Below are positions 1 to 64,000 of a stretch of 64,000 bases of DNA, in pieces (positions within the stretch are counted from its first letter, which is position 1; each line of letters starts with the position of its first letter). Origin of the DNA: a virus (Duplodnaviria > Caudoviricetes); the IMG/VR virus record IMGVR_UViG_3300042970_000025; one strand, written 5' to 3'. Both the position numbers and the translations under genes were made by a program. The notes below the pieces were generated by a model, which worked only from the letters and a program-made list of their open reading frames with translations, did no database searches and was not told where the DNA came from.

Positions 1-30
1 GAAAGAGGCTTTTACCGTCATCCTCAGGAC

Positions 31-106
31 AAAAATAAAAAAAACGGCAGGCAGTTATCTTTTGCAAAAGGAAAACTTCCTATTGCTTTTGATATCTGTC
101 TGCCGG
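31..106 (-). terminator. Intrinsic terminator in leader of element A
   Basis: Arms cggcaggcagttatc / gatatctgtctgccg, followed on the minus strand by a T-tract (plus-strand aaaaataaaaaaaa). Confidence 0.65.
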
Positions 107-226
107 ATTCTTCACGGTGCTCTGCGCTGTTGCGCTGCCGAGTTCAATACTTCGTGCAAACTTATGCTGCAGATTAGCTCTTCGCGGTTCTCTGCCGGGT
201 TCAGCTCATATACTGCAAGCAATTAT

Positions 227-418
227 TTATTTTTTCAGATGGGCGGGTGATTTGCTGGAATGCCTTAGAATCTCAACCGTTACTTTTCCATCCATGACTT
301 CATAGTTAAGTAGGGCCCCGCATTTCGGGCAGGACGTTTCAGTGTTTGTCCCGTCGCCGGAACGCCCCAGCTTATACCCGCATTCGGGGCAGGTGGTGAA
401 GAGCTTCATTGTGATCAA
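227..418 (-). CDS. Small zinc-ribbon protein (CPECG...CPKCG)
   Basis: Two CxxC motifs; conserved in the second copy; directly downstream of lexA. Confidence 0.85.
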   Translation of the reverse strand: MITMKLFTTCPECGYKLGRSGDGTNTETSCPKCGALLNYEVMDGKVTVEILRHSSKSPAHLKK

Positions 419-431
419 TCCCCCAATCTGT

Positions 432-1037
432 TCAATTTATGTTTTTTAACACATTTACGGCTATGCCCTGGATAATGCAGTGCTCAACATAGATGTCATT
501 CATCTCCTTATTTTCTGGATGAAGGCGGATGAGCTTTTTCTTAGGCTCCGGATAAAAACGTTTTAAGGTTGCATCTTCATCGATCAGAGCAACAACAATC
601 TGTCCAGGCTCTGCTGCGTTTTGCTTTTTGATGAGAACAAGATCGCCGTTATTGATTCCAGCATCAATCATTGAATTGCCTTTTGCGTGAAGCAGAAAGA
701 AATCGCCTTTGCCGAAAAGGGAAACCGGTAAGGGGATATATTTTTCGATATTGCCTTCAGCGTACTTCGGGATGCCGCAGGCAATGCTTCCAAGAAGCGG
801 GACTAACACAGTGGACTCTTTTTCTTCTTTCATTTTCGGTGTTATGATTCCCCGATGTCCTTTATATTCGATCTTGCCTTCTTTGCGAAGGTCCTGCAGG
901 TAGCGGGAGACCGTAGCAGTAGAAACACCTGTTCCTGCTGCGATGATCCGGTTTGTTGGAGAAACTCCATGCTCTTCCCGGTAGTCATCGATGAAGGAAA
1001 GTAAGGTTTTGTAGTACTCCTGGCTCTTTAACTTCAA
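432..1037 (-). CDS. lexA: LexA-family repressor (wHTH + S24 peptidase)
   Basis: LLGSIACGIP cleavage region, GNSM Ser, TLKRF Lys; likely TTG start at 1037 after AAGGAGG (ORF track starts at 1079). Confidence 0.9.
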   Translation of the reverse strand: MKLKSQEYYKTLLSFIDDYREEHGVSPTNRIIAAGTGVSTATVSRYLQDLRKEGKIEYKGHRGIITPKMKEEKESTVLVPLLGSIACGIPKYAEGNIEKYIPLPVSLFGKGDFFLLHAKGNSMIDAGINNGDLVLIKKQNAAEPGQIVVALIDEDATLKRFYPEPKKKLIRLHPENKEMNDIYVEHCIIQGIAVNVLKNIN

Positions 1038-1084
1038 CTCTTGTCCTCCTTTCTTAGCGTAAGAATAAGTACCTTGCATCTACT

Positions 1085-1112
1085 ATTATACGAACAAACG
1101 TTCAGTCGTCAA
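1085..1112 (-). promoter_or_regulatory. SigA promoter TTGACG-N16-TATAAT with SOS (Cheo) box GAAC-aaac-GTTC at 1092-1103 in the spacer
   Basis: Direct motif match upstream of lexA; GAAC-N4-GTTC is the established Bacillota LexA box. Confidence 0.85.
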
Positions 1113-1246
1113 TATGGTAATTTTGCTATTCGGAAAACTGTCACTTTTTCCTTACACTTGAGAAGATGTTGGTAGATGGGCAGAAAAGGGTAGAAGAGGA
1201 TGCTTGAAAATCCGGTCTTTATATAGTCCGCAAAATAGCAGAACAT

Positions 1247-1264
1247 TGTCGTGAAATTGCGACA
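1247..1264. promoter_or_regulatory. Palindrome TGTCG-N8-CGACA, candidate operator of the WYL regulator
   Basis: Inverted repeat about 80 bp upstream of the WYL gene. Confidence 0.35.
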
Positions 1265-1341
1265 GTTTATGTTTGCGGGCTCAGCTTTATGCTGATATAC
1301 TATTATTTATTGAGTATGCATAAGAAACCGGAGGAGCCCAG

Positions 1342-2322
1342 ATGCCAAACGGGAACAGACAGAAAATCAAGCTGCTGAAGCTCATGGAGATGCTTTACCA
1401 ACAGACCGATGAAGAGCATCCGCTTTCGACCAGCCAGTTAATGAAAAGACTGAATGATCTTGGAATTAGCTGTGACCGCAGGACCCTTGGTAACGACATC
1501 GCGACCCTGAACGAGTACGGCTACGAGGTCTTAAGCTGCTACGTGGGCCACGAGAAGGGCTACTACGTCGTCGACCGGACCTTTACCGTCCCGGAGCTGA
1601 AGATCCTGATCGATGCGGTCCAGGCCGCAGGCTTCATCACAGAGAAGAAGACAAAAGAATTCGTGGACAAGATCGCAAGTCTTGGAGGAAGCCACCGAGC
1701 CGAGATTCTGAAAGGCAATATGGTCTGCTTCAACACAACGAAGCATTCCAACGAAGAGATCTACTACAACATCTCCGAACTCGAAAATGCGCTTCTTCAT
1801 AAGAAGAAAGCCTCCTTCTATTACTTCGACCGGGACGAAAAGGGGCAGAAAGTCTACCGGCAGAACAAAGAGCGCTACATCGAAAATCCGATGGCTCTGA
1901 TTTACAACAACGATCGCTATTACCTGATGTGCTATTCCTTCAAACATAACGGGATCTGCAACTATCGGATCGACCGGATGGAGCACGTCAACACAGAAAA
2001 TGAAGACGTCACTCCGGAAGCCATCATGGATGCATCGGGCATCGGAGAATACACCGAGCAGGTCTTCAAGATGTACGGCGGCAAGGCCGAAGACATCGTC
2101 CTGGAGTTTGACGACAAGCTGATCGGCGTGGTGCAGGATAAATTCGGAGAAGGCACCAAAATGATCCGGACAGCCCCGGGCAAATGCACAGCCTCGATCA
2201 AGGTGCAGATCTCACCGACCTTCTGGGGCTGGCTCTTTCAGTTCGTTGGGCAGATGAAGATCCTGTCACCGGAAAGCTTGATGGAAGAGTACCGGCAGCG
2301 GGCGAAGATGGTGATGGAATAG
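1342..2322 (+). CDS. HTH-WYL-WCX transcriptional regulator
   Basis: N-terminal wHTH; PMALIYNNDRYYL...YRIDRM WYL motif; C-terminal FWGWLFQF WCX; GGAGGAG RBS; heads the defence operon. Confidence 0.9.
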   Translation: MPNGNRQKIKLLKLMEMLYQQTDEEHPLSTSQLMKRLNDLGISCDRRTLGNDIATLNEYGYEVLSCYVGHEKGYYVVDRTFTVPELKILIDAVQAAGFITEKKTKEFVDKIASLGGSHRAEILKGNMVCFNTTKHSNEEIYYNISELENALLHKKKASFYYFDRDEKGQKVYRQNKERYIENPMALIYNNDRYYLMCYSFKHNGICNYRIDRMEHVNTENEDVTPEAIMDASGIGEYTEQVFKMYGGKAEDIVLEFDDKLIGVVQDKFGEGTKMIRTAPGKCTASIKVQISPTFWGWLFQFVGQMKILSPESLMEEYRQRAKMVME

Positions 2323-2340
2323 GAAAGGAAATACAAGCGA

Positions 2341-3291
2341 ATGCTTGAGATAGATATCATAGAACAGAATATTGCAGACATCAGCTTGGACCTTCTGAAA
2401 ATTCTCCTCACTGATAAAACGACGAGAAAATATATCCGATGGGGAAGCGATAATTATACCAAGTATGGTTCTGAGTACAGCGCAAATCAAGAGATAAGGC
2501 CGGAACTCATTATCGGGGATCGAAGTACAGTGATTCAGCCCCGCGTTTCTAAGAAAGAAGAGGAGCAGACAAAGCGAACCAGAGATAAAGCGGAAGTCTT
2601 CACACCGTCCTGGGTCTGTAACGAGCAGAATAATTTAGTCGATGAAGCATGGTTTGGAAGACAGGATGTATTTAATACGGCTGGAGACAAGTGTTGGACT
2701 ACACATTTAGAGAAAATAGAGTTTTCCGGAGAGAAAACTTGGATGAGTTACGTCGATGCCAGGCGAATGGAAGTCAGCTGCGGTGAGGCACCGTACTTAG
2801 TCAGCCGTTATGATACGGTTACTGGTGAAATAATTCCGTTACACGATCGCATTGGCATTTTGGACAGGAAGATCAGGATCGTAAATGAAAATGCTTCTAC
2901 CGATGATGAGTGGAAGAAGTGGGCAGAAAGAGCATTTCAGAGCTGCTACGGATATGATTTCCAGGGTGATAATGTATTACTTGCACGGGAGAATTTATTG
3001 TATTCCTACCAGGAATATTATGAAGACAGATTCGGGCAAACACCTGCTGTGCAAGAGTTAAAGAAGATTGCGCAGATAGCTGCCTGGAATATCTGGCAGA
3101 TGAACGGACTTACCTTGACCGCACCGTATAGTCTGGCTCCTCCGGTGCAGAAACAGATGTCTTTGTTTGATGTACTCGGACAGGATGATAATGACGAGAG
3201 TGAAAAAGAAAATAACGAACTGCCATGTAAAATCTTCGACTGGCGTTCGAAAGAGAGTTTAGAGTTTAGATCACTAGTAAATAGAGGGTAG
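2341..3291 (+). CDS. RM-associated methylase-like subunit (SAM-binding half, no NPPY)
   Basis: AEVFTPSWVC (motif X), EVSCGEAPYL (motif I-like), YGYDFQ; coupled to the next gene. Confidence 0.75.
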   Translation: MLEIDIIEQNIADISLDLLKILLTDKTTRKYIRWGSDNYTKYGSEYSANQEIRPELIIGDRSTVIQPRVSKKEEEQTKRTRDKAEVFTPSWVCNEQNNLVDEAWFGRQDVFNTAGDKCWTTHLEKIEFSGEKTWMSYVDARRMEVSCGEAPYLVSRYDTVTGEIIPLHDRIGILDRKIRIVNENASTDDEWKKWAERAFQSCYGYDFQGDNVLLARENLLYSYQEYYEDRFGQTPAVQELKKIAQIAAWNIWQMNGLTLTAPYSLAPPVQKQMSLFDVLGQDDNDESEKENNELPCKIFDWRSKESLEFRSLVNRG

Positions 3292-3292
3292 A

Positions 3293-6200
3293 TTGATGGA
3301 TACAAGATTTAAAGAAGCCTTCGACTACAAAGTAATTTACGTATTTACAATCCTGGATGAGGCACATAAGGGATTGCTTAAAATCGGCGATGCAACAGTA
3401 GAAACGGAAAGTCCTATCGACAAACTTCCGCCAAACTGTCATGAATTGAATCAGGCAGCCCTGAAAAGAATCCGTTCCTATACAAACACGGCTGGATTGA
3501 ATCCGAAACTCCTTCATACAGAACTTGCAGTCCGCCAGAAGAAAAATAAAGATGGAAGCGTTGTAAATGAAGCCTTTCGCGATCATCAGGTTCATGACGT
3601 ATTAAAAAATTCGGGAATCAGAAATGTCAAATTCGACGGATCAACAGGCCAGGAATGGTATAAGATTGATCTCGAAACAGCGAAAAAAGCGATTGAGGCG
3701 GTTAAGAATTACTATGCAAATTTAAGCAATAGCTCTTCATCAGCATCAACACATACTCCGATTGTTTTCCGCCCGGAACAGGAGGACTGCATCAAAAAGG
3801 CCGTAAAGCATTTTAAAAAGGCAGATCGTTTCCTTGTCAATGCTAAAATGCGTTATGGCAAGACACTGGTCTCTCTTGAGATCGTTAAAGAATGCAAATT
3901 CAATAAAACTATTATCATGACCCATCGACCGGTAGTAAATGCCGGCTGGTATGAAGACTTCACGAAAATTTTCTACGATGAGAATGACATTATTTACGGA
4001 TCTAAGGATAATGGCTATACAGTAGAAAAACTGCTTAATACAGGAAAACGCTTTATCTATTTTGCGTCGATTCAGGATCTTCGAGGATCATCGGAAGTTG
4101 GTGGAAAGTTCAACAAAAACGATGCCGTTTTCAGTACGCACTGGGACTGCGTGATTGTTGATGAGGCGCATGAAGGCACGACAACAGCACTTGGAGAAGA
4201 AACCGTCAAGGCAGTCGTAAAAGAAGGCTCCGGGACGAAATTCCTTGCGCTGTCCGGTACGCCGTTTAATATTCTGACTGATTATGATGAGAACTCCATT
4301 TATACCTGGGACTACATCATGGAGCAGGAATGCAAGTATGGATGGGACGACAAACATTTCGGTGATCACAATCCGTATGACGACCTGCCTGAGCTGCGTA
4401 TTTACACGTATTCTCTAGGGGATATTCTCCACAACAGCAACTATATCACATACGAGGATAAGGCCTTCAATTTCAGAGAGTTTTTCCGCACATTTACAGG
4501 TGACTATAAAGCGGACTACGCGGATATGCCAGAGGGCGCTGAAGTAGGCGATTTTGTACATGAAGCTGACGTTTGGTCGTTCCTTAATCTGATGACAAAA
4601 GAAGACGAGCAGAGTGGATACCCGTATTCGAATGAAGAGTACAGAAACATCTTTAAGCATTCTTTGTGGATGGTTCCAGGCGTTAGAGAGGCTCGTGCGT
4701 TGAAGAAACTGATGCTGAAGCATCCTGTTTTCGGAAGCGGTCAGTTTGATATCGTTAATGTTGCCGGAAATGGAGATCAGGACGAAGAATCAGAAGATGC
4801 GCTCAAAAAGGTGAAAAATGCTATCCGTTCTGCCAAGAAGTCCGGAACTTATACCATCACGTTGTCTTGCGGAAAGTTAACGACTGGTGTTACCGTCAAG
4901 GACTGGACGGCGGTATTCATGCTTGCTGGATCCTATTCGACTTCGGCTGCGAATTATCTGCAGACGATTTTTCGCGTGCAGTCTCCTTGCAGCGACAATG
5001 GTAAGGTGAAGGATAGGGCATATGTGTTTGATTTTGCGCCAGATAGAACGCTGAAGATGATTTCAAGCGCTGTACAGGTATCTTCTAAGGCCGGGAAGAC
5101 AAAAGAAAGCGACAGGAGAATAATGGGTAAGTTCCTGAACTATTGTCCTGTTATCTCCGTCTCTGGATCACAGATGCATGAATACAGCACCAACAGACTT
5201 CTTCAGCAGCTGAAGCGTGCATATGCTGACAAAGTAGTTAGAAATGGCTTTGACGATTCAAAATTATATAACGATGAGCTTTTCAAATTAGATAAAGTTG
5301 ATATTGAAAAGTTTGATAAATTAAAGGGAATCATCGGGACCTCAAAGGCAGCACCAAAAGCCAACGATATTACTGTTAATGACCAGGGATTAACAGATGA
5401 AGAGTATGAAGAACAAGAGAAATTAAAGAAGAAAAAGAAAAAGGACTTAACACCTGAAGAAAAGGCACGTCTTGAGGAACTGAACAAAAAGAAGAAAGTA
5501 CGCAGTGATGCGATCAGTATTTTGCGTGGTATCTCTATTAGAATGCCGCTTCTCATTTATGGTGCAGATATTCCATATGACGAAGAGGTAACACTTGATA
5601 AATTAGTTGATATCGTAGATGATTCATCTTGGGAAGAATTTATGCCAAATGGTATTACCAAGCGTGTGTTTAAAGACTTCCAGAAATATTACGATGAAGA
5701 GGTGTTCATTGCTGCGGGAAGAAGAATCAGAAATATTTCCAGAGAAGCAGATACCTTGGAGCCGACCGAGAGAGTAAAGAAGATCGCCGGCCTCTTCAGC
5801 TACTTTAAGAATCCGGATAAGGAAACCGTACTTACGCCATGGCGTGTTGTAAACATGCACATGTCTGACTGTCTCGGCGGCTGGTGTTTTTACGATGAGA
5901 GCTTTGAAGAAGATAAAAAGCTGGATGAGCCACGTTTCGTAGATCGAGGTCAGGTCACAGCTGATGTATTTGGCAAGCTGGATACGCGGATCCTGGAGAT
6001 AAATTCTAAGACTGGACTATATCCGCTATATGTCACTTACAGTGCATATCGCAGACGGCTAAGGGAACTCGGGAACAAAGAGCTGAATGTTCAAGAATTG
6101 CAGAAGATATGGCTGGACACTGTAAGGGAGAATATATTTGTTATCTGTAAGACGCCGATGGCGAAAGCTATCACAAAGAGAACGTTGGTAGGGTACGCTG

Positions 6201-7279
6201 ATGCTGTAATCAATGCGCATTACTTTGATGACTTGATTAATACGATGAAAAATAAGCCACAGCAGTTTGTTAAGCGCGTGTTAAAAGAAAGCTATTGGAA
6301 AAAAGGTATTGATGAGATGAATTTTGATGCTATTGTAGGAAATCCGCCATATCAGAATATGGATGGCGGAAATAAATCGAGTGCTTCGCCAATTTATCAT
6401 TATTTTATTGAGCAGGCAAAGTCAATAAATCCACATTATCTTTCTATGATTGTTCCAGCAAAATGGTATTCGGGTGGCAAGGGACTGGATGCATTTAGAA
6501 AAGAAATGTTAAGCGACAGACGAATCGTAAAAATCTTTGATTTTAGCAATAGCTTGGATGTCTTCAACAATGTAGATATTGCAGGTGGAATATGCTATTT
6601 TTTGTGGGATAATGCTTATAATGGAAAATGTTTGTTTACAAACCATAGCGCAATTGGAACTACAAGCATTCAAAAATATTTGGATGAATATGATGTGCTG
6701 ATCAGATACCCTCTGGCGGATTCAATTATCAGGAAAATATTAAATAAAAATGAGAGCAAACTTTCTGAAGTTGTATCTAGCAGAAAACCATTTGGACTTG
6801 CTACCAATGTCAAACCGCAACAAGAAGGGGATCTTACGCTGAGATATACAGGTGGAACTGGACCTTATAGGAGAGCAGATGTAAAGGTGGGAATCGACAT
6901 AATCGATAAATGGAAGGTAATGATTTCCTATTTAAGTGCGGAACACGCTGGCCAGCCTGATAAAAATGGTCAATTTAAGGTATTATCTACGACAGAACTA
7001 TTACCACCAAAATATATTTGTACGGAAACGTACTTGATAGCTGGGTACTTTGATACGGAAAATGAAGCTGTCAATTACTATGATTATTTAAAAACGAAAT
7101 TTGTTAGATTCCTTATAGGACAAGTTGCGGTATCTCAGCATATAACAAAGAATTCGTTTATGTTTGTTCCGAGCCAGGATTTTAGCAAGGAATGGAATGA
7201 TGAACAATTATTTGAAAAGTATGGGTTGAGTAACAATGAAATCCATTTCATTGATTCAATGATAAAGCCTATGGATTAA
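3293..7279 (+). CDS. Restriction-modification enzyme: nuclease-like N-terminus + SF2 helicase + Eco57I-type N6-adenine MTase + TRD
   Basis: AKMRYGKT Walker A, DEAH, LSGTP, QTIFRVQ, VLTPWRVV, IVGNPPY; AT-rich C-terminal TRD. Confidence 0.88.
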   Translation: MMDTRFKEAFDYKVIYVFTILDEAHKGLLKIGDATVETESPIDKLPPNCHELNQAALKRIRSYTNTAGLNPKLLHTELAVRQKKNKDGSVVNEAFRDHQVHDVLKNSGIRNVKFDGSTGQEWYKIDLETAKKAIEAVKNYYANLSNSSSSASTHTPIVFRPEQEDCIKKAVKHFKKADRFLVNAKMRYGKTLVSLEIVKECKFNKTIIMTHRPVVNAGWYEDFTKIFYDENDIIYGSKDNGYTVEKLLNTGKRFIYFASIQDLRGSSEVGGKFNKNDAVFSTHWDCVIVDEAHEGTTTALGEETVKAVVKEGSGTKFLALSGTPFNILTDYDENSIYTWDYIMEQECKYGWDDKHFGDHNPYDDLPELRIYTYSLGDILHNSNYITYEDKAFNFREFFRTFTGDYKADYADMPEGAEVGDFVHEADVWSFLNLMTKEDEQSGYPYSNEEYRNIFKHSLWMVPGVREARALKKLMLKHPVFGSGQFDIVNVAGNGDQDEESEDALKKVKNAIRSAKKSGTYTITLSCGKLTTGVTVKDWTAVFMLAGSYSTSAANYLQTIFRVQSPCSDNGKVKDRAYVFDFAPDRTLKMISSAVQVSSKAGKTKESDRRIMGKFLNYCPVISVSGSQMHEYSTNRLLQQLKRAYADKVVRNGFDDSKLYNDELFKLDKVDIEKFDKLKGIIGTSKAAPKANDITVNDQGLTDEEYEEQEKLKKKKKKDLTPEEKARLEELNKKKKVRSDAISILRGISIRMPLLIYGADIPYDEEVTLDKLVDIVDDSSWEEFMPNGITKRVFKDFQKYYDEEVFIAAGRRIRNISREADTLEPTERVKKIAGLFSYFKNPDKETVLTPWRVVNMHMSDCLGGWCFYDESFEEDKKLDEPRFVDRGQVTADVFGKLDTRILEINSKTGLYPLYVTYSAYRRRLRELGNKELNVQELQKIWLDTVRENIFVICKTPMAKAITKRTLVGYADAVINAHYFDDLINTMKNKPQQFVKRVLKESYWKKGIDEMNFDAIVGNPPYQNMDGGNKSSASPIYHYFIEQAKSINPHYLSMIVPAKWYSGGKGLDAFRKEMLSDRRIVKIFDFSNSLDVFNNVDIAGGICYFLWDNAYNGKCLFTNHSAIGTTSIQKYLDEYDVLIRYPLADSIIRKILNKNESKLSEVVSSRKPFGLATNVKPQQEGDLTLRYTGGTGPYRRADVKVGIDIIDKWKVMISYLSAEHAGQPDKNGQFKVLSTTELLPPKYICTETYLIAGYFDTENEAVNYYDYLKTKFVRFLIGQVAVSQHITKNSFMFVPSQDFSKEWNDEQLFEKYGLSNNEIHFIDSMIKPMD

Positions 7280-7443
7280 GGTGGAGAATGATTACTATGA
7301 AAGCAGACATTATCACTATAACTAATTTATTGTGGTGGTCGAGTCCTTTGATTTACTGGGGATGAAGGACATTCAACGTGATAATGAAATTTGCTTAGTT
7401 GCTTTTTAAAAATAATTTGAGAAAGAGAGTTAGGCAGGATCAA

Positions 7444-10400
7444 ATGAAAGGTTCAGAAGCGAAGTTATTAAACTTTATGGAAGGTGCAAATTACAGATAC
7501 GTCATTCCAGTTTATCAGAGAAAGTATGATTGGAAAAGAGACAACTGCGAACAGCTCTATGACGATTTAAAGAGCGTCATTCGGGATCATAGAGACAGCC
7601 ATTTTTTCGGAAGTATTGTTTCACAGGTGATACCAGAAGGTGCCAATATTCATTATCAGATTATTGATGGTCAGCAGCGTTTGACAACGGTTACGTTGCT
7701 CCTTCTGGCAATGAGTAATCTTATCCGAGACAAGAAAATCAAGTCTGAGGAGCATAAACTTGATGAACAGATCATGCAGCGTTTTCTTATTGCCCCTTGG
7801 GCAGCGGAAGAGGACAAAATAAAACTTCGGCCCGTAAGAGAAGATCGGGAAGCATTAAAAAAGTTATTCGGACAAGAGGAGGATTTTGATCGAAGTTCCA
7901 ACCTCACCATAAATTACTATTATTTCTGTGAACAGCTTCTTCGGGAAGAAGTCAGTGTGGACGATTTATATGCGGCAATCGGAAAGCTTGAAATCATCAG
8001 TATTCTGCTTGAGCATGGTGATAATCCACAGCTTATTTTTGAAAGTCTGAACTCGACCGGCCTGGCTCTCACCGAAGGAGATAAAATAAGAAACTATATT
8101 CTGATGGGATTAACACCAAAGGAACAGACTCAATATTATGATAAGTACTGGACTAAAATTGAGAAGTGCACGCAGAATAACGTCAGTGGATTTGTTCGAG
8201 ATTATCTGAGTATAAAGCAGCAGGTTACGCCAACCATAAGTAATGTTTATCATGCGTTTAAGAAATATGCTGAAGAGGCGAATTTGCAGGTTGAAGATCT
8301 CCTCGCAAGCCTTTTGGAATATGCTCGTTATTATGAAAAGCTACTTACTGGTAACAGTGGGTTAAATAACCAGGAACTGGATGACTGCCTGTATCGCTTA
8401 AACCGATTAGAAGTGGGTGTAACTCGTCCATTCTTTATGGAAGTCCTGAGGCTTAACCATGAGGGGAAGTTGTCCGTGGATGATGTGCTGCAGGTTTTCC
8501 TTATCACGGAGAACTACTTATTCCGTAGAAATATCTGTGATGTTCCGACGAATGCCTTAAATAAGGTGTTCTTGAACTTGAACAGAGATATCCTTCGCTA
8601 CGATAACACGGTTAATGATTACGTCGATAAATTTGTGTACGCGTTACTTACGAAAAAAGAAAGCGGCAGATTCCCGCGTGATGATGAGTTTTCGATGGCA
8701 CTTTCTGAGAAGCAGGTATATCAGATGCGTGGAAAATATAAAGTTTACCTGTTCGAGCGTTTTGAAAACTACGGTACGATTGAAACCAAGGATGTTTATA
8801 AACATTTAGATCAGAACGATTATTCAATTGAGCATATTATGCCGCAGCATCTCACTCCAGCATGGATTGAAAGTCTTGGCCCAGATTATGAGACAATACA
8901 CGAAACATGGCTTCACCGACTGGCAAATCTTACTTTGACTGGATATAATCCGAGCCTCAGCAATAATACTTTTATTGAAAAGAGAGATGCCAAAGTTGGC
9001 GGATATAAAAACAGTGGACTGCGCATGACCCAGAAAATTGCGGCTAAGGATTCTTGGGGGCTTCCTGAATTAGAAGAACGAAATAAGAGAATGGTGAATT
9101 ATGCTACGAAAGAAATCTGGAAATGCCCAGCAACTGCATTCCGGCCAGCAATAAAAGAATTTGATTCTTGTACATTGGAAGATGAGAATTATGACTTAAC
9201 TGGAAGGGATATTATTAAATACAGTTATCAGAACATGGAGCAGCCGGTAGCCAGCTGGGCAGATATGCTTGAGCATGTACTGAAGTTTCTGCATCAGAAG
9301 GACAAATCTGTTCTTGTGAGCATAGCCTATAACCAGAATTCGGCGTCGGATCTCGCAGCTTATGTCAGCACTGATCCAAAGAAATTACGCAGTGCAATAA
9401 AGGTAGATGAAGAACTCTATTTTGAAAAGGGAACCAGTACTTCGCTCAAAATTTCTATCCTCCGCAGATTATTTGCACTCTACAATGCTGACCCAATGGA
9501 TTTGGTGTTCTATCTGCGTGATGTTCAGCAAGAGAAGGTATCGGATGAGTCGAGGTATGAATTAAGAAAGAGGTATTGGGCTTACGCGTTGCCGGAGATC
9601 CAAAAAAAGAATGCTCATCGGGGAACATTTACAAATTGCGCATTAACCTCTTCAAACACGGTTTCTGGATATTTTGGACTTTCGGGATTTAGTATTCACT
9701 GTGTTGCGAATTATGATAAAGCACGCATTGATATGTATCTGGGAAATGGAAGCAAGGAAAAGAATAAAAAGGCATTTGACTTATTACAGAACCATAAGTC
9801 GGAAATCGAGAGTAACTTAGGAACGGCTCTCAACTGGGAACGTTCTAATGATACTAAAGGATCTTGGATTTCATATTCTTTGAAAGATGTCAGCATTACG
9901 AACGAAGCTGACTGGACCAGGATGGCGAAGTTTCAGGCAGAGTGGAGCGATAAGTTTGGCAATGCGATGATTCCTATCCTTGAGGAGAACTTCAGCGACG
10001 AGACTGAGGATGAAAGAAATAAAAGGAAACGCATAGCTGTAGTCACAGGGTATATTCATGAATGGGGCTTGAAGAAGACCGAGTCTGGAGAAATCGACTT
10101 TGATCTTGCCAAGAGCAATCAGGCCTATTCTCGTTTCAGGACAAAAGAAATGTCTGCTCTGCTTCCGGATGTGGAAGGTGCGCTAAGCGACTGGAATGTG
10201 CTGAATCATTACTTTTATGAAATCCGCAATACGACAGGGGAAAGCCTGTATATTCAGTTAGCCTTTAATTCAAAGAATCTTCCTGAGGATCAGAGGGAAA
10301 TCTGCGAACGCATTTGTGATATAGAATCCACGAAATATAAGAAGAATTGGGATTGGCTGCTCCCGTTACGTACCGGCACTGAGACCTTTGGTATTGACGC

Positions 10401-10497
10401 AGAGGAGGAAGCTGTATTTGAATCACTGGATAAACTGCAGGAAGAGATTCTTGAGAAGCAGAATGATCTGCTAAAGCGATTGGAAGAAAGCAGATAA
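7444..10497 (+). CDS. GmrSD-like type IV restriction protein (DUF262 + DUF1524/HNH) with C-terminal extension (DUF4268-like)
   Basis: IPVYQRKYDW, IIDGQQRLTT, IFESLNSTG, SIEHIMPQ, LANLTL...N; ATG at 7444 preferred over the TTG at 7399. Confidence 0.88.
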   Translation: MKGSEAKLLNFMEGANYRYVIPVYQRKYDWKRDNCEQLYDDLKSVIRDHRDSHFFGSIVSQVIPEGANIHYQIIDGQQRLTTVTLLLLAMSNLIRDKKIKSEEHKLDEQIMQRFLIAPWAAEEDKIKLRPVREDREALKKLFGQEEDFDRSSNLTINYYYFCEQLLREEVSVDDLYAAIGKLEIISILLEHGDNPQLIFESLNSTGLALTEGDKIRNYILMGLTPKEQTQYYDKYWTKIEKCTQNNVSGFVRDYLSIKQQVTPTISNVYHAFKKYAEEANLQVEDLLASLLEYARYYEKLLTGNSGLNNQELDDCLYRLNRLEVGVTRPFFMEVLRLNHEGKLSVDDVLQVFLITENYLFRRNICDVPTNALNKVFLNLNRDILRYDNTVNDYVDKFVYALLTKKESGRFPRDDEFSMALSEKQVYQMRGKYKVYLFERFENYGTIETKDVYKHLDQNDYSIEHIMPQHLTPAWIESLGPDYETIHETWLHRLANLTLTGYNPSLSNNTFIEKRDAKVGGYKNSGLRMTQKIAAKDSWGLPELEERNKRMVNYATKEIWKCPATAFRPAIKEFDSCTLEDENYDLTGRDIIKYSYQNMEQPVASWADMLEHVLKFLHQKDKSVLVSIAYNQNSASDLAAYVSTDPKKLRSAIKVDEELYFEKGTSTSLKISILRRLFALYNADPMDLVFYLRDVQQEKVSDESRYELRKRYWAYALPEIQKKNAHRGTFTNCALTSSNTVSGYFGLSGFSIHCVANYDKARIDMYLGNGSKEKNKKAFDLLQNHKSEIESNLGTALNWERSNDTKGSWISYSLKDVSITNEADWTRMAKFQAEWSDKFGNAMIPILEENFSDETEDERNKRKRIAVVTGYIHEWGLKKTESGEIDFDLAKSNQAYSRFRTKEMSALLPDVEGALSDWNVLNHYFYEIRNTTGESLYIQLAFNSKNLPEDQREICERICDIESTKYKKNWDWLLPLRTGTETFGIDAEEEAVFESLDKLQEEILEKQNDLLKRLEESR

Positions 10498-10572
10498 AGA
10501 ATCGTTCAGGGACGATAATTAAAATTGGGATAAATATTTTCATGAAAACCGAGAGGAACGAAGTATCAGAAG

Positions 10573-11106
10573 ATGAGTAATTTATCAAGAATGCAGGGAT
10601 CACCCTGGCACGTAGAACGTATGGAACGAGGTGACGGTGACGAGAGGAGGCACCGCAGCAGGTGCATTTATTTTCATAAGAGAGGAAAGCATTGCATTTA
10701 TTATAATGGCCAATGCTATGGATCAGCGCATTGCAATTATTACAAGGAAGGAAATCATAAAAATAAAGAATTCGCAGATTCACTTCGAAAGAAAACTGAG
10801 AAAGTACATAATAACAATTGGCCAGGATCAGGAACAACAAATTATGAGATGGTCGGAGTATATACGGAAACGGCCAGAAATCCAATTGTCACAAAGAATA
10901 GCAAGGTTACGCTGCGGACAGGGGAGCAAGAAGAATTTACTATCATTATTGTTGAGGACGGTCGGGGCGATCCGTTCTCTAATCCGATGAAAGTTTCTGA
11001 ATCCGCTGCACTGGGCAGGGCGTTAATGAGACATAAAGAAGGTGACACTGTTCAAGTAATAATGAATGACGAAGTCGTAAAATACAAGATAGTAAGTATA
11101 GGATAA
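10573..11106 (+). CDS. Cys/His-rich N-terminal domain fused to a GreA/GreB C-terminal domain
   Basis: C-terminal KVSESAALGRALMRHKEGDTVQV..YKIVSI matches the Gre C-domain; N-terminal RCIYFHKRGKHCIYYNGQCYGSAHC. Confidence 0.65.
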   Translation: MSNLSRMQGSPWHVERMERGDGDERRHRSRCIYFHKRGKHCIYYNGQCYGSAHCNYYKEGNHKNKEFADSLRKKTEKVHNNNWPGSGTTNYEMVGVYTETARNPIVTKNSKVTLRTGEQEEFTIIIVEDGRGDPFSNPMKVSESAALGRALMRHKEGDTVQVIMNDEVVKYKIVSIG

Positions 11107-11171
11107 ACTTATTAACGATTAACCATACCTTTTAACGTTTACCACACCATTTAACGATTACAGATAGGAGG

Positions 11172-13898
11172 GTGTGCACTGTGACAAGATCAACTACAGT
11201 TCAAAACGGTGCATATCCTCTATATGCAAATCGCGGAGCGTCTGATGGCGGAGCTGAAGGGCCGGAAAGCCGTTATTTCAAGACATTCAGTGGTATTGTG
11301 CTGAGCGAGGCAATGAAGAGGCATGGTATCAAATTCGACGTCTTTATAGATCCATGTATGGGTTCAGCACACTTCGGGGTCTACGCTTTTGACGTGCTCA
11401 TGAAAATTTACACGGAATACGGCTATACAGAGCGAGAAGCAGCTGCCTCCATTGTGCAGAATAATTTGTTTGGACTCGATATTGATGAGCGTGCTGCACA
11501 GCTTGCCAGCTTTGCCATTATGATGAAGGCTATGCAGTATGACAAGCGGTTCCTGAAGCGTGACATTCAGCCGCATTTTTACGAGATAAAGGAAAGTAAT
11601 CATGTTAATTCCTTTACCATTGATTCCTTTACCAATGGGAACGACAAGCTCAAGAAGGATATCCAGTCGATTATCGAGGAAACACGGGATGCCAAGGAAT
11701 ACGGCTCTATCATTCAGATAAAGCCTGTAGATTTTGGCGCACTTTTTGCGCGATTTGAAGAGATCGAAGGAGATGTCAATCTCTATAAAGATATGGCATT
11801 GGATACACTTCTGCCGCTTGTACGAGAAGCAAAGATTCTGTCCGACAAATATGCAGTGGTAGCTACGAATCCGCCGTACCTCAATAAGTTTGACGCGAAG
11901 CTGAAGAAGTATATCGTGGACAACTACGCCGATTACAAGGGTGACCTGTTCAGTGTGTTCGTTTACAGAAATTTTGGATTCTGCGAGGAGAATGGATATT
12001 CCGGATTCATGACGCCTATGGTCTGGATGTTCATAAAGACATATGAGCCTTTACGGAATTATGTGCTGAAGAATAAAGCAATCACAACGCTGATCCAGTT
12101 TGAATACTCAGCGTTTGAGGAAGCGACAGTGCCTATCTGCTCGTTTGTGCTGAAGAATGGAAAAACTGAGAGCAAGGGAGAGTATTTCCGCCTGTTCGAT
12201 TTTACGGGCGGCATGGAAGTACAGCGTAAAAAGGTAAAGGAAGCATTAGCAAATCCGGATTGCGGCTACTTCTACGAATCCACCCAGTCCAACTTCTCCA
12301 AAATTCCCGGCAGCCCGGTGGCGTATTGGGCGAGTGAACAAATGTTGAAGGATTTTGAAATAGGAACGCCTTTAGAAAAAATCGCCTATCCTCGACAAGG
12401 CATGGCAACAACAAATAACAATAAGTTCTTGAGATTATGGTTTGAGCTCATAGCGGGAAATATAGGATTTAATCTTCATGATGAACGCGACACCTATGAT
12501 GGATTTAAGTGGTTTCCTTATAACAAAGGCGGAGACTTTAGAAAATGGTATGGTAACAACGACTATGTAGTCAATTTCAAAAATGGCGGAAGGGAAGTCT
12601 GCGATTATATAGATGCGCATTCAGCTGTTAATCATACTGGACGAGTTATTAATAGAGATAGGTACTTTAAGCCAAGTGTCACATGGTCAAAAATATCAAG
12701 TGGCAATATTGCATTTAGGTATAAGCCGAATGGCTTCATATTTGACGTCGCAGGCACATCAATTTTTGGAAATGATAAAACTCTAAAATGGATAGAAGGT
12801 TTTTTGAATTCAAACACTACGCGTAGAATATTATCTATGTTATCACCAACATTAAATTTTGAAGTTGGTCATATATGTTCAATACCGGTGATAGAAACTT
12901 ACGATGATAAAACTATAGATCTTGTAAATGAAAATATACATTTAAGCCAATTTGACTGGGACTCCTTCGAAACCTCCTGGGACTTTCAGCGACATCCACT
13001 TATCCGCAGCACAACGACGATCAAAGAAGCTTTCTCTCAGTGGCAGCAGGAATGCGACGAGCGTTTCAATCAGCTGAAAAGTAACGAGGAAGAACTGAAC
13101 CGTATCTTCATCGACATCTACGGCTTGCAGGATGAATTGACACCGGAGGAAGAGGAAAAGGATGTGACTGTCCGCAAAGCTGACCTCGAACGGGACATCC
13201 GTTCGTTTGTCTCCTATGCTGTTGGCTGTATGTTTGGTAGGTATTCTCTTGATGTAGACGGTCTCGCCTATGCGGGCGGCGATTGGGACAGCTCGAAATA
13301 CAAAACATTCATTCCAGATAAGGATGCCATTATCCCGATTACTGATGACGAATATTTCACAGATGATATTGTCGGTTGCTTCGTGGAATTTGTGAAGGAT
13401 GTTTATGGCGCTGACACGCTGGAAGAAAATCTGAAGTTCATTGCGGATGCGTTGGGTGAGAAAGGCGCTACATCACGGGAGGTCATTCGGAATTATTTCA
13501 TAAAGGATTTTTACAAGGATCACTGCAAGACCTACCAGAAACGTCCGATTTACTGGCTCTTCGATTCCGGCAAGAAGAACGGATTCAGGTGTCTAATATA
13601 CATGCACCGCTATCAGCCGGATACTATCGCCCGCATTCGAACTGACTATGTACATGAACAGCAGGCGCGCTATCGCACGGCAATTTCCGGTCTTGAGCGC
13701 CAGATTAACGGTGCTTCGACATCAGAGCGGATTCGTCTGAATAAGCAGCTCAAAAAGCTTCGTGATCAGGCGGAGGAAACTCGTCTATACGAGGAAAAGA
13801 TACACCATCTTGCGGATCAGATGATCTCGATTGATTTGGATGATGGCGTGAAGCACAACTACGCAATATTCCAGGATGTTCTGGCGAAGATTAAGTAA
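11172..13898 (+). pseudogene. pglX: BREX adenine methyltransferase PglX, apparently 5'-truncated
   Basis: IDPCMGSAHF, TNPPY, KRPIYWLFDSGK, IDLDDGVKHNY; recognisable homology starts only near 11345 and the usual N-terminal part is missing. Confidence 0.8.
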
Positions 13899-13912
13899 AG
13901 GAGGCTCTGCTT

Positions 13913-16522
13913 ATGGCTTTGCCTGATTCAGATAAAGTAATACAGGAATTAAACCGCCGGTTCGCCGCGCCGCTTCCGGAGTTCTATCAGCGCCGGATCA
14001 TTTTCTGGTACGACGAGGATCGGGATTTTGAGGAAAAGGTTCAGAACGGAGAAATCGAACTGGCGGACTCAAAGCTCATCGAGCTGAATGAGACAAATAA
14101 TTTTGAAGTAAAGAAGCTTTTGACGCATGACGACAGGACGAGCAATTTCTGTGTCTATTGCCCGGTCACATATCCAGATGAAAAGAACTGGCTTCTGCCG
14201 GTTCAGCTTTACAGCGAGGAATTCCGTGCGGATCTTGTTTCCATCTGGCTTGAGGAGATGGGCATAGAGAACACGGCGAACCTGCGTAAGACGGTGAAGG
14301 ACTATCGTCCGTTTTTCAAGACGAAGGCTCACCGAACGAAGGTGGCAAATCTCAATCAGAAGATTACTGCGCCTGTACATCTTCATAAGGCTGTGATTGC
14401 GGTTCTCTGCGGTGTGAAAGATACCGGCCCGAATCTTTTGATCCGGACAGTGCTCCGTGCTGGAACCAATCAGGAACAGAATGGCATCTATCAGTCGCTC
14501 GTGAAGTATGGAGCGGACTCTGTCTTCTGGCAGATGGTCGCACAGGTGACCGGATATCGGGAAGAAACGCCAGATCTCGGCATGCTTTCATGTCATATTC
14601 TGATGACAGCCGCTACGCGTACTATGCGCATGGATAATCTGGTCGGACTGGATAGCTTCATTTCCATTCCGCACCAGAGCTATTGCTATGACTTTATGTC
14701 GGAGTGGATGCATTCGGATGAGGTGCAGGAACTTTACGGCATCGCGAGAGAAACAGAGGACGAGCTGCGTCTTCCGGCAAGATTCAGCCAGCTTCCGATT
14801 GAAGAACTGGTCGGAACCGAGATCTTCCCGTGCATCGACGAATGCATCTTGAAAAAGCTGATGACAGATATCATCGACCATACGATCAACGTAGATGTCA
14901 TCGAGCAGACTGTGGGACAACGAAGGACGATGCTCTGGTATGAGCGGGTCCAGAATTTCTACGAGGGTGTTCTGGAAGTTGCGCATATGCAGCAGTTCTA
15001 TCTGGATCATGCAGCAGGGTTCCATACGGTGGAGCCGCACAAGGCCTGGAAGGAATACACGACGGATTATTACAAGATGGACACTTATTACAGACTGTTC
15101 CATGTTGCATTCGGAGAATCTTTGAATTCATCGAATCCGCTGCTTGATGATCTGTTCAAGCATGTGGCGGACAATGTGGAAGGGCTGTACGCAAACTGGT
15201 ACTTGGACAATCTCGGCTCCAACTGGGCGAATGCGGCAGCAGATAACCTGAAGGAATACGGCAGGATTCTGGAAGTTCCGCAGCAGCGGGATTTCTATAG
15301 AACCTATGTACAGAATGCAGACACGCGTGTCTTCGTGATCATCTCTGATGCAATGCGCTATGAGGTGGCCGCTACACTTTCAGAGGAATTGCGCCGGGAA
15401 ACGCAGGCGGAAGTGAAGCTTTCATCCTGTGAAGGAATCTTCCCGACCGTGACGAAGTTTGGCATGACTGCGCTTTTGCCGCACAAGGAACTAAAGGCAG
15501 AATTGAAGTCAAACGGCGTCGTGGGTGTTCTGGCGGATGGTCAGCCGACGGATGCGCAGTACCGGGATGGAATCCTTAAAAAAGCAAATCCGGCAAGTGT
15601 GGCACTTAAGTACAAGTATCTCATTAAGATGAAACACGCCGAACGCAGTGCGTTGGTGAAGGGTATGGAGGTCGTGTATATCTATCACGATAAGATCGAT
15701 GAGACGAGTCATACCGATGAAGCACTTGTTTTCGATTCCTGTAGTGACGCGATTTCCGAGCTCAAGAACATGGTGCGGATCATCGTGAATGAGTTCAGCG
15801 GGACGAGAATATACATCACTTCTGACCACGGATTTATCTATACCTATAAGCCGCTGACAGAGGATGCAAAGGTAGATAAGACGCCATCCTCAGCCGATGA
15901 TATAGAAGTCGATCGCCGCTATCTCATCACGAAGAAGGGCGCGAAGCCGGAATATCTGCTTCCGGTGAAGTTCCTCGATGGCACGCAGTATGACGCTTTT
16001 GTGCCGATCGGGAATACGCGGATCAAGAAGAAAGGCGGCGGTCTGAATTTCGTGCATGGAGGCATCAGCCTGCAGGAGATGGTTGTGCCGGTGATCGATT
16101 ACCATTACATGCGTACGGACAGCGCCGGGTATCAGAAAAATAAGAAAAAGTATGATACCAAGCCTGTAACGCTGAGCCTTCTCTCCGCAAGCCGCAAGAT
16201 CAGCAATATGATCTTCTCTTTGAATTTCTATCAGAGGGAAGCTGTCGGTGATAACCGGGAAGCTGCAAATTACCTTCTGTACTTTGTCGATTCAGAAGGA
16301 AAACAGGTCAGCGATACGCAGCGGGTGATTGCGGATAAGACGAGCAGCAATAATCAGGACAGGACGTTCCGCGTGAGCTTCAACCTGAAATCAATGAAAT
16401 ACAGTAATAAAGAAAGCTATTATCTGGTAATTGCAGACGAAAGCGGTCTGCAGCTGCCACAGCGTGAAGAATTCTCCATAGACATTGCCTTTGCTGTGGA
16501 TGACTTCGATTTCTTCAGTTAA
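13913..16522 (+). CDS. pglZ: BREX phosphatase PglZ (type A)
   Basis: RRIIFWYD, VIISDAMRYE, ITSDHGF, FVHGGISLQEMVVP. Confidence 0.93.
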   Translation: MALPDSDKVIQELNRRFAAPLPEFYQRRIIFWYDEDRDFEEKVQNGEIELADSKLIELNETNNFEVKKLLTHDDRTSNFCVYCPVTYPDEKNWLLPVQLYSEEFRADLVSIWLEEMGIENTANLRKTVKDYRPFFKTKAHRTKVANLNQKITAPVHLHKAVIAVLCGVKDTGPNLLIRTVLRAGTNQEQNGIYQSLVKYGADSVFWQMVAQVTGYREETPDLGMLSCHILMTAATRTMRMDNLVGLDSFISIPHQSYCYDFMSEWMHSDEVQELYGIARETEDELRLPARFSQLPIEELVGTEIFPCIDECILKKLMTDIIDHTINVDVIEQTVGQRRTMLWYERVQNFYEGVLEVAHMQQFYLDHAAGFHTVEPHKAWKEYTTDYYKMDTYYRLFHVAFGESLNSSNPLLDDLFKHVADNVEGLYANWYLDNLGSNWANAAADNLKEYGRILEVPQQRDFYRTYVQNADTRVFVIISDAMRYEVAATLSEELRRETQAEVKLSSCEGIFPTVTKFGMTALLPHKELKAELKSNGVVGVLADGQPTDAQYRDGILKKANPASVALKYKYLIKMKHAERSALVKGMEVVYIYHDKIDETSHTDEALVFDSCSDAISELKNMVRIIVNEFSGTRIYITSDHGFIYTYKPLTEDAKVDKTPSSADDIEVDRRYLITKKGAKPEYLLPVKFLDGTQYDAFVPIGNTRIKKKGGGLNFVHGGISLQEMVVPVIDYHYMRTDSAGYQKNKKKYDTKPVTLSLLSASRKISNMIFSLNFYQREAVGDNREAANYLLYFVDSEGKQVSDTQRVIADKTSSNNQDRTFRVSFNLKSMKYSNKESYYLVIADESGLQLPQREEFSIDIAFAVDDFDFFS

Positions 16523-16527
16523 AGGAT

Positions 16528-18657
16528 GTGATACGAATGGATGATATTTCTACCGGGGAAAAGAGTGCCCGTGAAATCATAAAAGAAAAGCTCCGTCAGA
16601 ATTTTGATGGGAAGATCGTGCGGAAGGATCTGACTAAGAAGATCAAGGAAGGCGCGAATGTGCCGGTCTATGTTCTGGAGTTCCTGCTCGGCCAGTACTG
16701 CAGTTCCGATGACGAGGAAGTCATCGAACAGGGCATTGAGAATGTGAAGCGGATTCTGGCGGACAACTTTGTCCGTCCGGATGAAGCCCAGAAGGTTTTG
16801 TCGAAGCTTCGCCAGAGGGGGAGCCACACCATTATTGATATGGTGACAGTGAATCTCAATCTCCATTATGACGAGTACGAGGCGAGCTTTTCTAATCTCG
16901 GCCTTGCCGGGATTCCAATCAGTGAGGAATATCCGGAGAAGTATGACCGCCTGCTCTGCGGAGGTATCTGGTGCATTGTTCAGCTTGAGTATAACTCCGG
17001 CGAAGACGCAGTGCCAGATATTATTTCTCTTTCTGGCGACCGGATTCAATCGAAGCGGAAAAAGCAGAAAGATCTGACACCGATCAGCATCCGCAAGCTG
17101 ACGCCGATCCAGTTGCCAAACGTGGATATGGAGGGCCTGAAAGAAGGCCGGAAAGACTTCACAAAAGATGAATGGCTCGATATTTTAATGCGCTCCATTG
17201 GAATGGAGCCGGATGAACTGACCTACAGAGAGAAATGGTTGCTTCTCACCCGGATGATCCCGCTGGTCGAGAATAACTTCAATCTCTGCGAGCTGGGTCC
17301 ACGTTCGACCGGAAAGTCGTATCTGTATAAAGAAGTGTCGCCGAACAGTATTCTTGTATCCGGTGGGCAGACGACGGTCGCAAACCTCTTCTATAACATG
17401 GGCCGGAAGACCATCGGACTTGTCGGACTATGGGACTGCGTGGCTTTTGATGAAGTCGCTGGAATCAAGTTCAAAGATAACGACGGCATTCAGATTATGA
17501 AGGACTACATGGCTTCCGGTTCCTTTGCCCGCGGAAAGGAAGAAAAGGCTGCTTCTGCGTCAATGGTTTTCGTTGGCAATATCAATCAGAGTGTCGATGT
17601 GCTTCTGAAGACATCCAGCCTCTTTGATCCGTTTCCGCCGGAAATGGGTACGGATACAGCATTCCTGGATCGTATTCACTGCTATCTGCCGGGATGGGAA
17701 GTGCCGAAGTTCCGCCCTGAACATTTTACAGATGACTATGGATTCATCACGGATTATCTGGCCGGATGGATTCGCGAGATGCGGAAAGAGCAGCTGGGTG
17801 ACGCGCTGGATCATTATTTCCATCTCGGCAAGAACTTGAACCAGCGTGATGTCATAGCGGTCCGCAGGATGGTGGATGGTTATTTGAAACTCATGTATCC
17901 AAACGGCGAATTCACAAAGGACGACATAGAGGAAGTCCTGAAGATTTCTCTCGAAATGCGCCGCCGCGTTAAAGAGCAACTCAAGAAGCTCGGTGGCATG
18001 GAATTCTATGATGTGAACTTCAGCTATATCGACAACGAGGCCTTTGAAGAAAAGTATGTATCCGTCCCAGAGCAAGGCGGCGGAAAGTTGATCCCGGAAG
18101 GAATCTGCAATCCAGGTCAGGTCTATACCGTGTCCCGTGGTAAGAGCGGCATGCTCGGTGTATTCCGTCTGGAATCGCAGATGTTGCCGGGAACTGGAAA
18201 GCTCGTATGCACCGGCCTTGGAAGCGATCGTGGTGCAAAGGAAGCAACAAATACTGCATTCAATTTCCTGAAGGCGAATGCAAAGCGGATCAGCGGTTCC
18301 ATCAGCATGACGTCGAAGGATTACAACATCGATTATCAGGATTTGCAGGGCATCGGAATCACAGACAAGCTGGCTCTGCCGACGGTCATCTCTATCTGTT
18401 CGATTGCGCTGAACCGACCGACGCAGAGTTCTCTGGCCGTCCTGGGAGAGATCAGCATCGCCGGTTCCATGATAAAAGTTGATGAGCTAGCAAATACGCT
18501 CCAGGTATGCCTTGACAGCGGAGCTAAGAAGATTTTGCTTCCGATCACATCGGCAGCAGACATGGGAACTGTACCACCGGAACTGATGGGAAGCTTTCAC
18601 ATTATTTTTTATCAGAGCGCGGAGGACGCGGTGTTCAAGGCGCTGGGAGTGGAATAA
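16528..18657 (+). CDS. brxL: BREX Lon-like protein BrxL
   Basis: NVPVYVLEFLLGQY, ELGPRSTGKS, VAFDEVAG, C-terminal Lon-like domain. Confidence 0.93.
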   Translation: MIRMDDISTGEKSAREIIKEKLRQNFDGKIVRKDLTKKIKEGANVPVYVLEFLLGQYCSSDDEEVIEQGIENVKRILADNFVRPDEAQKVLSKLRQRGSHTIIDMVTVNLNLHYDEYEASFSNLGLAGIPISEEYPEKYDRLLCGGIWCIVQLEYNSGEDAVPDIISLSGDRIQSKRKKQKDLTPISIRKLTPIQLPNVDMEGLKEGRKDFTKDEWLDILMRSIGMEPDELTYREKWLLLTRMIPLVENNFNLCELGPRSTGKSYLYKEVSPNSILVSGGQTTVANLFYNMGRKTIGLVGLWDCVAFDEVAGIKFKDNDGIQIMKDYMASGSFARGKEEKAASASMVFVGNINQSVDVLLKTSSLFDPFPPEMGTDTAFLDRIHCYLPGWEVPKFRPEHFTDDYGFITDYLAGWIREMRKEQLGDALDHYFHLGKNLNQRDVIAVRRMVDGYLKLMYPNGEFTKDDIEEVLKISLEMRRRVKEQLKKLGGMEFYDVNFSYIDNEAFEEKYVSVPEQGGGKLIPEGICNPGQVYTVSRGKSGMLGVFRLESQMLPGTGKLVCTGLGSDRGAKEATNTAFNFLKANAKRISGSISMTSKDYNIDYQDLQGIGITDKLALPTVISICSIALNRPTQSSLAVLGEISIAGSMIKVDELANTLQVCLDSGAKKILLPITSAADMGTVPPELMGSFHIIFYQSAEDAVFKALGVE

Positions 18658-18678
18658 GCATTTTTATTGAGGTATCGT

Positions 18679-19467
18679 ATGAACGAAAGAATTGAGGAAT
18701 CATTTGAACTGTTGTCCCAACAAGAATGGGATGATTTCTTAGCTGTAAATTATTTTGATAACATGATAATAGACGGCAGTAAATTTGGTGTTGGCAGTAT
18801 AGGCAAGCCAAAGTTACCAGAAATAATTCAACAGCATAACAATAAAATTGGCGATTGCAAAATCACATACTGTTTTTGTAGACACTACTACGATAGAGGG
18901 ATACCGGATGATCCTTGGTATAGTTCTCCAGGAGAAAACGGAGAATCAATACAATATTTTCCCTATTTTAAAAAAGAACATTGGATGAGAAAATATTGGT
19001 TCGCGTATTTTTCCGATACGTATTATTTAAAGATGTCCGCTGTGTGGGATTCAATTGTTGAGCTTTTGAATTATTACTATGGATTAGAGTATAGATCTGA
19101 TTACCGGCTAAAAAGTAATGTCTTGGAGTGGTTGAAAGACAATCAGAAAAATTTATATGATGAATTGGATGCCTTGTGGAAAGATAAGATATTCCAAGAT
19201 GCCAATAAATATAGAACGGCAGCAGCTCATGGAATTTCAGAGAATGAAATCCATAATACTATTTCAGAAGAAAAAAATGTGACGGCTACATTCCCGAAAT
19301 TAGATGAAAAAGGGAATGTTGTTTTTAAAGAAGTGAAAGGGGAAAGAATCTCTGCTACAGCAGGTGAATATACGAATGTAAAAACAATTATGGACAATAT
19401 GCAAGATTATGCAGTTTTATCAGGAAATGAAATACAAAAGATTATTTCTATTATTCTTGCTAAGTAA
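18679..19467 (+). CDS. HEPN-domain protein (Cthe_2314-like)
   Basis: RxxxxH motif KYRTAAAH; AT-rich; follows brxL; ATG at 18679 after GAGGT. Confidence 0.65.
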   Translation: MNERIEESFELLSQQEWDDFLAVNYFDNMIIDGSKFGVGSIGKPKLPEIIQQHNNKIGDCKITYCFCRHYYDRGIPDDPWYSSPGENGESIQYFPYFKKEHWMRKYWFAYFSDTYYLKMSAVWDSIVELLNYYYGLEYRSDYRLKSNVLEWLKDNQKNLYDELDALWKDKIFQDANKYRTAAAHGISENEIHNTISEEKNVTATFPKLDEKGNVVFKEVKGERISATAGEYTNVKTIMDNMQDYAVLSGNEIQKIISIILAK

Positions 19468-19975
19468 TAAACAGAAGGTTATTCGAAAATGTAAGGCTTT
19501 ACTACTGGTATAGACAGAGTGTACAAGAACCTTTCAACGATAGCCATACTTTTTAACGATAGCAGATGGGGGTGTCGCTTTTGACCACAGCAAGCACAGC
19601 AGTATATAACTTCAGGGGCAGAACCGCGTTCCCGCACTCTGCCCGGAAGTCGAGAAAAGCCCAGAAACAGCGCAGTTTCCGGGCTAAAAGTACATACGGG
19701 TACGGGCATTGTATCAAAGATGAGGTCTTGATCGAGCGATAAAATGTCTGAGGTTATTTTATGATTGCAAAAAAACTATAGGGCCGAGACGTCATCTCCC
19801 ATCAATCAAGTGCGCCTATATAGGGTGGAGACGTCTCGGGATCTGTGATAGATTAACTTTGATTACAAGCGAAACTCCGGCTCTTTGACCACTTCCCGAA
19901 GTCGAAGCAACGTGTACAAAAGCACCTATTTTTGCCTTGACCGTTTCCCTTTGACGGGAGGAAAATGGCGATATT

Positions 19976-20032
19976 TATACGCTAAGCTCGTCGCATGTTG
20001 AGTGCATAGCATTGATGTCACGAGTAAAGTAA
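19976..20032 (+). other. Candidate att junction: isolated 3' end of rlmD/rumA (19991-20032, SHVECIALMSRVK*)
   Basis: Translation matches the RlmD/TrmA C-terminal HVE motif with no upstream gene; imperfect inverted repeat tatacgctaagc / gttgagtgcata. Confidence 0.75.
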
Positions 20033-20287
20033 CAAAGGCCAGGAATGGCTTGAAATCAAAGGCTCCCGCCATTGTGCACATGTGGCATGGTGGCGGGAAT
20101 TTCTGTAAACATCTGAAACAAAATATAAGCGGAGTATTGTTATAGTAAAATAATAACAACACTAATCCGTACATAGTAAATGAAGATGACGTCGGGTCGT
20201 GTGTTTATGATGAATGTCAGGCGGGTCGGGTTCTGTGACTGGATGTAGTGCTCAGGATGGATGTGAAAAGAAAATCAGAATATTGCA

Positions 20288-20316
20288 TTGACGTCTATAC
20301 ATAATAAGATTATACT
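20288..20316 (+). promoter_or_regulatory. SigA promoter TTGACG-N17-TATACT
   Basis: Near-consensus hexamers upstream of the Ig-like gene. Confidence 0.75.
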
Positions 20317-20358
20317 AAATACATCATTCTAATGCATTGTTTGAATAGGAGGGAAGTT

Positions 20359-21345
20359 ATGAAGGCAATAAAAAAATCATTGTTGATCACATTGGTAGTT
20401 GCTATAGTCGCAACATTCAGTGTTTCGACGACCAGCTTTGCTGCTACAAAGCTTAAGCTCAATTGTACAAAAGCTACGATTGGCGTAGATAATGTTATCA
20501 CACTCAGTGTCAATGCGAAAAAGGCCAAATGGAAAAGCGGTAATACGAAGATAGCAGATGTCAGTAAGAACGGTGTTGTGACTGGAGTGAAATCGGGAAA
20601 AGTCACGGTTACCGCAAAAGCAAATGGTAAGACCGCAAAATGCAGAATTACTGTGAAGAACTATTTGACGGATAGTCAGGCTGCACAACTTATTGCTTCA
20701 GGTGTTTTGACGGAAAACTCTGTGAAACAGATTATTAAAGATAACAGCCTTACCACAGAAGAAGTGATTAAGTTGATAAAACAGAATTCGAACAATACAA
20801 CTACAATTGTTTCTGGAGGAGGATTATCACAATCCGAAGTACAGGCAATGATTAATGATGCAATGGGTAATAACTGGACTGACGGAACAGAACTTACCTT
20901 CTATAATTCTGAACAGATGCCAGTAACTGTTTATGGCGAGAATGTAGAAGATTTTACTCTTGAAACAGATCCATCGGATAGCCATATAGAGATAACGTCT
21001 GTAAAGATAACAAAATATCGTGACACATCTGTTATTCTTGGACATAAACAAAAGTATAGGTATCATGTAGAGATTAGTGGCGTCAACTACCCGAATTCGA
21101 AAGGTGAACAGCTTCGTAGATGTAGTATCACGTATATGCGTAGTGATGGGGCAGGAACTGATGAACGCGAGTATCCTCTGACTGATAAAGAAATAGAATC
21201 GGATAATAGCAATCTCCTAAGGTCAAACTCAAACTTAAGAAATTGCCAGATCACACGAGATGGTAATAATTTTACCTTCTCATGTGACCAGTATAATATG
21301 TGGTCAGATTACGATGAGTTCTTGATGCAGAATTATGGTTATTAA
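20359..21345 (+). CDS. Secreted protein with signal peptide and Ig-like (Big_2) domain
   Basis: MKAIKK + hydrophobic stretch + SFAA; WKSGNTKIADVSKNGVVTGVKSGKVTVTA; RBS AGGAGG. Confidence 0.8.
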   Translation: MKAIKKSLLITLVVAIVATFSVSTTSFAATKLKLNCTKATIGVDNVITLSVNAKKAKWKSGNTKIADVSKNGVVTGVKSGKVTVTAKANGKTAKCRITVKNYLTDSQAAQLIASGVLTENSVKQIIKDNSLTTEEVIKLIKQNSNNTTTIVSGGGLSQSEVQAMINDAMGNNWTDGTELTFYNSEQMPVTVYGENVEDFTLETDPSDSHIEITSVKITKYRDTSVILGHKQKYRYHVEISGVNYPNSKGEQLRRCSITYMRSDGAGTDEREYPLTDKEIESDNSNLLRSNSNLRNCQITRDGNNFTFSCDQYNMWSDYDEFLMQNYGY

Positions 21346-21375
21346 CTTTGACAGGGGTGCTGACTAAATAACAGG

Positions 21376-21417
21376 ACGGATTCCAGAACTATTTCTTCAG
21401 TTCTGGGATCCGTTTTT
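21376..21417 (+). terminator. Intrinsic terminator between convergent genes
   Basis: acggattccagaact / agttctgggatccgt followed by tttt. Confidence 0.75.
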
Positions 21418-21438
21418 CCGTGGGGCAGGTGCTTTTCC

Positions 21439-23007
21439 TTATTTTTCAATCTCCACGCTCACGCCGGATTTGAATTCAACGGTGAAGCGAGATGGGTATA
21501 CGGTGATTTTCTGAATCAGTCTGCGCACGAGCTTTTCGTCAAACTCGGTAATTTCTGCGCTCTGCTTCCCGATGAAATCCTGCAGCTCGGAAATTCTATC
21601 TAAAGCTTCTCTCTGTTTGCAGCTGTCCGCTTCGGCCTGTTTCTTTTGCTCTCTGAGCCGGAAGATCTCGTCGGCTATTGCATTGTAGTCCTGTTTGCTG
21701 TTTGCTTTTTGGATAAGCTCTTTCTGAAGCTCATTGAGCCGATCCTGGATGCCATCCGGGGAGAGGGTATCGGCTTTCGAAACAGCCCTTGCGATGTTTT
21801 CCTGAAGCTGCTGAATAAAGGAAGATTTATCGGTAAGGATCTGGTTGATCGCGTCAAGCGTGATTTCTTTCAGCAGTTCTTCTTTGACGGTCCGGTTGGT
21901 GCAGTTGATCTCTGCAGATGATGGCTCCAGCCGGCTGATGCAGCGCCAGACGATGGACTTCTTTCCGTGGTTATTCCAGTGGACGCGCCGGTAAAGGTCA
22001 CCGCATTCACTGCAGAAAACAATCTGGGAAAAGCAGCAGCTGCTGGAAAAATTACGCTTTTTCCCAGAAGGGCTTTTATGAACGTTGCGGCGGCGGACAA
22101 TCTCAGCCTGGACCTGCATGAAAATGTCTTTTGGGATAATTGCCGGATGGTCGCCCTCCACGTAATACTGAGGAACAGAGCCGTCGTTTTTGATTCGTTT
22201 CTTGGTAAGAAAGTCGACGGTTACCGTTTTCTGAAGAAGTGCATCGCCAAAGTATTTCTCGTTTCGCAGGATCTTGTTGATGGAGGAGATCCACCATTTC
22301 GTTTTGCCTGCACCGGTGAGGATCCCGTCTTCTTCTAATCCTTTTGCGATCTGTCCCATTGAGTAGCCATCTAGGTATTCCCGGTAGATGCGCTTTACGA
22401 CTTCGGCTTCCTTTGGGACAATGACAAGCTTTCCATCCGCGTCTTTGGTATAGCCGAGAAAGCGGGTGTGATTGACCTGCACTTTTCCCTGCTGGTAGCG
22501 GTACTGCAGTCCAAGCTTAACATTCTGGGAAAGGCTCTGAGATTCCTGCTGAGCAAGGCTGGCCATGATGGTAATCAGGACTTCACCTTTGGCGTCCATG
22601 GTATTGATGGATTCTTTTTCAAACCAGACCGCGATGTTCTTTTCTTTGAGTTTTCGAATGTACTTCAGGCAGTCCAGAGTGTTCCTTGCAAATCTGGATA
22701 TCGATTTGGTGATGACCATATCGATGTTTCCGGTCATGCATTCTTCAATCATCCGGTTGAATTCTTCTCTCTTCTTGGTGTTGGTGCCTGAGATTCCGTC
22801 GTCCGCGAAGATCCCGGCAAGCTGCCAGTCCTCGTGGCTTTTGATGTAATCGGTGTAGTGGGAGACCTGGGTTTCATAGCTGGTTTCCTGTTCATCTGTA
22901 TCTGTAGAGACGCGGCAGTAGGCAGCTACGCGCAGCTTTGGCTTTTCAGATTTCTTAACGCTGTTTCCGACCTGTCTTCTGGCGGGGATAATGGTTACGT
23001 TTGACAA
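21439..23007 (-). CDS. Large serine recombinase
   Basis: [19 protein letters not shown], recombinase domain, Zn ribbon, coiled coil. Confidence 0.95.
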
Positions 23008-23010
23008 TTT

Positions 23011-23415
23011 CTACACCTCGCTTTCAATCAGGCTGTATAAAAACTCGGCTTGCTGTTTCGGATCTTCAAAGGACCGATTCGCTGGGAGCCGGTGAAAACG
23101 TGTCGGAGGGATGCGCTCTGGCTTTTCCTTGCTTTTTCCTTTTGTCCGACCTAGCTTATGAGCTCTCCGCATGCGTTCTTCCGCGGCAAGGTCAAAAGTG
23201 CACCTATCGATGATGGGAGGGTAGAAATCATCTCCCAGGTAATGCCGGTTCTCAAGGATCCGGCTGACGGATCCGTGCCGGGCATTGATTCCGGCCTCTT
23301 TGGCCGCTCTGGAGAGAGTCATGCCGGAGAGGTAGTTTTGGTAAAGCGTCCTGATTTTCCCGGCTGCAATTTGATCGATCACAGCAGCTCCGTTTTTTAT
23401 TTCATATCCGTACAT
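23011..23415 (-). CDS. Small recombinase-domain protein (middle gene of the triple-recombinase cassette)
   Basis: YGYEIKNG...ILENRHYLGDDFYPPII; no catalytic domain. Confidence 0.8.
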   Translation of the reverse strand: MYGYEIKNGAAVIDQIAAGKIRTLYQNYLSGMTLSRAAKEAGINARHGSVSRILENRHYLGDDFYPPIIDRCTFDLAAEERMRRAHKLGRTKGKSKEKPERIPPTRFHRLPANRSFEDPKQQAEFLYSLIESEV

Positions 23416-23417
23416 AT

Positions 23418-24989
23418 TCAAATCCTTTCCGTTAAATCGAGTCCGCATTTTAGTTCGAACGTAAGTTCATTTCTAGACTTTACTATGATTTTGCTTACAA
23501 ACTTTTCAAAAAGCTCTTCGTCGAAATCATCCAGCATGACACCTTTTTCGGTGAAGCGCAGGAGCGCAAAGGCAGAGGATGCTATAGCGGCTTTACTGCT
23601 TGCCGAATGGGAAAGCGTTTCTTTTTCCTTCCGGAGCGCTCCAGCTTCCTTTCTAAGGGCATTTGTTTCCTTTAGGCAGATCGCCTGACTGATGATGCCA
23701 TCTGCCAATAGTTTTGTCAGGGTTTCCCGCTTTTCTGTGTTTTGCGCAAGATCGGTTTCGATCTGCTGGATTCTTCGGAGAGCGTCGTCTCTAGAGGAAC
23801 TTCGGAGCGCCGCCGCATAAGGGCGGAGAATGGTTCTCCTGGAGAAAACGAGTTTGTTCAGCATCGTGACAAAGGCGTATTGAATCGCATCGTCCCGGAT
23901 AAACTTCATGCTGCATTGCTTTTTATCTGTGATGTGAGTCTGGCAGCTCCAGACCGCGTAACGGTTTAGACTGCTGGAGCAGATCCTTCTTCGAAACACG
24001 CTGCCGCACTCTCCGCAGATAATTTTTCCGGAAAAAGGGTAGCGCTTCTGGTATTTACGGCCTTGCCTTTGGATTCCTTTTTCTTCTGCATGCTGCTGAA
24101 TCAGTCTTTGCGCAGCATCAAACTCTTCATGGCTGATGATCGCCTCGTGGTGGTTATGGCAGAGGTACATCGTCTGTTCTCCATGATTGTGGTGCCGGTT
24201 AAACTGCGAATCGGTCCAGGTCTTTTGAAACAGGCAGTCACCGGTGTATTTTTCATTTGTGAGCATTCCTCTAATGGTACTTTCCGACCATTTGCCGCCA
24301 CGTCTACTTGGGATCTTCTTTTCATTCAGATCCTTTGCGATGGCGGTCATTCCTTTCCCTGAAAGAAGAGAAGTGAAGATCCCTTTTACAATTTCCGCCT
24401 GTGCAGGATTCACAGACATCTTTCCATCTTTCCAGTCGTAGCCGTAGGGCACGCTGCCTGCCTTAAAGGTGCCGCTTTCAAACCGCTTTTGAATGGACCA
24501 TTTGCTGTTCTGAGAAATGGATGAGGACTCATCCTGGGCCATACTCGAGAGAAGGGAAAGAAGCAGCTCGCTTTCCATAGTTCCGGTGTCGATGTTTTCT
24601 TTTTCAAACCAGATCGGAATATGCAGAGACAAAAGTTCACGTACAAGCTGAAGACAGTCTGCCGTATTCCTTGAGAAACGGCTGATTGACTTGGTGATCA
24701 CGAAGTCGATTTTTCCTTTTCTGCAGTCTTGCATTAAACGCATCAATTCCGGGCGCTTGTCTTTCTTTGTCCCGCTGATGCCTTCGTCAAAGTAAAGCCC
24801 TGCAAACACAAGATCAGGTCTTGCTGCGATGTAGCTTTCGTAGTGTTGTTTCTGGGTTTCTAAGCTTTCCAGCTGCGCGTCCATATCGGTGGATACGCGG
24901 CAGTAGGCTGCCGTCCGAAGTTTCTCTGGCTTTGCTCTTGTTTCTTCTATTTTCGTTACTTTCTTCAATGCTTTTTCCTCCTTTTTCAT
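23418..24989 (-). CDS. Large serine recombinase
   Basis: [24 protein letters not shown] Zn ribbon. Confidence 0.95.
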   Translation of the reverse strand: MKKEEKALKKVTKIEETRAKPEKLRTAAYCRVSTDMDAQLESLETQKQHYESYIAARPDLVFAGLYFDEGISGTKKDKRPELMRLMQDCRKGKIDFVITKSISRFSRNTADCLQLVRELLSLHIPIWFEKENIDTGTMESELLLSLLSSMAQDESSSISQNSKWSIQKRFESGTFKAGSVPYGYDWKDGKMSVNPAQAEIVKGIFTSLLSGKGMTAIAKDLNEKKIPSRRGGKWSESTIRGMLTNEKYTGDCLFQKTWTDSQFNRHHNHGEQTMYLCHNHHEAIISHEEFDAAQRLIQQHAEEKGIQRQGRKYQKRYPFSGKIICGECGSVFRRRICSSSLNRYAVWSCQTHITDKKQCSMKFIRDDAIQYAFVTMLNKLVFSRRTILRPYAAALRSSSRDDALRRIQQIETDLAQNTEKRETLTKLLADGIISQAICLKETNALRKEAGALRKEKETLSHSASSKAAIASSAFALLRFTEKGVMLDDFDEELFEKFVSKIIVKSRNELTFELKCGLDLTERI

Positions 24990-25019
24990 GTCTATTCATC
25001 ACTCTAAGTAAGGAATCTA

Positions 25020-25205
25020 TCAAGAGTTTTCTGGATCGATTTCCGAGAAAAGAGGAGGAAAGGTCTTAAAGTTGATGTCCGAGAGCCGGTTGAATTCTTC
25101 CTTGCTGATCAAGCCGGAATCAAGAAGAAGCTCTGCAATTTTCTGCGCCCTCCGGGAATCTAGTTCTGCCTGCAGTTTTTCTTTCGTATAGTATGTGTTG
25201 TTCAT
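25020..25205 (-). CDS. Small SHOCT-like protein upstream of the recombinases
   Basis: LLDSGLISKEEFNRL; AAGGAGG RBS. Confidence 0.7.
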   Translation of the reverse strand: MNNTYYTKEKLQAELDSRRAQKIAELLLDSGLISKEEFNRLSDINFKTFPPLFSEIDPENS

Positions 25206-25220
25206 TTTGGAAAGCCTCCT

Positions 25221-25258
25221 TACAGGTCTTCCGTCAAAAGAAAATCAGAAGTCCGTAC
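25221..25258 (-). promoter_or_regulatory. Repeated motif GTACGGA-N13-TTTGACGGA-N5-TGTA, copy 1
   Basis: Also at 30387-30424 and 62190-62228, each directly upstream of a minus-strand module. Confidence 0.75.
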
Positions 25259-25276
25259 TCTGGACTTCCGATTTCT

Positions 25277-28159
25277 TTAGTCTTTTTTGTAGAACGAACA
25301 TTCGTACCCATCAGCCCGAAGAAGAAGCCCTGGCGCCCAGGGAGGCGTTCGTCCCATGAGATCACAGATCTCCTGAAGCTCGGTCTCAAGAGGGCACTCG
25401 ATAATCAGCTCATCGTGGACGTGGGCGACAATAGAGCAGTCTGAGAGATTGTGCATGGCATAGCAGAGGATGTCTCTTGCGATGGCCTGGATGATGTTCT
25501 CCACGAACTTTGGCCCGTAGGACTCAATCCGCTCCCACTTTTTCGAAGGGCCTATTCCCATGTAAGTAACCGATTCCTCTCCGAAGCGGTTTTCTCCAAT
25601 CTGGGGCTTTACGTAAGACAGTCTCCGGCCAGATGGCAGGGTGATAAACAGCATCTGGCTTTGGCATTTGATCGTCAGGCCATGCGTTTTCGTGACTATC
25701 TTCTTCTTTACCGCTGTTTTTACCGCCCGGTCCACATCCCACCAGAGCCGCACGATGTGGGGATTGGCTTTTCTCCACATGTCGACGATGGGTTTAAGCT
25801 CAGATTCCTTAAGGCCCATCTCGAGAGCGCCCATAGCCTTTAGAGCTCCTACAGAACCTCCGTATCCGCAGTTATGAACTAATTTCCCCGATACGGTAAA
25901 ACGGTGATATTCTCCGGCATTTCGTATGTCATAAACTCTAACCTTGCCTCGATGAGCCGCCAATTTTTTCTCTTTTCTTTGACAGCCTGCTCTGCACTTT
26001 CTATAATCCCCGTACGGTCCATTCCCTGGCTTAGCTTCTTGATTACAACACTTCTGGCATAAGGCCAATATTTCTGATGGAATTCGCTTAAGACGGTATT
26101 CCTTCGATTTGCCTGGTTCTGCCTGCGAGTTGCGAAGCGGATGTTTCCAGGGGCATAATTTCCATTGTTGTTGATCCGGTCGATTTCCATTTCCCGGCTT
26201 GGAAGACCGAAAGTACGAATGAGATAAAGCCCGGCTTCGGTTACTGATGGAAATTCGAACTTTATGCCTCGTCCTCCATAGTTTGGATAGTTGCGGTCCT
26301 TTGGATTTGTGCATCGTTGTTTTGCAGCGGTAAGACGTCTGTCCAGCCATACCGGGATTTTCCTCGGTTGGGAGCAATGCTGACAGCCCCTGGATTTTCT
26401 TCTTCTTAGACTTCCAAGGTCTGTCCATTGGATTCTTCCGCAGCCGGTGCATTGGGTTAGAACATAACACCGGTTCCAACTCTCGCTCCAGCGCTTTTGG
26501 GGACTGATAATCTTCACCCAGCCGTACTGCCTGCCTACTATCTCCTGCCTGTATGAGATGTGCGCCGCTTCTGGCGGCTTCTTCAAAGTGTACTGGCTGA
26601 CATTTCCCTTCGATGAAAACGAGGTGATCTGGTGTTGCGGTAAGTCCTTCATAAGTGATTACCTCCTTTCTTCCTCTGTAGACTACTCCGTCATGCTTTA
26701 CCCAGGACTTCCCGTCCCAGAGAAGATCACTCCTTGTTACAGATTCTATCGGCTTTAAGCCGTGGTTTGTAAGTACAGGCTGGCCTTCCGCGATGCAGGC
26801 GAGCACTGCGATTTTCCCTTTCTGGCGGAGCTCCCCGTTGATGCCGTGCTTGACCACGGGAACGCCAAACATGGCAGAAGCCGTGGAGCAGTAGATATCT
26901 TCACCCTTCGCAAAAGCATCCATCGTGTGGGTTTCTCCCGCCAGCCAGGCGAGAACTCTAGCTTCAATGGAGGAGAAGTCGGAAACGATGAACTTGCATC
27001 CCTCCCGCGGGATAAAGGCGGTCCGGATCAGCTGGCTTAAGGTATCCGGGATGTCATCATAAAGTAACTGAAGAGCTTCATAGTCACTAGATTTTACCAG
27101 AGCTCTTGCTTCTCCTAAATCCGGCATGGTATTTCTTGGAAGGTTCTGAAGCTGAATCAGGCGCCCTGAGAATCTTCCGCTTCGGTTGGCGCCGTAGAAC
27201 TGAAACATCCCTCTGGCCCGTCCATCCTTACAGGCTGCGTTTTCCATTGCCTGGTATTTGCGCACAGAGGATTTCGCTAATTTCTGGCGTAGCTTCAGGA
27301 CTTCCTGAATGCTGGGCGGCGCTGTTTTAATCAGTTCTGCAACCGCTTTCTTTCCAAGGGTCTCTGTTTCGATGCCGCGCTCCTTCAGCCAGCTTTTCAT
27401 TTGCATCACGCTGTTTGGATTTTCCAAGCCGGTCAGGTCCCTTAGTTTATCTGTCAGTTGCTGTTTGGACTGTTCATCAATTGTAATGGCGGACCGAACA
27501 AGCGTCTTATCAATCCTAATTCCTCTGTCGTTGATCTTCTGATCGAGCTTGTATTCTTCCCAGACGAAATCCGGGACAGGGTAGTGGGAGAGTTTCCTTT
27601 GGATAGACATTTCGACCTCCACATCCCGCTTGTTGTAGAATTTAAAGAGATTCCACTTTTCTATTGCGTCAGATGGGAGGTTCCGCGTTTTACCTCCGTT
27701 TGCCTTCGTTGGCCTGCAGGGGATGCAGAAATAGCGGATTAAGTTTTTACCCTCTGTCAGCTTCTGCTCCTTAAGGCCAAGAGCCTCACCAGATTCTTTT
27801 AGAGATAACGGAAGCCCAAGGTAGGCAGACCAGATCATGGAGCAGCGCCAGTTCTTAGGACTTAGATACTTTGCAGAGAGCCGCTCGGGATAGCAGCGGT
27901 GAAGATACGTAGACAAGCAGACGCGTTCAAAGTTAGCGTTAAAGGCCCATTTAGAAATTTCATCGTCTGTCAGGGCGTCTAAGATGCCTCTTGGAAGCCT
28001 TTCTTTTGCCGCAAGGTCTACAACCTGAACCGGGCCATCGTCCAGCGCGTAACCAAAGAGCAGAATCTCAAAATCAGGAGCCTCTGCATATCGGTACACG
28101 CCGGATTTGTTCAGGTTGATGCTGGAATAGGTTTCAATATCGATGTGAAGTGTTTTCAT
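25277..28159 (-). CDS. Phage family-A DNA polymerase with intein (960-aa precursor, 651 aa if spliced)
   Basis: HIDIETYS exonuclease, SDFSSIEAR motif A, RQKGKIAVLA|CGYGG motif B split by the insertion, VHDE motif C. Confidence 0.95.
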   Translation of the reverse strand: MKTLHIDIETYSSINLNKSGVYRYAEAPDFEILLFGYALDDGPVQVVDLAAKERLPRGILDALTDDEISKWAFNANFERVCLSTYLHRCYPERLSAKYLSPKNWRCSMIWSAYLGLPLSLKESGEALGLKEQKLTEGKNLIRYFCIPCRPTKANGGKTRNLPSDAIEKWNLFKFYNKRDVEVEMSIQRKLSHYPVPDFVWEEYKLDQKINDRGIRIDKTLVRSAITIDEQSKQQLTDKLRDLTGLENPNSVMQMKSWLKERGIETETLGKKAVAELIKTAPPSIQEVLKLRQKLAKSSVRKYQAMENAACKDGRARGMFQFYGANRSGRFSGRLIQLQNLPRNTMPDLGEARALVKSSDYEALQLLYDDIPDTLSQLIRTAFIPREGCKFIVSDFSSIEARVLAWLAGETHTMDAFAKGEDIYCSTASAMFGVPVVKHGINGELRQKGKIAVLACIAEGQPVLTNHGLKPIESVTRSDLLWDGKSWVKHDGVVYRGRKEVITYEGLTATPDHLVFIEGKCQPVHFEEAARSGAHLIQAGDSRQAVRLGEDYQSPKALERELEPVLCSNPMHRLRKNPMDRPWKSKKKKIQGLSALLPTEENPGMAGQTSYRCKTTMHKSKGPQLSKLWRTRHKVRISISNRSRALSHSYFRSSKPGNGNRPDQQQWKLCPWKHPLRNSQAEPGKSKEYRLKRIPSEILALCQKCCNQEAKPGNGPYGDYRKCRAGCQRKEKKLAAHRGKVRVYDIRNAGEYHRFTVSGKLVHNCGYGGSVGALKAMGALEMGLKESELKPIVDMWRKANPHIVRLWWDVDRAVKTAVKKKIVTKTHGLTIKCQSQMLFITLPSGRRLSYVKPQIGENRFGEESVTYMGIGPSKKWERIESYGPKFVENIIQAIARDILCYAMHNLSDCSIVAHVHDELIIECPLETELQEICDLMGRTPPWAPGLLLRADGYECSFYKKD
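25871..26797 (-). mobile_element. Intein, 309 aa (residues 455-763 of the precursor)
   Basis: Starts CIAEGQPV, block B TPDH, block F VYDI, ends VHN followed by Cys+1. Confidence 0.92.
25879..26652 (-). CDS. HNH-type homing endonuclease nested in the +1 frame of the intein
   Basis: CTGCG..GCQHC; KQRCTNP..YPNYGGRGI; EIDRINNNGNYAPGNIRFATRRQNQANR; RBS GAAAGGAGGT 8 nt before the ATG. Confidence 0.88.
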   Translation of the reverse strand: MKDLPQHQITSFSSKGNVSQYTLKKPPEAAHISYRQEIVGRQYGWVKIISPQKRWSESWNRCYVLTQCTGCGRIQWTDLGSLRRRKSRGCQHCSQPRKIPVWLDRRLTAAKQRCTNPKDRNYPNYGGRGIKFEFPSVTEAGLYLIRTFGLPSREMEIDRINNNGNYAPGNIRFATRRQNQANRRNTVLSEFHQKYWPYARSVVIKKLSQGMDRTGIIESAEQAVKEKRKNWRLIEARLEFMTYEMPENITVLPYRGN

Positions 28160-28215
28160 GTTTTCTCACCTCAGGGTAAAAGGCGGCAAGAATATCTCAC
28201 CGCCCACAAGTAGTC

Positions 28216-28377
28216 TTATGCGTCACGTTCTTTCTGCCGAAGCGCTCTTCTTGCTTCCTTTCTTTTGTCCTCCCGGATAGAGTCAAGCAGAAGCTTTATT
28301 CCAAGACACGCCCAGGAGAGAAGAAGGAGGCTGAAGCTAAAAACAAGCATCAGGCAGAGAAATGAGGATAGATTCAT
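28216..28377 (-). CDS. 53-aa single-pass membrane protein (not in ORF track)
   Basis: MNLSSFLCLMLVFSFSLLLLSWACLGIKLLLDSIREDK..., AGGAGG RBS. Confidence 0.6.
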   Translation of the reverse strand: MNLSSFLCLMLVFSFSLLLLSWACLGIKLLLDSIREDKRKEARRALRQKERDA

Positions 28378-28389
28378 TGCAAGCCTCCT

Positions 28390-28935
28390 TTACGCCAGAA
28401 AATCATCTTCCGAACTTTCCAGGGCAGTGAAGTCATCAGCCGCGTTGCTATGACCGCCAAGGGGCTCGCCGTCACGGACTTTCTGGATATTTCCAAGCCC
28501 GCAGGCCACGCCCTTGTTTCCGTTGGTGTTAAAGGCGTAGAAGTTGATGGAGACTCTGGCGTAAACGCCGCTGTAGACTTCGGAGCGGTCCAGGATCGGC
28601 TGAACTCTACCGTCTACGATCTGAGGCGGCGTCATGCTGTTGGCATTGATAAAATAGCATCCCGCGTATGCCGGATCATCCTTTTCCGTGTCGCCATCCC
28701 GAAGAGGAAGCTTCAGCGCTGCCTTATTTGGCTTTTTTCCTCCGAACTTCCCGATGCCTTCTTCAATCGCGGCATCGACTGCCTTGTTGATTTTCTCGAT
28801 GGTTTCCTTATCTTCTTTAGAGATGATCAGGGATGTGCTGTATTTTTCCTTTCCTCCGTTGATGGATTTTGGCTCCCACACGTTGGCGTAGGAGAGTCTT
28901 ACGGTACCGGTTACGACTTTTGTTCTGTTCTTCAT
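28390..28935 (-). CDS. DUF2815-family ssDNA-binding protein
   Basis: VRLSYANVWEP, LPLRDGD, VYSGVYARVS, acidic tail EDDFLA. Confidence 0.88.
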   Translation of the reverse strand: MKNRTKVVTGTVRLSYANVWEPKSINGGKEKYSTSLIISKEDKETIEKINKAVDAAIEEGIGKFGGKKPNKAALKLPLRDGDTEKDDPAYAGCYFINANSMTPPQIVDGRVQPILDRSEVYSGVYARVSINFYAFNTNGNKGVACGLGNIQKVRDGEPLGGHSNAADDFTALESSEDDFLA

Positions 28936-30083
28936 TTTTCTTCCTCCAATGTTTTAAATTCTTCTTTTGCATTTTCGATGTTTACTTCTGGCCGTTTGTC
29001 TGTGCTTGGCACCAGCGTCAGCTTCCCAGGAGGTTTTACAACCAGGCTGCCTAAGACATTTTGAAAGGTTTTCTTTCCCATCAGCTTTTCCATTTCGGTG
29101 ATGGAAATCAGCTTACGGATGTAGATATCGTGAAAGCCGGCTTTTTCCGCGGCCTTAATGACAGCGCTTTCGTCCTTGTATTTCCGATTGCTTCTTCCAT
29201 GAACGAGCTTCCAGTTTTTCCATTTCTTTCCGTGATGGATCGCCATGTTTGATGCGTACGAGCTTATGTCATTTGCCCATTTTGTGAGCCTGGGAAGAAG
29301 GGGCAGGAGCTCTTCGATTTCCTCATCTGTGAGCTTAGGCGGGAGGGCAAATTCCTTCCGGGCAAGGGATAAATTGGCTTCTGCTCTTGCCCGGCATTTG
29401 ACCGCGGCCTTGCAGAAAAGACACCAGTCGCCGCAGCAGAAATCTCCATTTCCTTCATTGGCAAGTTTCGCTTTTGGCTTGAGAACATCGATAGCCCATT
29501 TCTTGAGCTCCTTTACCGATTCCGTCCAGGTGCTGATATTCTCCCGCCTTGGCTGAAAGATTGTCATGGAGACTTCCTCAAAGTCGTAGAGATGTTCATA
29601 GAGATCTAATGCGCCAAGGGCATACAGCTTCATCTGCGGATTTTCCTCAGCTTTAACGACAATTCCCTGACCGTACTTGAAATCGATGACGTGGAGCCTG
29701 CTGTCTGACACGATGATGCAGTCCGAGGTGCCAAAGGATCCAGGCACGTATCTTGTCAGATCTAATTTTGTCTCCACATAGACCTTCGCGTCCGGGCAGG
29801 TCTGTTTCTCTTTCTCCCATTGCTCCAAAATGTAGTCCCGGTAGTCATCGGTGAAGCCCTCCATCTCGTCTGAATCAAAGCTTGATATTGGTCTGCGGCT
29901 TCGCATCTTTAAAGCCTTCTTCAGCTTGTGCTCGGCCAGCGCGTGAGCCGCGGTTCCTTCTGCGGCAGCAGGCGTTTCCTTATCCGCAAAATCAAGTTCA
30001 AACCTCGGCGCTCTGGTGCAGTGAAGCCATCTTTCCGCGCTGGAAGGAGAGAGGATGGCGTGATTTCTAGCTGGCACTTCCAA
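28932..30083 (-). CDS. DUF2800-family Cas4-like PD-(D/E)xK nuclease
   Basis: LSPSSAERWLHC, FGTSD, IDFKYG, QMKLYA, WCLFCKA...C. Confidence 0.85.
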   Translation of the reverse strand: MEVPARNHAILSPSSAERWLHCTRAPRFELDFADKETPAAAEGTAAHALAEHKLKKALKMRSRRPISSFDSDEMEGFTDDYRDYILEQWEKEKQTCPDAKVYVETKLDLTRYVPGSFGTSDCIIVSDSRLHVIDFKYGQGIVVKAEENPQMKLYALGALDLYEHLYDFEEVSMTIFQPRRENISTWTESVKELKKWAIDVLKPKAKLANEGNGDFCCGDWCLFCKAAVKCRARAEANLSLARKEFALPPKLTDEEIEELLPLLPRLTKWANDISSYASNMAIHHGKKWKNWKLVHGRSNRKYKDESAVIKAAEKAGFHDIYIRKLISITEMEKLMGKKTFQNVLGSLVVKPPGKLTLVPSTDKRPEVNIENAKEEFKTLEEEK

Positions 30084-30354
30084 ACACCTCCGCTTCTTTC
30101 AGCATCTCGCTGTAATGCGAGGGATCAATGGCTGAGAGCTTGTCCGCGCCGTATTTCTTGATGAGTGCGCGGACCTTGTCGCCATAGCCTTCTCTGGACT
30201 TTGCTGCAAGTACTGCCCGGATGTCGGAAAGCTGAATCGGATCTTCCTGTTTAGCTGTTTCTTCCATCGGCGCATTCACGATCCGCTCTAAGTCATCTGC
30301 AGCTTCCCGGATGTGTTTAATCAGGCTGCTTAAATCGTCTCTTCGGATAATCAT
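30067..30354 (-). CDS. Conserved phage protein preceding DUF2800
   Basis: IRAVLAAKSREG..VRALIKKYGADKLSAIDP; overlaps the next gene. Confidence 0.75.
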   Translation of the reverse strand: MIIRRDDLSSLIKHIREAADDLERIVNAPMEETAKQEDPIQLSDIRAVLAAKSREGYGDKVRALIKKYGADKLSAIDPSHYSEMLKEAEVFGSAS

Positions 30355-30386
30355 AGCTTCTCCTTTCCTGAGTGTTTGTTTTACCT

Positions 30387-30424
30387 TACATATCCTCCGT
30401 CAAAGGAAAACCCGAAATCCGTAC
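30387..30424 (-). promoter_or_regulatory. GTACGGA/TTTGACGGA motif, copy 2
   Basis: Upstream of the PolA module. Confidence 0.75.
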
Positions 30425-30459
30425 CCGTAAGAAGAAAAAAGTTTGATCAAAAAAGGCAA

Positions 30460-30720
30460 ACCGTGCCTGTTCCGGTGATCCAGTATTCCAGTGAATTCTC
30501 TATATACCGTATATATGTATATATGTGTCTATATAGGTATATATCTATATTTTTATTTTTAATAGAAAATAGTGGAACAGTGGAATAGAGCAGCCGGGAA
30601 GCATTGAAAACACTGAGAGGAAAGTCGATCCAGAAAAGCTGATCCAGTGTTGTAATCACTGGAACTGGAATGCGTGAAGGTAATCCAGTTGGGGGACGGA
30701 GAGCAAGGACGGAACAGGGG
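30460..30720. repeat. Origin-like region: AT/TA tract flanked by inverted TGGAAC/TGGATC iteron-like repeats
   Basis: Core tttttaatagaaWatagtggaacagtgga is shared with the copies near 58550 and 58987. Confidence 0.65.
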
Positions 30721-30826
30721 TGATTTTTGGGTGTTGAATAAATTGACTCGGCAAGGTGTCATCGCTAAAATGAAATCAGGTAAGGATTTACCGCTTTGAA
30801 AAAAGACCTAAAGCAGCGGGAGGCTG

Positions 30827-31042
30827 ATGGCAGTGATTAGAGAAAGCGATGTTTATCCTAAGATTTGTCCGATTTGCGGAAAGAGTGTGATTGAAGAAGA
30901 GGATGATATTTGTCCGGTCTGTTATTGGCAAAGCGACCCGGTGCAGGAGGACGACCCGACCTATGCAGGCGGCGCTAATAATTTAAGCTTGAACCAGTAC
31001 AGAGAAGAGTATCGGAAGAAATCCGTAACCTTTAATAAATGA
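30827..31042 (+). CDS. CPCC-like cysteine-rich protein
   Basis: CPICG...DICPVCYWQSDPVQ..GGANNLSL. Confidence 0.75.
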   Translation: MAVIRESDVYPKICPICGKSVIEEEDDICPVCYWQSDPVQEDDPTYAGGANNLSLNQYREEYRKKSVTFNK

Positions 31043-31076
31043 GGAGTAGCAAGACTCAGAGAGAAAGGAAAAGAAT

Positions 31077-31403
31077 ATGATCAATTTTTCTGATATGGTG
31101 TTGTGTGACATCAGCAGTAAAAAAGTGGATGTTCACATCCGGGTTTCCGGCGATGATGAAGGTCTGCATTTCAGTGGCTATGAGATTGGCCCTGTTGTGG
31201 ACGATTCCTGGGGAGATGACGATTATGAATATTGGTATAATCTGGATGCCGAGAATGCAGAGAAACTGCTGGAACTGATTGAAGGAACGGATGATCCGAA
31301 GGCGGCGCTTGTGCGTGAATTCAGCGGTACGGATGGACTGAGGAAAATGACAGATCTCTGTAATCAGAACAATATCGAGTACAGTTTCCATTCGTATGTC
31401 TGA
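31077..31403 (+). CDS. Acidic hypothetical protein
   Basis: 108-aa ORF, AAAGGA RBS, co-oriented with the CPCC gene. Confidence 0.6.
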   Translation: MINFSDMVLCDISSKKVDVHIRVSGDDEGLHFSGYEIGPVVDDSWGDDDYEYWYNLDAENAEKLLELIEGTDDPKAALVREFSGTDGLRKMTDLCNQNNIEYSFHSYV

Positions 31404-31656
31404 TTGCCTGAGAGAATTTTTTAGAATATGGAGTACTTTCGTTTATCCATTCTCGCGATGAACATGGATAGTTTGCAAAGGCGATAAAGGCGATCTTTAT
31501 CTTTGGTCGTATAATGGCTCAATTAATAAAGCTCATTAAGCACACAGAATCCTACAGGTATCGTTCGTAGAATTTTAGGAGCGCTTAATGAGCAGGTGAT
31601 AAATAATTTATTTTGTAAGTATTATTATAACCATTATATGGTTTTATAGCGAGATA

Positions 31657-32187
31657 TTATTCGGCTTTCTCCGGAGCCATCTGTTTCATGGACTCTTCCA
31701 TTTGCTCAGATAACTGATCCATAGTCTGTTTTTTTAATTCATCCGATATGCCAGGGATCGTATCGAGATATTGTCCAATATAAACTTTGTAAACTCTCAT
31801 ACCCTGATGATTGTAAACTTCATAAAGCTTTTTGAACCATTTATCGTATACTTCGTACTCATCGCCCTTTGAGGCCATGTGAGCCGCGAGTTTTTCTCCT
31901 CCTTCAACCTGTACATCTGCGATTGTCTGAACTTGATCATTCGCTATAGTTGCCAGGTCGTTAATGTCGCTTTTTCCAGCTGCCTTTTTTTGATATTCTT
32001 TTACGGCATTGGTTCCAGCCTTTTTGATTTTTGAACTGTACTCACTATAGATAGTTTGGTACGAAACTTTAGGTTTTTTTGTACTTGAAGAACTGCCACT
32101 ATCAGAACTGTCCGATCCACACGCTGTGAACGCAAAAGCGATCACTGTGATTAGAGCGAATACTGCAATCCTTTTGATTACTTTCAT
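31657..32187 (-). CDS. Lipoprotein
   Basis: Lipobox FTAC followed by a Ser-rich linker. Confidence 0.8.
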   Translation of the reverse strand: MKVIKRIAVFALITVIAFAFTACGSDSSDSGSSSSTKKPKVSYQTIYSEYSSKIKKAGTNAVKEYQKKAAGKSDINDLATIANDQVQTIADVQVEGGEKLAAHMASKGDEYEVYDKWFKKLYEVYNHQGMRVYKVYIGQYLDTIPGISDELKKQTMDQLSEQMEESMKQMAPEKAE

Positions 32188-32308
32188 TTTTCCTTACCTC
32201 ATTCGCATTGCTATTCAGCAGAAATCAACGTAGCTTCGTGATAAATTTGTTTTGAGAATTTTCACATTATCGAATAGTTTATAAATTAATGGTTACATTA
32301 TCTATCCG

Positions 32309-32662
32309 CTATGCTTTCTTGGATTTTATAATCGAAATAATAGCCAGTACTGCACATATCAGGCACCAACCCGCCCATATGCGTAAATCTGAATAATCAC
32401 CAGCCATTGAGAATCCGAGTAAGGCTGCCAATCCAAAGAGAATTATTAAAGCAATGTTTCCGCCTTTTCCAGTCTTGTTTCTAATTGCAATCGAAACAAT
32501 TCCTGCTGCTAGCATAAGTATAGCGACAAATAATCCCGCCGAGCCGCTGGATTGGTTGTTACCATCAAGTGCATTATACATTCCTGCAGCACCTGACTGG
32601 AAAACAACGAAAACCGATAAAACTATAGATAAAATACCCGATACTAATTTCCAAATTTTCAT
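32309..32662 (-). CDS. Four-TM membrane protein
   Basis: Four hydrophobic segments; AAGGAGG RBS. Confidence 0.8.
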   Translation of the reverse strand: MKIWKLVSGILSIVLSVFVVFQSGAAGMYNALDGNNQSSGSAGLFVAILMLAAGIVSIAIRNKTGKGGNIALIILFGLAALLGFSMAGDYSDLRIWAGWCLICAVLAIISIIKSKKA

Positions 32663-33096
32663 TTCTGTTTTCCTCCTTTAAAATAATCGCTTTACATATC
32701 TTGTTCTTTGAACAATTCGCTTTACTTGATTATACAACTGAATGTATTATCGTTCAATCTATTATTTCCCTTGATGGTGTCAAGAAGAGGTAGTGAGATT
32801 ATTTTATGACACCAACTGGGAAATCATTCTAATTGTGGCAGGGCCAATAGTTTGAAACAATTATCGCGGTTTGAGGAAATCTCAGAAAGAAACAGCGGGT
32901 TCCCAAGGCGTCATTCCTTTTTGGGTCTTTTCTTTTTTGTAAACATAGATGAAGCTAAAGTCGACGAACTTGAAGAAGTGTCTGAGAATGGTTACATTGC
33001 AGACATTTATACTGAGGCGGAGTTAGGTTATAGCGATGGGTTGTATCACGGAGGAGGACTAAATTTCTTGCCGCCCTCGGGCGGTATTTTTATGTG

Positions 33097-33139
33097 AAAA
33101 AAGCCCACCAGCGTCCCGATGAGGGGATGCCAGTGGGCG
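33097..33139 (-). terminator. Terminator after the endolysin
   Basis: gcccac..gcgtccc / gggatgc..gtgggc hairpin; plus-strand aaaaaa gives the T-tract. Confidence 0.7.
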
Positions 33140-33143
33140 CACT

Positions 33144-33842
33144 TTATTTCAGCAGCTGATTGACTTTTTCCTGCACGGCGGCGTAGTCGTATCCGGCGGC
33201 GGTGAGTTTCTGTTTTCGCTCGGTTCCGTTACCCCATTTTCCGGCGATGACTTCCTTGGCAATTTCCGTAGTAGATTTCTTGCTGCTGCTAGAAGTTTTG
33301 GAAGAGGAACTGCCTGAAGAAGAGCTTCCCGTCAGTTTCTTGTGAAGAACGGCCCAAGCTTTAGCAGAAATATATCCGTTTGGACAGATCTTTCCATTGA
33401 CGTCAAAATGCCGGATCACATGAGAGGCTGGGATACCGTACTTTTTCATCAGTGATTTGACCAGAGGAGCGGCGGTTTCAATAGCAGTCGGCGTCGGTAC
33501 CACCATTCCATTTTTCTTGTAGCAGCAGAGCTCGATTCCAATCGAGTTATAATTTGTGCAGACGTGAAAGTAGGTCGCTCCCCGGTTTCCCTGGTTCATG
33601 GCTCTTCCGGTATCAAGAAGGCCTCCTCCACAGTGCCAGGCGGCTTTGCTCTCCGGGATGCACTGCCAGATTTCGCTGTCTACAAAGTAGTGTGCGGAGG
33701 CCCTCCGGTTCCCGCCACAGAAGTAGATGCAGTTGTTCTTCGCGGAGCTGATCGCTCCGACGTAGTGGATTACGATAAATTTGACCTTCTGGCCATAGCG
33801 GCTCTCCTGGTTGTACTTACTGATCATTTTATTAATCTTCAT
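33144..33842 (-). CDS. Endolysin: N-acetylmuramoyl-L-alanine amidase + CW_7 repeat
   Basis: IVIHY, SAHYFVD, AWHCG, SIGIELC, RHFDVNGKICP; EVIAGKWGNGTERK. Confidence 0.92.
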   Translation of the reverse strand: MKINKMISKYNQESRYGQKVKFIVIHYVGAISSAKNNCIYFCGGNRRASAHYFVDSEIWQCIPESKAAWHCGGGLLDTGRAMNQGNRGATYFHVCTNYNSIGIELCCYKKNGMVVPTPTAIETAAPLVKSLMKKYGIPASHVIRHFDVNGKICPNGYISAKAWAVLHKKLTGSSSSGSSSSKTSSSSKKSTTEIAKEVIAGKWGNGTERKQKLTAAGYDYAAVQEKVNQLLK

Positions 33843-34257
33843 TCTTCACCCCATCTCTTTCTGCTTCATTGTGAAGCTGTTCTAACACGGCTTTGAGTTT
33901 ACTTGGAATCGGAAGACCTAAGCGGCCTGCGTTTTCCAGAAGGCTGATTCCTTCGTTACTGAGATAAAAGAAAATGACCGCAGTCCGAACGACTCCGGCC
34001 TTTCCAAGTACGTGAAGGTCTACGATGTTGGCAACCCCAACAAGCAGGAAGATCAAGGCCTTCTTTGCGATTCCTTTGAAGCCCACGTTGCTGGATAATT
34101 TCTTATCTGCAATCGCGCTCATGACTCCTGTAATGTAATCACAAACGACGAAGACGATAAGAGCGTATAGCGGCCCATCGCAGCCTCCAAGGTAGTAGCC
34201 GATCCATCCGCCTAGGACGGCGAAGATCGTTTTTATTACTGCCCAGAATTCTTTCAT
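33832..34257 (-). CDS. Holin
   Basis: DYITGV..LSSNVGFKGIAKK..NEGISLLENA; start MKEFW. Confidence 0.9.
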   Translation of the reverse strand: MKEFWAVIKTIFAVLGGWIGYYLGGCDGPLYALIVFVVCDYITGVMSAIADKKLSSNVGFKGIAKKALIFLLVGVANIVDLHVLGKAGVVRTAVIFFYLSNEGISLLENAGRLGLPIPSKLKAVLEQLHNEAERDGVKNED

Positions 34258-34271
34258 GGCTTTCTCCTTTC

Positions 34272-36506
34272 TCATGCGGTGCGTTTCCACATGTAAACAG
34301 ATAGATAGGGCGGCATGTTTTTTCCGGATCCGTCCTCTCCGGTTTCGATATTGACGGCGGTTGTCTCCAGGTTTTCTGCGGTTTCACTAGAGGTGTATGT
34401 TGCGCCTTTCCAGTCGGTTGAAGAGCTGTTGATGACCGGCGCCTTGTAATTTCCGCTGGCAGAGGCCACGGACCTTTCGCTGACACCTGTCTGTACGTCG
34501 CTATAGTTATAGTAGAGATACCGCGAACCATCCAGACTTGGCCCATGCTTATGGGGACTCTGCTCGTGGGTGTGGCTCTGCTGCAGGTGGTTATGTTTGA
34601 CCACAACTGCATCTTCCGATCCTCCGGTGCTTCCCGCGGCGTACGCGTCGCCAGCTCCAAGAAGGAAGGTGTCTTTGATCCTTTCCCAGGTCCCTCCAAA
34701 CAGATCAGAAGGGGATGCAGGGTTTACCGATAGGTAAATCGATCCCACCGGGTAAATGAGATCAAGAAGCTCCTTCCCTTTATAATTGAGCCCGCCGTTG
34801 AACTTAGCATCGTACTGACATTCAAAGCCGGATCCTTCTGAGATCTTCCCAATCGCAAGGCCTTTTCCTTCCGCGTGAAAATCCATAATGACTTCGGCGG
34901 TCTGAACAATAGTAGTCGCGCTGCCAGATCCAAAGTCATCCGTGACGGTCAGAGAAAGCTGATAGCGGCTGGTTGGAAGAAATTGTACATAGCCATCCGC
35001 GTCTTTAAGATCAAGCTGGCCAGACGCCTGGTAGCCCGTCATGGTCAGATTAATTGTGCCAGTGGACTTGTCGGTGAGATTCATCCAGGTCAGAACGGCA
35101 GATTTTGAATTCTTGCTGTTTAATGAACTTACGGAGATCCCGTAGCTTACGCGTAGGCAGCTCCCAGACTCGTCAGCCGTAAGGTTACCGTCGCTATCTT
35201 CGCTCATGCGGGCAGCCTTTAGCGTTGTGACAGATGGAGAAGCGTAGGGAAGGACTGTGATTTCTTTTTCTGCAGTAACAGAACTTCTGGATCTACCGTC
35301 CATGACAAAGGCGGAAAGCAAGGTAGAACCTTCTTTGATTTCTGCATCCGCTGTAATTACTGGCAGGGAAGAAGACAGGTAGCTTCCTTCCGTAAAGCCA
35401 GCAAAATAGGTCTTAATGGGAGAGCTGTAGCTTTCCGTTCCCGTGATTTTTATCTTTGGAATGGATTTTCCAGAGACAAAGCCTCCATAATGCTGGAGGA
35501 GGGTTTCTGTTTGATACGCATCATAAAAAACCGTATCGGTGACCTCGGTGATCTCTGCTGTTGGGATGACGGATGATGGCACGATCAGAGTCAATCCCTC
35601 CTGATCTGTAGCAAGCACACTGCCTTCGTAGCAGGTTTCCAGAAAGACCGTGCAGGAAGAAGACGTGGAGATTGTGATCTGATTCAGAAGATCAAGTGGC
35701 GGGGTAAAGCTGGTCGTTCCCACGGCAGAAGAATCCGCAATTCCGTCTGTCCCCGTCACGCTGTTTACCTGGTAATAGAGATGATGTGTGTAGCCAGAGT
35801 AGTTCCCCTGAGTCGTTATTTCTACTGAATTTGCCCCGTCAACGATGCAGGAAGATGCGGAGAGAAAAAGAACGCTTGTTTCTGGCCGCTTTAATGTCAA
35901 ACTGCAGCTGTTGCTTCCAAGAGAAGTAGAACCGTTATAGGTAGTGCAGGTAATCGTGCAGGTCCCGGATACTCCTTCCGTGCACCAGGAAAGAGGCGGC
36001 GTCCAGTTGACGGAGGCGGCTGTCGTTTTGGTCGCGATCGCATCGGATTTTCCATTCCAGGAAGCGGTCAATGTATGGGTAAAGGAAGACGATTTCCGGT
36101 TCGTGTTGATGGTCAGAGCCGTTCCGAGAGTCCCTGAAGCAGGGCATGATGGTGCTGATTTTCTTGCGATCGTGGTCAGCGTTTTCGTTAATGAATCTTT
36201 TACGGTTCCTGAGCTCGTGCTGGTTGCGTATGATGCAGAGACGGTTAGTTTCTTTGATCCGTCAGAGTTATGCTCGATATCCAGCGTTTTGCTGTAAATG
36301 GTATTGCTTCCGCTGGTCGTGTTGTTTGGGTTCAGGCTGACCGATTTGGTGTATTTGTCTCCATCGATGACGACGGTGAGTTTCGGCGGGTTATGATCAA
36401 AAGTTCCGGAGGTCCATTTTGCCGTGACTTTGACGGTGACATTTGAAGTGTTCGAAGAGACCGATGTGCTGTTTTCGGTAATTCCAATGGTAATCGATGC
36501 TGGCAT
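34272..36506 (-). CDS. Minor tail/baseplate protein (DUF859-like, C-terminal baseplate-type domain)
   Basis: Ser/Thr-rich beta repeats; IYPVGSIYLS..FGGTWERI; NMPPYLSVYMWKRTA. Confidence 0.8.
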   Translation of the reverse strand: MPASITIGITENSTSVSSNTSNVTVKVTAKWTSGTFDHNPPKLTVVIDGDKYTKSVSLNPNNTTSGSNTIYSKTLDIEHNSDGSKKLTVSASYATSTSSGTVKDSLTKTLTTIARKSAPSCPASGTLGTALTINTNRKSSSFTHTLTASWNGKSDAIATKTTAASVNWTPPLSWCTEGVSGTCTITCTTYNGSTSLGSNSCSLTLKRPETSVLFLSASSCIVDGANSVEITTQGNYSGYTHHLYYQVNSVTGTDGIADSSAVGTTSFTPPLDLLNQITISTSSSCTVFLETCYEGSVLATDQEGLTLIVPSSVIPTAEITEVTDTVFYDAYQTETLLQHYGGFVSGKSIPKIKITGTESYSSPIKTYFAGFTEGSYLSSSLPVITADAEIKEGSTLLSAFVMDGRSRSSVTAEKEITVLPYASPSVTTLKAARMSEDSDGNLTADESGSCLRVSYGISVSSLNSKNSKSAVLTWMNLTDKSTGTINLTMTGYQASGQLDLKDADGYVQFLPTSRYQLSLTVTDDFGSGSATTIVQTAEVIMDFHAEGKGLAIGKISEGSGFECQYDAKFNGGLNYKGKELLDLIYPVGSIYLSVNPASPSDLFGGTWERIKDTFLLGAGDAYAAGSTGGSEDAVVVKHNHLQQSHTHEQSPHKHGPSLDGSRYLYYNYSDVQTGVSERSVASASGNYKAPVINSSSTDWKGATYTSSETAENLETTAVNIETGEDGSGKNMPPYLSVYMWKRTA

Positions 36507-36509
36507 AAG

Positions 36510-38171
36510 TTATCCCTCCTGATCTTCCAGAAGTTTAAAAGACAGATTTCCGTTTGGCTGAGGGACAAAAGCAAAGTCATCTTTATTGTCACCCGCGCTT
36601 CCAAAGCGGATAGACTCAAGGATCCTTGCCTTTGTGATCTTCATGGTGTCCGTATTAAAAAAGGCGGAGATCGCTCCGCCTGCGTAAAGGCTCATTCCTT
36701 GTTTAGATATCGTCACTTTGTAGGGCGATCCTTCTTCACCGATCTCAATGACTAGTTCTCCGTCTACTTCTGCAGATCGGATGTACTTAAGTGGCTGATT
36801 GATGAGGCTAAGTGCCTCTTGAGAGAAGCTCGAAATGAGAAGAGCGCCTGCCGCGATCTTTTCTGAAGTAATGGTGCCTTTACCGATTTTGCTTCCGTCG
36901 ATAGTTCCAGATCCATCATCAAGGGACCATTCCTTTAAAATTTCTTTTGCCTCATCCACGGAAGACTTCATAGAAGAAAGCTTTTCCTGACCATCGATTG
37001 CCTGCTTGGCCTGGTCTGCTGCATCCTGGACTTTACTGTCCAGTTCATCCAGCCTTCCAGGGATGCGCTCTGTTCTTGCGACTTTTTCTGTGTGAGAGGT
37101 CCGGTCAGAATCGGTGTAGGTGATTTCATCGTAGATCACTTCTCCAGCTTCATCGGTCACGGTTTTTGTCTCTCCAACGAGGCCTGTGATGGTCTCTGTG
37201 ATCCCACCGTCCCCATAGACGTCTTCCTGAAGGCCAGTGACAGAACTATCCAGGCTGTCTGCCGTCTGCTGGGCCGCATCTGCTGCCTGTTTTGCGGCGT
37301 CTGCTTTTGCGTTGATTTCAGACAGCGATTCTCTCCAAGGAGTCGCCAGGGCACCTTCCTCTACTTTGAGGTTCGCAATGTCTAGTGTCGAGCCAGACGG
37401 CATAGCTGAAAGGTCAAAGGATAGATTCTGGGAAGATGCGGCTACTCCAAGAGACAATGCCGTGGAGGAGTAGTGGATCCATACGCCAGAATTATCGGTG
37501 TCTTCACCCGCAGCAGTATTGTCAATGTCTGAGAAGGCGATCTGGATATTGCTTCCATCGCTGTCCTGCATACGGACTGGAATCGTAAATAGCTCAGACA
37601 TTCTGATATCCGCTGATAGGGTGTAGCTGTTTCCTTCCGGCTGACTGGACAGCACATTTCTAAGGTCCGCTGCGAAAAAAGAAAGACTGTTTTCTCCAGC
37701 GGTTGTGCAGGTTACCGTGAGGTAATTGACGGTATCTAAATCAGTGTAGATGCCTTCCTCATTTTCTGAAAGCGTAAGGTTACTGGACGCGGACCAGCCG
37801 GTTACTCCCTGATTCGTAGAAACGAGTAGGTTGACATTTCCAATCTCTGTGTCGGTGTTCCCCTGGGTTAAGGTGATGTCCATGGAGTTGATTTCCGCAT
37901 CTGCGGAAAGGTCATCTGCTGCATCTTCCAGTTCTTCTAGCCGATCTTCGAGATCTTCAAAAGTGCCTGGATCATTCTCTTCAGCAGGCTCAATTTCTTG
38001 CCAGCTGTATTTTGCCGGGTCCGTTGATTCTTCACTGGACTGGTCGGTATAGCGCCCGATAAAAAGGGCATCATTTGATTCCTTGAGGCTTAAGTTCGTC
38101 CCGGCTTCATCATCTGCCCAGGCGGCATGAAGGAAGAAATATTGCTCATTAAATTTTGTCTTTACTACCAT
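36510..38171 (-). CDS. Tail-associated protein
   Basis: Tail module position; FIGRYTD..STDPAKYSW; acidic coiled segments. Confidence 0.65.
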   Translation of the reverse strand: MVVKTKFNEQYFFLHAAWADDEAGTNLSLKESNDALFIGRYTDQSSEESTDPAKYSWQEIEPAEENDPGTFEDLEDRLEELEDAADDLSADAEINSMDITLTQGNTDTEIGNVNLLVSTNQGVTGWSASSNLTLSENEEGIYTDLDTVNYLTVTCTTAGENSLSFFAADLRNVLSSQPEGNSYTLSADIRMSELFTIPVRMQDSDGSNIQIAFSDIDNTAAGEDTDNSGVWIHYSSTALSLGVAASSQNLSFDLSAMPSGSTLDIANLKVEEGALATPWRESLSEINAKADAAKQAADAAQQTADSLDSSVTGLQEDVYGDGGITETITGLVGETKTVTDEAGEVIYDEITYTDSDRTSHTEKVARTERIPGRLDELDSKVQDAADQAKQAIDGQEKLSSMKSSVDEAKEILKEWSLDDGSGTIDGSKIGKGTITSEKIAAGALLISSFSQEALSLINQPLKYIRSAEVDGELVIEIGEEGSPYKVTISKQGMSLYAGGAISAFFNTDTMKITKARILESIRFGSAGDNKDDFAFVPQPNGNLSFKLLEDQEG

Positions 38172-38180
38172 AGCGGCCTC

Positions 38181-38672
38181 CTACAAAGTAGCGATCCAAT
38201 AAAACGAGGTGTCGGTGTCGCTGGAGCGGTAAAGGCAGAGGTCAAAACCCTTGGTCGTGACGCTCTTAACGCTGAAGGACACCAGATTAGGCGCCGCGGT
38301 GATCGGGGTGATGGCGACCGATGGGACAGAAGAAAAGGCCTTCGGAAAGTTCACGTGCTTGGTCACCACCTTGTTTTTCTTTGCGTCAACACGGGCGGAT
38401 CCTCGCTGGAGGTTCCTTACCTTGACGTTCTGGCTGGAGTCGATCGTAAAGGGAGAAAGCGCTGTAGTTACTGCATCACTTACGTTTTCATTTACTTCCG
38501 TAATAACGCTCTGAAGCTCGCTGTTCAGGTTCGCCGCATTCAGCTGCGTTCCTTCTGTTGTGATGGTGCCTTCTGCACGCGTCAAATCAAAGGTGCCAAG
38601 GACCTCTCCGGTATCGGAATTGGTCAGGGTATAGCGCCCCGGATGCTCGACGACGCGGTCAATAAATGCCAT
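38181..38672 (-). CDS. Tail protein with H-type-lectin-like C-terminus
   Basis: GTQLNAANLN; VNFPKAFSSVPSV..VTTKGF..WIA. Confidence 0.6.
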   Translation of the reverse strand: MAFIDRVVEHPGRYTLTNSDTGEVLGTFDLTRAEGTITTEGTQLNAANLNSELQSVITEVNENVSDAVTTALSPFTIDSSQNVKVRNLQRGSARVDAKKNKVVTKHVNFPKAFSSVPSVAITPITAAPNLVSFSVKSVTTKGFDLCLYRSSDTDTSFYWIATL

Positions 38673-38684
38673 AATATAGCCTCC

Positions 38685-39056
38685 TTAATATCCACTTGAA
38701 TACGTCTCTGCTGCGTAAATTGAATCTCCACTGTAGGACGATGCCTTCGTCTGATCAAGCAGAATCTGGATTTGTTCTTTATACAGTAGCGTCAATTCTT
38801 CCACCTGGTTAAAGGTTTCTGCGGCCATTTCGCTCCCCGGAAGCGGGGCATTGAGTCCGGTAACAGCGCTAAGCTGATTTAACGTAGTTAGAATCTGATT
38901 CCATTCAGTTACAGTCACAAAGTCATTTAAGCTGAAGTTCTCTTTCAGGTTTCCAGTTGGAAGAAGGACGTTTAGATTTCCGCAGATGCGGTTCATGTCC
39001 TCTGTAGTGACGCGATCTGAAGCAGTCCAGTCGGTTTTGGGTTCTTTCCATGTCAT
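38685..39056 (-). CDS. Phage tail protein
   Basis: WKEPKTDW..DMNRI..N motif; module position. Confidence 0.65.
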   Translation of the reverse strand: MTWKEPKTDWTASDRVTTEDMNRICGNLNVLLPTGNLKENFSLNDFVTVTEWNQILTTLNQLSAVTGLNAPLPGSEMAAETFNQVEELTLLYKEQIQILLDQTKASSYSGDSIYAAETYSSGY

Positions 39057-39067
39057 ATTCCACCTCG

Positions 39068-40852
39068 TTAACAGATCCCTTTCCGGTAGGTAACTTCCGC
39101 TTTCGTTCCTCCGCCTTCGTGGGTTAAGGTGATCGTTTCAATCGTGCAGAGCTCCTCGCTTCCATCAAGCCGGTGAAAAGAAAACACGTCTCTAGGCTGC
39201 ATGCGTGGGTCTCCCTTAAAGGTAAAAGAACCCGTGATGTTTGACCGGTTAAATAGATAGGCGTAGTTTGGGTAGAGCAGGGTGGTTCCACCGTAGATTT
39301 TCCCGTGAGAAATGGGATCAACCGTGATTGTTGTTCCTGGCCTTTTTCCAGAAGGAAGAATGGAGGAGTTCTCCATGGTTACCGTGACGGATTTTCCTTT
39401 GACGACGCACTGGTTCAGCTTTTTCGTCACCGTCTTATAGATCGGCGTTCCTTTCTTCTTTCCCGTTTTATATTTCTTCCCGGATTTAACTTTCACCTTC
39501 TTAGAAACCGTCGTTTTCTTTGCGGTCCAGACGATCTTGCTTGCAGTAGCTAAGACGGACTTTGCGTTAGAAACCGTTAAATACCACCAATAACCTTCAG
39601 GCGAATGGGAATACCCTTTTCCAGCTTCTACGGATTTTGTCTCCAGAGTCTCTAGTTTATTAGACCTCACGGCTTTGCTGTGAAGGCCGTAGTCTGCGTC
39701 TGTTATGATTTTGGAGATATTCCGCTCGACGCTCCGGACGACATCTCCACAGTCTTTTTCGTAGATGTCCCATTTTTTGATGGGCTTGCTCCAGGTGACT
39801 CTTGGAATCCCTGCATCTACAAAGGCTGGCCAGAAAGTCCCGTTATGCGATAAGTTCATGATGTCAGCTACGATCTCACGGGAGGACTGCTCGTCAAAGA
39901 TCAAGGTGTAAGGAGATGAATTGCTGTTCGTATCCGGAGCAGTTTCTCTTGACACGAGCTTTACCCCGGAGTCCGTGATGAACTTTAAGAAGCGGTTGTA
40001 AAGGACTTTTCTTCCGTTTCCGCCGGTAGAGTTTACGACCTGGGAGATGTTGTTCTTATCTTCTAGTTTTGCGCTCATGTCTTCACCTTTGATGGTGATG
40101 ACGTTGTTTTCCATGGAAGCTTTTTCAGATAGGTAGAAAGAGCGGACCTTGGAGTAGTCACCTTCATATCCTGCGTAATACCAGACCGGAACATCGTCTC
40201 CTACATTGCTGATCGCTTCTGAAATGTCATCTGGCCAGTAGGCCTGAATCTCAATTTCAGACACCTGCCAGGAAGGACTGGTGATCGAAAGATCTGACCG
40301 GAGGGCCAGGGTGCAGGAGACCAGATTCTTATTATTAAACTCCAAGGTGATTCCTGGAGTAATTGAAGCAATTTCAATCCGGCTTTCTGGATCCGTGCTT
40401 TTCGCTGTCAGAGTGATCGCCTTTCCGTTTACCGGGATCACGACAATTCTTCTTGCTTCATAATCGGTTCCGTTTGCGCTGATCGTTCCGGGAGTGTCTG
40501 AAGTTACCGCAAGGGTGAGGGCAGCGATGTCTGTTTTCGAAGTCACAGTGATCGCTAAGGTTTCTCCAACAATAGACCTAAGCCCGAGCTTTCCATTTTC
40601 CAGGCTCCCTGAAAGAGCAGAGTCAAATAGGGAGCAGGTTCCATCCAAAGAGAAGCCTGCTCCAGACAGGTCCGTGAGATCTCTCATATCCCAGTGCTCA
40701 TTATCAAGAGCTTCTGATACATTCGCATCTGTCACAGCTCCTGAAATACCAGTGAAGGTGAGATCAACTTTCTCGTTTCTACCGGAAAATCCGCAGTGGA
40801 CTTCGAAAGGCGTCCGGATAGATTTTCTATTTTCCTCATCAATTGTGAGCAT
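39068..40852 (-). CDS. Tail tip/hub-like protein
   Basis: Position after the distal-tail-like gene; C-terminal FKGDPRMQPRDV. Confidence 0.6.
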   Translation of the reverse strand: MLTIDEENRKSIRTPFEVHCGFSGRNEKVDLTFTGISGAVTDANVSEALDNEHWDMRDLTDLSGAGFSLDGTCSLFDSALSGSLENGKLGLRSIVGETLAITVTSKTDIAALTLAVTSDTPGTISANGTDYEARRIVVIPVNGKAITLTAKSTDPESRIEIASITPGITLEFNNKNLVSCTLALRSDLSITSPSWQVSEIEIQAYWPDDISEAISNVGDDVPVWYYAGYEGDYSKVRSFYLSEKASMENNVITIKGEDMSAKLEDKNNISQVVNSTGGNGRKVLYNRFLKFITDSGVKLVSRETAPDTNSNSSPYTLIFDEQSSREIVADIMNLSHNGTFWPAFVDAGIPRVTWSKPIKKWDIYEKDCGDVVRSVERNISKIITDADYGLHSKAVRSNKLETLETKSVEAGKGYSHSPEGYWWYLTVSNAKSVLATASKIVWTAKKTTVSKKVKVKSGKKYKTGKKKGTPIYKTVTKKLNQCVVKGKSVTVTMENSSILPSGKRPGTTITVDPISHGKIYGGTTLLYPNYAYLFNRSNITGSFTFKGDPRMQPRDVFSFHRLDGSEELCTIETITLTHEGGGTKAEVTYRKGIC

Positions 40853-41210
40853 TTAAGAATCTCACCTCAACTTTCACATCGGACCAGACCGGATTTCCAT
40901 CTGAACTTGTCGCGCGGGAAGCTGTGCTGATGGCGGAGGTCCGCACGATGCTTTCCGTATGAGAAGTTCCGTCTGCACCCATAAAGGTGATAGTTGACTC
41001 TCCACTCATGGAAAGAAGAATTTCAAGCTGAGCCTGAGGTAGTGTGTCCCACTCTAAACTCATATCCGAATACCGCCATCCGATTCGGTCTGCAATGGTA
41101 TCTCCGGTGCAGGTCGTGATTTCTGCTACATAGATGTCTTCCCTCTGAGGAGAGAAATCGTTTGGCCTTAGGATCTCTTTTCCGTTGATCTGAATAGTTG
41201 AGTAAATCAT
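40839..41210 (-). CDS. Distal-tail-like protein
   Basis: Immediately follows the tape measure gene (TGATG overlap). Confidence 0.6.
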   Translation of the reverse strand: MIYSTIQINGKEILRPNDFSPQREDIYVAEITTCTGDTIADRIGWRYSDMSLEWDTLPQAQLEILLSMSGESTITFMGADGTSHTESIVRTSAISTASRATSSDGNPVWSDVKVEVRFLNAHN

Positions 41211-43654
41211 CAGCCGAGCCTCCTTTTATACGTGTCGTATGCATGGACGATTTCTTCTCCCATCTTTGGGCCGTTCTTAAAGAGGTAAACGTTCAAGATG
41301 AATATCACCTCCAAGGTTACCGCTCTGAGAGATTCGGCTAGCGGTAAGCACCGCATTTGCCATGTCGTTTCCGGCGCCTGCAACAGCGGATCTTATCATA
41401 CTCATCAGAGACTCTGTCCCGACCACAGTTTCTGATCCAGCTTCACCTCCTGCAAGAAGGCTGTCACCTGCTGCTCCAAAGATAGTCGGGGAGTTTAAGA
41501 TGATTCCGTTTTTCATGGCCTTTGCGTACCAGTCCACAGAGAATTTCGGAAGTGATCCTTTTCCTCCGATACCAAACGGGGCTTTCCCTCCTGAAACGTG
41601 GATATGAGGAAGCCTCAGGTTGCTGAAGATGTTTCCAATCCGAAGAGGAAAGAACCCTTTGATGGTGTTAATGATTCCCCGGATCCGGTCACGGGCCGCA
41701 TTAATAGGAGTCAGCATAGCAGACTTGATCCCATTCCAAACGCGAGACGTAATCGAGCGGATTGCAGTCCATGCTGAAGTCACACTTGAACGGATCGCTC
41801 TTACCGGTGACAGCACAGCGCTTTTAATCGCGCCCCAAAGGGTAACTGCAAGTTTTTTAATTCCTCCCCAGGTTTTAGAAGTTGCAGTCTTAATGCTGCT
41901 CCAGATAGCGATTACTCCGTTTCTAAACTTCGCGTTCGTTTTCCAAAGGTAAATGAAAGTCGCCGCAAGAGCAGACACAGCTGCAATGACAAGACCCACA
42001 GGGTTAGCCAGCATAACCGCATTCATCGCTGCCATACCAGTCCGGACTAGCTTAATGGCAGAGACGATTTTAGGAGCAAGTGTCATGACCGTTCCGACGC
42101 CAACCGCGATCTTTCCGATGACAATGAGAAGTGGCCCAACTGCTGCAGCGATGCCGATTAAAGTGAGAATCAGCCTCTGCGTTGCCGGGTTCATGTTCAT
42201 GATGGCGTTCATGATCGAGATGAGCTTCTGAAAGAAGCTGGTCAGAACTGGCGCTAATGTCTGGCCGATCGTGACGGTCAGCACATCAAAGGTGGATTTC
42301 AGCTGTTCAATGGTGCCTCCGGTTCCTGACATCAGGGCCTTTGACATCTTTCCAGCAGACCCTCCCGCGTCGTCTAGTGCGTTTCGCAGGGAGCTGACAT
42401 CTTTCGGAGAGGTCTGGAATCAGGGTCAGCCACTTGGACATCTGCTCTTTTCCAAAGATGTTTGACGCAGGCTTCCAGTTTTTCCTGGTCGGAAAGACCG
42501 GAAAAGGCTTTGTTCAGGTTCTTTAAGACATCCGGCATGGATTTGAGCGTTCCGTTGTCGTTAAAGATGGAGTAAGTTTGGCCGGTGGATAATTTCAGCT
42601 GGTCCATGGCGGCAGCTCCTGACTTGGCAGGGGAGGCTAGCCGGGCAAGACCAGTCTTTAAGGCGTTCGCACCTTCTGATCCAGAGATACCGGCATTTCC
42701 AAACACGTCCGTGATGGTCGCTAAGTCCTTTACATCCCATCCGACCGTCTTACAGATCGGGCCAGCGACAGAAATTGCTTGGAATAATTCCGAGGTGTTG
42801 GTGTTTGCTTGCGCCTGAGCCTTTGCCAAAATGTCTGAGTAAGAGGCGGCCTCGGAAGAGTTCGCACCAAACATCTTCATGGCATTTCCAAGGCCTGACG
42901 TCACTTCAGAAAGATCAGTACCGGTGCCTGCTGCAAGGTTCATGGCAGGCGTCAGCATGTCTGTTGCCTGTTTGGCGGTGAAGCCCTGGCGGGCAAAGTT
43001 CAACGTCGCGTCTGCAGCATCCTGCATTCCAAAGACAGAAGCCTTCGCGGACTCGCTGATCTGGTTCCACAGTCCCTTAAAATCTTCTGCAGAGTTTGCT
43101 GTACTTCCCATTGTCTGCTTGACCAGGTTAAACTGCTTGTCGACATTGCCGTAGGAGTTGACCGCAGCAGTCGCACCGGCGACGACAGGCGCGGTGAAGC
43201 CAACCGTCATCTTTTCTCCTGCGTCAGACATCTTTTCTCCGACGCCTTTTACTTTTTCTCCTGCAGCAGCAATTCTCTGTGAAGAGACTGACCCGAAGCT
43301 CTTGGACTCTTTTTCCAGGCTCTTAAGTTTAGACTCTGTCTCGGCAATCTCACGCTGGAGGGCGTCATACTTGTCCTTGCCGAGACTTCCATTTTCCATC
43401 TGCTGTTTGGCCTGGACCTGGGCATTCTTTAATCCTTCGAGCTTCTCTTTCGTCGCATCGATGGATGATTTCAGCAATTTCTGCTTCTGGGTAAGGAGGG
43501 TGGTGTTCTTTGGATCAAGTTTAAGAAGCTTGTTGACATCTTTGAGGGAAGACTGGGTGGTGCGAATCGTGCTATTCACAGATTTCAGAGCTTTCTCAAG
43601 ACCTGTGGTGTTACCGCCGATTTCAACCGTGATTCCTTTGATTCTGCTTGCCAT
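41210..43654 (-). pseudogene. Tape measure protein, interrupted by three +1 frameshifts (~42470, ~42416, ~41295)
   Basis: MASRIKGITVEIGG start, TP901-type core, W-spaced repeats; removing 3 nt gives one 813-aa ORF ending at 41210. Confidence 0.85.
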
Positions 43655-43665
43655 GTCTTCACCTC

Positions 43666-44201
43666 CTAAAACCTGTCAAAATCTTCCTGCGTCGCAAGCC
43701 TTCTATACTTCACTCCGTCATTTGCCTTTTCTGTCCAGATATCAAGGACCAGGCCGATGGAAAGAAGATCAAGATCGCGGATGGAAATTCCAATTTCTAT
43801 GCAGCGCAGAAGAAAAAGCGGGGTGGTCATTTCCCGCTCACTTCTGCGCGTCCTTTTTTTGCCTGGATGTCTGTTACAAGGTTGCTTCCCCAAAGCTCTA
43901 AGATCTCAGGAAGGACCTGATAGATCGAAAACATCTCAAACTGGTCCAGCCATTCGTCGATGGTCCTTGGAATCGTTGGATCCGCGTGGTAGGCCATGAT
44001 ATAAGCGACGTTTTCAAAAATCTCAAGGTCATCAATCTCAAGCTCTTCGGAGTCTGTCGTTTTGGCTCGGTAAGACTTTTCGAGCTTGGAAAGGTCTTTA
44101 AAGATATCCCGCTTAAACTTCAGCCGGTAGATTCTTGGAATCGCGGCAGAAGAGCGGAAGGTGACTGGCTTTCCGCTGATTTCGATTGTCTTTTCAATCA
44201 T
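43666..44201 (-). CDS. Tail assembly chaperone pair (43827-44201 plus -1 frame extension to 43666)
   Basis: A7-G slippery run at 43853-43860; overlapping -1 ORF; lies between major tail and tape measure genes. Confidence 0.75.
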
Positions 44202-44213
44202 AAGCTTTCTCCT

Positions 44214-44825
44214 TTACTGCCCGGAAGAAGATGTAGAAGACGAGGAAGACGCAGCTTTCTCTGTCGGAACGTAGACTGCTTTGTACCAGCCATCGTAAAC
44301 CGTTGCATCCGTGGTGTCTCCAGATCTAGCTTTCACCAGGCCGTCTGATCTTGGGTCTGCTGTGATGGAGAGTTTCTCTGTTCCAGGCTCGATGGTGTCT
44401 TCCTTTGTTTCTGACTCAAGGGATGGACGAGATGCCGTGCAGTAGTAAAGAACGTGGCGAATGGAGTTGACGTCTCCATCAAACTCAAAGAGAAGGGCAA
44501 ACTTCACGGTGTCGGTCAGGCCGCTCTTTTCCACCAGCACGCCTTTGCTGTCCAGCTCTTCCTGCAGGATCTCTGTTCGAAACCACTCCGGGATTAAAGC
44601 AAGCTCAAGGTCACCGGAGTAGCCGTTGTTTGTGATGGATCTAAAGTAGACGATGCCGTCTGCGTAGAAGGCTTTGGTTTCGCCTTCTGCGTCCAGGCTG
44701 ATGGAGACAGCTCCTGGGATTGCTTTAGGGGCAGCGTACGTGAAGGTGGTCACTCCGTCCGTTGTGCTTTCCGTCAGCTTTGCCGCGTAGACATTTTTCA
44801 GGTTGTATTTGACTTTATTTCCCAT
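44214..44825 (-). CDS. Major tail protein (phi13 family)
   Basis: KVKYNLKNV, FYADGIVY, NNGYSGDLELA, FALLFEFDGD. Confidence 0.9.
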   Translation of the reverse strand: MGNKVKYNLKNVYAAKLTESTTDGVTTFTYAAPKAIPGAVSISLDAEGETKAFYADGIVYFRSITNNGYSGDLELALIPEWFRTEILQEELDSKGVLVEKSGLTDTVKFALLFEFDGDVNSIRHVLYYCTASRPSLESETKEDTIEPGTEKLSITADPRSDGLVKARSGDTTDATVYDGWYKAVYVPTEKAASSSSSTSSSGQ

Positions 44826-44828
44826 AGC

Positions 44829-45146
44829 TTAAACCTCCAATTCATAAAGGACTTCATAGAGCTTTTCGGATTCGATATAGACTTCGGTCTTGTTATAAAA
44901 CAGGCCGCGGCTTGTCAGCACGCGCTCAATATTTTCCTCTTGGTCTGGGTTCTTTTTGTCCGTGTATAGCTCGATGTGAAGCACGTGGATTTTCTGATAG
45001 GCGATGCCGTCTGCCGCGAAGTTGTCGCTCTCAGGAAGAAAAAAGCAGAGAAATGGCGGGGCAGGGGAGCAGCCTTCTTCAAAATGATCATAGGCAAGGG
45101 AAAGTTCCGTTTCTTCCAGCATCTCTACAATCTCGTCATAGGTCAT
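44829..45146 (-). CDS. Tail completion/terminator protein
   Basis: Position; DNFAADG..IELYTDKK. Confidence 0.7.
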   Translation of the reverse strand: MTYDEIVEMLEETELSLAYDHFEEGCSPAPPFLCFFLPESDNFAADGIAYQKIHVLHIELYTDKKNPDQEENIERVLTSRGLFYNKTEVYIESEKLYEVLYELEV

Positions 45147-45147
45147 G

Positions 45148-45531
45148 TCATCCTCCTTTTAGTTTCTGTTTGATTAGCTTTTCAAGCTCTTCGTTTCCGC
45201 GCTGCTCAGCAGGTGCGATGTGAGGCCTGGCCGCGACTCTTCCTCCATTTCGCTTCGCGTGGCCGTGCTCTAAGAGGTGAGCGATCTGGTAGCGGTTCCT
45301 GGAGTGGACGACCAGGTTGATGCTGTTTGCTGATTCACTGACTCGTTTCACCGACCAGGATTTCTTGTATTTTCCGGTCCTTATCGGAGCAGAATCCCGG
45401 ATGTCGGTCCTTACGTCCTTAGCGGTTTTCTTTACCGCATCCTTCAGTTCATCCGAAGCAAGAGAAGCGTATTCGTCTAGCTCTTTCATGATGGCGTTTT
45501 CCAGCTGGTCAACTGAGACTTTCTTACTCAT
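45148..45531 (-). CDS. HK97 gp10-family protein
   Basis: APIRTGKY..HLLEHGH..ARPHIAPA. Confidence 0.85.
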   Translation of the reverse strand: MSKKVSVDQLENAIMKELDEYASLASDELKDAVKKTAKDVRTDIRDSAPIRTGKYKKSWSVKRVSESANSINLVVHSRNRYQIAHLLEHGHAKRNGGRVAARPHIAPAEQRGNEELEKLIKQKLKGG

Positions 45532-45859
45532 AGCTTTTCTCCAGACTGCAGTTAAACTTAATCGAGTTTCGTTTATATCCCATTGGGTTTACATAGGTAA
45601 TGTTGTAGGTTTTTCCTTCAGCCAAAATGCGGAAGTGGGTGGAGTCGACTTTTGACAGCTCCGTGCACCAGCGGCAGGTAAAATCTAACGTTTCTTCAGG
45701 CCGGATGACTTCCATATCGGTTTCTGATCCAGTGGACGACCCGACCGTCGCGTAACAGGCAAAATAATCCGTCCAAGAGGAGCTTTGATTCTTGTACTTA
45801 TCCGTTACGATCTCATTCTTTTGAAACAGAATGGGGACTCTGAGTGATGCGATGTTCAT
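45524..45859 (-). CDS. Head closure / head-tail adaptor
   Basis: Position; FTCRW..FRILAEGKTYNI. Confidence 0.8.
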   Translation of the reverse strand: MNIASLRVPILFQKNEIVTDKYKNQSSSWTDYFACYATVGSSTGSETDMEVIRPEETLDFTCRWCTELSKVDSTHFRILAEGKTYNITYVNPMGYKRNSIKFNCSLEKSYE

Positions 45860-46146
45860 TAAAACTGCTCCTTTCTTACGCCAAAGAGAAGAGCGCGAAG
45901 GGTTTGATTCAGCTCGTTATGGTCGGCTTCTTCCCGGTGCTCGTAGAGGTAGGCGATGCAGTAAAGGATGGCAACGCGCATTCGGATCAGAATCTTTTCT
46001 TCGTTTGTTTCCCACTCTTCGTCCGTGAATCTTGCGATGTCCTGGACCTGCTTGGTAGCGGAAGAAATGAGGGCTTTTATCAGGTCATCTTCATCGCTAG
46101 AGCTTACGCGAAGATAAGTTTTCGCTTCTTCCAGGGTAATTTCCAT
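45859..46146 (-). CDS. Head-tail connector (gp6-like)
   Basis: ITLEEAKTYLRV..EDDLI..YLYEHRE. Confidence 0.85.
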   Translation of the reverse strand: MEITLEEAKTYLRVSSSDEDDLIKALISSATKQVQDIARFTDEEWETNEEKILIRMRVAILYCIAYLYEHREEADHNELNQTLRALLFGVRKEQF

Positions 46147-46203
46147 AGAATGCCTCCAAACAAAATCTGCTGCCCAAGGAAAATCCTCAGGCAGCAGTAA
46201 GCG

Positions 46204-47409
46204 TTAACCTGCGGCCTTTACAGAAAGACCTCTGATGGCTTCTGGAAGGATCAGCTTTCCGTCTACACGTTCAGATGCGAGGAAGCCAATCTGGCCGTTT
46301 GCTGCGTAAAGCTCAGACAGTCTCTTAAAGGATCTTCCCTGACGGTCTGCAATCCAGTAGTAGGAGAAGTCTCCAAAGAGGATCGGCACCTTGCCCGCCG
46401 CAAGCTCCGGTGCGTAGATGGAAGTTCTATACGGGCGGTTTAAGATGGTGTCCGGCTGACCGGCAACTACGGAGGGCTGCCAGATATAGTTGTTGTTTCC
46501 ATCCTTGATCTTGCGAAGGGCCTTGACGGTGGAGTCGTTTAAAATCCAGACCGCGCTGTTTCGATAGACGCTCCGAAGAGAGTGGAAGACGTCCATCATG
46601 GCATCAAAATTGATGCTTGTATTGCTGATTTCAGTCAGGGCTTCCTTATTTGATGCGACTTTGGTAAAGACGCCTTCCGGCTTCTTGCTTCCGTCTCCAA
46701 CAAGGAAGGCTTCTTCTTCAGCGGCACCAATACGGCGGGCAAACTCTGTTGAGATGTAACCTTCCAGATCAAAAACCGAGTCGTTCATCAGTTCTTCGGA
46801 TACCTTGATCGCCGTTCCCAGCTTGTAGGCAGAAAGCGTGATCTGATCGAAAGTGTCGTCAGACTCCGGGTAAAGCCCGTTTTCATCCATCCAGGACGCG
46901 GTGCCGTGAGAGGCGACGATCGGAATGGTGTGGGTGCCGGTCTGGGTCTGAATCACATGGGCAAGGGAACGGAAGAAGTTCTCATCGGTCAGGGCCTGAA
47001 GAAGCTGCCTCTCATATTCATCCGGGACCAGGTATCCTCCGTTAGCATCTGTTCCAACTTCCAAAACGTTATTGACATCAAACCAGTTGCGTCTTCTGAT
47101 GGAGTCCCAGAAAGCGGTTTTGTAAGCTTTAGAGCTAATTCCTTTCTTCTCTTCTGGCTCTTCTTTTACGCCGGGTTTAGAGGTAAGCGGGGAAGAGGTC
47201 GGCTGATTTAACATCTGATCAATCTGTTCCTGCCTCTGCAGGCGCTCAATGTCTTTTGTCAAATCCGTAACTTCTTTTTCCATTTTCTCGTAAGTAGCGG
47301 CGTCTTCCTCGGACACGTTTCCACCGTTATCGGAATGGGTATCGAGGAACTCTTTTGCCGCGTTCCAGGCCTTGGCTCTTTTCTCCATGAGATCTAAAAT
47401 CTTAGTCAT
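46204..47409 (-). CDS. Major capsid protein, HK97 fold
   Basis: Coiled-coil delta domain, GGYLVPDE, FGDFSYY, ERVDG. Confidence 0.95.
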   Translation of the reverse strand: MTKILDLMEKRAKAWNAAKEFLDTHSDNGGNVSEEDAATYEKMEKEVTDLTKDIERLQRQEQIDQMLNQPTSSPLTSKPGVKEEPEEKKGISSKAYKTAFWDSIRRRNWFDVNNVLEVGTDANGGYLVPDEYERQLLQALTDENFFRSLAHVIQTQTGTHTIPIVASHGTASWMDENGLYPESDDTFDQITLSAYKLGTAIKVSEELMNDSVFDLEGYISTEFARRIGAAEEEAFLVGDGSKKPEGVFTKVASNKEALTEISNTSINFDAMMDVFHSLRSVYRNSAVWILNDSTVKALRKIKDGNNNYIWQPSVVAGQPDTILNRPYRTSIYAPELAAGKVPILFGDFSYYWIADRQGRSFKRLSELYAANGQIGFLASERVDGKLILPEAIRGLSVKAAG

Positions 47410-47422
47410 TGTAGTTTCCTCC

Positions 47423-48133
47423 TTAATGTGAGAGAAGCGCCAGGCGCTTCTTTAGTGAATCAACAGGTATCGATGGTGATGCTGGTTTCTTTGGGGTCAA
47501 TTTCAGAAGAAGGGAGTCTGTGACGGCTTTTCTTGAAAACAGCATCTCCGGATCCTCTTCTATTTCCGTTTCTCCCTCAGAAAAGAGAATTTCATCGGCA
47601 AAGCCGAGCTTCTTTGCTTCTTTTGCGTTCATCCAGGTTTCGGCGTCCATGAGCTGAGAAATTTTCCGTCTCGAAAGGCTCGTCTTAATCTCATAGGCGT
47701 TTACGATGGATTCTTTGACTTCAGAAAGCATGTCGATCGCTTTCTTCATTTCATCCGAATCTCCAATTGCGACGGTCATCGGGTTATGGATCATCAGCAT
47801 GGCAACAGGGCTCATATACACCTTGGTTCCTGCCATTGCGATGACCGAGGCCGCAGAAGCGGCTAAAGCATCGATCTTAACCGTAACATCATATGGGTAA
47901 TCCATCAGCATGTTGTAAATTGAGGCGGCGGCAAAGACGTCTCCTCCAGGGGAGTTGATCCAAAGCGTGATGTTTCCTTCGCCGTCATCCAGTTCCTCTT
48001 TAAACAGCTTCGGCGTGACTTCATCTCCAAACCAGGTTTCATCGGAAATTTCTCCGTTTAGGTAGAGGGTTCTTTCGCTTCCAAAGGAATCTGGGGTTTC
48101 GTTTCTTATCCAGTTCCAGAACTTTCTTGTCAT
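47423..48133 (-). CDS. ClpP-like prohead protease
   Basis: INSPGGDV, AASAASVIAM, MIHNP, ETWM. Confidence 0.92.
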   Translation of the reverse strand: MTRKFWNWIRNETPDSFGSERTLYLNGEISDETWFGDEVTPKLFKEELDDGEGNITLWINSPGGDVFAAASIYNMLMDYPYDVTVKIDALAASAASVIAMAGTKVYMSPVAMLMIHNPMTVAIGDSDEMKKAIDMLSEVKESIVNAYEIKTSLSRRKISQLMDAETWMNAKEAKKLGFADEILFSEGETEIEEDPEMLFSRKAVTDSLLLKLTPKKPASPSIPVDSLKKRLALLSH

Positions 48134-49464
48134 AAGGCATTTCTCCTTTCATGGATCCTTGCATCTGTCTCTTTCGGCTTCTCATTTGTTTCTTGCTTCT
48201 TTTCACTCTCTTGCTCCTCTGTATTTTGACTCTGCGCAGATGCTGCGAAAATGCCAGCATCCTTGAGCTTGGTCATGTTGCCGTTGATCAGGTAAAGATC
48301 GCCACCTTCTTCTTCCGGGATCCGGTCTAAGTTTTCGAGCTCCCGGATATCGTTTGCGCTCATCCAGCCATTCTGCCTTCCAACGGCGTAGCCGTTCATA
48401 CGGCTCTGATAGTCTCCCCGAAGAAGCCCGTCCACGTTGAATTTAAAGAAGTAGTCCTTCTTTTCTTCCGGGCGGAGGAGAGCACGCTGCATAGACTGCT
48501 CCCACCGGCAGACCCAGGGGTCGAGTGTGTATTTTACAAACTCAAGAGACTGCTGCTCAATGTTGCTGAAGCTGGATTTCTCTAAGTCTCCAATCATATG
48601 AGGAGGAATGCGAAAGATCCTAGCAATTTCATCGATCTGAAACTTTCTTGTTTCAAGAAACTGCGCCTGCTCAGGAGAAATGGAGATCGGCGTGTATTTC
48701 ATGCCTTCCTCAAGGACGGCCACCTTGTTCGAGTTGGAAGATCCTCCAAAGGCTGAATTCCAGCTCTGCCGAACGCGCTCTGGGTCTTTCACAACGCCTG
48801 GGTGCTCTAAAATTCCTCCTGGGGTCGCGCCGTTTGCAAAGAACTTGCTTCCATATTCTTCGGTCGCAATGGCTAGGCCGATTGCGTTCTTGGCCATTGC
48901 GATGGGAGAGTAGCCAACCAGACCGTCAAAGCCAAGTCCCGGGATGTGAAGAACATCACGTGGGGAAAGCCGAACGAGAGAACCTTTCATCGTGTGTGCT
49001 TCTTCCTGAGAAGTCTGGTACTCATAGTAAAGCTGGCCGGATTGATCCCGGTCGACGGTCATCTTGTTTGGCATCAGAGGATAAAGCGCGATGACTTCAC
49101 CCTTTCCATTTCGGATGATCTGCGCGTAGGCGTTACCCCAAAGGAGTAGGTGGGTCATTAGCGTCTCCCGAAAAACGAAAGACGTCATTTCGGGATTTGG
49201 CTCATCGTGCAGAACCTGATAAAGTGGGTGGTCGACCGCTTTCTCTTTGGAGCCTTCCTCAGTGTATCGGTAAAGGTGAAGGGGGAGCCCAGCCACAGCC
49301 TCCGAAAGGATCCTGACGCAGGAGTAAACTGCTGTCATCTGCATAGCAGAACGTTCCGTCACTGCTTTTCCTGAGGTCGTCCCTCCAAAGAAGAAGCGGT
49401 ACATGCTTCCTGAGGTGGAGTTTTTCAGCTTGTCCCGGCTTTTGAATTTTGAAAAGATACTCAT
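48130..49464 (-). CDS. Portal protein (HK97 family)
   Basis: AVYSCVRILSE, LLWGNAY, IARIFRIPP, SNIEQQ. Confidence 0.95.
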   Translation of the reverse strand: MSIFSKFKSRDKLKNSTSGSMYRFFFGGTTSGKAVTERSAMQMTAVYSCVRILSEAVAGLPLHLYRYTEEGSKEKAVDHPLYQVLHDEPNPEMTSFVFRETLMTHLLLWGNAYAQIIRNGKGEVIALYPLMPNKMTVDRDQSGQLYYEYQTSQEEAHTMKGSLVRLSPRDVLHIPGLGFDGLVGYSPIAMAKNAIGLAIATEEYGSKFFANGATPGGILEHPGVVKDPERVRQSWNSAFGGSSNSNKVAVLEEGMKYTPISISPEQAQFLETRKFQIDEIARIFRIPPHMIGDLEKSSFSNIEQQSLEFVKYTLDPWVCRWEQSMQRALLRPEEKKDYFFKFNVDGLLRGDYQSRMNGYAVGRQNGWMSANDIRELENLDRIPEEEGGDLYLINGNMTKLKDAGIFAASAQSQNTEEQESEKKQETNEKPKETDARIHERRNAL

Positions 49465-49475
49465 TCCTACCTCCA

Positions 49476-51074
49476 TTAAATAAACAAGATCCCTCTACTG
49501 TCATATATTGACTCCCCAGTGTCGTTTCCGCAGCGGATCGCTCGGTCTAAGGACATAACAAGAGCGACGGCTCCGTCGATCTTCTCGGTGGACTTTTCCT
49601 TATCCATCTTGATGTTTCCTGCAGGGTCCGTCCGGACGTAAACGTTATCCATCATCCAGCGGAGGACCGGATGGCCTCCATGCGCGATTTTCTGGTCCAG
49701 CGTCAGCCGCATCAGCTCCTTGGTGGGGCTACTCATGCTCGAGAAGCCTTGGCCAAATGGCACGACAGTAAATCCCATGCCTTCCAGGTTCTGGACCATC
49801 TGGACGGCTCCCCAGCGGTCAAAGGCAATTTCTCTGATGTTGTATTTTTCTCCAAGGCGCTCGATAAACTTTTCAATAAAACCGTAGTGGATGACGTTTC
49901 CTTCGGTTGTCTGGATTGCGCCCTGCTTCTGCCAGAGGTCGTAGGGAACGTGATCGCGCCTTACGCGCAGGTCCAGCGTATCTTCCGGCAGCCAAAAGTA
50001 GGGGAGAACAACGTATTTATCGTTTTCGTCTTCTGGTGGAAAAACCAGAACGAAGGCGGTGATGTCTGTGGTGGAGGAAAGGTCCAGGCCACCATAACAC
50101 ACACGACCGTAGAGGTCTTCTTCTCTAACTTTAAAGGAGCAGGCGTCCCACTTATCCATTGGCATCCAGCGGACAGACTGCTTGACCCACTGATCAAGAC
50201 GAAGCTGCCTGAAGGCGTTTTCTTCCTGGGGATTCTGCTTGGCAGATTCGCAGGCCGCCTTAACTTTGTCGATGTCAATGGTGACGCCAAGCGACGGGTT
50301 TGCTTTTTTCCACACCTCAGGGTCCGTCCAGTCTTCATCCATCGCGGCACCATAGATCACCGGGTAGAAGGTCTCGTCGTGTTTTCTTCCTTCCAGAATG
50401 TCAACGGCTTTCTGGTGTAGCTCATAGCAGATGGAGTTTATGTCGTTTCCTGCAGTCGTGATGATAAAATGCAGAGGATTCTTTCTTGCGTCTGATGTTC
50501 CCTTTGTCATCATGTCAAAGAACTTCCGGTCTTTTTGCACCCAGAGCTCATCAAACACCAGACCGGACACATTCACGCCGGACTTTCCCGCAACCTCAGC
50601 AGAAACCGCTTTATAGATGCTGTTGGTGGGGCGGAAGTGGATGGTCTTTCGGCTCGGGCGGATATCGCAGTATTTGCTCAAGGTTTTATGGAGCTTGACC
50701 ATGTCGCAGGCCACATCGAACACCAGGGAAGCCTGGTCCCGGTCCGCGGCGCATCCGTACACTTCCGCACGCTGCTCACCGTCTGCACACAGCATGTAAA
50801 GAGCCACAGCCGCGGCAAGCTCGCTCTTTCCACATTTCTTTGGAATTTCGATGTAAGCGGTGGTAAACTGCCGGTATCCGTCTGGCTTAAGGGCGCCGAA
50901 CAGGTCGCGGATGATCTGTTCCTGCCAGGGCATCAGGTGAAAAGGCTTGTTATAGAAGTCGCCCTTGGTGTGGGAAAGCTGCTCGATAAACATCACGACT
51001 AAATCTGCGGCTGTCTTATCGTAGTGCGAAGTTTTCGCGATAAATTTTGTGGGCTTGTATCTTTCCAAGGTCAT
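49476..51074 (-). CDS. terL: Terminase large subunit
   Basis: IPKKCGKSEL Walker A, VFDE, ITTAG, GGLDLS, KIDGAVA; start MTLERY after GGAGG. Confidence 0.95.
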   Translation of the reverse strand: MTLERYKPTKFIAKTSHYDKTAADLVVMFIEQLSHTKGDFYNKPFHLMPWQEQIIRDLFGALKPDGYRQFTTAYIEIPKKCGKSELAAAVALYMLCADGEQRAEVYGCAADRDQASLVFDVACDMVKLHKTLSKYCDIRPSRKTIHFRPTNSIYKAVSAEVAGKSGVNVSGLVFDELWVQKDRKFFDMMTKGTSDARKNPLHFIITTAGNDINSICYELHQKAVDILEGRKHDETFYPVIYGAAMDEDWTDPEVWKKANPSLGVTIDIDKVKAACESAKQNPQEENAFRQLRLDQWVKQSVRWMPMDKWDACSFKVREEDLYGRVCYGGLDLSSTTDITAFVLVFPPEDENDKYVVLPYFWLPEDTLDLRVRRDHVPYDLWQKQGAIQTTEGNVIHYGFIEKFIERLGEKYNIREIAFDRWGAVQMVQNLEGMGFTVVPFGQGFSSMSSPTKELMRLTLDQKIAHGGHPVLRWMMDNVYVRTDPAGNIKMDKEKSTEKIDGAVALVMSLDRAIRCGNDTGESIYDSRGILFI

Positions 51075-51403
51075 TCCCTCCAGGGCAGGCAAAAGAAAAG
51101 AACGCCAAAAGGCGTTCCGGGTGTTTTTCTCCATATTACTTTGGTGTTCCTTTGGCATGCACATGTATCATTGAAATAGCAGGACTAGGTTATGAATTTT
51201 GCGGGCATAAAAATGACCCGCATTGCTGCGGGCCAAGAACAAAACCAAATAAATATATTTTAAGTGTCCGACTTAATAGCCGAGAAAGGACTTAAAAAAT
51301 GTTCGATATTATTATATCACGAATACCATAAAAATTAAAGCCACGGCAAAAGGAAAATCCTATGTCCGCAACAAGAACAGGAGCCTTGGTAGGCTCCTCC
51401 CTC

Positions 51404-51697
51404 TTAAGCTTCGATGGCCTGATCGAAAGCTTCAAGCTCTTCTTCAGTGTAAAGGTCTGTCCAGTCGGCATCTTCAGGTTCCTTCATGTAGAGGATTCGC
51501 TCTTTGTCATCAAAACGCTTTGGGTCTTTCTTGATTGCGCAAGGGTAAAAACCATTCTGCTGGAAAAGGTCATCTGCAGACTGTTTGTATTCTCTGCTCG
51601 CTTCTACCGGAATCGTAAGGATGGCTGTGTTTCCGTAAAAGCCTCTTTTCAGGTTCTTCCAAAGGTAAGTGAATTCGTTTCTTTCTGCTCTTGTCAT
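51404..51697 (-). CDS. Small moron protein
   Basis: Own promoter repeat and GGAGG RBS. Confidence 0.65.
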   Translation of the reverse strand: MTRAERNEFTYLWKNLKRGFYGNTAILTIPVEASREYKQSADDLFQQNGFYPCAIKKDPKRFDDKERILYMKEPEDADWTDLYTEEELEAFDQAIEA

Positions 51698-51723
51698 GGT
51701 ATTTTCCTCCGGGGCTCTTCGTG

Positions 51724-51783
51724 TCTTTGCTTTTTGCATGTACATATATCACTCTAAACCCTTGGAATAGCAAGCTTTATGTG
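51724..51783 (-). promoter_or_regulatory. Repeated promoter-like motif CTTGCTA-N10-TTAGAGTGATATATGTA
   Basis: Copies at 52544-52577 and 53718-53751, variant at 24991-25024. Confidence 0.75.
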
Positions 51784-51803
51784 GAAATAAGATCATTCTT
51801 TCT

Positions 51804-52028
51804 TTAGTTATATTGATGGATCAGGGCTGCGTAGGCGAGCTGGCTTGTTTCATCTTCCGGCTCAATGTCCCATCCGCGGTCATAGCGGAGCGTCGTTTTG
51901 TTTCCAATGCGGAGCTCCATCTTGCTGATTTTGCCGCATTCGATGCCATAGTCTGAAGGCTCGTCGTAGTGTTTTAGTTCGTATTTTACCGTTTTCCCTT
52001 CGATCTCAAGCGTTCCTTTTTCCCACAT
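51804..52028 (-). CDS. Small conserved phage protein
   Basis: MWEKG..KHYDEPSDYGI..GKISK..YDRGWD; AAGGAGG RBS. Confidence 0.75.
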   Translation of the reverse strand: MWEKGTLEIEGKTVKYELKHYDEPSDYGIECGKISKMELRIGNKTTLRYDRGWDIEPEDETSQLAYAALIHQYN

Positions 52029-52038
52029 GGCGGCCTCC

Positions 52039-52506
52039 TTATGCAATCGTGAACTCGATTCCGTTCTTTCTTTCCGGTTCGTCCGTTCCGAAGCGGTGAT
52101 CGTCCTTTCTTGTGACAATCTTTAAGCTTCCCATCTTCCAGCCGTTTGCGCTAAGTCCATAGATTCCATCCATCAGGCCGGTGCTCTGGTCGGTGACTGT
52201 GATGGCGTCAATTCCGGCTTCTCTTAAGGTATCAGCGAAATCTTTCATATCCTTAGGCCAAGGCAGGTCCTCGACTTCGAAGCAGTCCGCTCCGCGGTAG
52301 TTTACGTTTTGGTAAGCCCAGTAGGCTTTCATCGCTCCGTCGCTGTATGGGAATTTGTTTTCCTCTTCGAAGGCTTTCATCAGGGTGGTTCCTTCATCGT
52401 ATTTTTCTTCGTCAAAAAGCTTGCTGCGCTGTTTTCTAATCGCTTCTTTCTTTTCCTGGTAGTCGCTTATTTCTTTGTACATGTTTTCAAAATATGCGTT
52501 TTTCAT
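52039..52506 (-). CDS. Small moron protein
   Basis: GGAGG RBS; own promoter repeat. Confidence 0.7.
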   Translation of the reverse strand: MKNAYFENMYKEISDYQEKKEAIRKQRSKLFDEEKYDEGTTLMKAFEEENKFPYSDGAMKAYWAYQNVNYRGADCFEVEDLPWPKDMKDFADTLREAGIDAITVTDQSTGLMDGIYGLSANGWKMGSLKIVTRKDDHRFGTDEPERKNGIEFTIA

Positions 52507-52599
52507 GGTCTTTCCTCCGTTGTTCTTTGCTTTTCTTTGCATGTACATATATCACTCTAAAGCCTTGAAATAGCAAGCTTTATGTGAGGTTTTCTGCCT

Positions 52600-52779
52600 T
52601 TATTTTTCGCTTCCTGTCAGGATGAAATGAACGTACTCTTTCCGGTGTTCTTCAAGGTAAAGAACCAGGTCGTAATAGTCATAGTCAAAAGCAATCCGCT
52701 GAACGGCAATGGTATCCAGCATGTTGGTTAAACCGCTTCGCTGGATGGCAAGAATCTGCTTCTTGATGGTTTCATTCAT
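52600..52779 (-). CDS. DUF5049-like protein, 59 aa (not in ORF track)
   Basis: MNETIKKQILAIQRSGLTNMLD..EYVHFILTG. Confidence 0.75.
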   Translation of the reverse strand: MNETIKKQILAIQRSGLTNMLDTIAVQRIAFDYDYYDLVLYLEEHRKEYVHFILTGSEK

Positions 52780-53005
52780 GGCATGTTCCTACCTTCCGTA
52801 CGATATCTTCTCCAAAGATGACATTTAGTCCAGATCCGTTATCCCAGTGGACCAGGATGCTTCCCGTGTCGTCAACACCATAGACGGTGCCAAGCGTTCC
52901 TTTGGGCGGTGCCTGGACATCATCCATTTTGATGAGCTCAACTCTCGTTCCGGCTGGGTAGCCGGAGCGAAGAATCGATAAGGTTTCTTTTCCAATGATG
53001 CTCAT
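52772..53005 (-). CDS. DUF4314-like protein
   Basis: YPAGTRVELIKMDD..GTV..VDDTG..V.WDNGSGL. Confidence 0.8.
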   Translation of the reverse strand: MSIIGKETLSILRSGYPAGTRVELIKMDDVQAPPKGTLGTVYGVDDTGSILVHWDNGSGLNVIFGEDIVRKVGTCHE

Positions 53006-53682
53006 GCGTTAGCTTCCTCCTTTGCTTCTGGGGTATTTCTAAACGCGGAGTTTCCGGATAAATTCCGTAGAAGTATCTTCCTATCAAGTTTGTAATCCGG
53101 CCCGATAAATCCCAGCCTGAGAAGGAAGCAGCGGAAGGCGTACTTTTCGTTCGTCACCTCATAGGCTCTGCTGCTGACCCTGGACTGTTCTTTGCTGAGC
53201 TTGCAAAGCAGGGTAATGAAATCGGTGTAGGCTTTGATTTCATCGGGCTCTGGCACTTCCTTAAACCATGGGAAGCTGACCCGGTCATCCTTTACATCGA
53301 TGGTGAGATCTTCAATTCCAAAAGACTTCTTGATGAGATTACCTTTTGCCTTTAGGAAGTTGGAAAGGTTAGTGACATTTACCTCTTCAATTGGAATTTC
53401 AAAGGTAAGGCCGGTGTCTTCTGGAGCTTCGGCCTCATCCTGTTTTTCTTCAGGCTCGGATTCTCTCGGCTTGAAATCGACCTTTTCTAGCTCCGTAGCG
53501 ATATGGTTAAGCTTTTCTTCGTCTTCGCAGGTGACGACGCCTTCTTTATCGATGGTGACATTTCCCACTTTGTATGCGCAGGTCGGCATGAACTGATATT
53601 CTGATGTGTCACCGGTAATACGGCAGATTTCTGTCACTAAGTCCTTCCGTTCTTCTCCCGTTACCTTGTAGCTTAATTTCAT
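53002..53682 (-). CDS. Conserved phage protein (often annotated 'virulence-related')
   Basis: NEKYAFRCFLLRLGFIG..RKILLRNLSGNSAF. Confidence 0.8.
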   Translation of the reverse strand: MKLSYKVTGEERKDLVTEICRITGDTSEYQFMPTCAYKVGNVTIDKEGVVTCEDEEKLNHIATELEKVDFKPRESEPEEKQDEAEAPEDTGLTFEIPIEEVNVTNLSNFLKAKGNLIKKSFGIEDLTIDVKDDRVSFPWFKEVPEPDEIKAYTDFITLLCKLSKEQSRVSSRAYEVTNEKYAFRCFLLRLGFIGPDYKLDRKILLRNLSGNSAFRNTPEAKEEANA

Positions 53683-53775
53683 TTTCGTACCTCCTTGATT
53701 TTGTTTCTTTTGGTAGGTACATATATCACTCTAAAGCGCTGTAATAGCAAGAGAATAATGCTGAAATTCCAATGT

Positions 53776-55014
53776 TTATGTGAGTTCAGCATAAGGGATC
53801 TTCTTTCCATCGCGGAGGACAAATACATCAGAGGAATCATCCCTATATTGGATGTACCGATTCACTGCAACATCTACGAACTTGGGCTCTAGCTCAATTC
53901 CATAGCAAACCCGGTTCAGCTGCTCGCAGGCAATGAGAGTCGAGGCGGATCCAAGAAATCCGTCAAGGACCAGGCCGTTAGACTGGGTGCACTGCTTAAT
54001 GAGGTAGGCGATGAGCGGGACTGGCTTACTGGACGGGTGGCCGAAGCCATCTTCTTTAGCATTTCTAATTCCGTCAAACTCAAATACCGATTTCTGTTTC
54101 TGGTCACCATACCAGATGTGCTTTCCATCTTTTCTCCATCCCCAGATGATTGGCTCCATATTGAATTTCCAGTCGGTTCTCATCAGGGGAGCCCTTGGTT
54201 TCTTCCAGACCAGGCCTGCGCCAACTTTAAATCCGGCGTCTTCATAAGCGTCGTAAAAGACTCTTGCTTTCATGGTGGCGTAAAACACATAGATCGATGC
54301 GTCTTTTGCCATGGCATCATGAAAGCGAGTGAAAGAAGACAGCAGGAACTTGTATCCTTCTTCATCGGAAAGATCGTCATTTTTGATTTTACCAACCGAG
54401 CTGTCTAGAGACACAAGGTAAGGTGGATCTGTGCAAACAAGATTCACCTTCGTATCACCTAATAAATCTGTGTATGTGTTTTGGTCTGTAGAATCTCCGC
54501 AGATGACTCTGTGTTTTCCTAGATACCAGATGTCACCTGGCTTAGAAAAGCACGGTTTCTCGAGCTCTGCCTCTACATCGAAATCATCGTCTACTGCTTC
54601 TGTATCCACATCCATGAGTTTCGCGAGGTCTTTTTCATCAAAACCAAGAAGGGAAAGGTCGAAGGCGTTTTCCTGAAGATCAGACAGCTCAACAGAAAGT
54701 AGATCTTCATCCCAGCCAGCATTAAGAGACAGCTGGTTGTCTGCGATTATATATGCACGCTTCTGGGCGTCGGTCAGATATTCTTCCTTTACGCAAGGAA
54801 CTTTCTTCAGCCCTAATTTCTGCGCAGCATAAAACCTTCCGTGCCCGCAAAGGATGGTGTTATCTTTTGAGATTACAATAGGGGACAGGAAGCCGAATTC
54901 TTTAATCGATGCAGCAATCTGTGCAATCTGTTTGTCAGAATGGGTTCTCGCATTTCTGGCGTAGGGTATCAGCTTATCGGTGTCTTCGAGATAGTACTGT
55001 GTTGTTTTCTCCAT
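53776..55014 (-). CDS. ParB-domain DNA methyltransferase (N4/N6)
   Basis: PYARNARTH..GHGR; TDPPY; HPSSKP; LDGFLGSAST. Confidence 0.92.
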   Translation of the reverse strand: MEKTTQYYLEDTDKLIPYARNARTHSDKQIAQIAASIKEFGFLSPIVISKDNTILCGHGRFYAAQKLGLKKVPCVKEEYLTDAQKRAYIIADNQLSLNAGWDEDLLSVELSDLQENAFDLSLLGFDEKDLAKLMDVDTEAVDDDFDVEAELEKPCFSKPGDIWYLGKHRVICGDSTDQNTYTDLLGDTKVNLVCTDPPYLVSLDSSVGKIKNDDLSDEEGYKFLLSSFTRFHDAMAKDASIYVFYATMKARVFYDAYEDAGFKVGAGLVWKKPRAPLMRTDWKFNMEPIIWGWRKDGKHIWYGDQKQKSVFEFDGIRNAKEDGFGHPSSKPVPLIAYLIKQCTQSNGLVLDGFLGSASTLIACEQLNRVCYGIELEPKFVDVAVNRYIQYRDDSSDVFVLRDGKKIPYAELT

Positions 55015-55568
55015 TACTTACCTCCGCGTCTTGCTCTAAGCAGCCGCTCCATCACATCATCCTGAGGGTTTGCGCCGTTAAATTCGGTCGAGCAGTTCTC
55101 TTTTACGATCTGGAAGATTTCATTCCAGAGCCTGTTGGCCTGATTCATGTAGTTGATTCCGATGTTGATGAAAGGTGAGGGAATTGGCTTTCCCGTAGTC
55201 GGATGCTTACTCAGATATCCAAGCTTTGAGGTGATCTTCTCACAGGCGATCCATCTGGCGGAGGCCATGGAGTAGCGCTCAAGAAGCGCCGGAGATACCG
55301 CGCGGGCAACTCCAAGGCCGTCAAGCCAATCCCAGGTCTCTTTGTAGATCTCAGCGGCGGCAAACTCGGAGCCATCATGCTGAATATCAGAAAGGAACTC
55401 ATGAGGCTTCGGCATTTCCGCTCCTTCAAGGTCCGGAATGTTCAGGACCTCAAGTGGCCTTCCTCCGGGATTCCCATTTTGGTATTTCTCCAGCGCAGCT
55501 TTTTTCTTTCGTCCGGAGCCAGGGCGTCTGCCTCCGCGGCCGCCGATATTATTCGATTTTGTAGGCAT
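55014..55568 (-). CDS. terS: Terminase small subunit (P27-like)
   Basis: RGGRRPGSGRK..GNPG; KHPTTG; DDVMERLL. Confidence 0.8.
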   Translation of the reverse strand: MPTKSNNIGGRGGRRPGSGRKKKAALEKYQNGNPGGRPLEVLNIPDLEGAEMPKPHEFLSDIQHDGSEFAAAEIYKETWDWLDGLGVARAVSPALLERYSMASARWIACEKITSKLGYLSKHPTTGKPIPSPFINIGINYMNQANRLWNEIFQIVKENCSTEFNGANPQDDVMERLLRARRGGK

Positions 55569-55599
55569 AATGTAGCTGCCTCCTTTTCAGTATTTTTAT

Positions 55600-55710
55600 A
55601 TTCCTAACAGTCTGCTGGGTTATTACCCTTAAGAAAACGCATGTTCTGCACGCGAGAGGGGGCGCCGGTCTCCAGAGAGGCTCGCCGTAGAGATCTTTCC
55701 TCCCCCTGGG
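55600..55710. other. Candidate cos region
   Basis: GC-rich non-coding segment between the HNH and terS genes, the usual cos position in HK97-type phages. Confidence 0.4.
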
Positions 55711-56058
55711 TCAGCGACTTCCTTTCCGTTTATGCATTTTCTCGTGGCAGGAGTGGCAGAGGCTCATCAGGTTATTCTCCTCGCTGCTCCCACCCTCGGA
55801 CAGCGGCACGATGTGATGCACCTCCTGCGCCTTCACGTACCTTCCTTCAAGAAGGCAGCGCTCGCAGAGTGGGTGCTTGTGAATGTAGCGGTCCCGGATT
55901 TTCTTCCAGGGCCTGCCGTACCGTTTTCCGGTGGAGTAGCCGCGGGTGAACGTGTCGTAGTGACGCTGCATCATCTTTTCATGCTCCTCGCAGTAGGTGT
56001 GGTCTGTCAGCCGAGGGCATCCTGGGTAGCGGCAGGGCCGCTTGGGTTTTCGTGGCAT
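55711..56058 (-). CDS. Packaging-associated HNH endonuclease
   Basis: CERC..EVHHIVPL..N..NLMSLCHSCH. Confidence 0.9.
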   Translation of the reverse strand: MPRKPKRPCRYPGCPRLTDHTYCEEHEKMMQRHYDTFTRGYSTGKRYGRPWKKIRDRYIHKHPLCERCLLEGRYVKAQEVHHIVPLSEGGSSEENNLMSLCHSCHEKMHKRKGSR

Positions 56059-56157
56059 GGCTTCTCCTTTCGGGCAAAAGAAAACCTCGCAAGGGGATTT
56101 CCTTACGAGGCTGCTTTATCCTAACTTTCTACACTATCATTTTACTATTTCTTGAGG

Positions 56158-56214
56158 TGCACTCAAGTGAAGTGAACTGCACATGACTGCACTCAACTGC
56201 ACTTAACTGCACTC
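56158..56214. repeat. Tandem 10-bp repeats (tgcactcaac-like, about 6 units) upstream of the late operon
   Basis: tgcactcaag tgaagtgaac tgcacatgac tgcactcaac tgcacttaac tgcactc. Confidence 0.8.
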
Positions 56215-56634
56215 TTCGTTGATGACCCGGTCCAGCTCTTCAAGTGCGTAACCGTGAAGGGAGTAAACCCAGCGGAGGGAATAGAACATGTTTAAAGAGA
56301 TCTCTTCCCAGGACTCGTTCTTAAAGTAACGGGAGATTAAAACCGTCTGGTAGTCTGGTTCCTTGATCCTTCCAATGTAGTCCAGAGCCTCGGTCTTCCT
56401 TTCCGTCAGTTCATCCTCATCGCTTTTAATTTCTTCTTCTAAGCTCAGCATCTTCACGATGGTTTCTTCCAGGCGGGAAGAATCATGGTTTGAGGCCGTT
56501 GGCAGGTCAGAGAAAGCAGGGGAGCTGACGGAGCGGGCCAGGTCCTGCATGATCGTTAATCGCTCCTTCTTTGCCTTGATCCTGGCTTCCTCTCGGGACA
56601 GTCCCCTTAGATATTCTTTTGCATTCATAAGCAT
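56203..56634 (-). CDS. Late transcriptional activator (ArpU/RinA/DUF1492-like)
   Basis: AKEYL..VLISRYF..SWEEIS..YSLRWVYSLHGYAL; last gene before packaging. Confidence 0.75.
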   Translation of the reverse strand: MLMNAKEYLRGLSREEARIKAKKERLTIMQDLARSVSSPAFSDLPTASNHDSSRLEETIVKMLSLEEEIKSDEDELTERKTEALDYIGRIKEPDYQTVLISRYFKNESWEEISLNMFYSLRWVYSLHGYALEELDRVINEECS

Positions 56635-56837
56635 TCCTCCCTCAGCTTTTTAATTAAGTAGTTCCCATCGATTTTGGTGAGTAACTTAAACCAGGAAGAA
56701 CGGAAGAAGCGTTCGTCTTCCTTGACCTTTCCCTTGTTGATGTTCGAAGGTCTATTCTTCATGCGTCTTAAATCCTGCCGGTAGTCTTTGACTGCCTGAA
56801 GGACGATCGCGTCTGCTAATTTCTGATAAGGATCCAT
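56625..56837 (-). CDS. Conserved phage hypothetical protein
   Basis: LADAIVLQAVKDYR..ERFFRSSWF. Confidence 0.75.
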   Translation of the reverse strand: MDPYQKLADAIVLQAVKDYRQDLRRMKNRPSNINKGKVKEDERFFRSSWFKLLTKIDGNYLIKKLREECL

Positions 56838-58186
56838 CAGTTCACCTCCAGCTGCGCTTTGACTGCATCAATTAAAGCGGCCTGCGTCTTATTTTTCTTG
56901 TTTAGGGCTGTCATCACGTTTTCATCGATGGTGCCTTTTGTAATGATGTGGTGGATGACCACGGTGTCTTTCTGGCCCTGCCGCCAGAGTCTGGCGTTGG
57001 TTTGCTGGTAAAGCTCTAAAGACCAGGTTAAGCCAAACCAGATCAGGGTTGATCCACCTGCCTGAAGGTTCAGGCCGTGGCCCGCGGAAGCGGGGTGGAG
57101 GACAGCAAGAGGAATCCCGCCTTCATTCCAGTCTTTAATGTCTTGATCGGTCTTGATTTCCCGGACAGGAAAGCGCTTCTTGATCCTCTCAAAATCATGC
57201 TTAAACCAGTAAGCAATCAGAACCGGCTTTCCGTTTGCGCTTTCGATGAGATCTTCCAGGGCATCGAGTTTCCTCTCGTGAATCAACACGGCTTTTCCAT
57301 CGTCACTGTAGACGGCTCCGTTTGCCATCTGAAGAAGCTTATTGGATAGGGAGGCTGCGTTGACCGCGTCGATTTCTTTATCCTTTAAGCTGACCACCAT
57401 TTCTTTTTTCAAATCGTCATAGAGTTTCTGCTCTTTAGGAGCAAGAGTAACCTTGACTTCGTTCGTCACGAGTTTTGGCATTTTGAGATAATCACAAGCT
57501 TTCATCGATATCGTGATGTCCGAGATCTTTTTATAGATCGCATCTTCCGCTCCAGGAAGCGGCTTGTAGGAAAAGATCACTTGCGCGTTTCTTTTGTCTG
57601 GAAGAAAGTAGTTCCTCCGGTACTGGCCGATGTAACGCCCAAGCCTTTCTCCCATGTCAAGCAGCCTGAACTTTGCGAAAAGGTCCATCAGGCCGTTACT
57701 TGATGGCGTTCCGGTTAAGCCCACGATCCGTTTTACCTTTGGCCTCACCTTTAGAAGGCTCTTAAAGCGCTTGGACTGGTGGGATTTAAAGGAGGACAGC
57801 TCATCAAGCACAAGCATGTCGTAGTCAAAGGGAAGGCCGGACTTTTCCACGAGCCAGCTGACATTTTCCCGGTTGATGATGTAAAGGTCAGCTTTACTTT
57901 TCAGGGCTTTCTTCCGCTCGCTTTCCGGGCCAGTCGCTACGGAGTAGGTCAGGCCTTTCAGATGGTCCCACTTTTTGATTTCTTCCGGCCAGCTGCTGGT
58001 GCAGACGCGAAGAGGAGCAATGATTAAAGGCTTCCTTACTTCAAAGCGGTCAAACATCAGCTCCTGAATCGCGGTCAGTGTGATCACGGTCTTTCCAAGT
58101 CCGCAGCTAAGAAGGATCGCGGACACTGGATGATCGATGATGAACTTTGTGGAGTAGGCCTGGTATTTATGAGGATTGTATTTCAT
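56837..58186 (-). CDS. SNF2-family helicase
   Basis: GLGKT, DELS, LTGTP, GHGLNLQ, QTNARLWRQGQ. Confidence 0.92.
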   Translation of the reverse strand: MKYNPHKYQAYSTKFIIDHPVSAILLSCGLGKTVITLTAIQELMFDRFEVRKPLIIAPLRVCTSSWPEEIKKWDHLKGLTYSVATGPESERKKALKSKADLYIINRENVSWLVEKSGLPFDYDMLVLDELSSFKSHQSKRFKSLLKVRPKVKRIVGLTGTPSSNGLMDLFAKFRLLDMGERLGRYIGQYRRNYFLPDKRNAQVIFSYKPLPGAEDAIYKKISDITISMKACDYLKMPKLVTNEVKVTLAPKEQKLYDDLKKEMVVSLKDKEIDAVNAASLSNKLLQMANGAVYSDDGKAVLIHERKLDALEDLIESANGKPVLIAYWFKHDFERIKKRFPVREIKTDQDIKDWNEGGIPLAVLHPASAGHGLNLQAGGSTLIWFGLTWSLELYQQTNARLWRQGQKDTVVIHHIITKGTIDENVMTALNKKNKTQAALIDAVKAQLEVN

Positions 58187-58448
58187 CTAAAATTCCTCCA
58201 ATCTGTTCTGGCTGATCGATTAAGTAAACAGAAAAGCCAAGATCTTCAAGCTGGCGTTTTCTTTTTAGCTGAAGAGGCCGCATCTTCTTTCTAGGGGCTT
58301 TCAGCTCGACAAAGGCTATATTGCCTTCCGGCAGTAAAACGATCCGGTCTGGTACTCCGCTTAGGCCGGGAGAGATAAATTTCAGTGCTAGGCCTCCCAT
58401 GCCTTTAACTTCCCGTCGCAGTTTCTCTTCGATTTCTTTTTCTTTCAT
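58167..58448 (-). CDS. VRR-NUC nuclease
   Basis: GVPDRI..FVELKAP..Q. Confidence 0.9.
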   Translation of the reverse strand: MKEKEIEEKLRREVKGMGGLALKFISPGLSGVPDRIVLLPEGNIAFVELKAPRKKMRPLQLKRKRQLEDLGFSVYLIDQPEQIGGILDEIQSS

Positions 58449-59218
58449 ATCGTCCTTTCCGTGTTCCAGTGATCCAGTGATCCACGTTTTCCTCTATATA
58501 TCGTATATATGTATATATATTCTATATACTCTATATTTATATATATTATTTTTAATAGAATATAGTGGAACAGTGGATCAGTAAGCGCTGAAACACTTGT
58601 AGTTACTAATATCTAGCATGATCCAGTTTTGTTGTTCCGGTCTGGATCAGACTGGAATGGATCACGATCCAGTAATCCAGACCGGATTGCTTTTCACCCG
58701 ATTAGAATTTATGGCTGGATGCGTTCAGATGGAAGGTAAACCCACTGCGAACCATAGAGTGGAAGGCGGATTTTCTTTTCATAAACGATCCACTTAGGCT
58801 AGAAGAGATAAACTTCAGCGCTAAGCCTCCCATGGTTTATGTCTTCTTGCGAAGCCTCGCTTCGATTTCTTTTTCTTTCATATCGTCCTTTCTCTGTTCC
58901 AGTGTTCCACTAAATTCCCATTAATTTAGAAAAGGGTATATATGGTTATATATGTGTCCTATATGACCTATTTCTATGTTTTTTATTTTTAATAGAAAAT
59001 AGTGGAACAGTGGAACAGGATGTGCTGAAACACTTGTAATTACTAACTTCTAGCATGTTCCAGTATTGCTGTTCCGGTCTGGATCAGACTGGAATGGAAC
59101 ACGATTCAGTGATCCAGACCGGATTGTTTTTCGGCCGACTGGAACTTATGGACGAAGGCGTTCAGGTGGTATGTAAACCCACTGAGAGCCATAGAGTGGA
59201 ATGCGGATTTTCTTTTCG
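58359..59218. repeat. Diverged tandem duplication (~430-bp unit) of VRR-NUC 5' end + ori-like region + virE 3' end
   Basis: 58359-58779 aligns with 58791-59218. Confidence 0.85.
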
Positions 59219-61503
59219 AACCGATGCCAGCCGAGCTTCACCAGGATGGCCCGAATTTTTGCTCCTTCCGCGATGGTAAGGTCGGCCCGGTTCTTTCCAA
59301 AACACTCGCACCAAATCTCCATGTTGGAGACGCTGGTGCGCTCAATCGTCCCGGTGCGAAGATCTGCTCCAAACTCGCTTTCACCATTTAGGAAGTTCCT
59401 CCGCTCATACAGGGTCATGCGGTCCCATTCGGAAGGGAGCTTGGTCTGAAGGTAGGAGACTACAATGCCTTCCCGCTCATCCGACTCCATGGCTTTAAGC
59501 TGCTCTGTCTTCGCAACATCCTGAAGCTCTGGCTCAAGGTAGAGCTTTTCACCAGCTTTAGCATACTCTAAGGCCTCTGCCCAGATCTGCTTGATGTCTT
59601 CCTCCGTAAGGTCCCAAGGGTGCCTGGCTAAACTTCCTGGTGTCTTGACTGGCCAGAACCTTCTGTTTCCTGTGGTGTCCCGAAGATACCCAGTCTCTGC
59701 GTTGGTGGTGCCAAAGAACACGCACTGGCGTGGGTGAGGCGTTGTGCGGCGCCCGAAAGACGCCCGGTAAATGTCGTTCTGGCGGGATAAAAAGGAACGG
59801 AGCGTTTCCACTTCTGCTTTTCTTAAACCTGCCAGCTCTCCAATCTCTAAGATCCAGTAACCCTGGAGCTTTTCTGCTGCGGTCTTATCTCTCGTATCAC
59901 TGAGGTTAAGAGAGTCCGAGAACCATTCACCGGCGAGCTTAGCGATCAGGGTTGACTTTCCAATTCCCTGAGGGCCGTTAAGGACCAGCATGGAGTCGAA
60001 CTTACAGCCAGGATGCATAACCCGGCATACGGCAGCGCAGAGGGTCTTTCTGGTGACGGCCCGGACATAGGCATTGTCTTCTGCACCGAGGTAATCGATA
60101 AGAAGGGTGTCGACTCGCTTCACGCCATCCCATGCGGGAAGTGATGCAAGAAACTCGCGGATAGGGTGATAGGATCTGTCGTCCGCCACCCTTGCCAGAG
60201 CGATCTGGTAGAAGCGCTGTGAAAAGTTTCCATAGTGTTCATCCACGTAGCTTACAAGCTGGGCGTCGTCTGCATCCCTCCAGTACTTGGTCGGATGATT
60301 CCAGGGCACCTCTCCTTTTATTTCCAGACAGTCAAGCTGCTGGTTGTAGACAATGGCCTTAAGGTTTTCATCGTTCTGAAGAATCAGAGTCAGGTTACCA
60401 AGTTCGTTCTCAATATTTCCTCTCCTGTTTAAGGTGAGCTTTCCCATCCAGTCTTCTGAATTGAATTCCTCCATGGCCTGCTCCCGGCGCTCTCCGGTTA
60501 TCAGCCCCCTGACCTTTGCGTCACCACGGGCAAGATCAATCATTGCCTTATACGACGGGAGTTTTGTCACCGGAGTGTCATCCGGGTACTTCTCATCAAG
60601 GTCTCTGAACTTATGCAGCCTGACTAAGTCAAAGGCATTAAGCAGCCTTCCGCAGGCTGGGTCGGTTGCGTGGTGGGAGTAGGAGAACTTGTGTTCATAA
60701 ATCACGACACCAGCCGAGGACTCGCCCTTGATATAGTCGTAGCGGCCAGAAATTACTGATGGCGCGTAGACATCAGGCAGGAAGGTTTCTATCGCGTCTT
60801 CCACGCTGTAGGCCCGGCAAAAACAGCCAATCAGGCCAGGTTTAGAAAGAGGGTCTTCCACTTTTTTAAGCGCGTTGTGCCGCACTTCAGACTGCCTGGA
60901 GGACACTGGCCAGGTGGATTCATCCCGCCAGTCGTCGTATCTAGAAAGGTAATCGTCCGGATCAAGCAACTTTCCATCGTGCTCCCTATAGAAAAACATC
61001 ACATTTGAAGAGGTGGACGGCCAGTACATCAGCCGGTGGGCTTCATAGGTCGAGTCGTCGAACAGGTCAATTCCGATTTCTTTAGCTGCCATACGTCCTA
61101 CCGCAGGATACTCGGCTTCCGATACCTCTCTTTTCAGAGGAATGATCATGCGAAGCCTCGGGTGCTCTGGGGTGTGCTTATGCGTGGAGTAGACGCAGAA
61201 CGAGTAGGGAAGTTTCGACAGGACTTCATCCCACACACCTGGCGTGCCGTAGTCCATGTCTAAGGCTAGAGCAGACCTAGAGAGGACGTGGCCTTTCTTG
61301 CGCCTTCCAGCTTTTAAGTGGCCAAGGACGTAGCCACCTTTATCTTTAATTTCTGCCTGCTTTGCTTTTGGCATCTTCTTGTATTCTTCTACCGTTTCCG
61401 TTGTTTTGATGGTCTGACTGACCCTGGTCTTGAAATCCTCCCAGCTGATTTCGCTGTTCTTCCAGTGAAGCTCTTTTCGGCTGTTTCCATAAGAAATCTT
61501 CAT
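59146..61503 (-). CDS. Primase-helicase, VirE/VapE family
   Basis: ALDMD, YSTHKH..PRLR primase region; GPQGIGKST; GTTN..DTTGNRRFWP. Confidence 0.92.
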   Translation of the reverse strand: MKISYGNSRKELHWKNSEISWEDFKTRVSQTIKTTETVEEYKKMPKAKQAEIKDKGGYVLGHLKAGRRKKGHVLSRSALALDMDYGTPGVWDEVLSKLPYSFCVYSTHKHTPEHPRLRMIIPLKREVSEAEYPAVGRMAAKEIGIDLFDDSTYEAHRLMYWPSTSSNVMFFYREHDGKLLDPDDYLSRYDDWRDESTWPVSSRQSEVRHNALKKVEDPLSKPGLIGCFCRAYSVEDAIETFLPDVYAPSVISGRYDYIKGESSAGVVIYEHKFSYSHHATDPACGRLLNAFDLVRLHKFRDLDEKYPDDTPVTKLPSYKAMIDLARGDAKVRGLITGERREQAMEEFNSEDWMGKLTLNRRGNIENELGNLTLILQNDENLKAIVYNQQLDCLEIKGEVPWNHPTKYWRDADDAQLVSYVDEHYGNFSQRFYQIALARVADDRSYHPIREFLASLPAWDGVKRVDTLLIDYLGAEDNAYVRAVTRKTLCAAVCRVMHPGCKFDSMLVLNGPQGIGKSTLIAKLAGEWFSDSLNLSDTRDKTAAEKLQGYWILEIGELAGLRKAEVETLRSFLSRQNDIYRASFGRRTTPHPRQCVFFGTTNAETGYLRDTTGNRRFWPVKTPGSLARHPWDLTEEDIKQIWAEALEYAKAGEKLYLEPELQDVAKTEQLKAMESDEREGIVVSYLQTKLPSEWDRMTLYERRNFLNGESEFGADLRTGTIERTSVSNMEIWCECFGKNRADLTIAEGAKIRAILVKLGWHRFEKKIRIPLYGSQWVYIPPERLRP

Positions 61504-61829
61504 GCGCGTTCCTCCTCAATCTGGTCCGTAAGAACCTTCGTGATAAACTTCAGAGCCTCTAAGATCGTGGAAAGCTCCGAGTCTCCACCAAGGATCAGTT
61601 CAAGCCCGCTATTGTCCTTAAAGTAATTTCTAAGAGGGCGAACCGTGATGTCCGTTCCTGCCATATCCTCGATTCGGATGTAGGTCCTGCTGCCATGGCC
61701 AGTGTCCCCACCGCAGTAGCCGTTTGTCCCAGCTTCAACCGAGAGGATGTTTGCGTCAAAGATCTCCCGTTTCCAGGTCTCGATTTCTTTTCCTTTGACC
61801 TGCCTTGTGTCTATTCTTGTTTCGTACAT
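61500..61829 (-). CDS. Conserved phage hypothetical protein
   Basis: VEAGTNGYCGGDTGHGSRTY; overlaps both neighbours. Confidence 0.75.
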   Translation of the reverse strand: MYETRIDTRQVKGKEIETWKREIFDANILSVEAGTNGYCGGDTGHGSRTYIRIEDMAGTDITVRPLRNYFKDNSGLELILGGDSELSTILEALKFITKVLTDQIEEERA

Positions 61830-62152
61830 GTAAACGCCTCCGTCCTGTGAAATCTTCTGATTGGGATTTCTCTTTTTATGGCCTCTGTTGCTTCAAGAAG
61901 CATGCCAGATGTGACCTTGCTTCCGAAGATCCAAAGCTCATCGCACTTTGATAGAATTTCCTTATTCATCGATAGCGCAAGGCTCCGCTCATCCGGGTTG
62001 CCGTCATCCAGAAATTGTGGAAACAGCAGATGGGGAGCTATCGGGATCCCGCCTAGATTTAAAGCGAATCTGCAGTAAGACTTGGCGAGATCTAGGTTTG
62101 CTTTCACATCGCCAGAGTAGGGGCTGCAGATAAAGATAAGTGGCCGTTTCAT
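61811..62152 (-). CDS. DUF4406-like (nucleoside deoxyribosyltransferase-like fold) protein
   Basis: FICSPYSGD..PIAPHLLFPQF..CDELWIFG..GM..E. Confidence 0.8.
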   Translation of the reverse strand: MKRPLIFICSPYSGDVKANLDLAKSYCRFALNLGGIPIAPHLLFPQFLDDGNPDERSLALSMNKEILSKCDELWIFGSKVTSGMLLEATEAIKREIPIRRFHRTEAFTCTKQE

Positions 62153-62189
62153 GACTTCACCTCCTGTAAAGTACTTGTGAGATAACTTC

Positions 62190-62228
62190 TACAGGTATTC
62201 CGTCAAAAGAAATGGGCAAGATCCGTAC
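62190..62228 (-). promoter_or_regulatory. GTACGGA/TTTGACGGA motif, copy 3 (N14)
   Basis: Immediately downstream of the sigma-like gene, upstream of the replication operon. Confidence 0.75.
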
Positions 62229-62234
62229 TTCTTC

Positions 62235-62933
62235 TTAGAAATTCCGCACGTGTTTTTTGAGCTCCGGGTCCTGCCTGAGCCTTTCGTAGATCCTCTTGAC
62301 CTTCCTCTGGATGACCCGCTCGTTCCGGCTTTTCATCCTGGCGTAGTTTGCGGCGGAGTGGTGCTCCAGAATCACATACTGAAAGATCTCCTGGTCTTCC
62401 TTACTAAGCGTACTTACGACTTCAAGGATCCGATCAAAGGCAGAGCCCTGGGTCTCGTTAAAATTCCAAAGGTCAAAGAGGGCAGAGGACTTGTCGCTGC
62501 AGCCTTCTTCTTCATCCGATGACAGGATCCGGTCTAAGGAATCAGTCCAGTTCTTTGGGAAGGCTTCTTTTACCGCTTCCTCAACGTATTCAGAAGATGG
62601 GGCGTAGCCGTGATCACGCATGAAGTTTTTGATGAACGCTTCTTTCCAGCCTTCCATTTCTCTTTTTTCTTGATCGCTGCGGTTTGGCCTTCTTGCTTTC
62701 AAGTTGTAGTAAACTTCTGAATCCTCGATCGAGTAGAGGGCTTTGATGTCTTCTTCTTTGACTCCGTCCTGGCCCGGGATGATTTCGAATTCTTCGATGA
62801 AATCAACATTTCTTCCTTCGTGCTGCTCACGCATTGGGAATTTGTAGGTGTAGGAATAACGCTTCTTCTGATCGGTCTTTCTAAGCTGATCAGCTTTGTT
62901 TTCTGTATGGACATAAACTTGTTTCCTTTTCAT
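62235..62933 (-). CDS. Sigma-70 region-4-like HTH protein
   Basis: C-terminal VVSTLSKEDQEIF...SAANYAR...VIQRKVKRIYERLR; GGAGG RBS. Confidence 0.65.
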   Translation of the reverse strand: MKRKQVYVHTENKADQLRKTDQKKRYSYTYKFPMREQHEGRNVDFIEEFEIIPGQDGVKEEDIKALYSIEDSEVYYNLKARRPNRSDQEKREMEGWKEAFIKNFMRDHGYAPSSEYVEEAVKEAFPKNWTDSLDRILSSDEEEGCSDKSSALFDLWNFNETQGSAFDRILEVVSTLSKEDQEIFQYVILEHHSAANYARMKSRNERVIQRKVKRIYERLRQDPELKKHVRNF

Positions 62934-62967
62934 CGTGTTTCCTCCAGTCCATCCCGAACCGAAGGAA

Positions 62968-63037
62968 GCATGGCAAAAAGAGCATGGCAGGCCTCTTCGG
63001 AACGAGATATTACGTTTCGATACGGCCAGCCATGCTC
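62968..63037 (-). terminator. Second leader hairpin/terminator upstream of the sigma-like gene
   Basis: gagcatggcaggcc / ggccagccatgctc arms, TTTTT on the minus strand. Confidence 0.6.
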
Positions 63038-63142
63038 GTAGGCTGGGTTACTTTAATTTTGTTTCTCACCTCTGCTCGAGCCACCTCTGCGCGCCGGGGT
63101 GAACAGGTGTAAGAAAGAGACTTTTACCGTCATCCTCAGGAC

Positions 63143-63219
63143 AAAAACAAAAAACCGGCAGACAGTTATCTCGACGCAAAAGGAAAAACTTCCTATTGCT
63201 TTTGATATCTGTCTGCCGG
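63143..63219 (-). terminator. First leader terminator
   Basis: Perfect 11-bp arms ccggcagacag / ctgtctgccgg, then TTTTTTGTTTTT on the minus strand. Confidence 0.75.
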
Positions 63220-63340
63220 ATTCTTCACGGTGCTCTGCGCTGTTGCGCTGCCGAGTTCAATACTTCGTGCAAACTTGTGATGCAGCCAGGCTCTTAGCGG
63301 TTCTCTGCCGGGTTCAGCTCGTGTACTGCAAACCCCAATA

Positions 63341-63532
63341 TTATTTTTTCAGATGGGCGGGTGATTTATTGGAATGCCTTAGGATCTCAACCGTTACTTT
63401 TCCATCCATGACTTCATAGTTAAGTAGGGCCCCGCATTTTGGGCAGGACGTTTCAGTGTTTGTCCCATCGCCGGAACGCCCAAGTCTATACCCACATTCG
63501 GGGCAGGTGGTGAAGAGCTTCATTGTGATCAA
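63341..63532 (-). CDS. Small zinc-ribbon protein, copy 2
   Basis: 61/63 residues identical to 227-418. Confidence 0.85.
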   Translation of the reverse strand: MITMKLFTTCPECGYRLGRSGDGTNTETSCPKCGALLNYEVMDGKVTVEILRHSNKSPAHLKK

Positions 63533-63544
63533 TCCCCCAATCTG

Positions 63545-63579
63545 TTAGATGATGTCTTTTAACACTTTGACAGCGATGC
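63545..63579 (-). pseudogene. lexA: 3' tail of a second lexA-like gene cut by the IS
   Basis: Reads IAVKVLKDII* versus IAVNVLKNIN* in copy 1; similarity stops abruptly at 63580. Confidence 0.8.
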
Positions 63580-64000
63580 TACAATGGTCCCATAGGGTTG
63601 GACAGGTATTCGGAAAATTATCGTGAACATGGTAGAATAGCAGTAGAAGAAAGGAGCATCTGTCATGGCACGAAGGACGAATTACAGCCCCGATTTTAAA
63701 GCAAAGCTGGTCATTGAGATCCTAGAAGGTGAGAAAACACTGAATGAGGTTGCAGCCAGTCATAACCTGAACCCGAATATGGTTCGGAGTTGGAAGAAAG
63801 AGTTCATAGAGAATGCGGGACGAGTCTTCAATGAACGTCAGTCGGAGAAGGAAATCCGCAGAAAGGAGGAGGACCTGGAACGGGATCGCGAGAGAATGCT
63901 GAAAACCATTGGTCAGCTCACCTTGGAACGTGATTTCCTCCAGGATTGCTTTCGCGAAACTGGATATCCCGTCCCGGATGTTGATAAAGAGAAATTCTGA
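63580..64000 (+). mobile_element. IS3-family element, left end and orfA (63665-64000)
   Basis: YSPDFKAKLVIE..TLNEVA..VRSWKK HTH, IGQLTLERDFL zipper; end tacaatggtcccatagggttggaca resembles IS3/IS150-type IRs. Confidence 0.85.

Follow-up and report, generated by a model that had tools for sequence, protein, structure and literature searches.

The gene for the family-A DNA polymerase (PolA) in the window, which is the whole analysed stretch of 64,000 nt of viral DNA, very probably carries a mobile intein of class 1 within motif B, the region of the O-helix, and the homing gene of this intein appears to be overprinted on it rather than fused to it. The splicing domain is encoded in the polymerase frame. 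A second ORF lies in the +1 frame of the same strand, entirely inside the intein. This two-frame layout is real, is maintained by selection and is common to more than 100 prophages. Everything that a preliminary description stated at the sequence level held, and its central reading, an intein with a separately initiated +1 mobility protein, was backed by the fold, conservation and selection tests. The features are as follows.

25277–28159, minus strand: family-A DNA polymerase precursor gene, 960 codons plus stop (ORF; Pfam DNA_pol_A)
26798–28159, minus strand: N-extein, aa 1–454, with the C-terminal end ...RQKGKIAVLA in motif B
25871–26797, minus strand: class-1 intein, 309 codons in the polymerase frame, PolA aa 455–763 in motif B
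26543–26797, minus strand: N-terminal splicing lobe, residues 1–85, blocks A and B (pLDDT, dN/dS, mini-intein retention)
25955–26542, minus strand: intein-frame linker, residues 86–281, a stop-free read-through of the putative endonuclease gene
25871–25954, minus strand: C-terminal splicing lobe, residues 282–309, blocks F and G, ending in His-Asn (pLDDT 79–89)
25280–25870, minus strand: C-extein, aa 764–960, whose first residue is the Cys+1 nucleophile of CGYGG
25879–26652, minus strand: +1-frame ORF, 257 codons plus TAG (PHROG, BFVD, dN/dS, recurrence)
26661–26670, minus strand: Shine-Dalgarno-like GAAAGGAGGT in the intein codons R-K-E-V, 9 nt upstream of the +1 ATG (26650–26652)

The polymerase gene and its intein

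PolA was matched by Pfam DNA_pol_A in two separate stretches (E 3.8e-25). Its gene is part of a phage or prophage replication module (DUF2800 / Enc34-type ssDNA-binding / PolA). The window matches contigs from bioreactor and digester metagenomes, and the nearest genome is Eubacterium sp. F2. A host among the Bacillota, as assumed in the preliminary description, is possible for the window. Nearly all named hosts are Bacillota, with Gardnerella and Actinomycetaceae besides.

The in-frame insertion of 309 aa between ...KIAVLA and CGYGG was reproduced at the coordinates first given for it. All of the splicing hallmarks originally listed were also found, namely Cys1, T55-x-x-H58 (TPDH), VYDI, the terminal His-Asn and Cys+1. 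These hallmarks are invariant in 18 homologues, and so are R287, Y289, D290, I291, R292, H308 and N309 in the C-terminal lobe. The AlphaFold model of the in-frame product reached a pLDDT of about 79–93 for residues 1–85 and 282–309 (block means of 83–93 over residues 1–80), and residues 86–281 were unstructured with a pLDDT of about 29. When the model was compared with 48,161 chains by VIA-align, 30 matches with Z >= 8 were obtained, and every one of them is an intein or a Hint domain. The scores ran from Z 15.5 down to 8.3 and then fell to below Z 4. The best match was the Mtu RecA intein (Z 15.5, rmsd 2.3 Å over 116 residues). Curated intein and Hint models in Pfam and NCBIfam gave no match at E <= 1, and the sole sequence-family match was PHROG 26005, a family of unknown function. 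The class-1 assignment is therefore based on the fold and the catalytic residues.

The two parts of the in-frame product evolve differently. The N-terminal splicing lobe has a dN/dS of 0.14 over codons 1–48 and is kept in mini-inteins of 122 aa. The linker is fast-evolving and is deleted in the mini-intein relatives. These results support that the insertion is a genuine class-1 intein, and that its endonuclease slot is an unstructured but open linker. In 74 intein-less alleles, ...KIA.LA is joined directly to L/C-GYGG, so read-through homologues exist. All intein-bearing alleles have Cys at +1, and most of the empty alleles have Leu at this position.

The overlapping reading frame and its history

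The +1 ORF was found where it had first been placed, entirely within the intein, with its ATG across TAT-GAA and its TAG in the codons K-L-V. The stop is four codons short of the intein end, and the ORF shares nucleotides with splicing blocks B, F and G. Across the same stretch the third frame contains 18 stops. The layout recurred in 17 viral lineages, most pairs of which share 63–70% nt identity, and in 66 of 69 species-level bacterial genomes. It is present in Streptococcus and Gardnerella phages in GenBank and in 31 IMG/VR contigs. No stop in the intein frame was observed in any carrier, whether GenBank phage, IMG/VR contig or one of the 69 genomes, and the intein is exactly 309 codons long in all but a few of them. 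The +1 ORF is intact in 15 of the 17 viral lineages and in 61 of the 69 genomes (strict test).

Synonymous shuffles of the 17 lineages gave an expectation of 9–17 intein-frame stops, and none was observed in any lineage. In the reverse direction 6–10 stops were expected in the +1 frame, and 16 of the 17 lineages had none. For the window, shuffles with the +1 protein fixed contained 12.4 intein-frame stops on average, and not one of 1000 was stop-free; the reverse test gave 6.2 stops. Wobble periodicity follows the intein frame in codons 1–60 and 301–309, and the +1 frame in codons 61–300. Over codons 101–270, dN/dS was 0.10 in the +1 frame versus 1.50 in the intein frame, and the pairwise amino acid identity was 0.65 versus 0.34. 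Among independent metagenome contigs 35 SNPs were found; 22 of them are at third positions of the +1 frame, and none creates a stop. Stop avoidance and the per-frame dN/dS of the homologues agree with the preliminary description of two open frames.

The +1 ORF has its own ribosome-binding site and start (AAAGGAGGT/ATG). The duplex of the Shine-Dalgarno-like site with the anti-SD has an energy of -12.9 kcal/mol, which beats every sampled position of the same gene. In most lineages this energy is -6 to -13 kcal/mol, and an SD-like site is kept in most of those that have the +1 ORF, with one lineage (L029) lacking a recognisable SD. The codon of Tyr49 is TAT in 16 of 16 lineages with the 309-codon out-of-frame layout, though several exteins prefer TAC, and it is TAC in a deletion derivative that lost the +1 ORF. 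The start signals are weakened where the ORF was deleted: the start codon is gone in L005, and the SD is gone in the mini-intein of L034. No sigma-70-like promoter was found on the gene's strand within polA, which gives no indication that the +1 ORF has a transcript of its own.

The intein has a patchy distribution with marks of recent movement. Its presence and absence on the extein tree require at least 8 changes, and at least 6 of them are forced by well-supported branches. The intein-bearing L059 lies among intein-less Leu alleles that are 89–97% identical to it away from the site, and over the 150 nt immediately upstream of the insertion its identity to L043 drops to 68%. Several stages of decay were found, with premature stops in L003 and L037 and mini-inteins of 168 aa and 122 aa. 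The sporadic distribution on the polymerase tree, the decayed and mini-intein derivatives and the divergent tract beside the site support mobility.

Other derivatives differ in how the two frames are connected. In L038 the nuclease core has moved into the intein frame through one -1 and one +1 indel. This in-frame form is a derived state because the +1 frame still contains a relic ATG and both terminal parts of the nuclease. L039 is a related polymerase locus at an unrelated site, where the nuclease is fused to the N-half of a related intein as a normal ORF and the gene is split. Forms fused by a single indel also exist in databases (P0126 and P0123). It is possible, though less likely than not, that the family preserves successive steps in the origin and decay of bifunctional inteins in living lineages. 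The common state may be a mini-intein on which a free-standing HNH-like gene is overprinted; the others may be the in-frame form of L038, a contiguous intein-endonuclease, the N-half fusion and split of L039, and deletion to mini-inteins of 168 aa and 122 aa.

Three other explanations of the layout were weighed. Compensating sequencing or assembly indels could have pushed an in-frame HNH intein out of frame, and L038 truly has its nuclease core in frame. However, the frames are identical in about 100 independent assemblies, no indel was found among the 17 viral lineages, contigs of four independent sequencing studies differ over the window's stretch by substitutions only with no inserted or deleted letters, and the L038 form is derived, which makes an artefact extremely improbable. 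Hardly more credible is an insertion that is not spliced as a protein. Group I introns with HNH genes occur in polymerase genes of SPO1-type phages, but no intron or other RNA family of Rfam was found in 25500–27200. The ShiLan insertion, proposed to be a tolerated surface loop, is a precedent for an open non-splicing insertion that hides an HNH gene (PMC11855218). Against a similar loop in PolA stand the Hint fold with its full set of conserved class-1 catalytic residues, the Cys+1 that is always co-inherited with the insertion, and the site itself, since the O-helix Tyr of motif B comes two residues later and about 300 extra residues would be hard to tolerate there. It is also very unlikely, if slightly less so, that the endonuclease is made by ribosomal +1 frameshifting as a fusion of N-extein, N-intein and nuclease, without a start of its own. 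A fusion of just this kind is encoded by L039 in an ordinary ORF, and P0126 and P0123 are fused by single indels. In most lineages, however, a +1-frame stop lies two codons ahead of the ATG, so that any shift site would be confined to a few codons. The universal retention of the ATG against codon preference and that of the SD-like site in most ORF-bearing lineages also speak for internal initiation, and no obvious slippery motif was noticed in an unsystematic look.

Identity and probable role of the +1 protein

The preliminary description called the +1 protein a Cys-rich HNH-type nuclease. At the level of family annotation this label stood. The +1 protein (P0002) matched PHROG 374, 3377 and 2081, all named HNH endonuclease, at E 1.1e-24, 6e-19 and 2e-12, and GenBank also names its family HNH endonuclease. 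Its 49 BFVD structure/sequence matches at E <= 1e-3 include several named HNH or homing endonucleases, and several annotated merely as DNA-binding or AP2 proteins. The protein is composed of a zinc ribbon, a 'YGGRGI' element and a 'DRI..G.Y.P.N.R' element.

Curated models and solved structures did not support the label. Pfam and NCBIfam scans of the +1 protein gave neither HNH nor any other match, and their HNH models were also absent from its annotated free-standing relatives. An HMM search of the two frames returned PHROG HNH endonuclease families for the +1 protein, but no Hint or HNH model of Pfam or NCBIfam. Among 40 distant relatives, one had a weak HNH_3 match (E 0.003). The alignment of the +1 protein, used as a profile against PDB sequences, had 0 matches at E <= 10, and Foldseek found nothing in the PDB at E <= 1e-3 for the model. 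The wide VIA-align comparison, made with a model of middling confidence, reached Z 4.5 at most, with Z 3.6 for the HNH enzyme PacI. In the ESM Atlas, the fold search gave TM <= 0.41 with unnamed clusters, and the feature search gave only NUMOD, AP2 and I-HmuI-like clusters with scores below 0.9. Because the model is multi-domain and of middling confidence (pLDDT 62), the lack of a fold match is no evidence of a new fold.

In the model of the +1 protein, strands at residues 155–157 and 173–175 and a helix at 176–181 give a beta-beta-alpha order over residues 155–181. The motif in this region is E156-x-D158-R159-I ... N170 ... N179/N182. The canonical HNH catalytic His is absent at that place in the family, where Asp-Arg (D-R-I) stands instead of Asp/His-His. 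Across distant relatives R159 is invariant and D158 nearly so. The phage family of the +1 protein has 72,888 representatives at E <= 1e-3, labelled 'HNH endonuclease' and lacking the HNH histidine. In the relatives P0130 and P0131 the module occurs in three or four tandem copies, a pattern seen more often in DNA-binding modules than in nucleases. The sequence evidence only weakly suggests an HNH nuclease, as an annotation-level assignment.

The +1 protein might not be a homing nuclease, but might bind specific DNA sequences or serve as an accessory protein, its HNH-like module being degenerate. Another nuclease would then move the intein, or the +1 gene would be kept for another benefit. The replaced His, the lack of Pfam, NCBIfam and PDB sequence matches, the tandem-repeat relatives and the relatives annotated only as DNA-binding or AP2 would fit this explanation. 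Yet the family name in PHROG and GenBank and the predicted beta-beta-alpha order point to a nuclease. Strong purifying selection acts on the +1 ORF precisely in complete inteins, and in mini-inteins that look immobile the ORF is decayed or deleted. The patchy intein and the divergent flank tract are also what homing driven by double-strand breaks would give. A non-nuclease role is considered improbable, although it deserves more weight than the three explanations above.

For the overprinted homing intein, we infer splicing, translation of the +1 ORF, nuclease activity and the target of the nuclease as follows. In-frame translation of polA would give a precursor of 960 aa. Residues 1–85 and 282–309 would co-fold as a Hint domain, and the disordered loop of about 195 residues between them would have the absence of stops as its sole requirement. 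Splicing through Cys1, Cys+1 and Asn309 would then release a polymerase of 651 aa. Ribosomes starting at the internal Shine-Dalgarno/ATG in the +1 frame would make a free zinc-ribbon, HNH-like protein of 257 aa. The most likely target of this protein is polA without the intein in related phages or prophages, which it would cut close to the codons of motif B, and repair from an intein-bearing copy would transfer the intein with a short flank including the Cys+1 codon.

Related systems and significance

The architecture is already published for other genes in preprints of 2025–2026. The out-of-frame intein endonucleases mentioned for actinobacteriophages in the preliminary description do exist: in their non-canonical inteins, the homing endonuclease is encoded either on the antisense strand or in a reading frame of its own (Gosselin, Arsenault, Gogarten, bioRxiv 10.1101/2025.01.02.630785). 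Their proposed origin is a free-standing endonuclease that invaded an intein (bioRxiv 10.1101/2025.01.02.630785). The PolA intein likewise has a splicing domain in the extein frame, a structureless in-frame slot, an endonuclease-like gene in an overlapping ORF and signs of continuing horizontal spread. In contrast, the out-of-frame gene of the actinobacteriophages is endonuclease VII-like and occupies frame 3, and the 19 host genes listed in that preprint do not include PolA. The intein described here sits in a family-A polymerase of mainly Bacillota prophages; its ORF uses the +1 frame, encodes a protein of a different family (zinc ribbon/YGGRGI/DRI) and additionally extends over splicing blocks B, F and G. 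A cyanobacterial dnaX intein has an out-of-frame (+2) LAGLIDADG homing endonuclease (Phillips, DeSimone, Gogarten, bioRxiv 10.64898/2026.09.14.751524). Its overlapping ORF has a low dN/dS, and the dN/dS of its intein frame is raised by lost synonymous change (bioRxiv 10.64898/2026.09.14.751524). The PolA intein shows the same pattern; full, mini and empty alleles coexist for dnaX. The dnaX intein differs in its cellular gene, its LAGLIDADG enzyme and its frame.

The ShiLan insertion hides an HNH endonuclease gene in another frame of a phage DNA methylase gene (Arsenault, Gosselin, Gogarten, Genes 2025, PMC11855218). As in PolA, the insertion is free of stops in frame and carries an overprinted gene, which begins a few codons inside the insertion and ends at its end. 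ShiLan is without a detectable splicing domain, whereas in PolA a complete Hint domain flanks the overprinted stretch. In fractured genes, as far as they are described in a later account, the intein is split and its halves are separated by a free-standing endonuclease gene (Dassa et al. 2009, via bioRxiv 10.1101/2025.01.02.630785). On this description, they share with the PolA intein a separately translated endonuclease tied to intein halves, and L039 resembles their type. The window's intein, unlike theirs so described, is contiguous, and the host frame is open across the putative endonuclease gene. Split inteins have two ORFs with an intein half each; the window has a single ORF of 960 codons, and the split form was found only at L039. 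Inteins with the endonuclease as an intein domain share the Hint fold, insertion at a conserved catalytic motif and a presumed homing cycle, but the endonuclease-like protein here is a separate polypeptide and is in frame only in the rare derivative L038. What defines out-of-frame inteins was found in PolA: an endonuclease-like ORF in another frame of the same strand with the host frame open, a contrast in selection between the frames, and signs of continued horizontal movement. A literature search, with most subscription journals outside its scope, found no PolA motif-B intein of this kind.

The PolA family adds a large and clean example, with about 100 independent sequences, to a class of inteins known only from preprints of 2025–2026. 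Its named hosts include Streptococcus, Gardnerella, Peptoniphilus, Anaerococcus and many gut Clostridia. Out-of-frame inteins are common beyond actinobacteriophages, and are also found in an essential enzyme of replication. A dual constraint is measurable over about 600 nt, for a protein in one frame and for openness and flexibility in the other, with the length frozen at 309 codons. The family is a natural test set for the detection of overlapping genes and for annotation pipelines, which now call the polymerase alone. The large phage family labelled 'HNH endonuclease' without the HNH histidine merits a direct test of its biochemistry. If the in-frame and overprinted forms are both active, they would provide an experimental model for an origin of inteins in which splicing comes first and the endonuclease invades later, and also for a gene that moves between reading frames.

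The polymerase gene, its intein and the nested reading frame

The polA gene of the window is a single ORF that carries an in-frame insertion of 309 codons, and a second ORF lies in the shifted frame inside this insertion.

Features of the polA region
23418-24989, minus strand: large serine recombinase with Resolvase, Recombinase and Zn_ribbon_recom domains, downstream of polA
25020-25205, minus strand: small SHOCT-domain gene, directly downstream of polA
25277-28159, minus strand: polA, 960 codons, from the ORF call
25871-26797, minus strand: insertion (intein), residues 455-763, between ...RQKGKIAVLA and CGYGG
25879-26652, minus strand: nested ORF in the +1 frame (product P0002), 257 codons

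The DNA_pol_A Pfam match to the polA product falls in two stretches, and the insertion point is motif B of family-A polymerases, two residues ahead of the conserved O-helix tyrosine. The insertion begins with Cys, contains the motifs TATPDH and VYDI, and ends with His-Asn, which is followed by Cys. The ATG of the +1 ORF is made by the codons TAT-GAA, and GAAAGGAGGT, formed by the codons R-K-E-V, stands 9 nt ahead of it. Its TAG falls within the codons K-L-V, four codons short of the intein end, and the third frame contains 18 stops over the intein. The preliminary description of the sequence is exact. The replication module abuts the integration module, because the SHOCT-domain gene and the serine recombinase sit directly downstream of polA.

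No match to the intein was found with the Pfam and NCBIfam intein models. An AlphaFold model built from 18 homologues gave pLDDT of about 80-93 at residues 1-85 and 282-309, and of about 29 at residues 86-281. When the model was compared with 48,161 solved chains, all 30 matches with Z >= 8 were inteins or Hint domains, led by Mtu RecA (Z 15.5) and gp41-1 (Z 15.3) and also including NrdJ-1, Npu DnaB and hedgehog, and unrelated chains gave Z < 4. C1, T55, H58, H308 and N309 are invariant in the homologue alignment, Cys+1 (the first C-extein residue) is present in all intein-bearing alleles, and natural derivatives of 122 and 168 aa retain precisely the two confident lobes. By its predicted fold and catalytic residues, the product of the polymerase frame is an intein whose middle is empty.

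Recurrence and selection of the two-frame layout

The same layout is present in the Streptococcus phages Javan255, Javan113 and Javan101 and in the Gardnerella phage vB_Gva_AB1, whose records are annotated as 'DNA polymerase' only, as well as in 31 IMG/VR contigs and 69 species-level bacterial genomes. The named hosts are mostly Bacillota, the closest given being Eubacterium sp. F2 (88% identical), and others are Peptoniphilus, Anaerococcus, Lachnospiraceae, Oscillospiraceae, Selenomonadaceae, Megasphaera, Acetobacterium and Allobaculum; the layout is also carried by Gardnerella and one Actinomycetaceae genome. Seventeen lineages, most pairs of which share 63-70% nucleotide identity, align without gaps across the 927 nt. 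The intein frame is free of stops in every sequence, and an intact +1 ORF is found in 15 of the 17 viral lineages and, by a strict test, in 61 of the 69 genomes.

When the +1 protein was held fixed, the intein frame acquired 9-17 stops on synonymous shuffling, and in no lineage was any of 1000 shuffles stop-free; the reverse test gave 6-10 stops. Which codon position varies most depends on the region: it is in register with the intein frame at codons 1-60 and at 301-309, but with the +1 frame at codons 61-300. The dN/dS values differ by region and frame, and dS is also lowered in the C-terminal lobe, so both frames are under constraint there.

dN/dS by region and frame, from 11 independent close pairs
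N-terminal splicing lobe, codons 1-48, intein frame: 0.14
Centre, codons 101-270, +1 frame: 0.10
Centre, codons 101-270, intein frame: 1.50
C-terminal lobe, codons 285-309, intein frame: 0.20

Compensating indel errors, which the preliminary description had named as a ground for refutation, were looked for in Logan contigs from bioreactor sludge and anaerobic digester metagenomes of four separate studies. These contigs carry the stretch of the window and differ by substitutions only. Among their 35 SNPs, 22 lie at third positions of the +1 frame, 23 alter the intein-frame residue, 13 alter the +1 residue, and none creates a stop. Since only substitutions were found, this ground for refutation falls away. 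The layout of two open frames is conserved and under selection, and is neither chance nor error. The preliminary observation of an intein with an overprinted putative endonuclease is confirmed, and its interpretation is supported by the predicted fold, by conservation and by the tests of selection.

The nested protein and its probable expression

Residues 37-229 of P0002 match PHROG families named HNH endonuclease (E 1.1e-24, 6e-19 and 2e-12), and several of its 49 BFVD matches are named HNH or homing endonuclease, others AP2 or DNA-binding. Acinetobacter and Staphylococcus phages have free-standing relatives, about 30-33% identical, that bear the annotation HNH endonuclease, and the family comprises 72,888 representatives at E <= 1e-3. 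The conserved elements comprise a Cys zinc ribbon (C62, C68, C71, C90, C93), R113-C114-x-N, Y125-G-G/x-R-G-I and the motif E156-x-D158-R159-I ... Y166 ... N170 ... N179/N182. P0002 matched neither the HNH models of Pfam and NCBIfam nor any PDB sequence, and its model gave no convincing match among solved folds. It has Arg at the place of the HNH catalytic His; residues 155-181 are modelled as strand, strand and helix, in the order of a beta-beta-alpha motif, with pLDDT 60-70. Judged by sequence, P0002 is a protein of an endonuclease-annotated phage family, for which the HNH label stands at annotation level, and its nuclease activity is putative. Two related proteins, P0130 (848 aa) and P0131 (514 aa), contain several tandem copies of the module 'RC.NP..Y..YGGRGI ... 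DR(I/V)D..G.Y.P.NCRWAT', accompanied by a zinc ribbon or NUMOD3. Because tandem copies are odd for a catalytic nuclease domain, the true role of this very large 'HNH endonuclease' family is in question.

The start of the +1 ORF is conserved. Tyr49 is encoded by TAT in each of the 16 lineages that have the 309-codon out-of-frame layout, an outcome whose naive joint probability from per-gene usage is about 2e-5; several exteins favour TAC, and TAC is found in the deletion derivative without the ORF. In most ORF-bearing lineages the sequence ahead of the ATG pairs with the anti-SD at -6 to -13 kcal/mol, which ranks among the top 0-9% of positions of that gene. This pairing is gone in the 122-aa mini-intein, and the ORF-bearing lineage L029 also lacks it upstream of the ATG. 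A +1-frame stop stands two codons ahead of the ATG in most lineages. The +1 ORF is probably expressed by internal initiation on the polA mRNA, since no promoter-like site was found inside polA on the strand of the gene.

On the opposite strand, a perfect sigma-70 consensus (TTGACA-17-TATAAT, 12/12) lies at 25979-26007 (plus strand), within the dual-coding stretch and antisense to both intein and nuclease. The score is 12/12 in the window and L006 only, 11/12 in Eubacterium sp. F2 and 8/12 at the median of other relatives, a pattern explained by coincidence of the hexamers with conserved II and AVK codons. The site is probably a by-product of coding, and it could drive an antisense RNA.

Related architectures, mobility and decay

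The architecture with an out-of-frame endonuclease is already published. The published cases are actinobacteriophage inteins whose endonuclease lies in a different frame or antisense (10.1101/2025.01.02.630785), a dnaX intein of cyanobacteria with a LAGLIDADG ORF in the +2 frame (10.64898/2026.09.14.751524) and ShiLan, where the out-of-frame HNH comes with no splicing domain (PMC11855218); these authors credit Gorbalenya (1998) with older hints. The window intein differs from the published cases in its host gene (PolA), its nested frame (+1), its nuclease family and the overlap of the nested ORF with splicing blocks B, F and G as well. No family-A polymerase motif-B intein of the overprinted kind is described in the papers that were searched.

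In one 962-aa polymerase (P0129, L038:3001-5889, Logan contig DRR481247), the nuclease core of the 310-codon intein is in the polymerase frame. Relative to the other members of the family, it lacks 1 nt near nt 304 and has 3 extra nt at 598 and 1 at 752. A relic ATG and both the N- and C-terminal nuclease parts remain readable in the +1 frame, so this form derives from the overprinted one. The locus looks like a natural passage by which an overprinted endonuclease came into frame, as predicted by Gosselin et al. (10.1101/2025.01.02.630785). A homologous intein occupies a different site (...GGDQ|C ... SN|CNWQNL) in a PolA-like gene of a GC-rich phage (P0133, L039:1083-3804, Logan contig DRR438474; 10 members in its 90% cluster). 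Its first ORF combines the N-extein and N-intein with an in-frame nuclease module that lacks the zinc ribbon, and its second ORF, overlapping by 17 nt, holds the C-intein and C-extein; from this arrangement, a natural split intein or a fractured gene is possible. Two database proteins, P0126 (771 aa) and P0123 (461 aa), are fusions caused by single indels, of the N-part of the polymerase with the nuclease frame or of the nuclease with the C-extein. They are probably dead alleles or assembly errors, and illustrate the effect of one uncompensated indel at this locus.

Of the 111 related polymerases compared, 37 have the intein; the empty ones have either Leu (54) or Cys (20) at position +1. On the extein tree, no fewer than 8 intein gains or losses are needed, and well-supported branches force at least 6 of these; the window's own clade contains three intein alleles and seven empty Cys alleles. 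The intein-bearing L059 (near-identical to L140 and close to L160) is nested in a clade of empty Leu-type alleles. Its identity to L043 is 89-97% from -1200 to -150, 68% in the 150 nt immediately upstream of the site, 86% immediately downstream and about 90% farther, as would be expected for homing with co-conversion of a short flank. Such co-conversion must also import the Cys+1 codon (25868-25870 in the window), so the empty Cys alleles, which group beside intein-bearing alleles in the comparison of empty types at loci L041-L119, are plausibly footprints of precise intein loss. Alternatively, the empty Cys alleles may be immune or permissive to homing.

Decay of the nested gene is seen in L003, L037 and several genomes, where the +1 ORF has premature stops and the intein frame is still open. 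In-frame deletion derivatives of 260 aa (L196), 168 aa (L005 and L030) and 122 aa (L034-L036) have lost the nested gene and kept both splicing lobes. These natural mini-inteins may be useful as compact splicing tools.

Follow-up and report, generated by a model that had tools for sequence, protein, structure and literature searches.

The window, as we call the whole 64,000-nt stretch of DNA analyzed, contains on its minus strand a temperate Bacillota prophage that spans 21439 to about 63580 and carries genes for serine recombinases, DNA polymerase, a DUF2800-type exonuclease, head and tail proteins, VapE, and a SNF2 helicase. The candidate switch region is the control region heading this first prophage (copy 2, about 62235-63584), and positions 1-1100 are the head of a second, related element (copy 1). 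The features of the two copies are as follows.

63585-64000, plus strand: IS3-family element with its left end at about 63585; the transposase gene orfA (63665-64000; Pfam HTH_Tnp_1, E 1e-10) continues past the window, and the element separates copy 2 from lexA and the SOS promoter.
63545-63584, minus strand: 3' tail (about the last 12 codons) of a lexA-like gene, resembling the lexA tails of copy 1, L048, and L051.
63341-63523, minus strand: zinc-ribbon gene (60 aa, CxxC-x16-CxxC, five beta strands), a candidate RNA-binding antiterminator.
63278-63335, minus strand: RNA unit 1, with an outer stem, a GCT/AGC stem, a GAA/AAG internal loop, a CGG/CCG stem, and a 7-nt loop; it overlaps no terminator and belongs to the model training set.
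63208-63276, minus strand: RNA unit 2 (antiterminator), in which 63266-63274 pairs with 63211-63218; it has an ATT/AAT stem, a GAA/AAG loop, a CGG/CCG stem, and a small extra hairpin.
63143-63223, minus strand: terminator T1, with its 5' arm (63209-63219) being the 3' strand of unit 2, its 3' arm at 63155-63165, and its U-tract at 63143-63154.
62953-63114, minus strand: probable divergent DUF2800 RNA (Rfam RF02960; 15.2 bits against a cut-off of 60.2, E 3.9); its stem at 62981-63037 plus five U is the second terminator of the initial annotation, and its 3' arm is duplicated at 62967-62974.
62937-62967, minus strand: hairpin in the minimum-energy fold, predicted to bury the Shine-Dalgarno sequence of the sigma-like gene.
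62235-62933, minus strand: sigma-70 region-4-like activator gene (232 aa; PHROG 1740, E 3.6e-6; no Pfam match), heading the replication operon; PF08281 genes occupy the same slot elsewhere.
1085-1112, minus strand: copy 1 promoter, TTGACG-16 nt-TATAAT, with an SOS box (GAAC-N4-GTTC, 1092-1103) within the spacer between -35 and -10.
432-1079, minus strand: intact copy 1 lexA-like gene, with HTH and S24 peptidase domain matches.
227-409, minus strand: copy 1 zinc-ribbon gene.
30-222, minus strand: both RNA units of copy 1, with unit 2 at 95-163, together with terminator T1.

The gene order in copy 1 and other assemblies is SOS-boxed promoter, lexA-like gene, zinc ribbon, leader, and sigma-like gene, and the intact series of lexA, zinc ribbon, and leader is also found in L048-L052. 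The initial annotation placed lexA upstream of the copy 2 zinc ribbon, which holds for the last 12 or so codons only; an intact lexA is not upstream there because the IS3 element abuts, and the full order is that of copy 1 and L048-L052. This insertion, near the lexA-like 3' end, is missing from the related assemblies L048-L052. It probably disconnects the copy 2 switch from its own promoter, and the copy 2 switch itself may be disabled by it. The statement that the window has no cI/cro pair is weakened, since the LexA-like protein is of the HTH-S24 self-cleaving repressor type. Elsewhere in the window, a cargo block (1342-21345, plus strand) is headed by a WYL-domain gene divergent from lexA, and in L048 a WYL gene stands at the head of a type I restriction system. 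A block of about 300 nt is duplicated at 58440-59150; it runs from the end of vapE through an AT-rich region with hairpins into the beginning of the endonuclease gene and appears origin-like. Four GTGCAGT repeats at the end of an ArpU-like regulator gene (about 56160-56215, minus strand), followed by a promoter-like stretch and a terminator, are a candidate late operator.

The zinc-ribbon gene encodes 60 aa from the ATG at 63523; the 63 aa given earlier are obtained only when counting from an upstream TTG. A search of 1.8 billion representatives found about 100 small proteins related to it, in which the four cysteines are invariant and have the spacing CxxC-x16-CxxC; double-domain versions are among them. 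The predicted structure is all-beta with five strands (pLDDT 82), and a structure search with this model returned generic matches only (best Z 4.1; LysW, Z 3.9). The best PHROG match is annotated as a translational regulator (E 8e-5). Some relatives match Pfam Com or Cys_rich_KTR; Com (PF10122) is matched by 12 of 63 relatives at E<=0.01 and does not appear among the best 25 Pfam matches listed for the window protein. The family profile reaches 94% against Mu Com in hhalign, and because unrelated zinc-ribbon controls reach 96-97%, Com serves as an analogy rather than as a demonstrated relative.

Downstream of this gene lie the RNA units. Each unit is about 55 nt long and consists of an outer stem, an A-rich bulge, a 3-bp stem, a purine-rich internal loop (G[A/G/U]A-YY facing NN-A[A/G/U]G), a 3-bp inner stem, and a variable apical loop or hairpin of 6-90 nt, mostly ending in G-N-A. 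The core 12-mers reported at 63305-63316 and 63248-63259, and at 192-203 and 135-146 in copy 1, are all present, with no further match in the window. Their retention in both copies says little on its own because the copies are close relatives, and the evidence comes from distant homologs. The alignment of the two repeats on AGAGC had to be abandoned: in unit 1, AGAGC (63290-63294) is the internal-loop/stem strand, and in unit 2 (63232-63236) it occupies a different position. The correct repeat register sets GAGAACCGCTAAGAGC against GAGCACCGTGAAGAAT.

When 21 units were aligned by MAFFT without guidance, RNAalifold recovered the same three stems, and double-sided changes were found in 10 of the 11 base pairs (for example, UA in 16 and CG in 5 units, with none broken). 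The true register was 78% paired with a covariation of 0.47, compared with at most 46% and 0.18 for slid registers. The shuffle and slid-register controls take no account of kinship among the units, so units held out of training are the stronger test; in eight such units, 45 of 48 core pairs are intact, and previously unseen pair types appear, among them GGG/CCC and CCT/AGG. Structural covariation in homologous leaders, proposed earlier as a check, was observed in the unit stems and held up in the held-out loci. The protein tree had too little resolution for a count of independent compensatory events or for a protein-RNA code to be derived. Three internal-loop bases (G, A, and A) are invariant in 29 of 29 units, and the fourth, G, is present in 28. 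Rfam contains no family for the units (window and 36 loci at the cut-off; leader and 14 loci by E-value). The units are very probably a real, conserved, and uncatalogued RNA of the antiterminator type.

The third CCGGCAG of the leader was correctly recognized as the 5' arm of a terminator; it is located at 63213-63219, in a hairpin of about -36 to -39 kcal/mol followed by the U-tract. A long hairpin followed by a U-tract is present in 19 of 19 loci (18 lineages), and its 3' arm pairs along 11-16 nt with the 3' strand of the last unit. As this strand is the 5' arm of the terminator, unit and intrinsic terminator exclude each other at every one of these 19 loci. The conserved antiterminator sequesters the 5' arm of the terminator. 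The terminator is the more stable fold in 18 of 19 loci (typically -8 to -20 kcal/mol for the unit and -21 to -50 for the terminator), so the default is predicted to be off, that is, termination. In the nascent leader of the window, the unit fold is not the minimum-energy structure even before the terminator can close.

The initial annotation had proposed another fold, with pairing between the upstream CCGGCAG copies and the terminator 3' arm. This fold is possible in the window (about -54 kcal/mol, against -52 for the unit 2 fold and -69 for the terminator fold), and duplexes of -10 to -12 kcal/mol occur in four loci. It is not conserved, however: the duplex energy varies between -1.7 and -12.4 kcal/mol over the 20 loci, half of which have values weaker than -6 kcal/mol, and the CCGGCAG bases instead form the covarying inner stem of the unit. 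We regard such a pairing as highly improbable.

The distribution of the units was analyzed from both the protein and the RNA side. Among 25 distinct Bacillota loci collected through the protein, 19 carry one to four units just past the zinc-ribbon stop codon, with the unit start at -11 to about 290 nt from that codon; this linkage is partly built in, as most loci came through the protein and only two matches are fully independent. No unit was detected beside six zinc-ribbon homologs (L177, L213, L224, L262, L210, and L259). RNA-first searches in about 530 genome scans gave seven matching genomes, six with the match beside a zinc-ribbon gene and one a false positive in a recombinase gene. Four of the six were already known, and both new ones have a zinc-ribbon gene immediately upstream; these numbers are small, and the RNA-first searches missed known loci. 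Two tandem zinc-ribbon genes with about four units were seen in L222 (4001-4790), and a fused double zinc ribbon with two units in L260 (4001-4500).

The constant companion of the units is the zinc-ribbon gene and not the sigma-like gene; the downstream genes differ (sigma-70 region-4 proteins, HTH_11, XRE, and a probable surface protein), and no gene other than the zinc ribbon is common to the loci. The repeat pattern as first described, used as a search key, gave almost only chance matches, and matches to other sequence patterns tried as keys fell inside coding sequence. BLAST against phage and plasmid records gave no useful match. No description of a zinc-ribbon/unit switch was found in the literature covered, with most subscription journals outside its scope.

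Of 20 loci, 10 have a Gram-positive SOS box no more than 250 nt from the first gene, compared with 0.39 expected. The boxed loci include L173 and L220, both of which have no lexA-like gene, and umuC/dinB-like genes are upstream in three further loci. In the window, SOS-like boxes were also seen at 23457-23468.

The leader continues beyond T1. The hairpin reported as a second terminator at 62968-63037 exists, at 62981-63037 with a 5-U tract, but it looks like part of a divergent DUF2800 RNA: the segment 62953-63114 aligns full length to this RNA with matching blocks, at a score below the cut-off, and in L214, which has the same layout, a true DUF2800 RNA member (83.8 bits) fills the slot. The second terminator probably belongs to such an RNA, judging from the alignment. 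Other loci fill the slot with other folds, and the downstream leader is therefore a separate, exchangeable layer. A different conserved leader of about 200 nt, starting with GCCTGAYATGCATTAAGGGC and having no Rfam match, occupies the slot before the sigma-like gene in L200 (2080-2280), L203, L204, L174, L220, and L265, and pemK RNA (RF02913) was seen downstream in two elements (L210, 306-401; L265, 4690-4750). At 62967-62988 of the window, the U-tract is flanked on both sides by a copy of the second hairpin's 3' arm (GCCATGCT); the second GCCATGCT copy touches the hairpin over the ribosome site, and this may be a second switch.

Terminator-like hairpins inside the operons were located at 56084, 51213, 46165, 33102, and 25244, with a weaker one at about 28185, in agreement with the initial annotation. 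Its suggestion that the read-through system covers them was not borne out, as no unit precedes any of them. A bipartite motif, GTACGGA and TTTGACGGA separated by about 12 nt, stands before gene blocks in three copies (62206, 30403, and 25237, minus strand), the first of which overlaps the end of the sigma-like gene itself. This motif may be a promoter used by the sigma-like protein.

The computation supports the conserved fold, the terminator overlap, the zinc-ribbon linkage, and the SOS-box enrichment. The series first proposed, from SOS input through the zinc ribbon and structured leader to antitermination before the sigma-like gene, is supported in its overall form by synteny, covariation, and SOS-box enrichment, and was corrected in its pairing and its extension to internal terminators. 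The arrangement is probably a protein-dependent local antitermination switch, in which the zinc ribbon is predicted to bind the units and block the terminator. The SOS-boxed promoter would transcribe the zinc-ribbon gene, in some cases after a lexA-like gene, followed by one to four units and the intrinsic terminator. Each unit would fold as it is transcribed, the outer stem of the last one holding the 5' arm of the terminator, and this weak unit would be displaced by the much stronger terminator, so that basal transcripts end at T1. Upon DNA damage, the promoter would open and the zinc-ribbon protein accumulate; it would bind the purine-rich internal loop and the flanking GAG-N-A bases and stabilize the unit fold, and polymerase would then continue into the DUF2800-like RNA and the sigma-like activator gene. 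With units in tandem, the threshold would be sharper. What we infer within this scheme is that termination occurs in vivo, that the zinc ribbon binds the units, that its effect is positive, and that there is cooperativity.

The units could also be loading sites or cis-acting RNAs that make polymerase terminator-resistant across the operon, in the style of lambda N/nut, conAn, put, or canT, with or without the zinc ribbon. Such systems are used by Gram-positive conjugative elements (PMC11658703, PMC8191782), several terminator-like hairpins within the operons have no preceding unit, and unit 1 overlaps no terminator. The exact overlap with one terminator arm in 19 of 19 loci is, on the other hand, the signature of a local switch, and short operons are controlled at some loci. 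The three-copy promoter-like motif offers downstream re-initiation, with which long-range antitermination would be unnecessary, and operon-wide action appears unlikely. The adjacent zinc ribbon is probably the reader of the conserved antiterminator RNA. A real antiterminator fold with another ligand, whether a host protein, another element-encoded protein, or a small molecule as in a riboswitch, is improbable: conserved internal-loop bases would suit any ligand, adjacent units are missing at some zinc-ribbon homologs, and in L262 a terminator with a similar arm comes after the next gene, but the zinc ribbon is the sole gene common to the loci, the independent RNA-first matches are linked to it, and in the KTR sister family a related protein goes with a separate RNA motif.

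The sign of regulation could be reversed, with the protein binding the terminated leader (titration or autoregulation) or favoring termination and keeping the element silent. The short T1-ended transcript carries both the gene and its sites, and extra units that have no terminator could serve as a sponge; however, binding of the covarying fold necessarily hides the 5' arm of the terminator, the terminator already wins unaided, and SOS control of a silencer is harder to account for. We give this negative or buffering role a low probability. Ribosome-coupled attenuation with the zinc-ribbon ORF as leader peptide, suggested by units that overlap or touch the stop codon in L215, L218, L219, and L269, is very unlikely, as the distance from stop to unit reaches about 290 nt elsewhere and four invariant cysteines and a folded beta structure are retained.

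Few protein families are known to antiterminate through leader RNA binding, and most are metabolic. If the proposed antitermination switch is true, a 60-aa zinc ribbon and its covarying RNA site would be a new antiterminator family, which would account for the silencing of a sigma-like activator until DNA damage in a common class of Bacillota prophages and integrative elements and would give a function to abundant unannotated small genes. The pair could also serve as a very small synthetic switch. More tentatively, and with chances slightly short of even, Com/KTR-like small zinc ribbons may form an unrecognized superfamily of antiterminators that bind RNA sequence-specifically, with a different leader RNA for each subfamily, and that turn inputs such as SOS into an on-switch with a threshold for Bacillota prophages and conjugative elements that have no classical cI/Cro pair.

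Several known systems resemble parts of this arrangement. As in conAn of pLS20 and canT of Tn916 (PMC8191782, PMC11658703), antitermination would take place in Bacillota mobile elements; those systems act on many terminators at a distance, whereas here the RNA overlaps one terminator. DUF2800 RNA (RF02960) appears to share the slot before the sigma-like gene, sequence blocks, and a two-hairpin layout with a U-tract, but the score is far under the cut-off and the match covers only the downstream third of the leader, excluding the units. Mu Com, which acts on mom (PMC6483171; PF10122), is a precedent for an RNA-binding protein of similar size (about 60 aa) and cysteine spacing (CxxC-x16-CxxC), encoded just upstream of its RNA target; unlike the proposed switch, Com activates translation and no terminator is involved. 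The Com SELEX core GAG(N)2CC is present in 9 of 29 units, always at the same place; most of these are relatives of the window, and both window units are included. The isolated GAG(N)2CC half bound little (PMC6483171), and this match is a weak lead.

Cys_rich_KTR (PF14205), another small zinc ribbon, is related to the family (95% in hhalign, over 53 columns) and likewise has a conserved motif at the gene end that is the 5' arm of a terminator. Its RNA motif is different, consisting of GAGCC repeats, and the unit model R1 finds nothing at KTR loci; the KTR motif and the GAGCC terminator arm are absent from the window system. In L233-L257, a GAGCC repeat is found at the end of the Cys_rich_KTR genes, and its final copy is the terminator 5' arm; no paper characterizing this sister system was found.

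Parallels in mode of action are the ANTAR and RAT systems. With ANTAR regulation (EutV; PMC3369931), the proposed switch shares tandem RNA sites, an alternative terminator fold, a default-off state, and protein binding that is presumed to give read-through. It differs in that no ANTAR domain (PF03861) was found in the zinc-ribbon protein or among the commonest Pfam matches of 63 family members, and in that ANTAR sites are two short hairpins with hexaloops (A1, G4), whereas the sites here are stem-internal-loop-stem units of about 55 nt; their conserved bases sit in the internal loop and their apical loops vary from 6 to 90 nt, so they are not ANTAR hairpins. The input also appears to be SOS-driven protein level rather than phosphorylation. 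The BglG/SacY/LicT antiterminators and their RAT sites (reviewed in PMC12591593) likewise rely on a weak hairpin, imperfect and interrupted by internal loops, with a 3' strand that overlaps the terminator. Here, in contrast, CAT and PRD domains (BglG/LicT type) are absent from the zinc-ribbon protein and from the Pfam matches of its family, the leader has no Rfam match to RAT either at the cut-off or by E-value, and the context is mobile elements instead of sugar uptake. The switch would work like ANTAR and LicT/RAT and belongs to neither.
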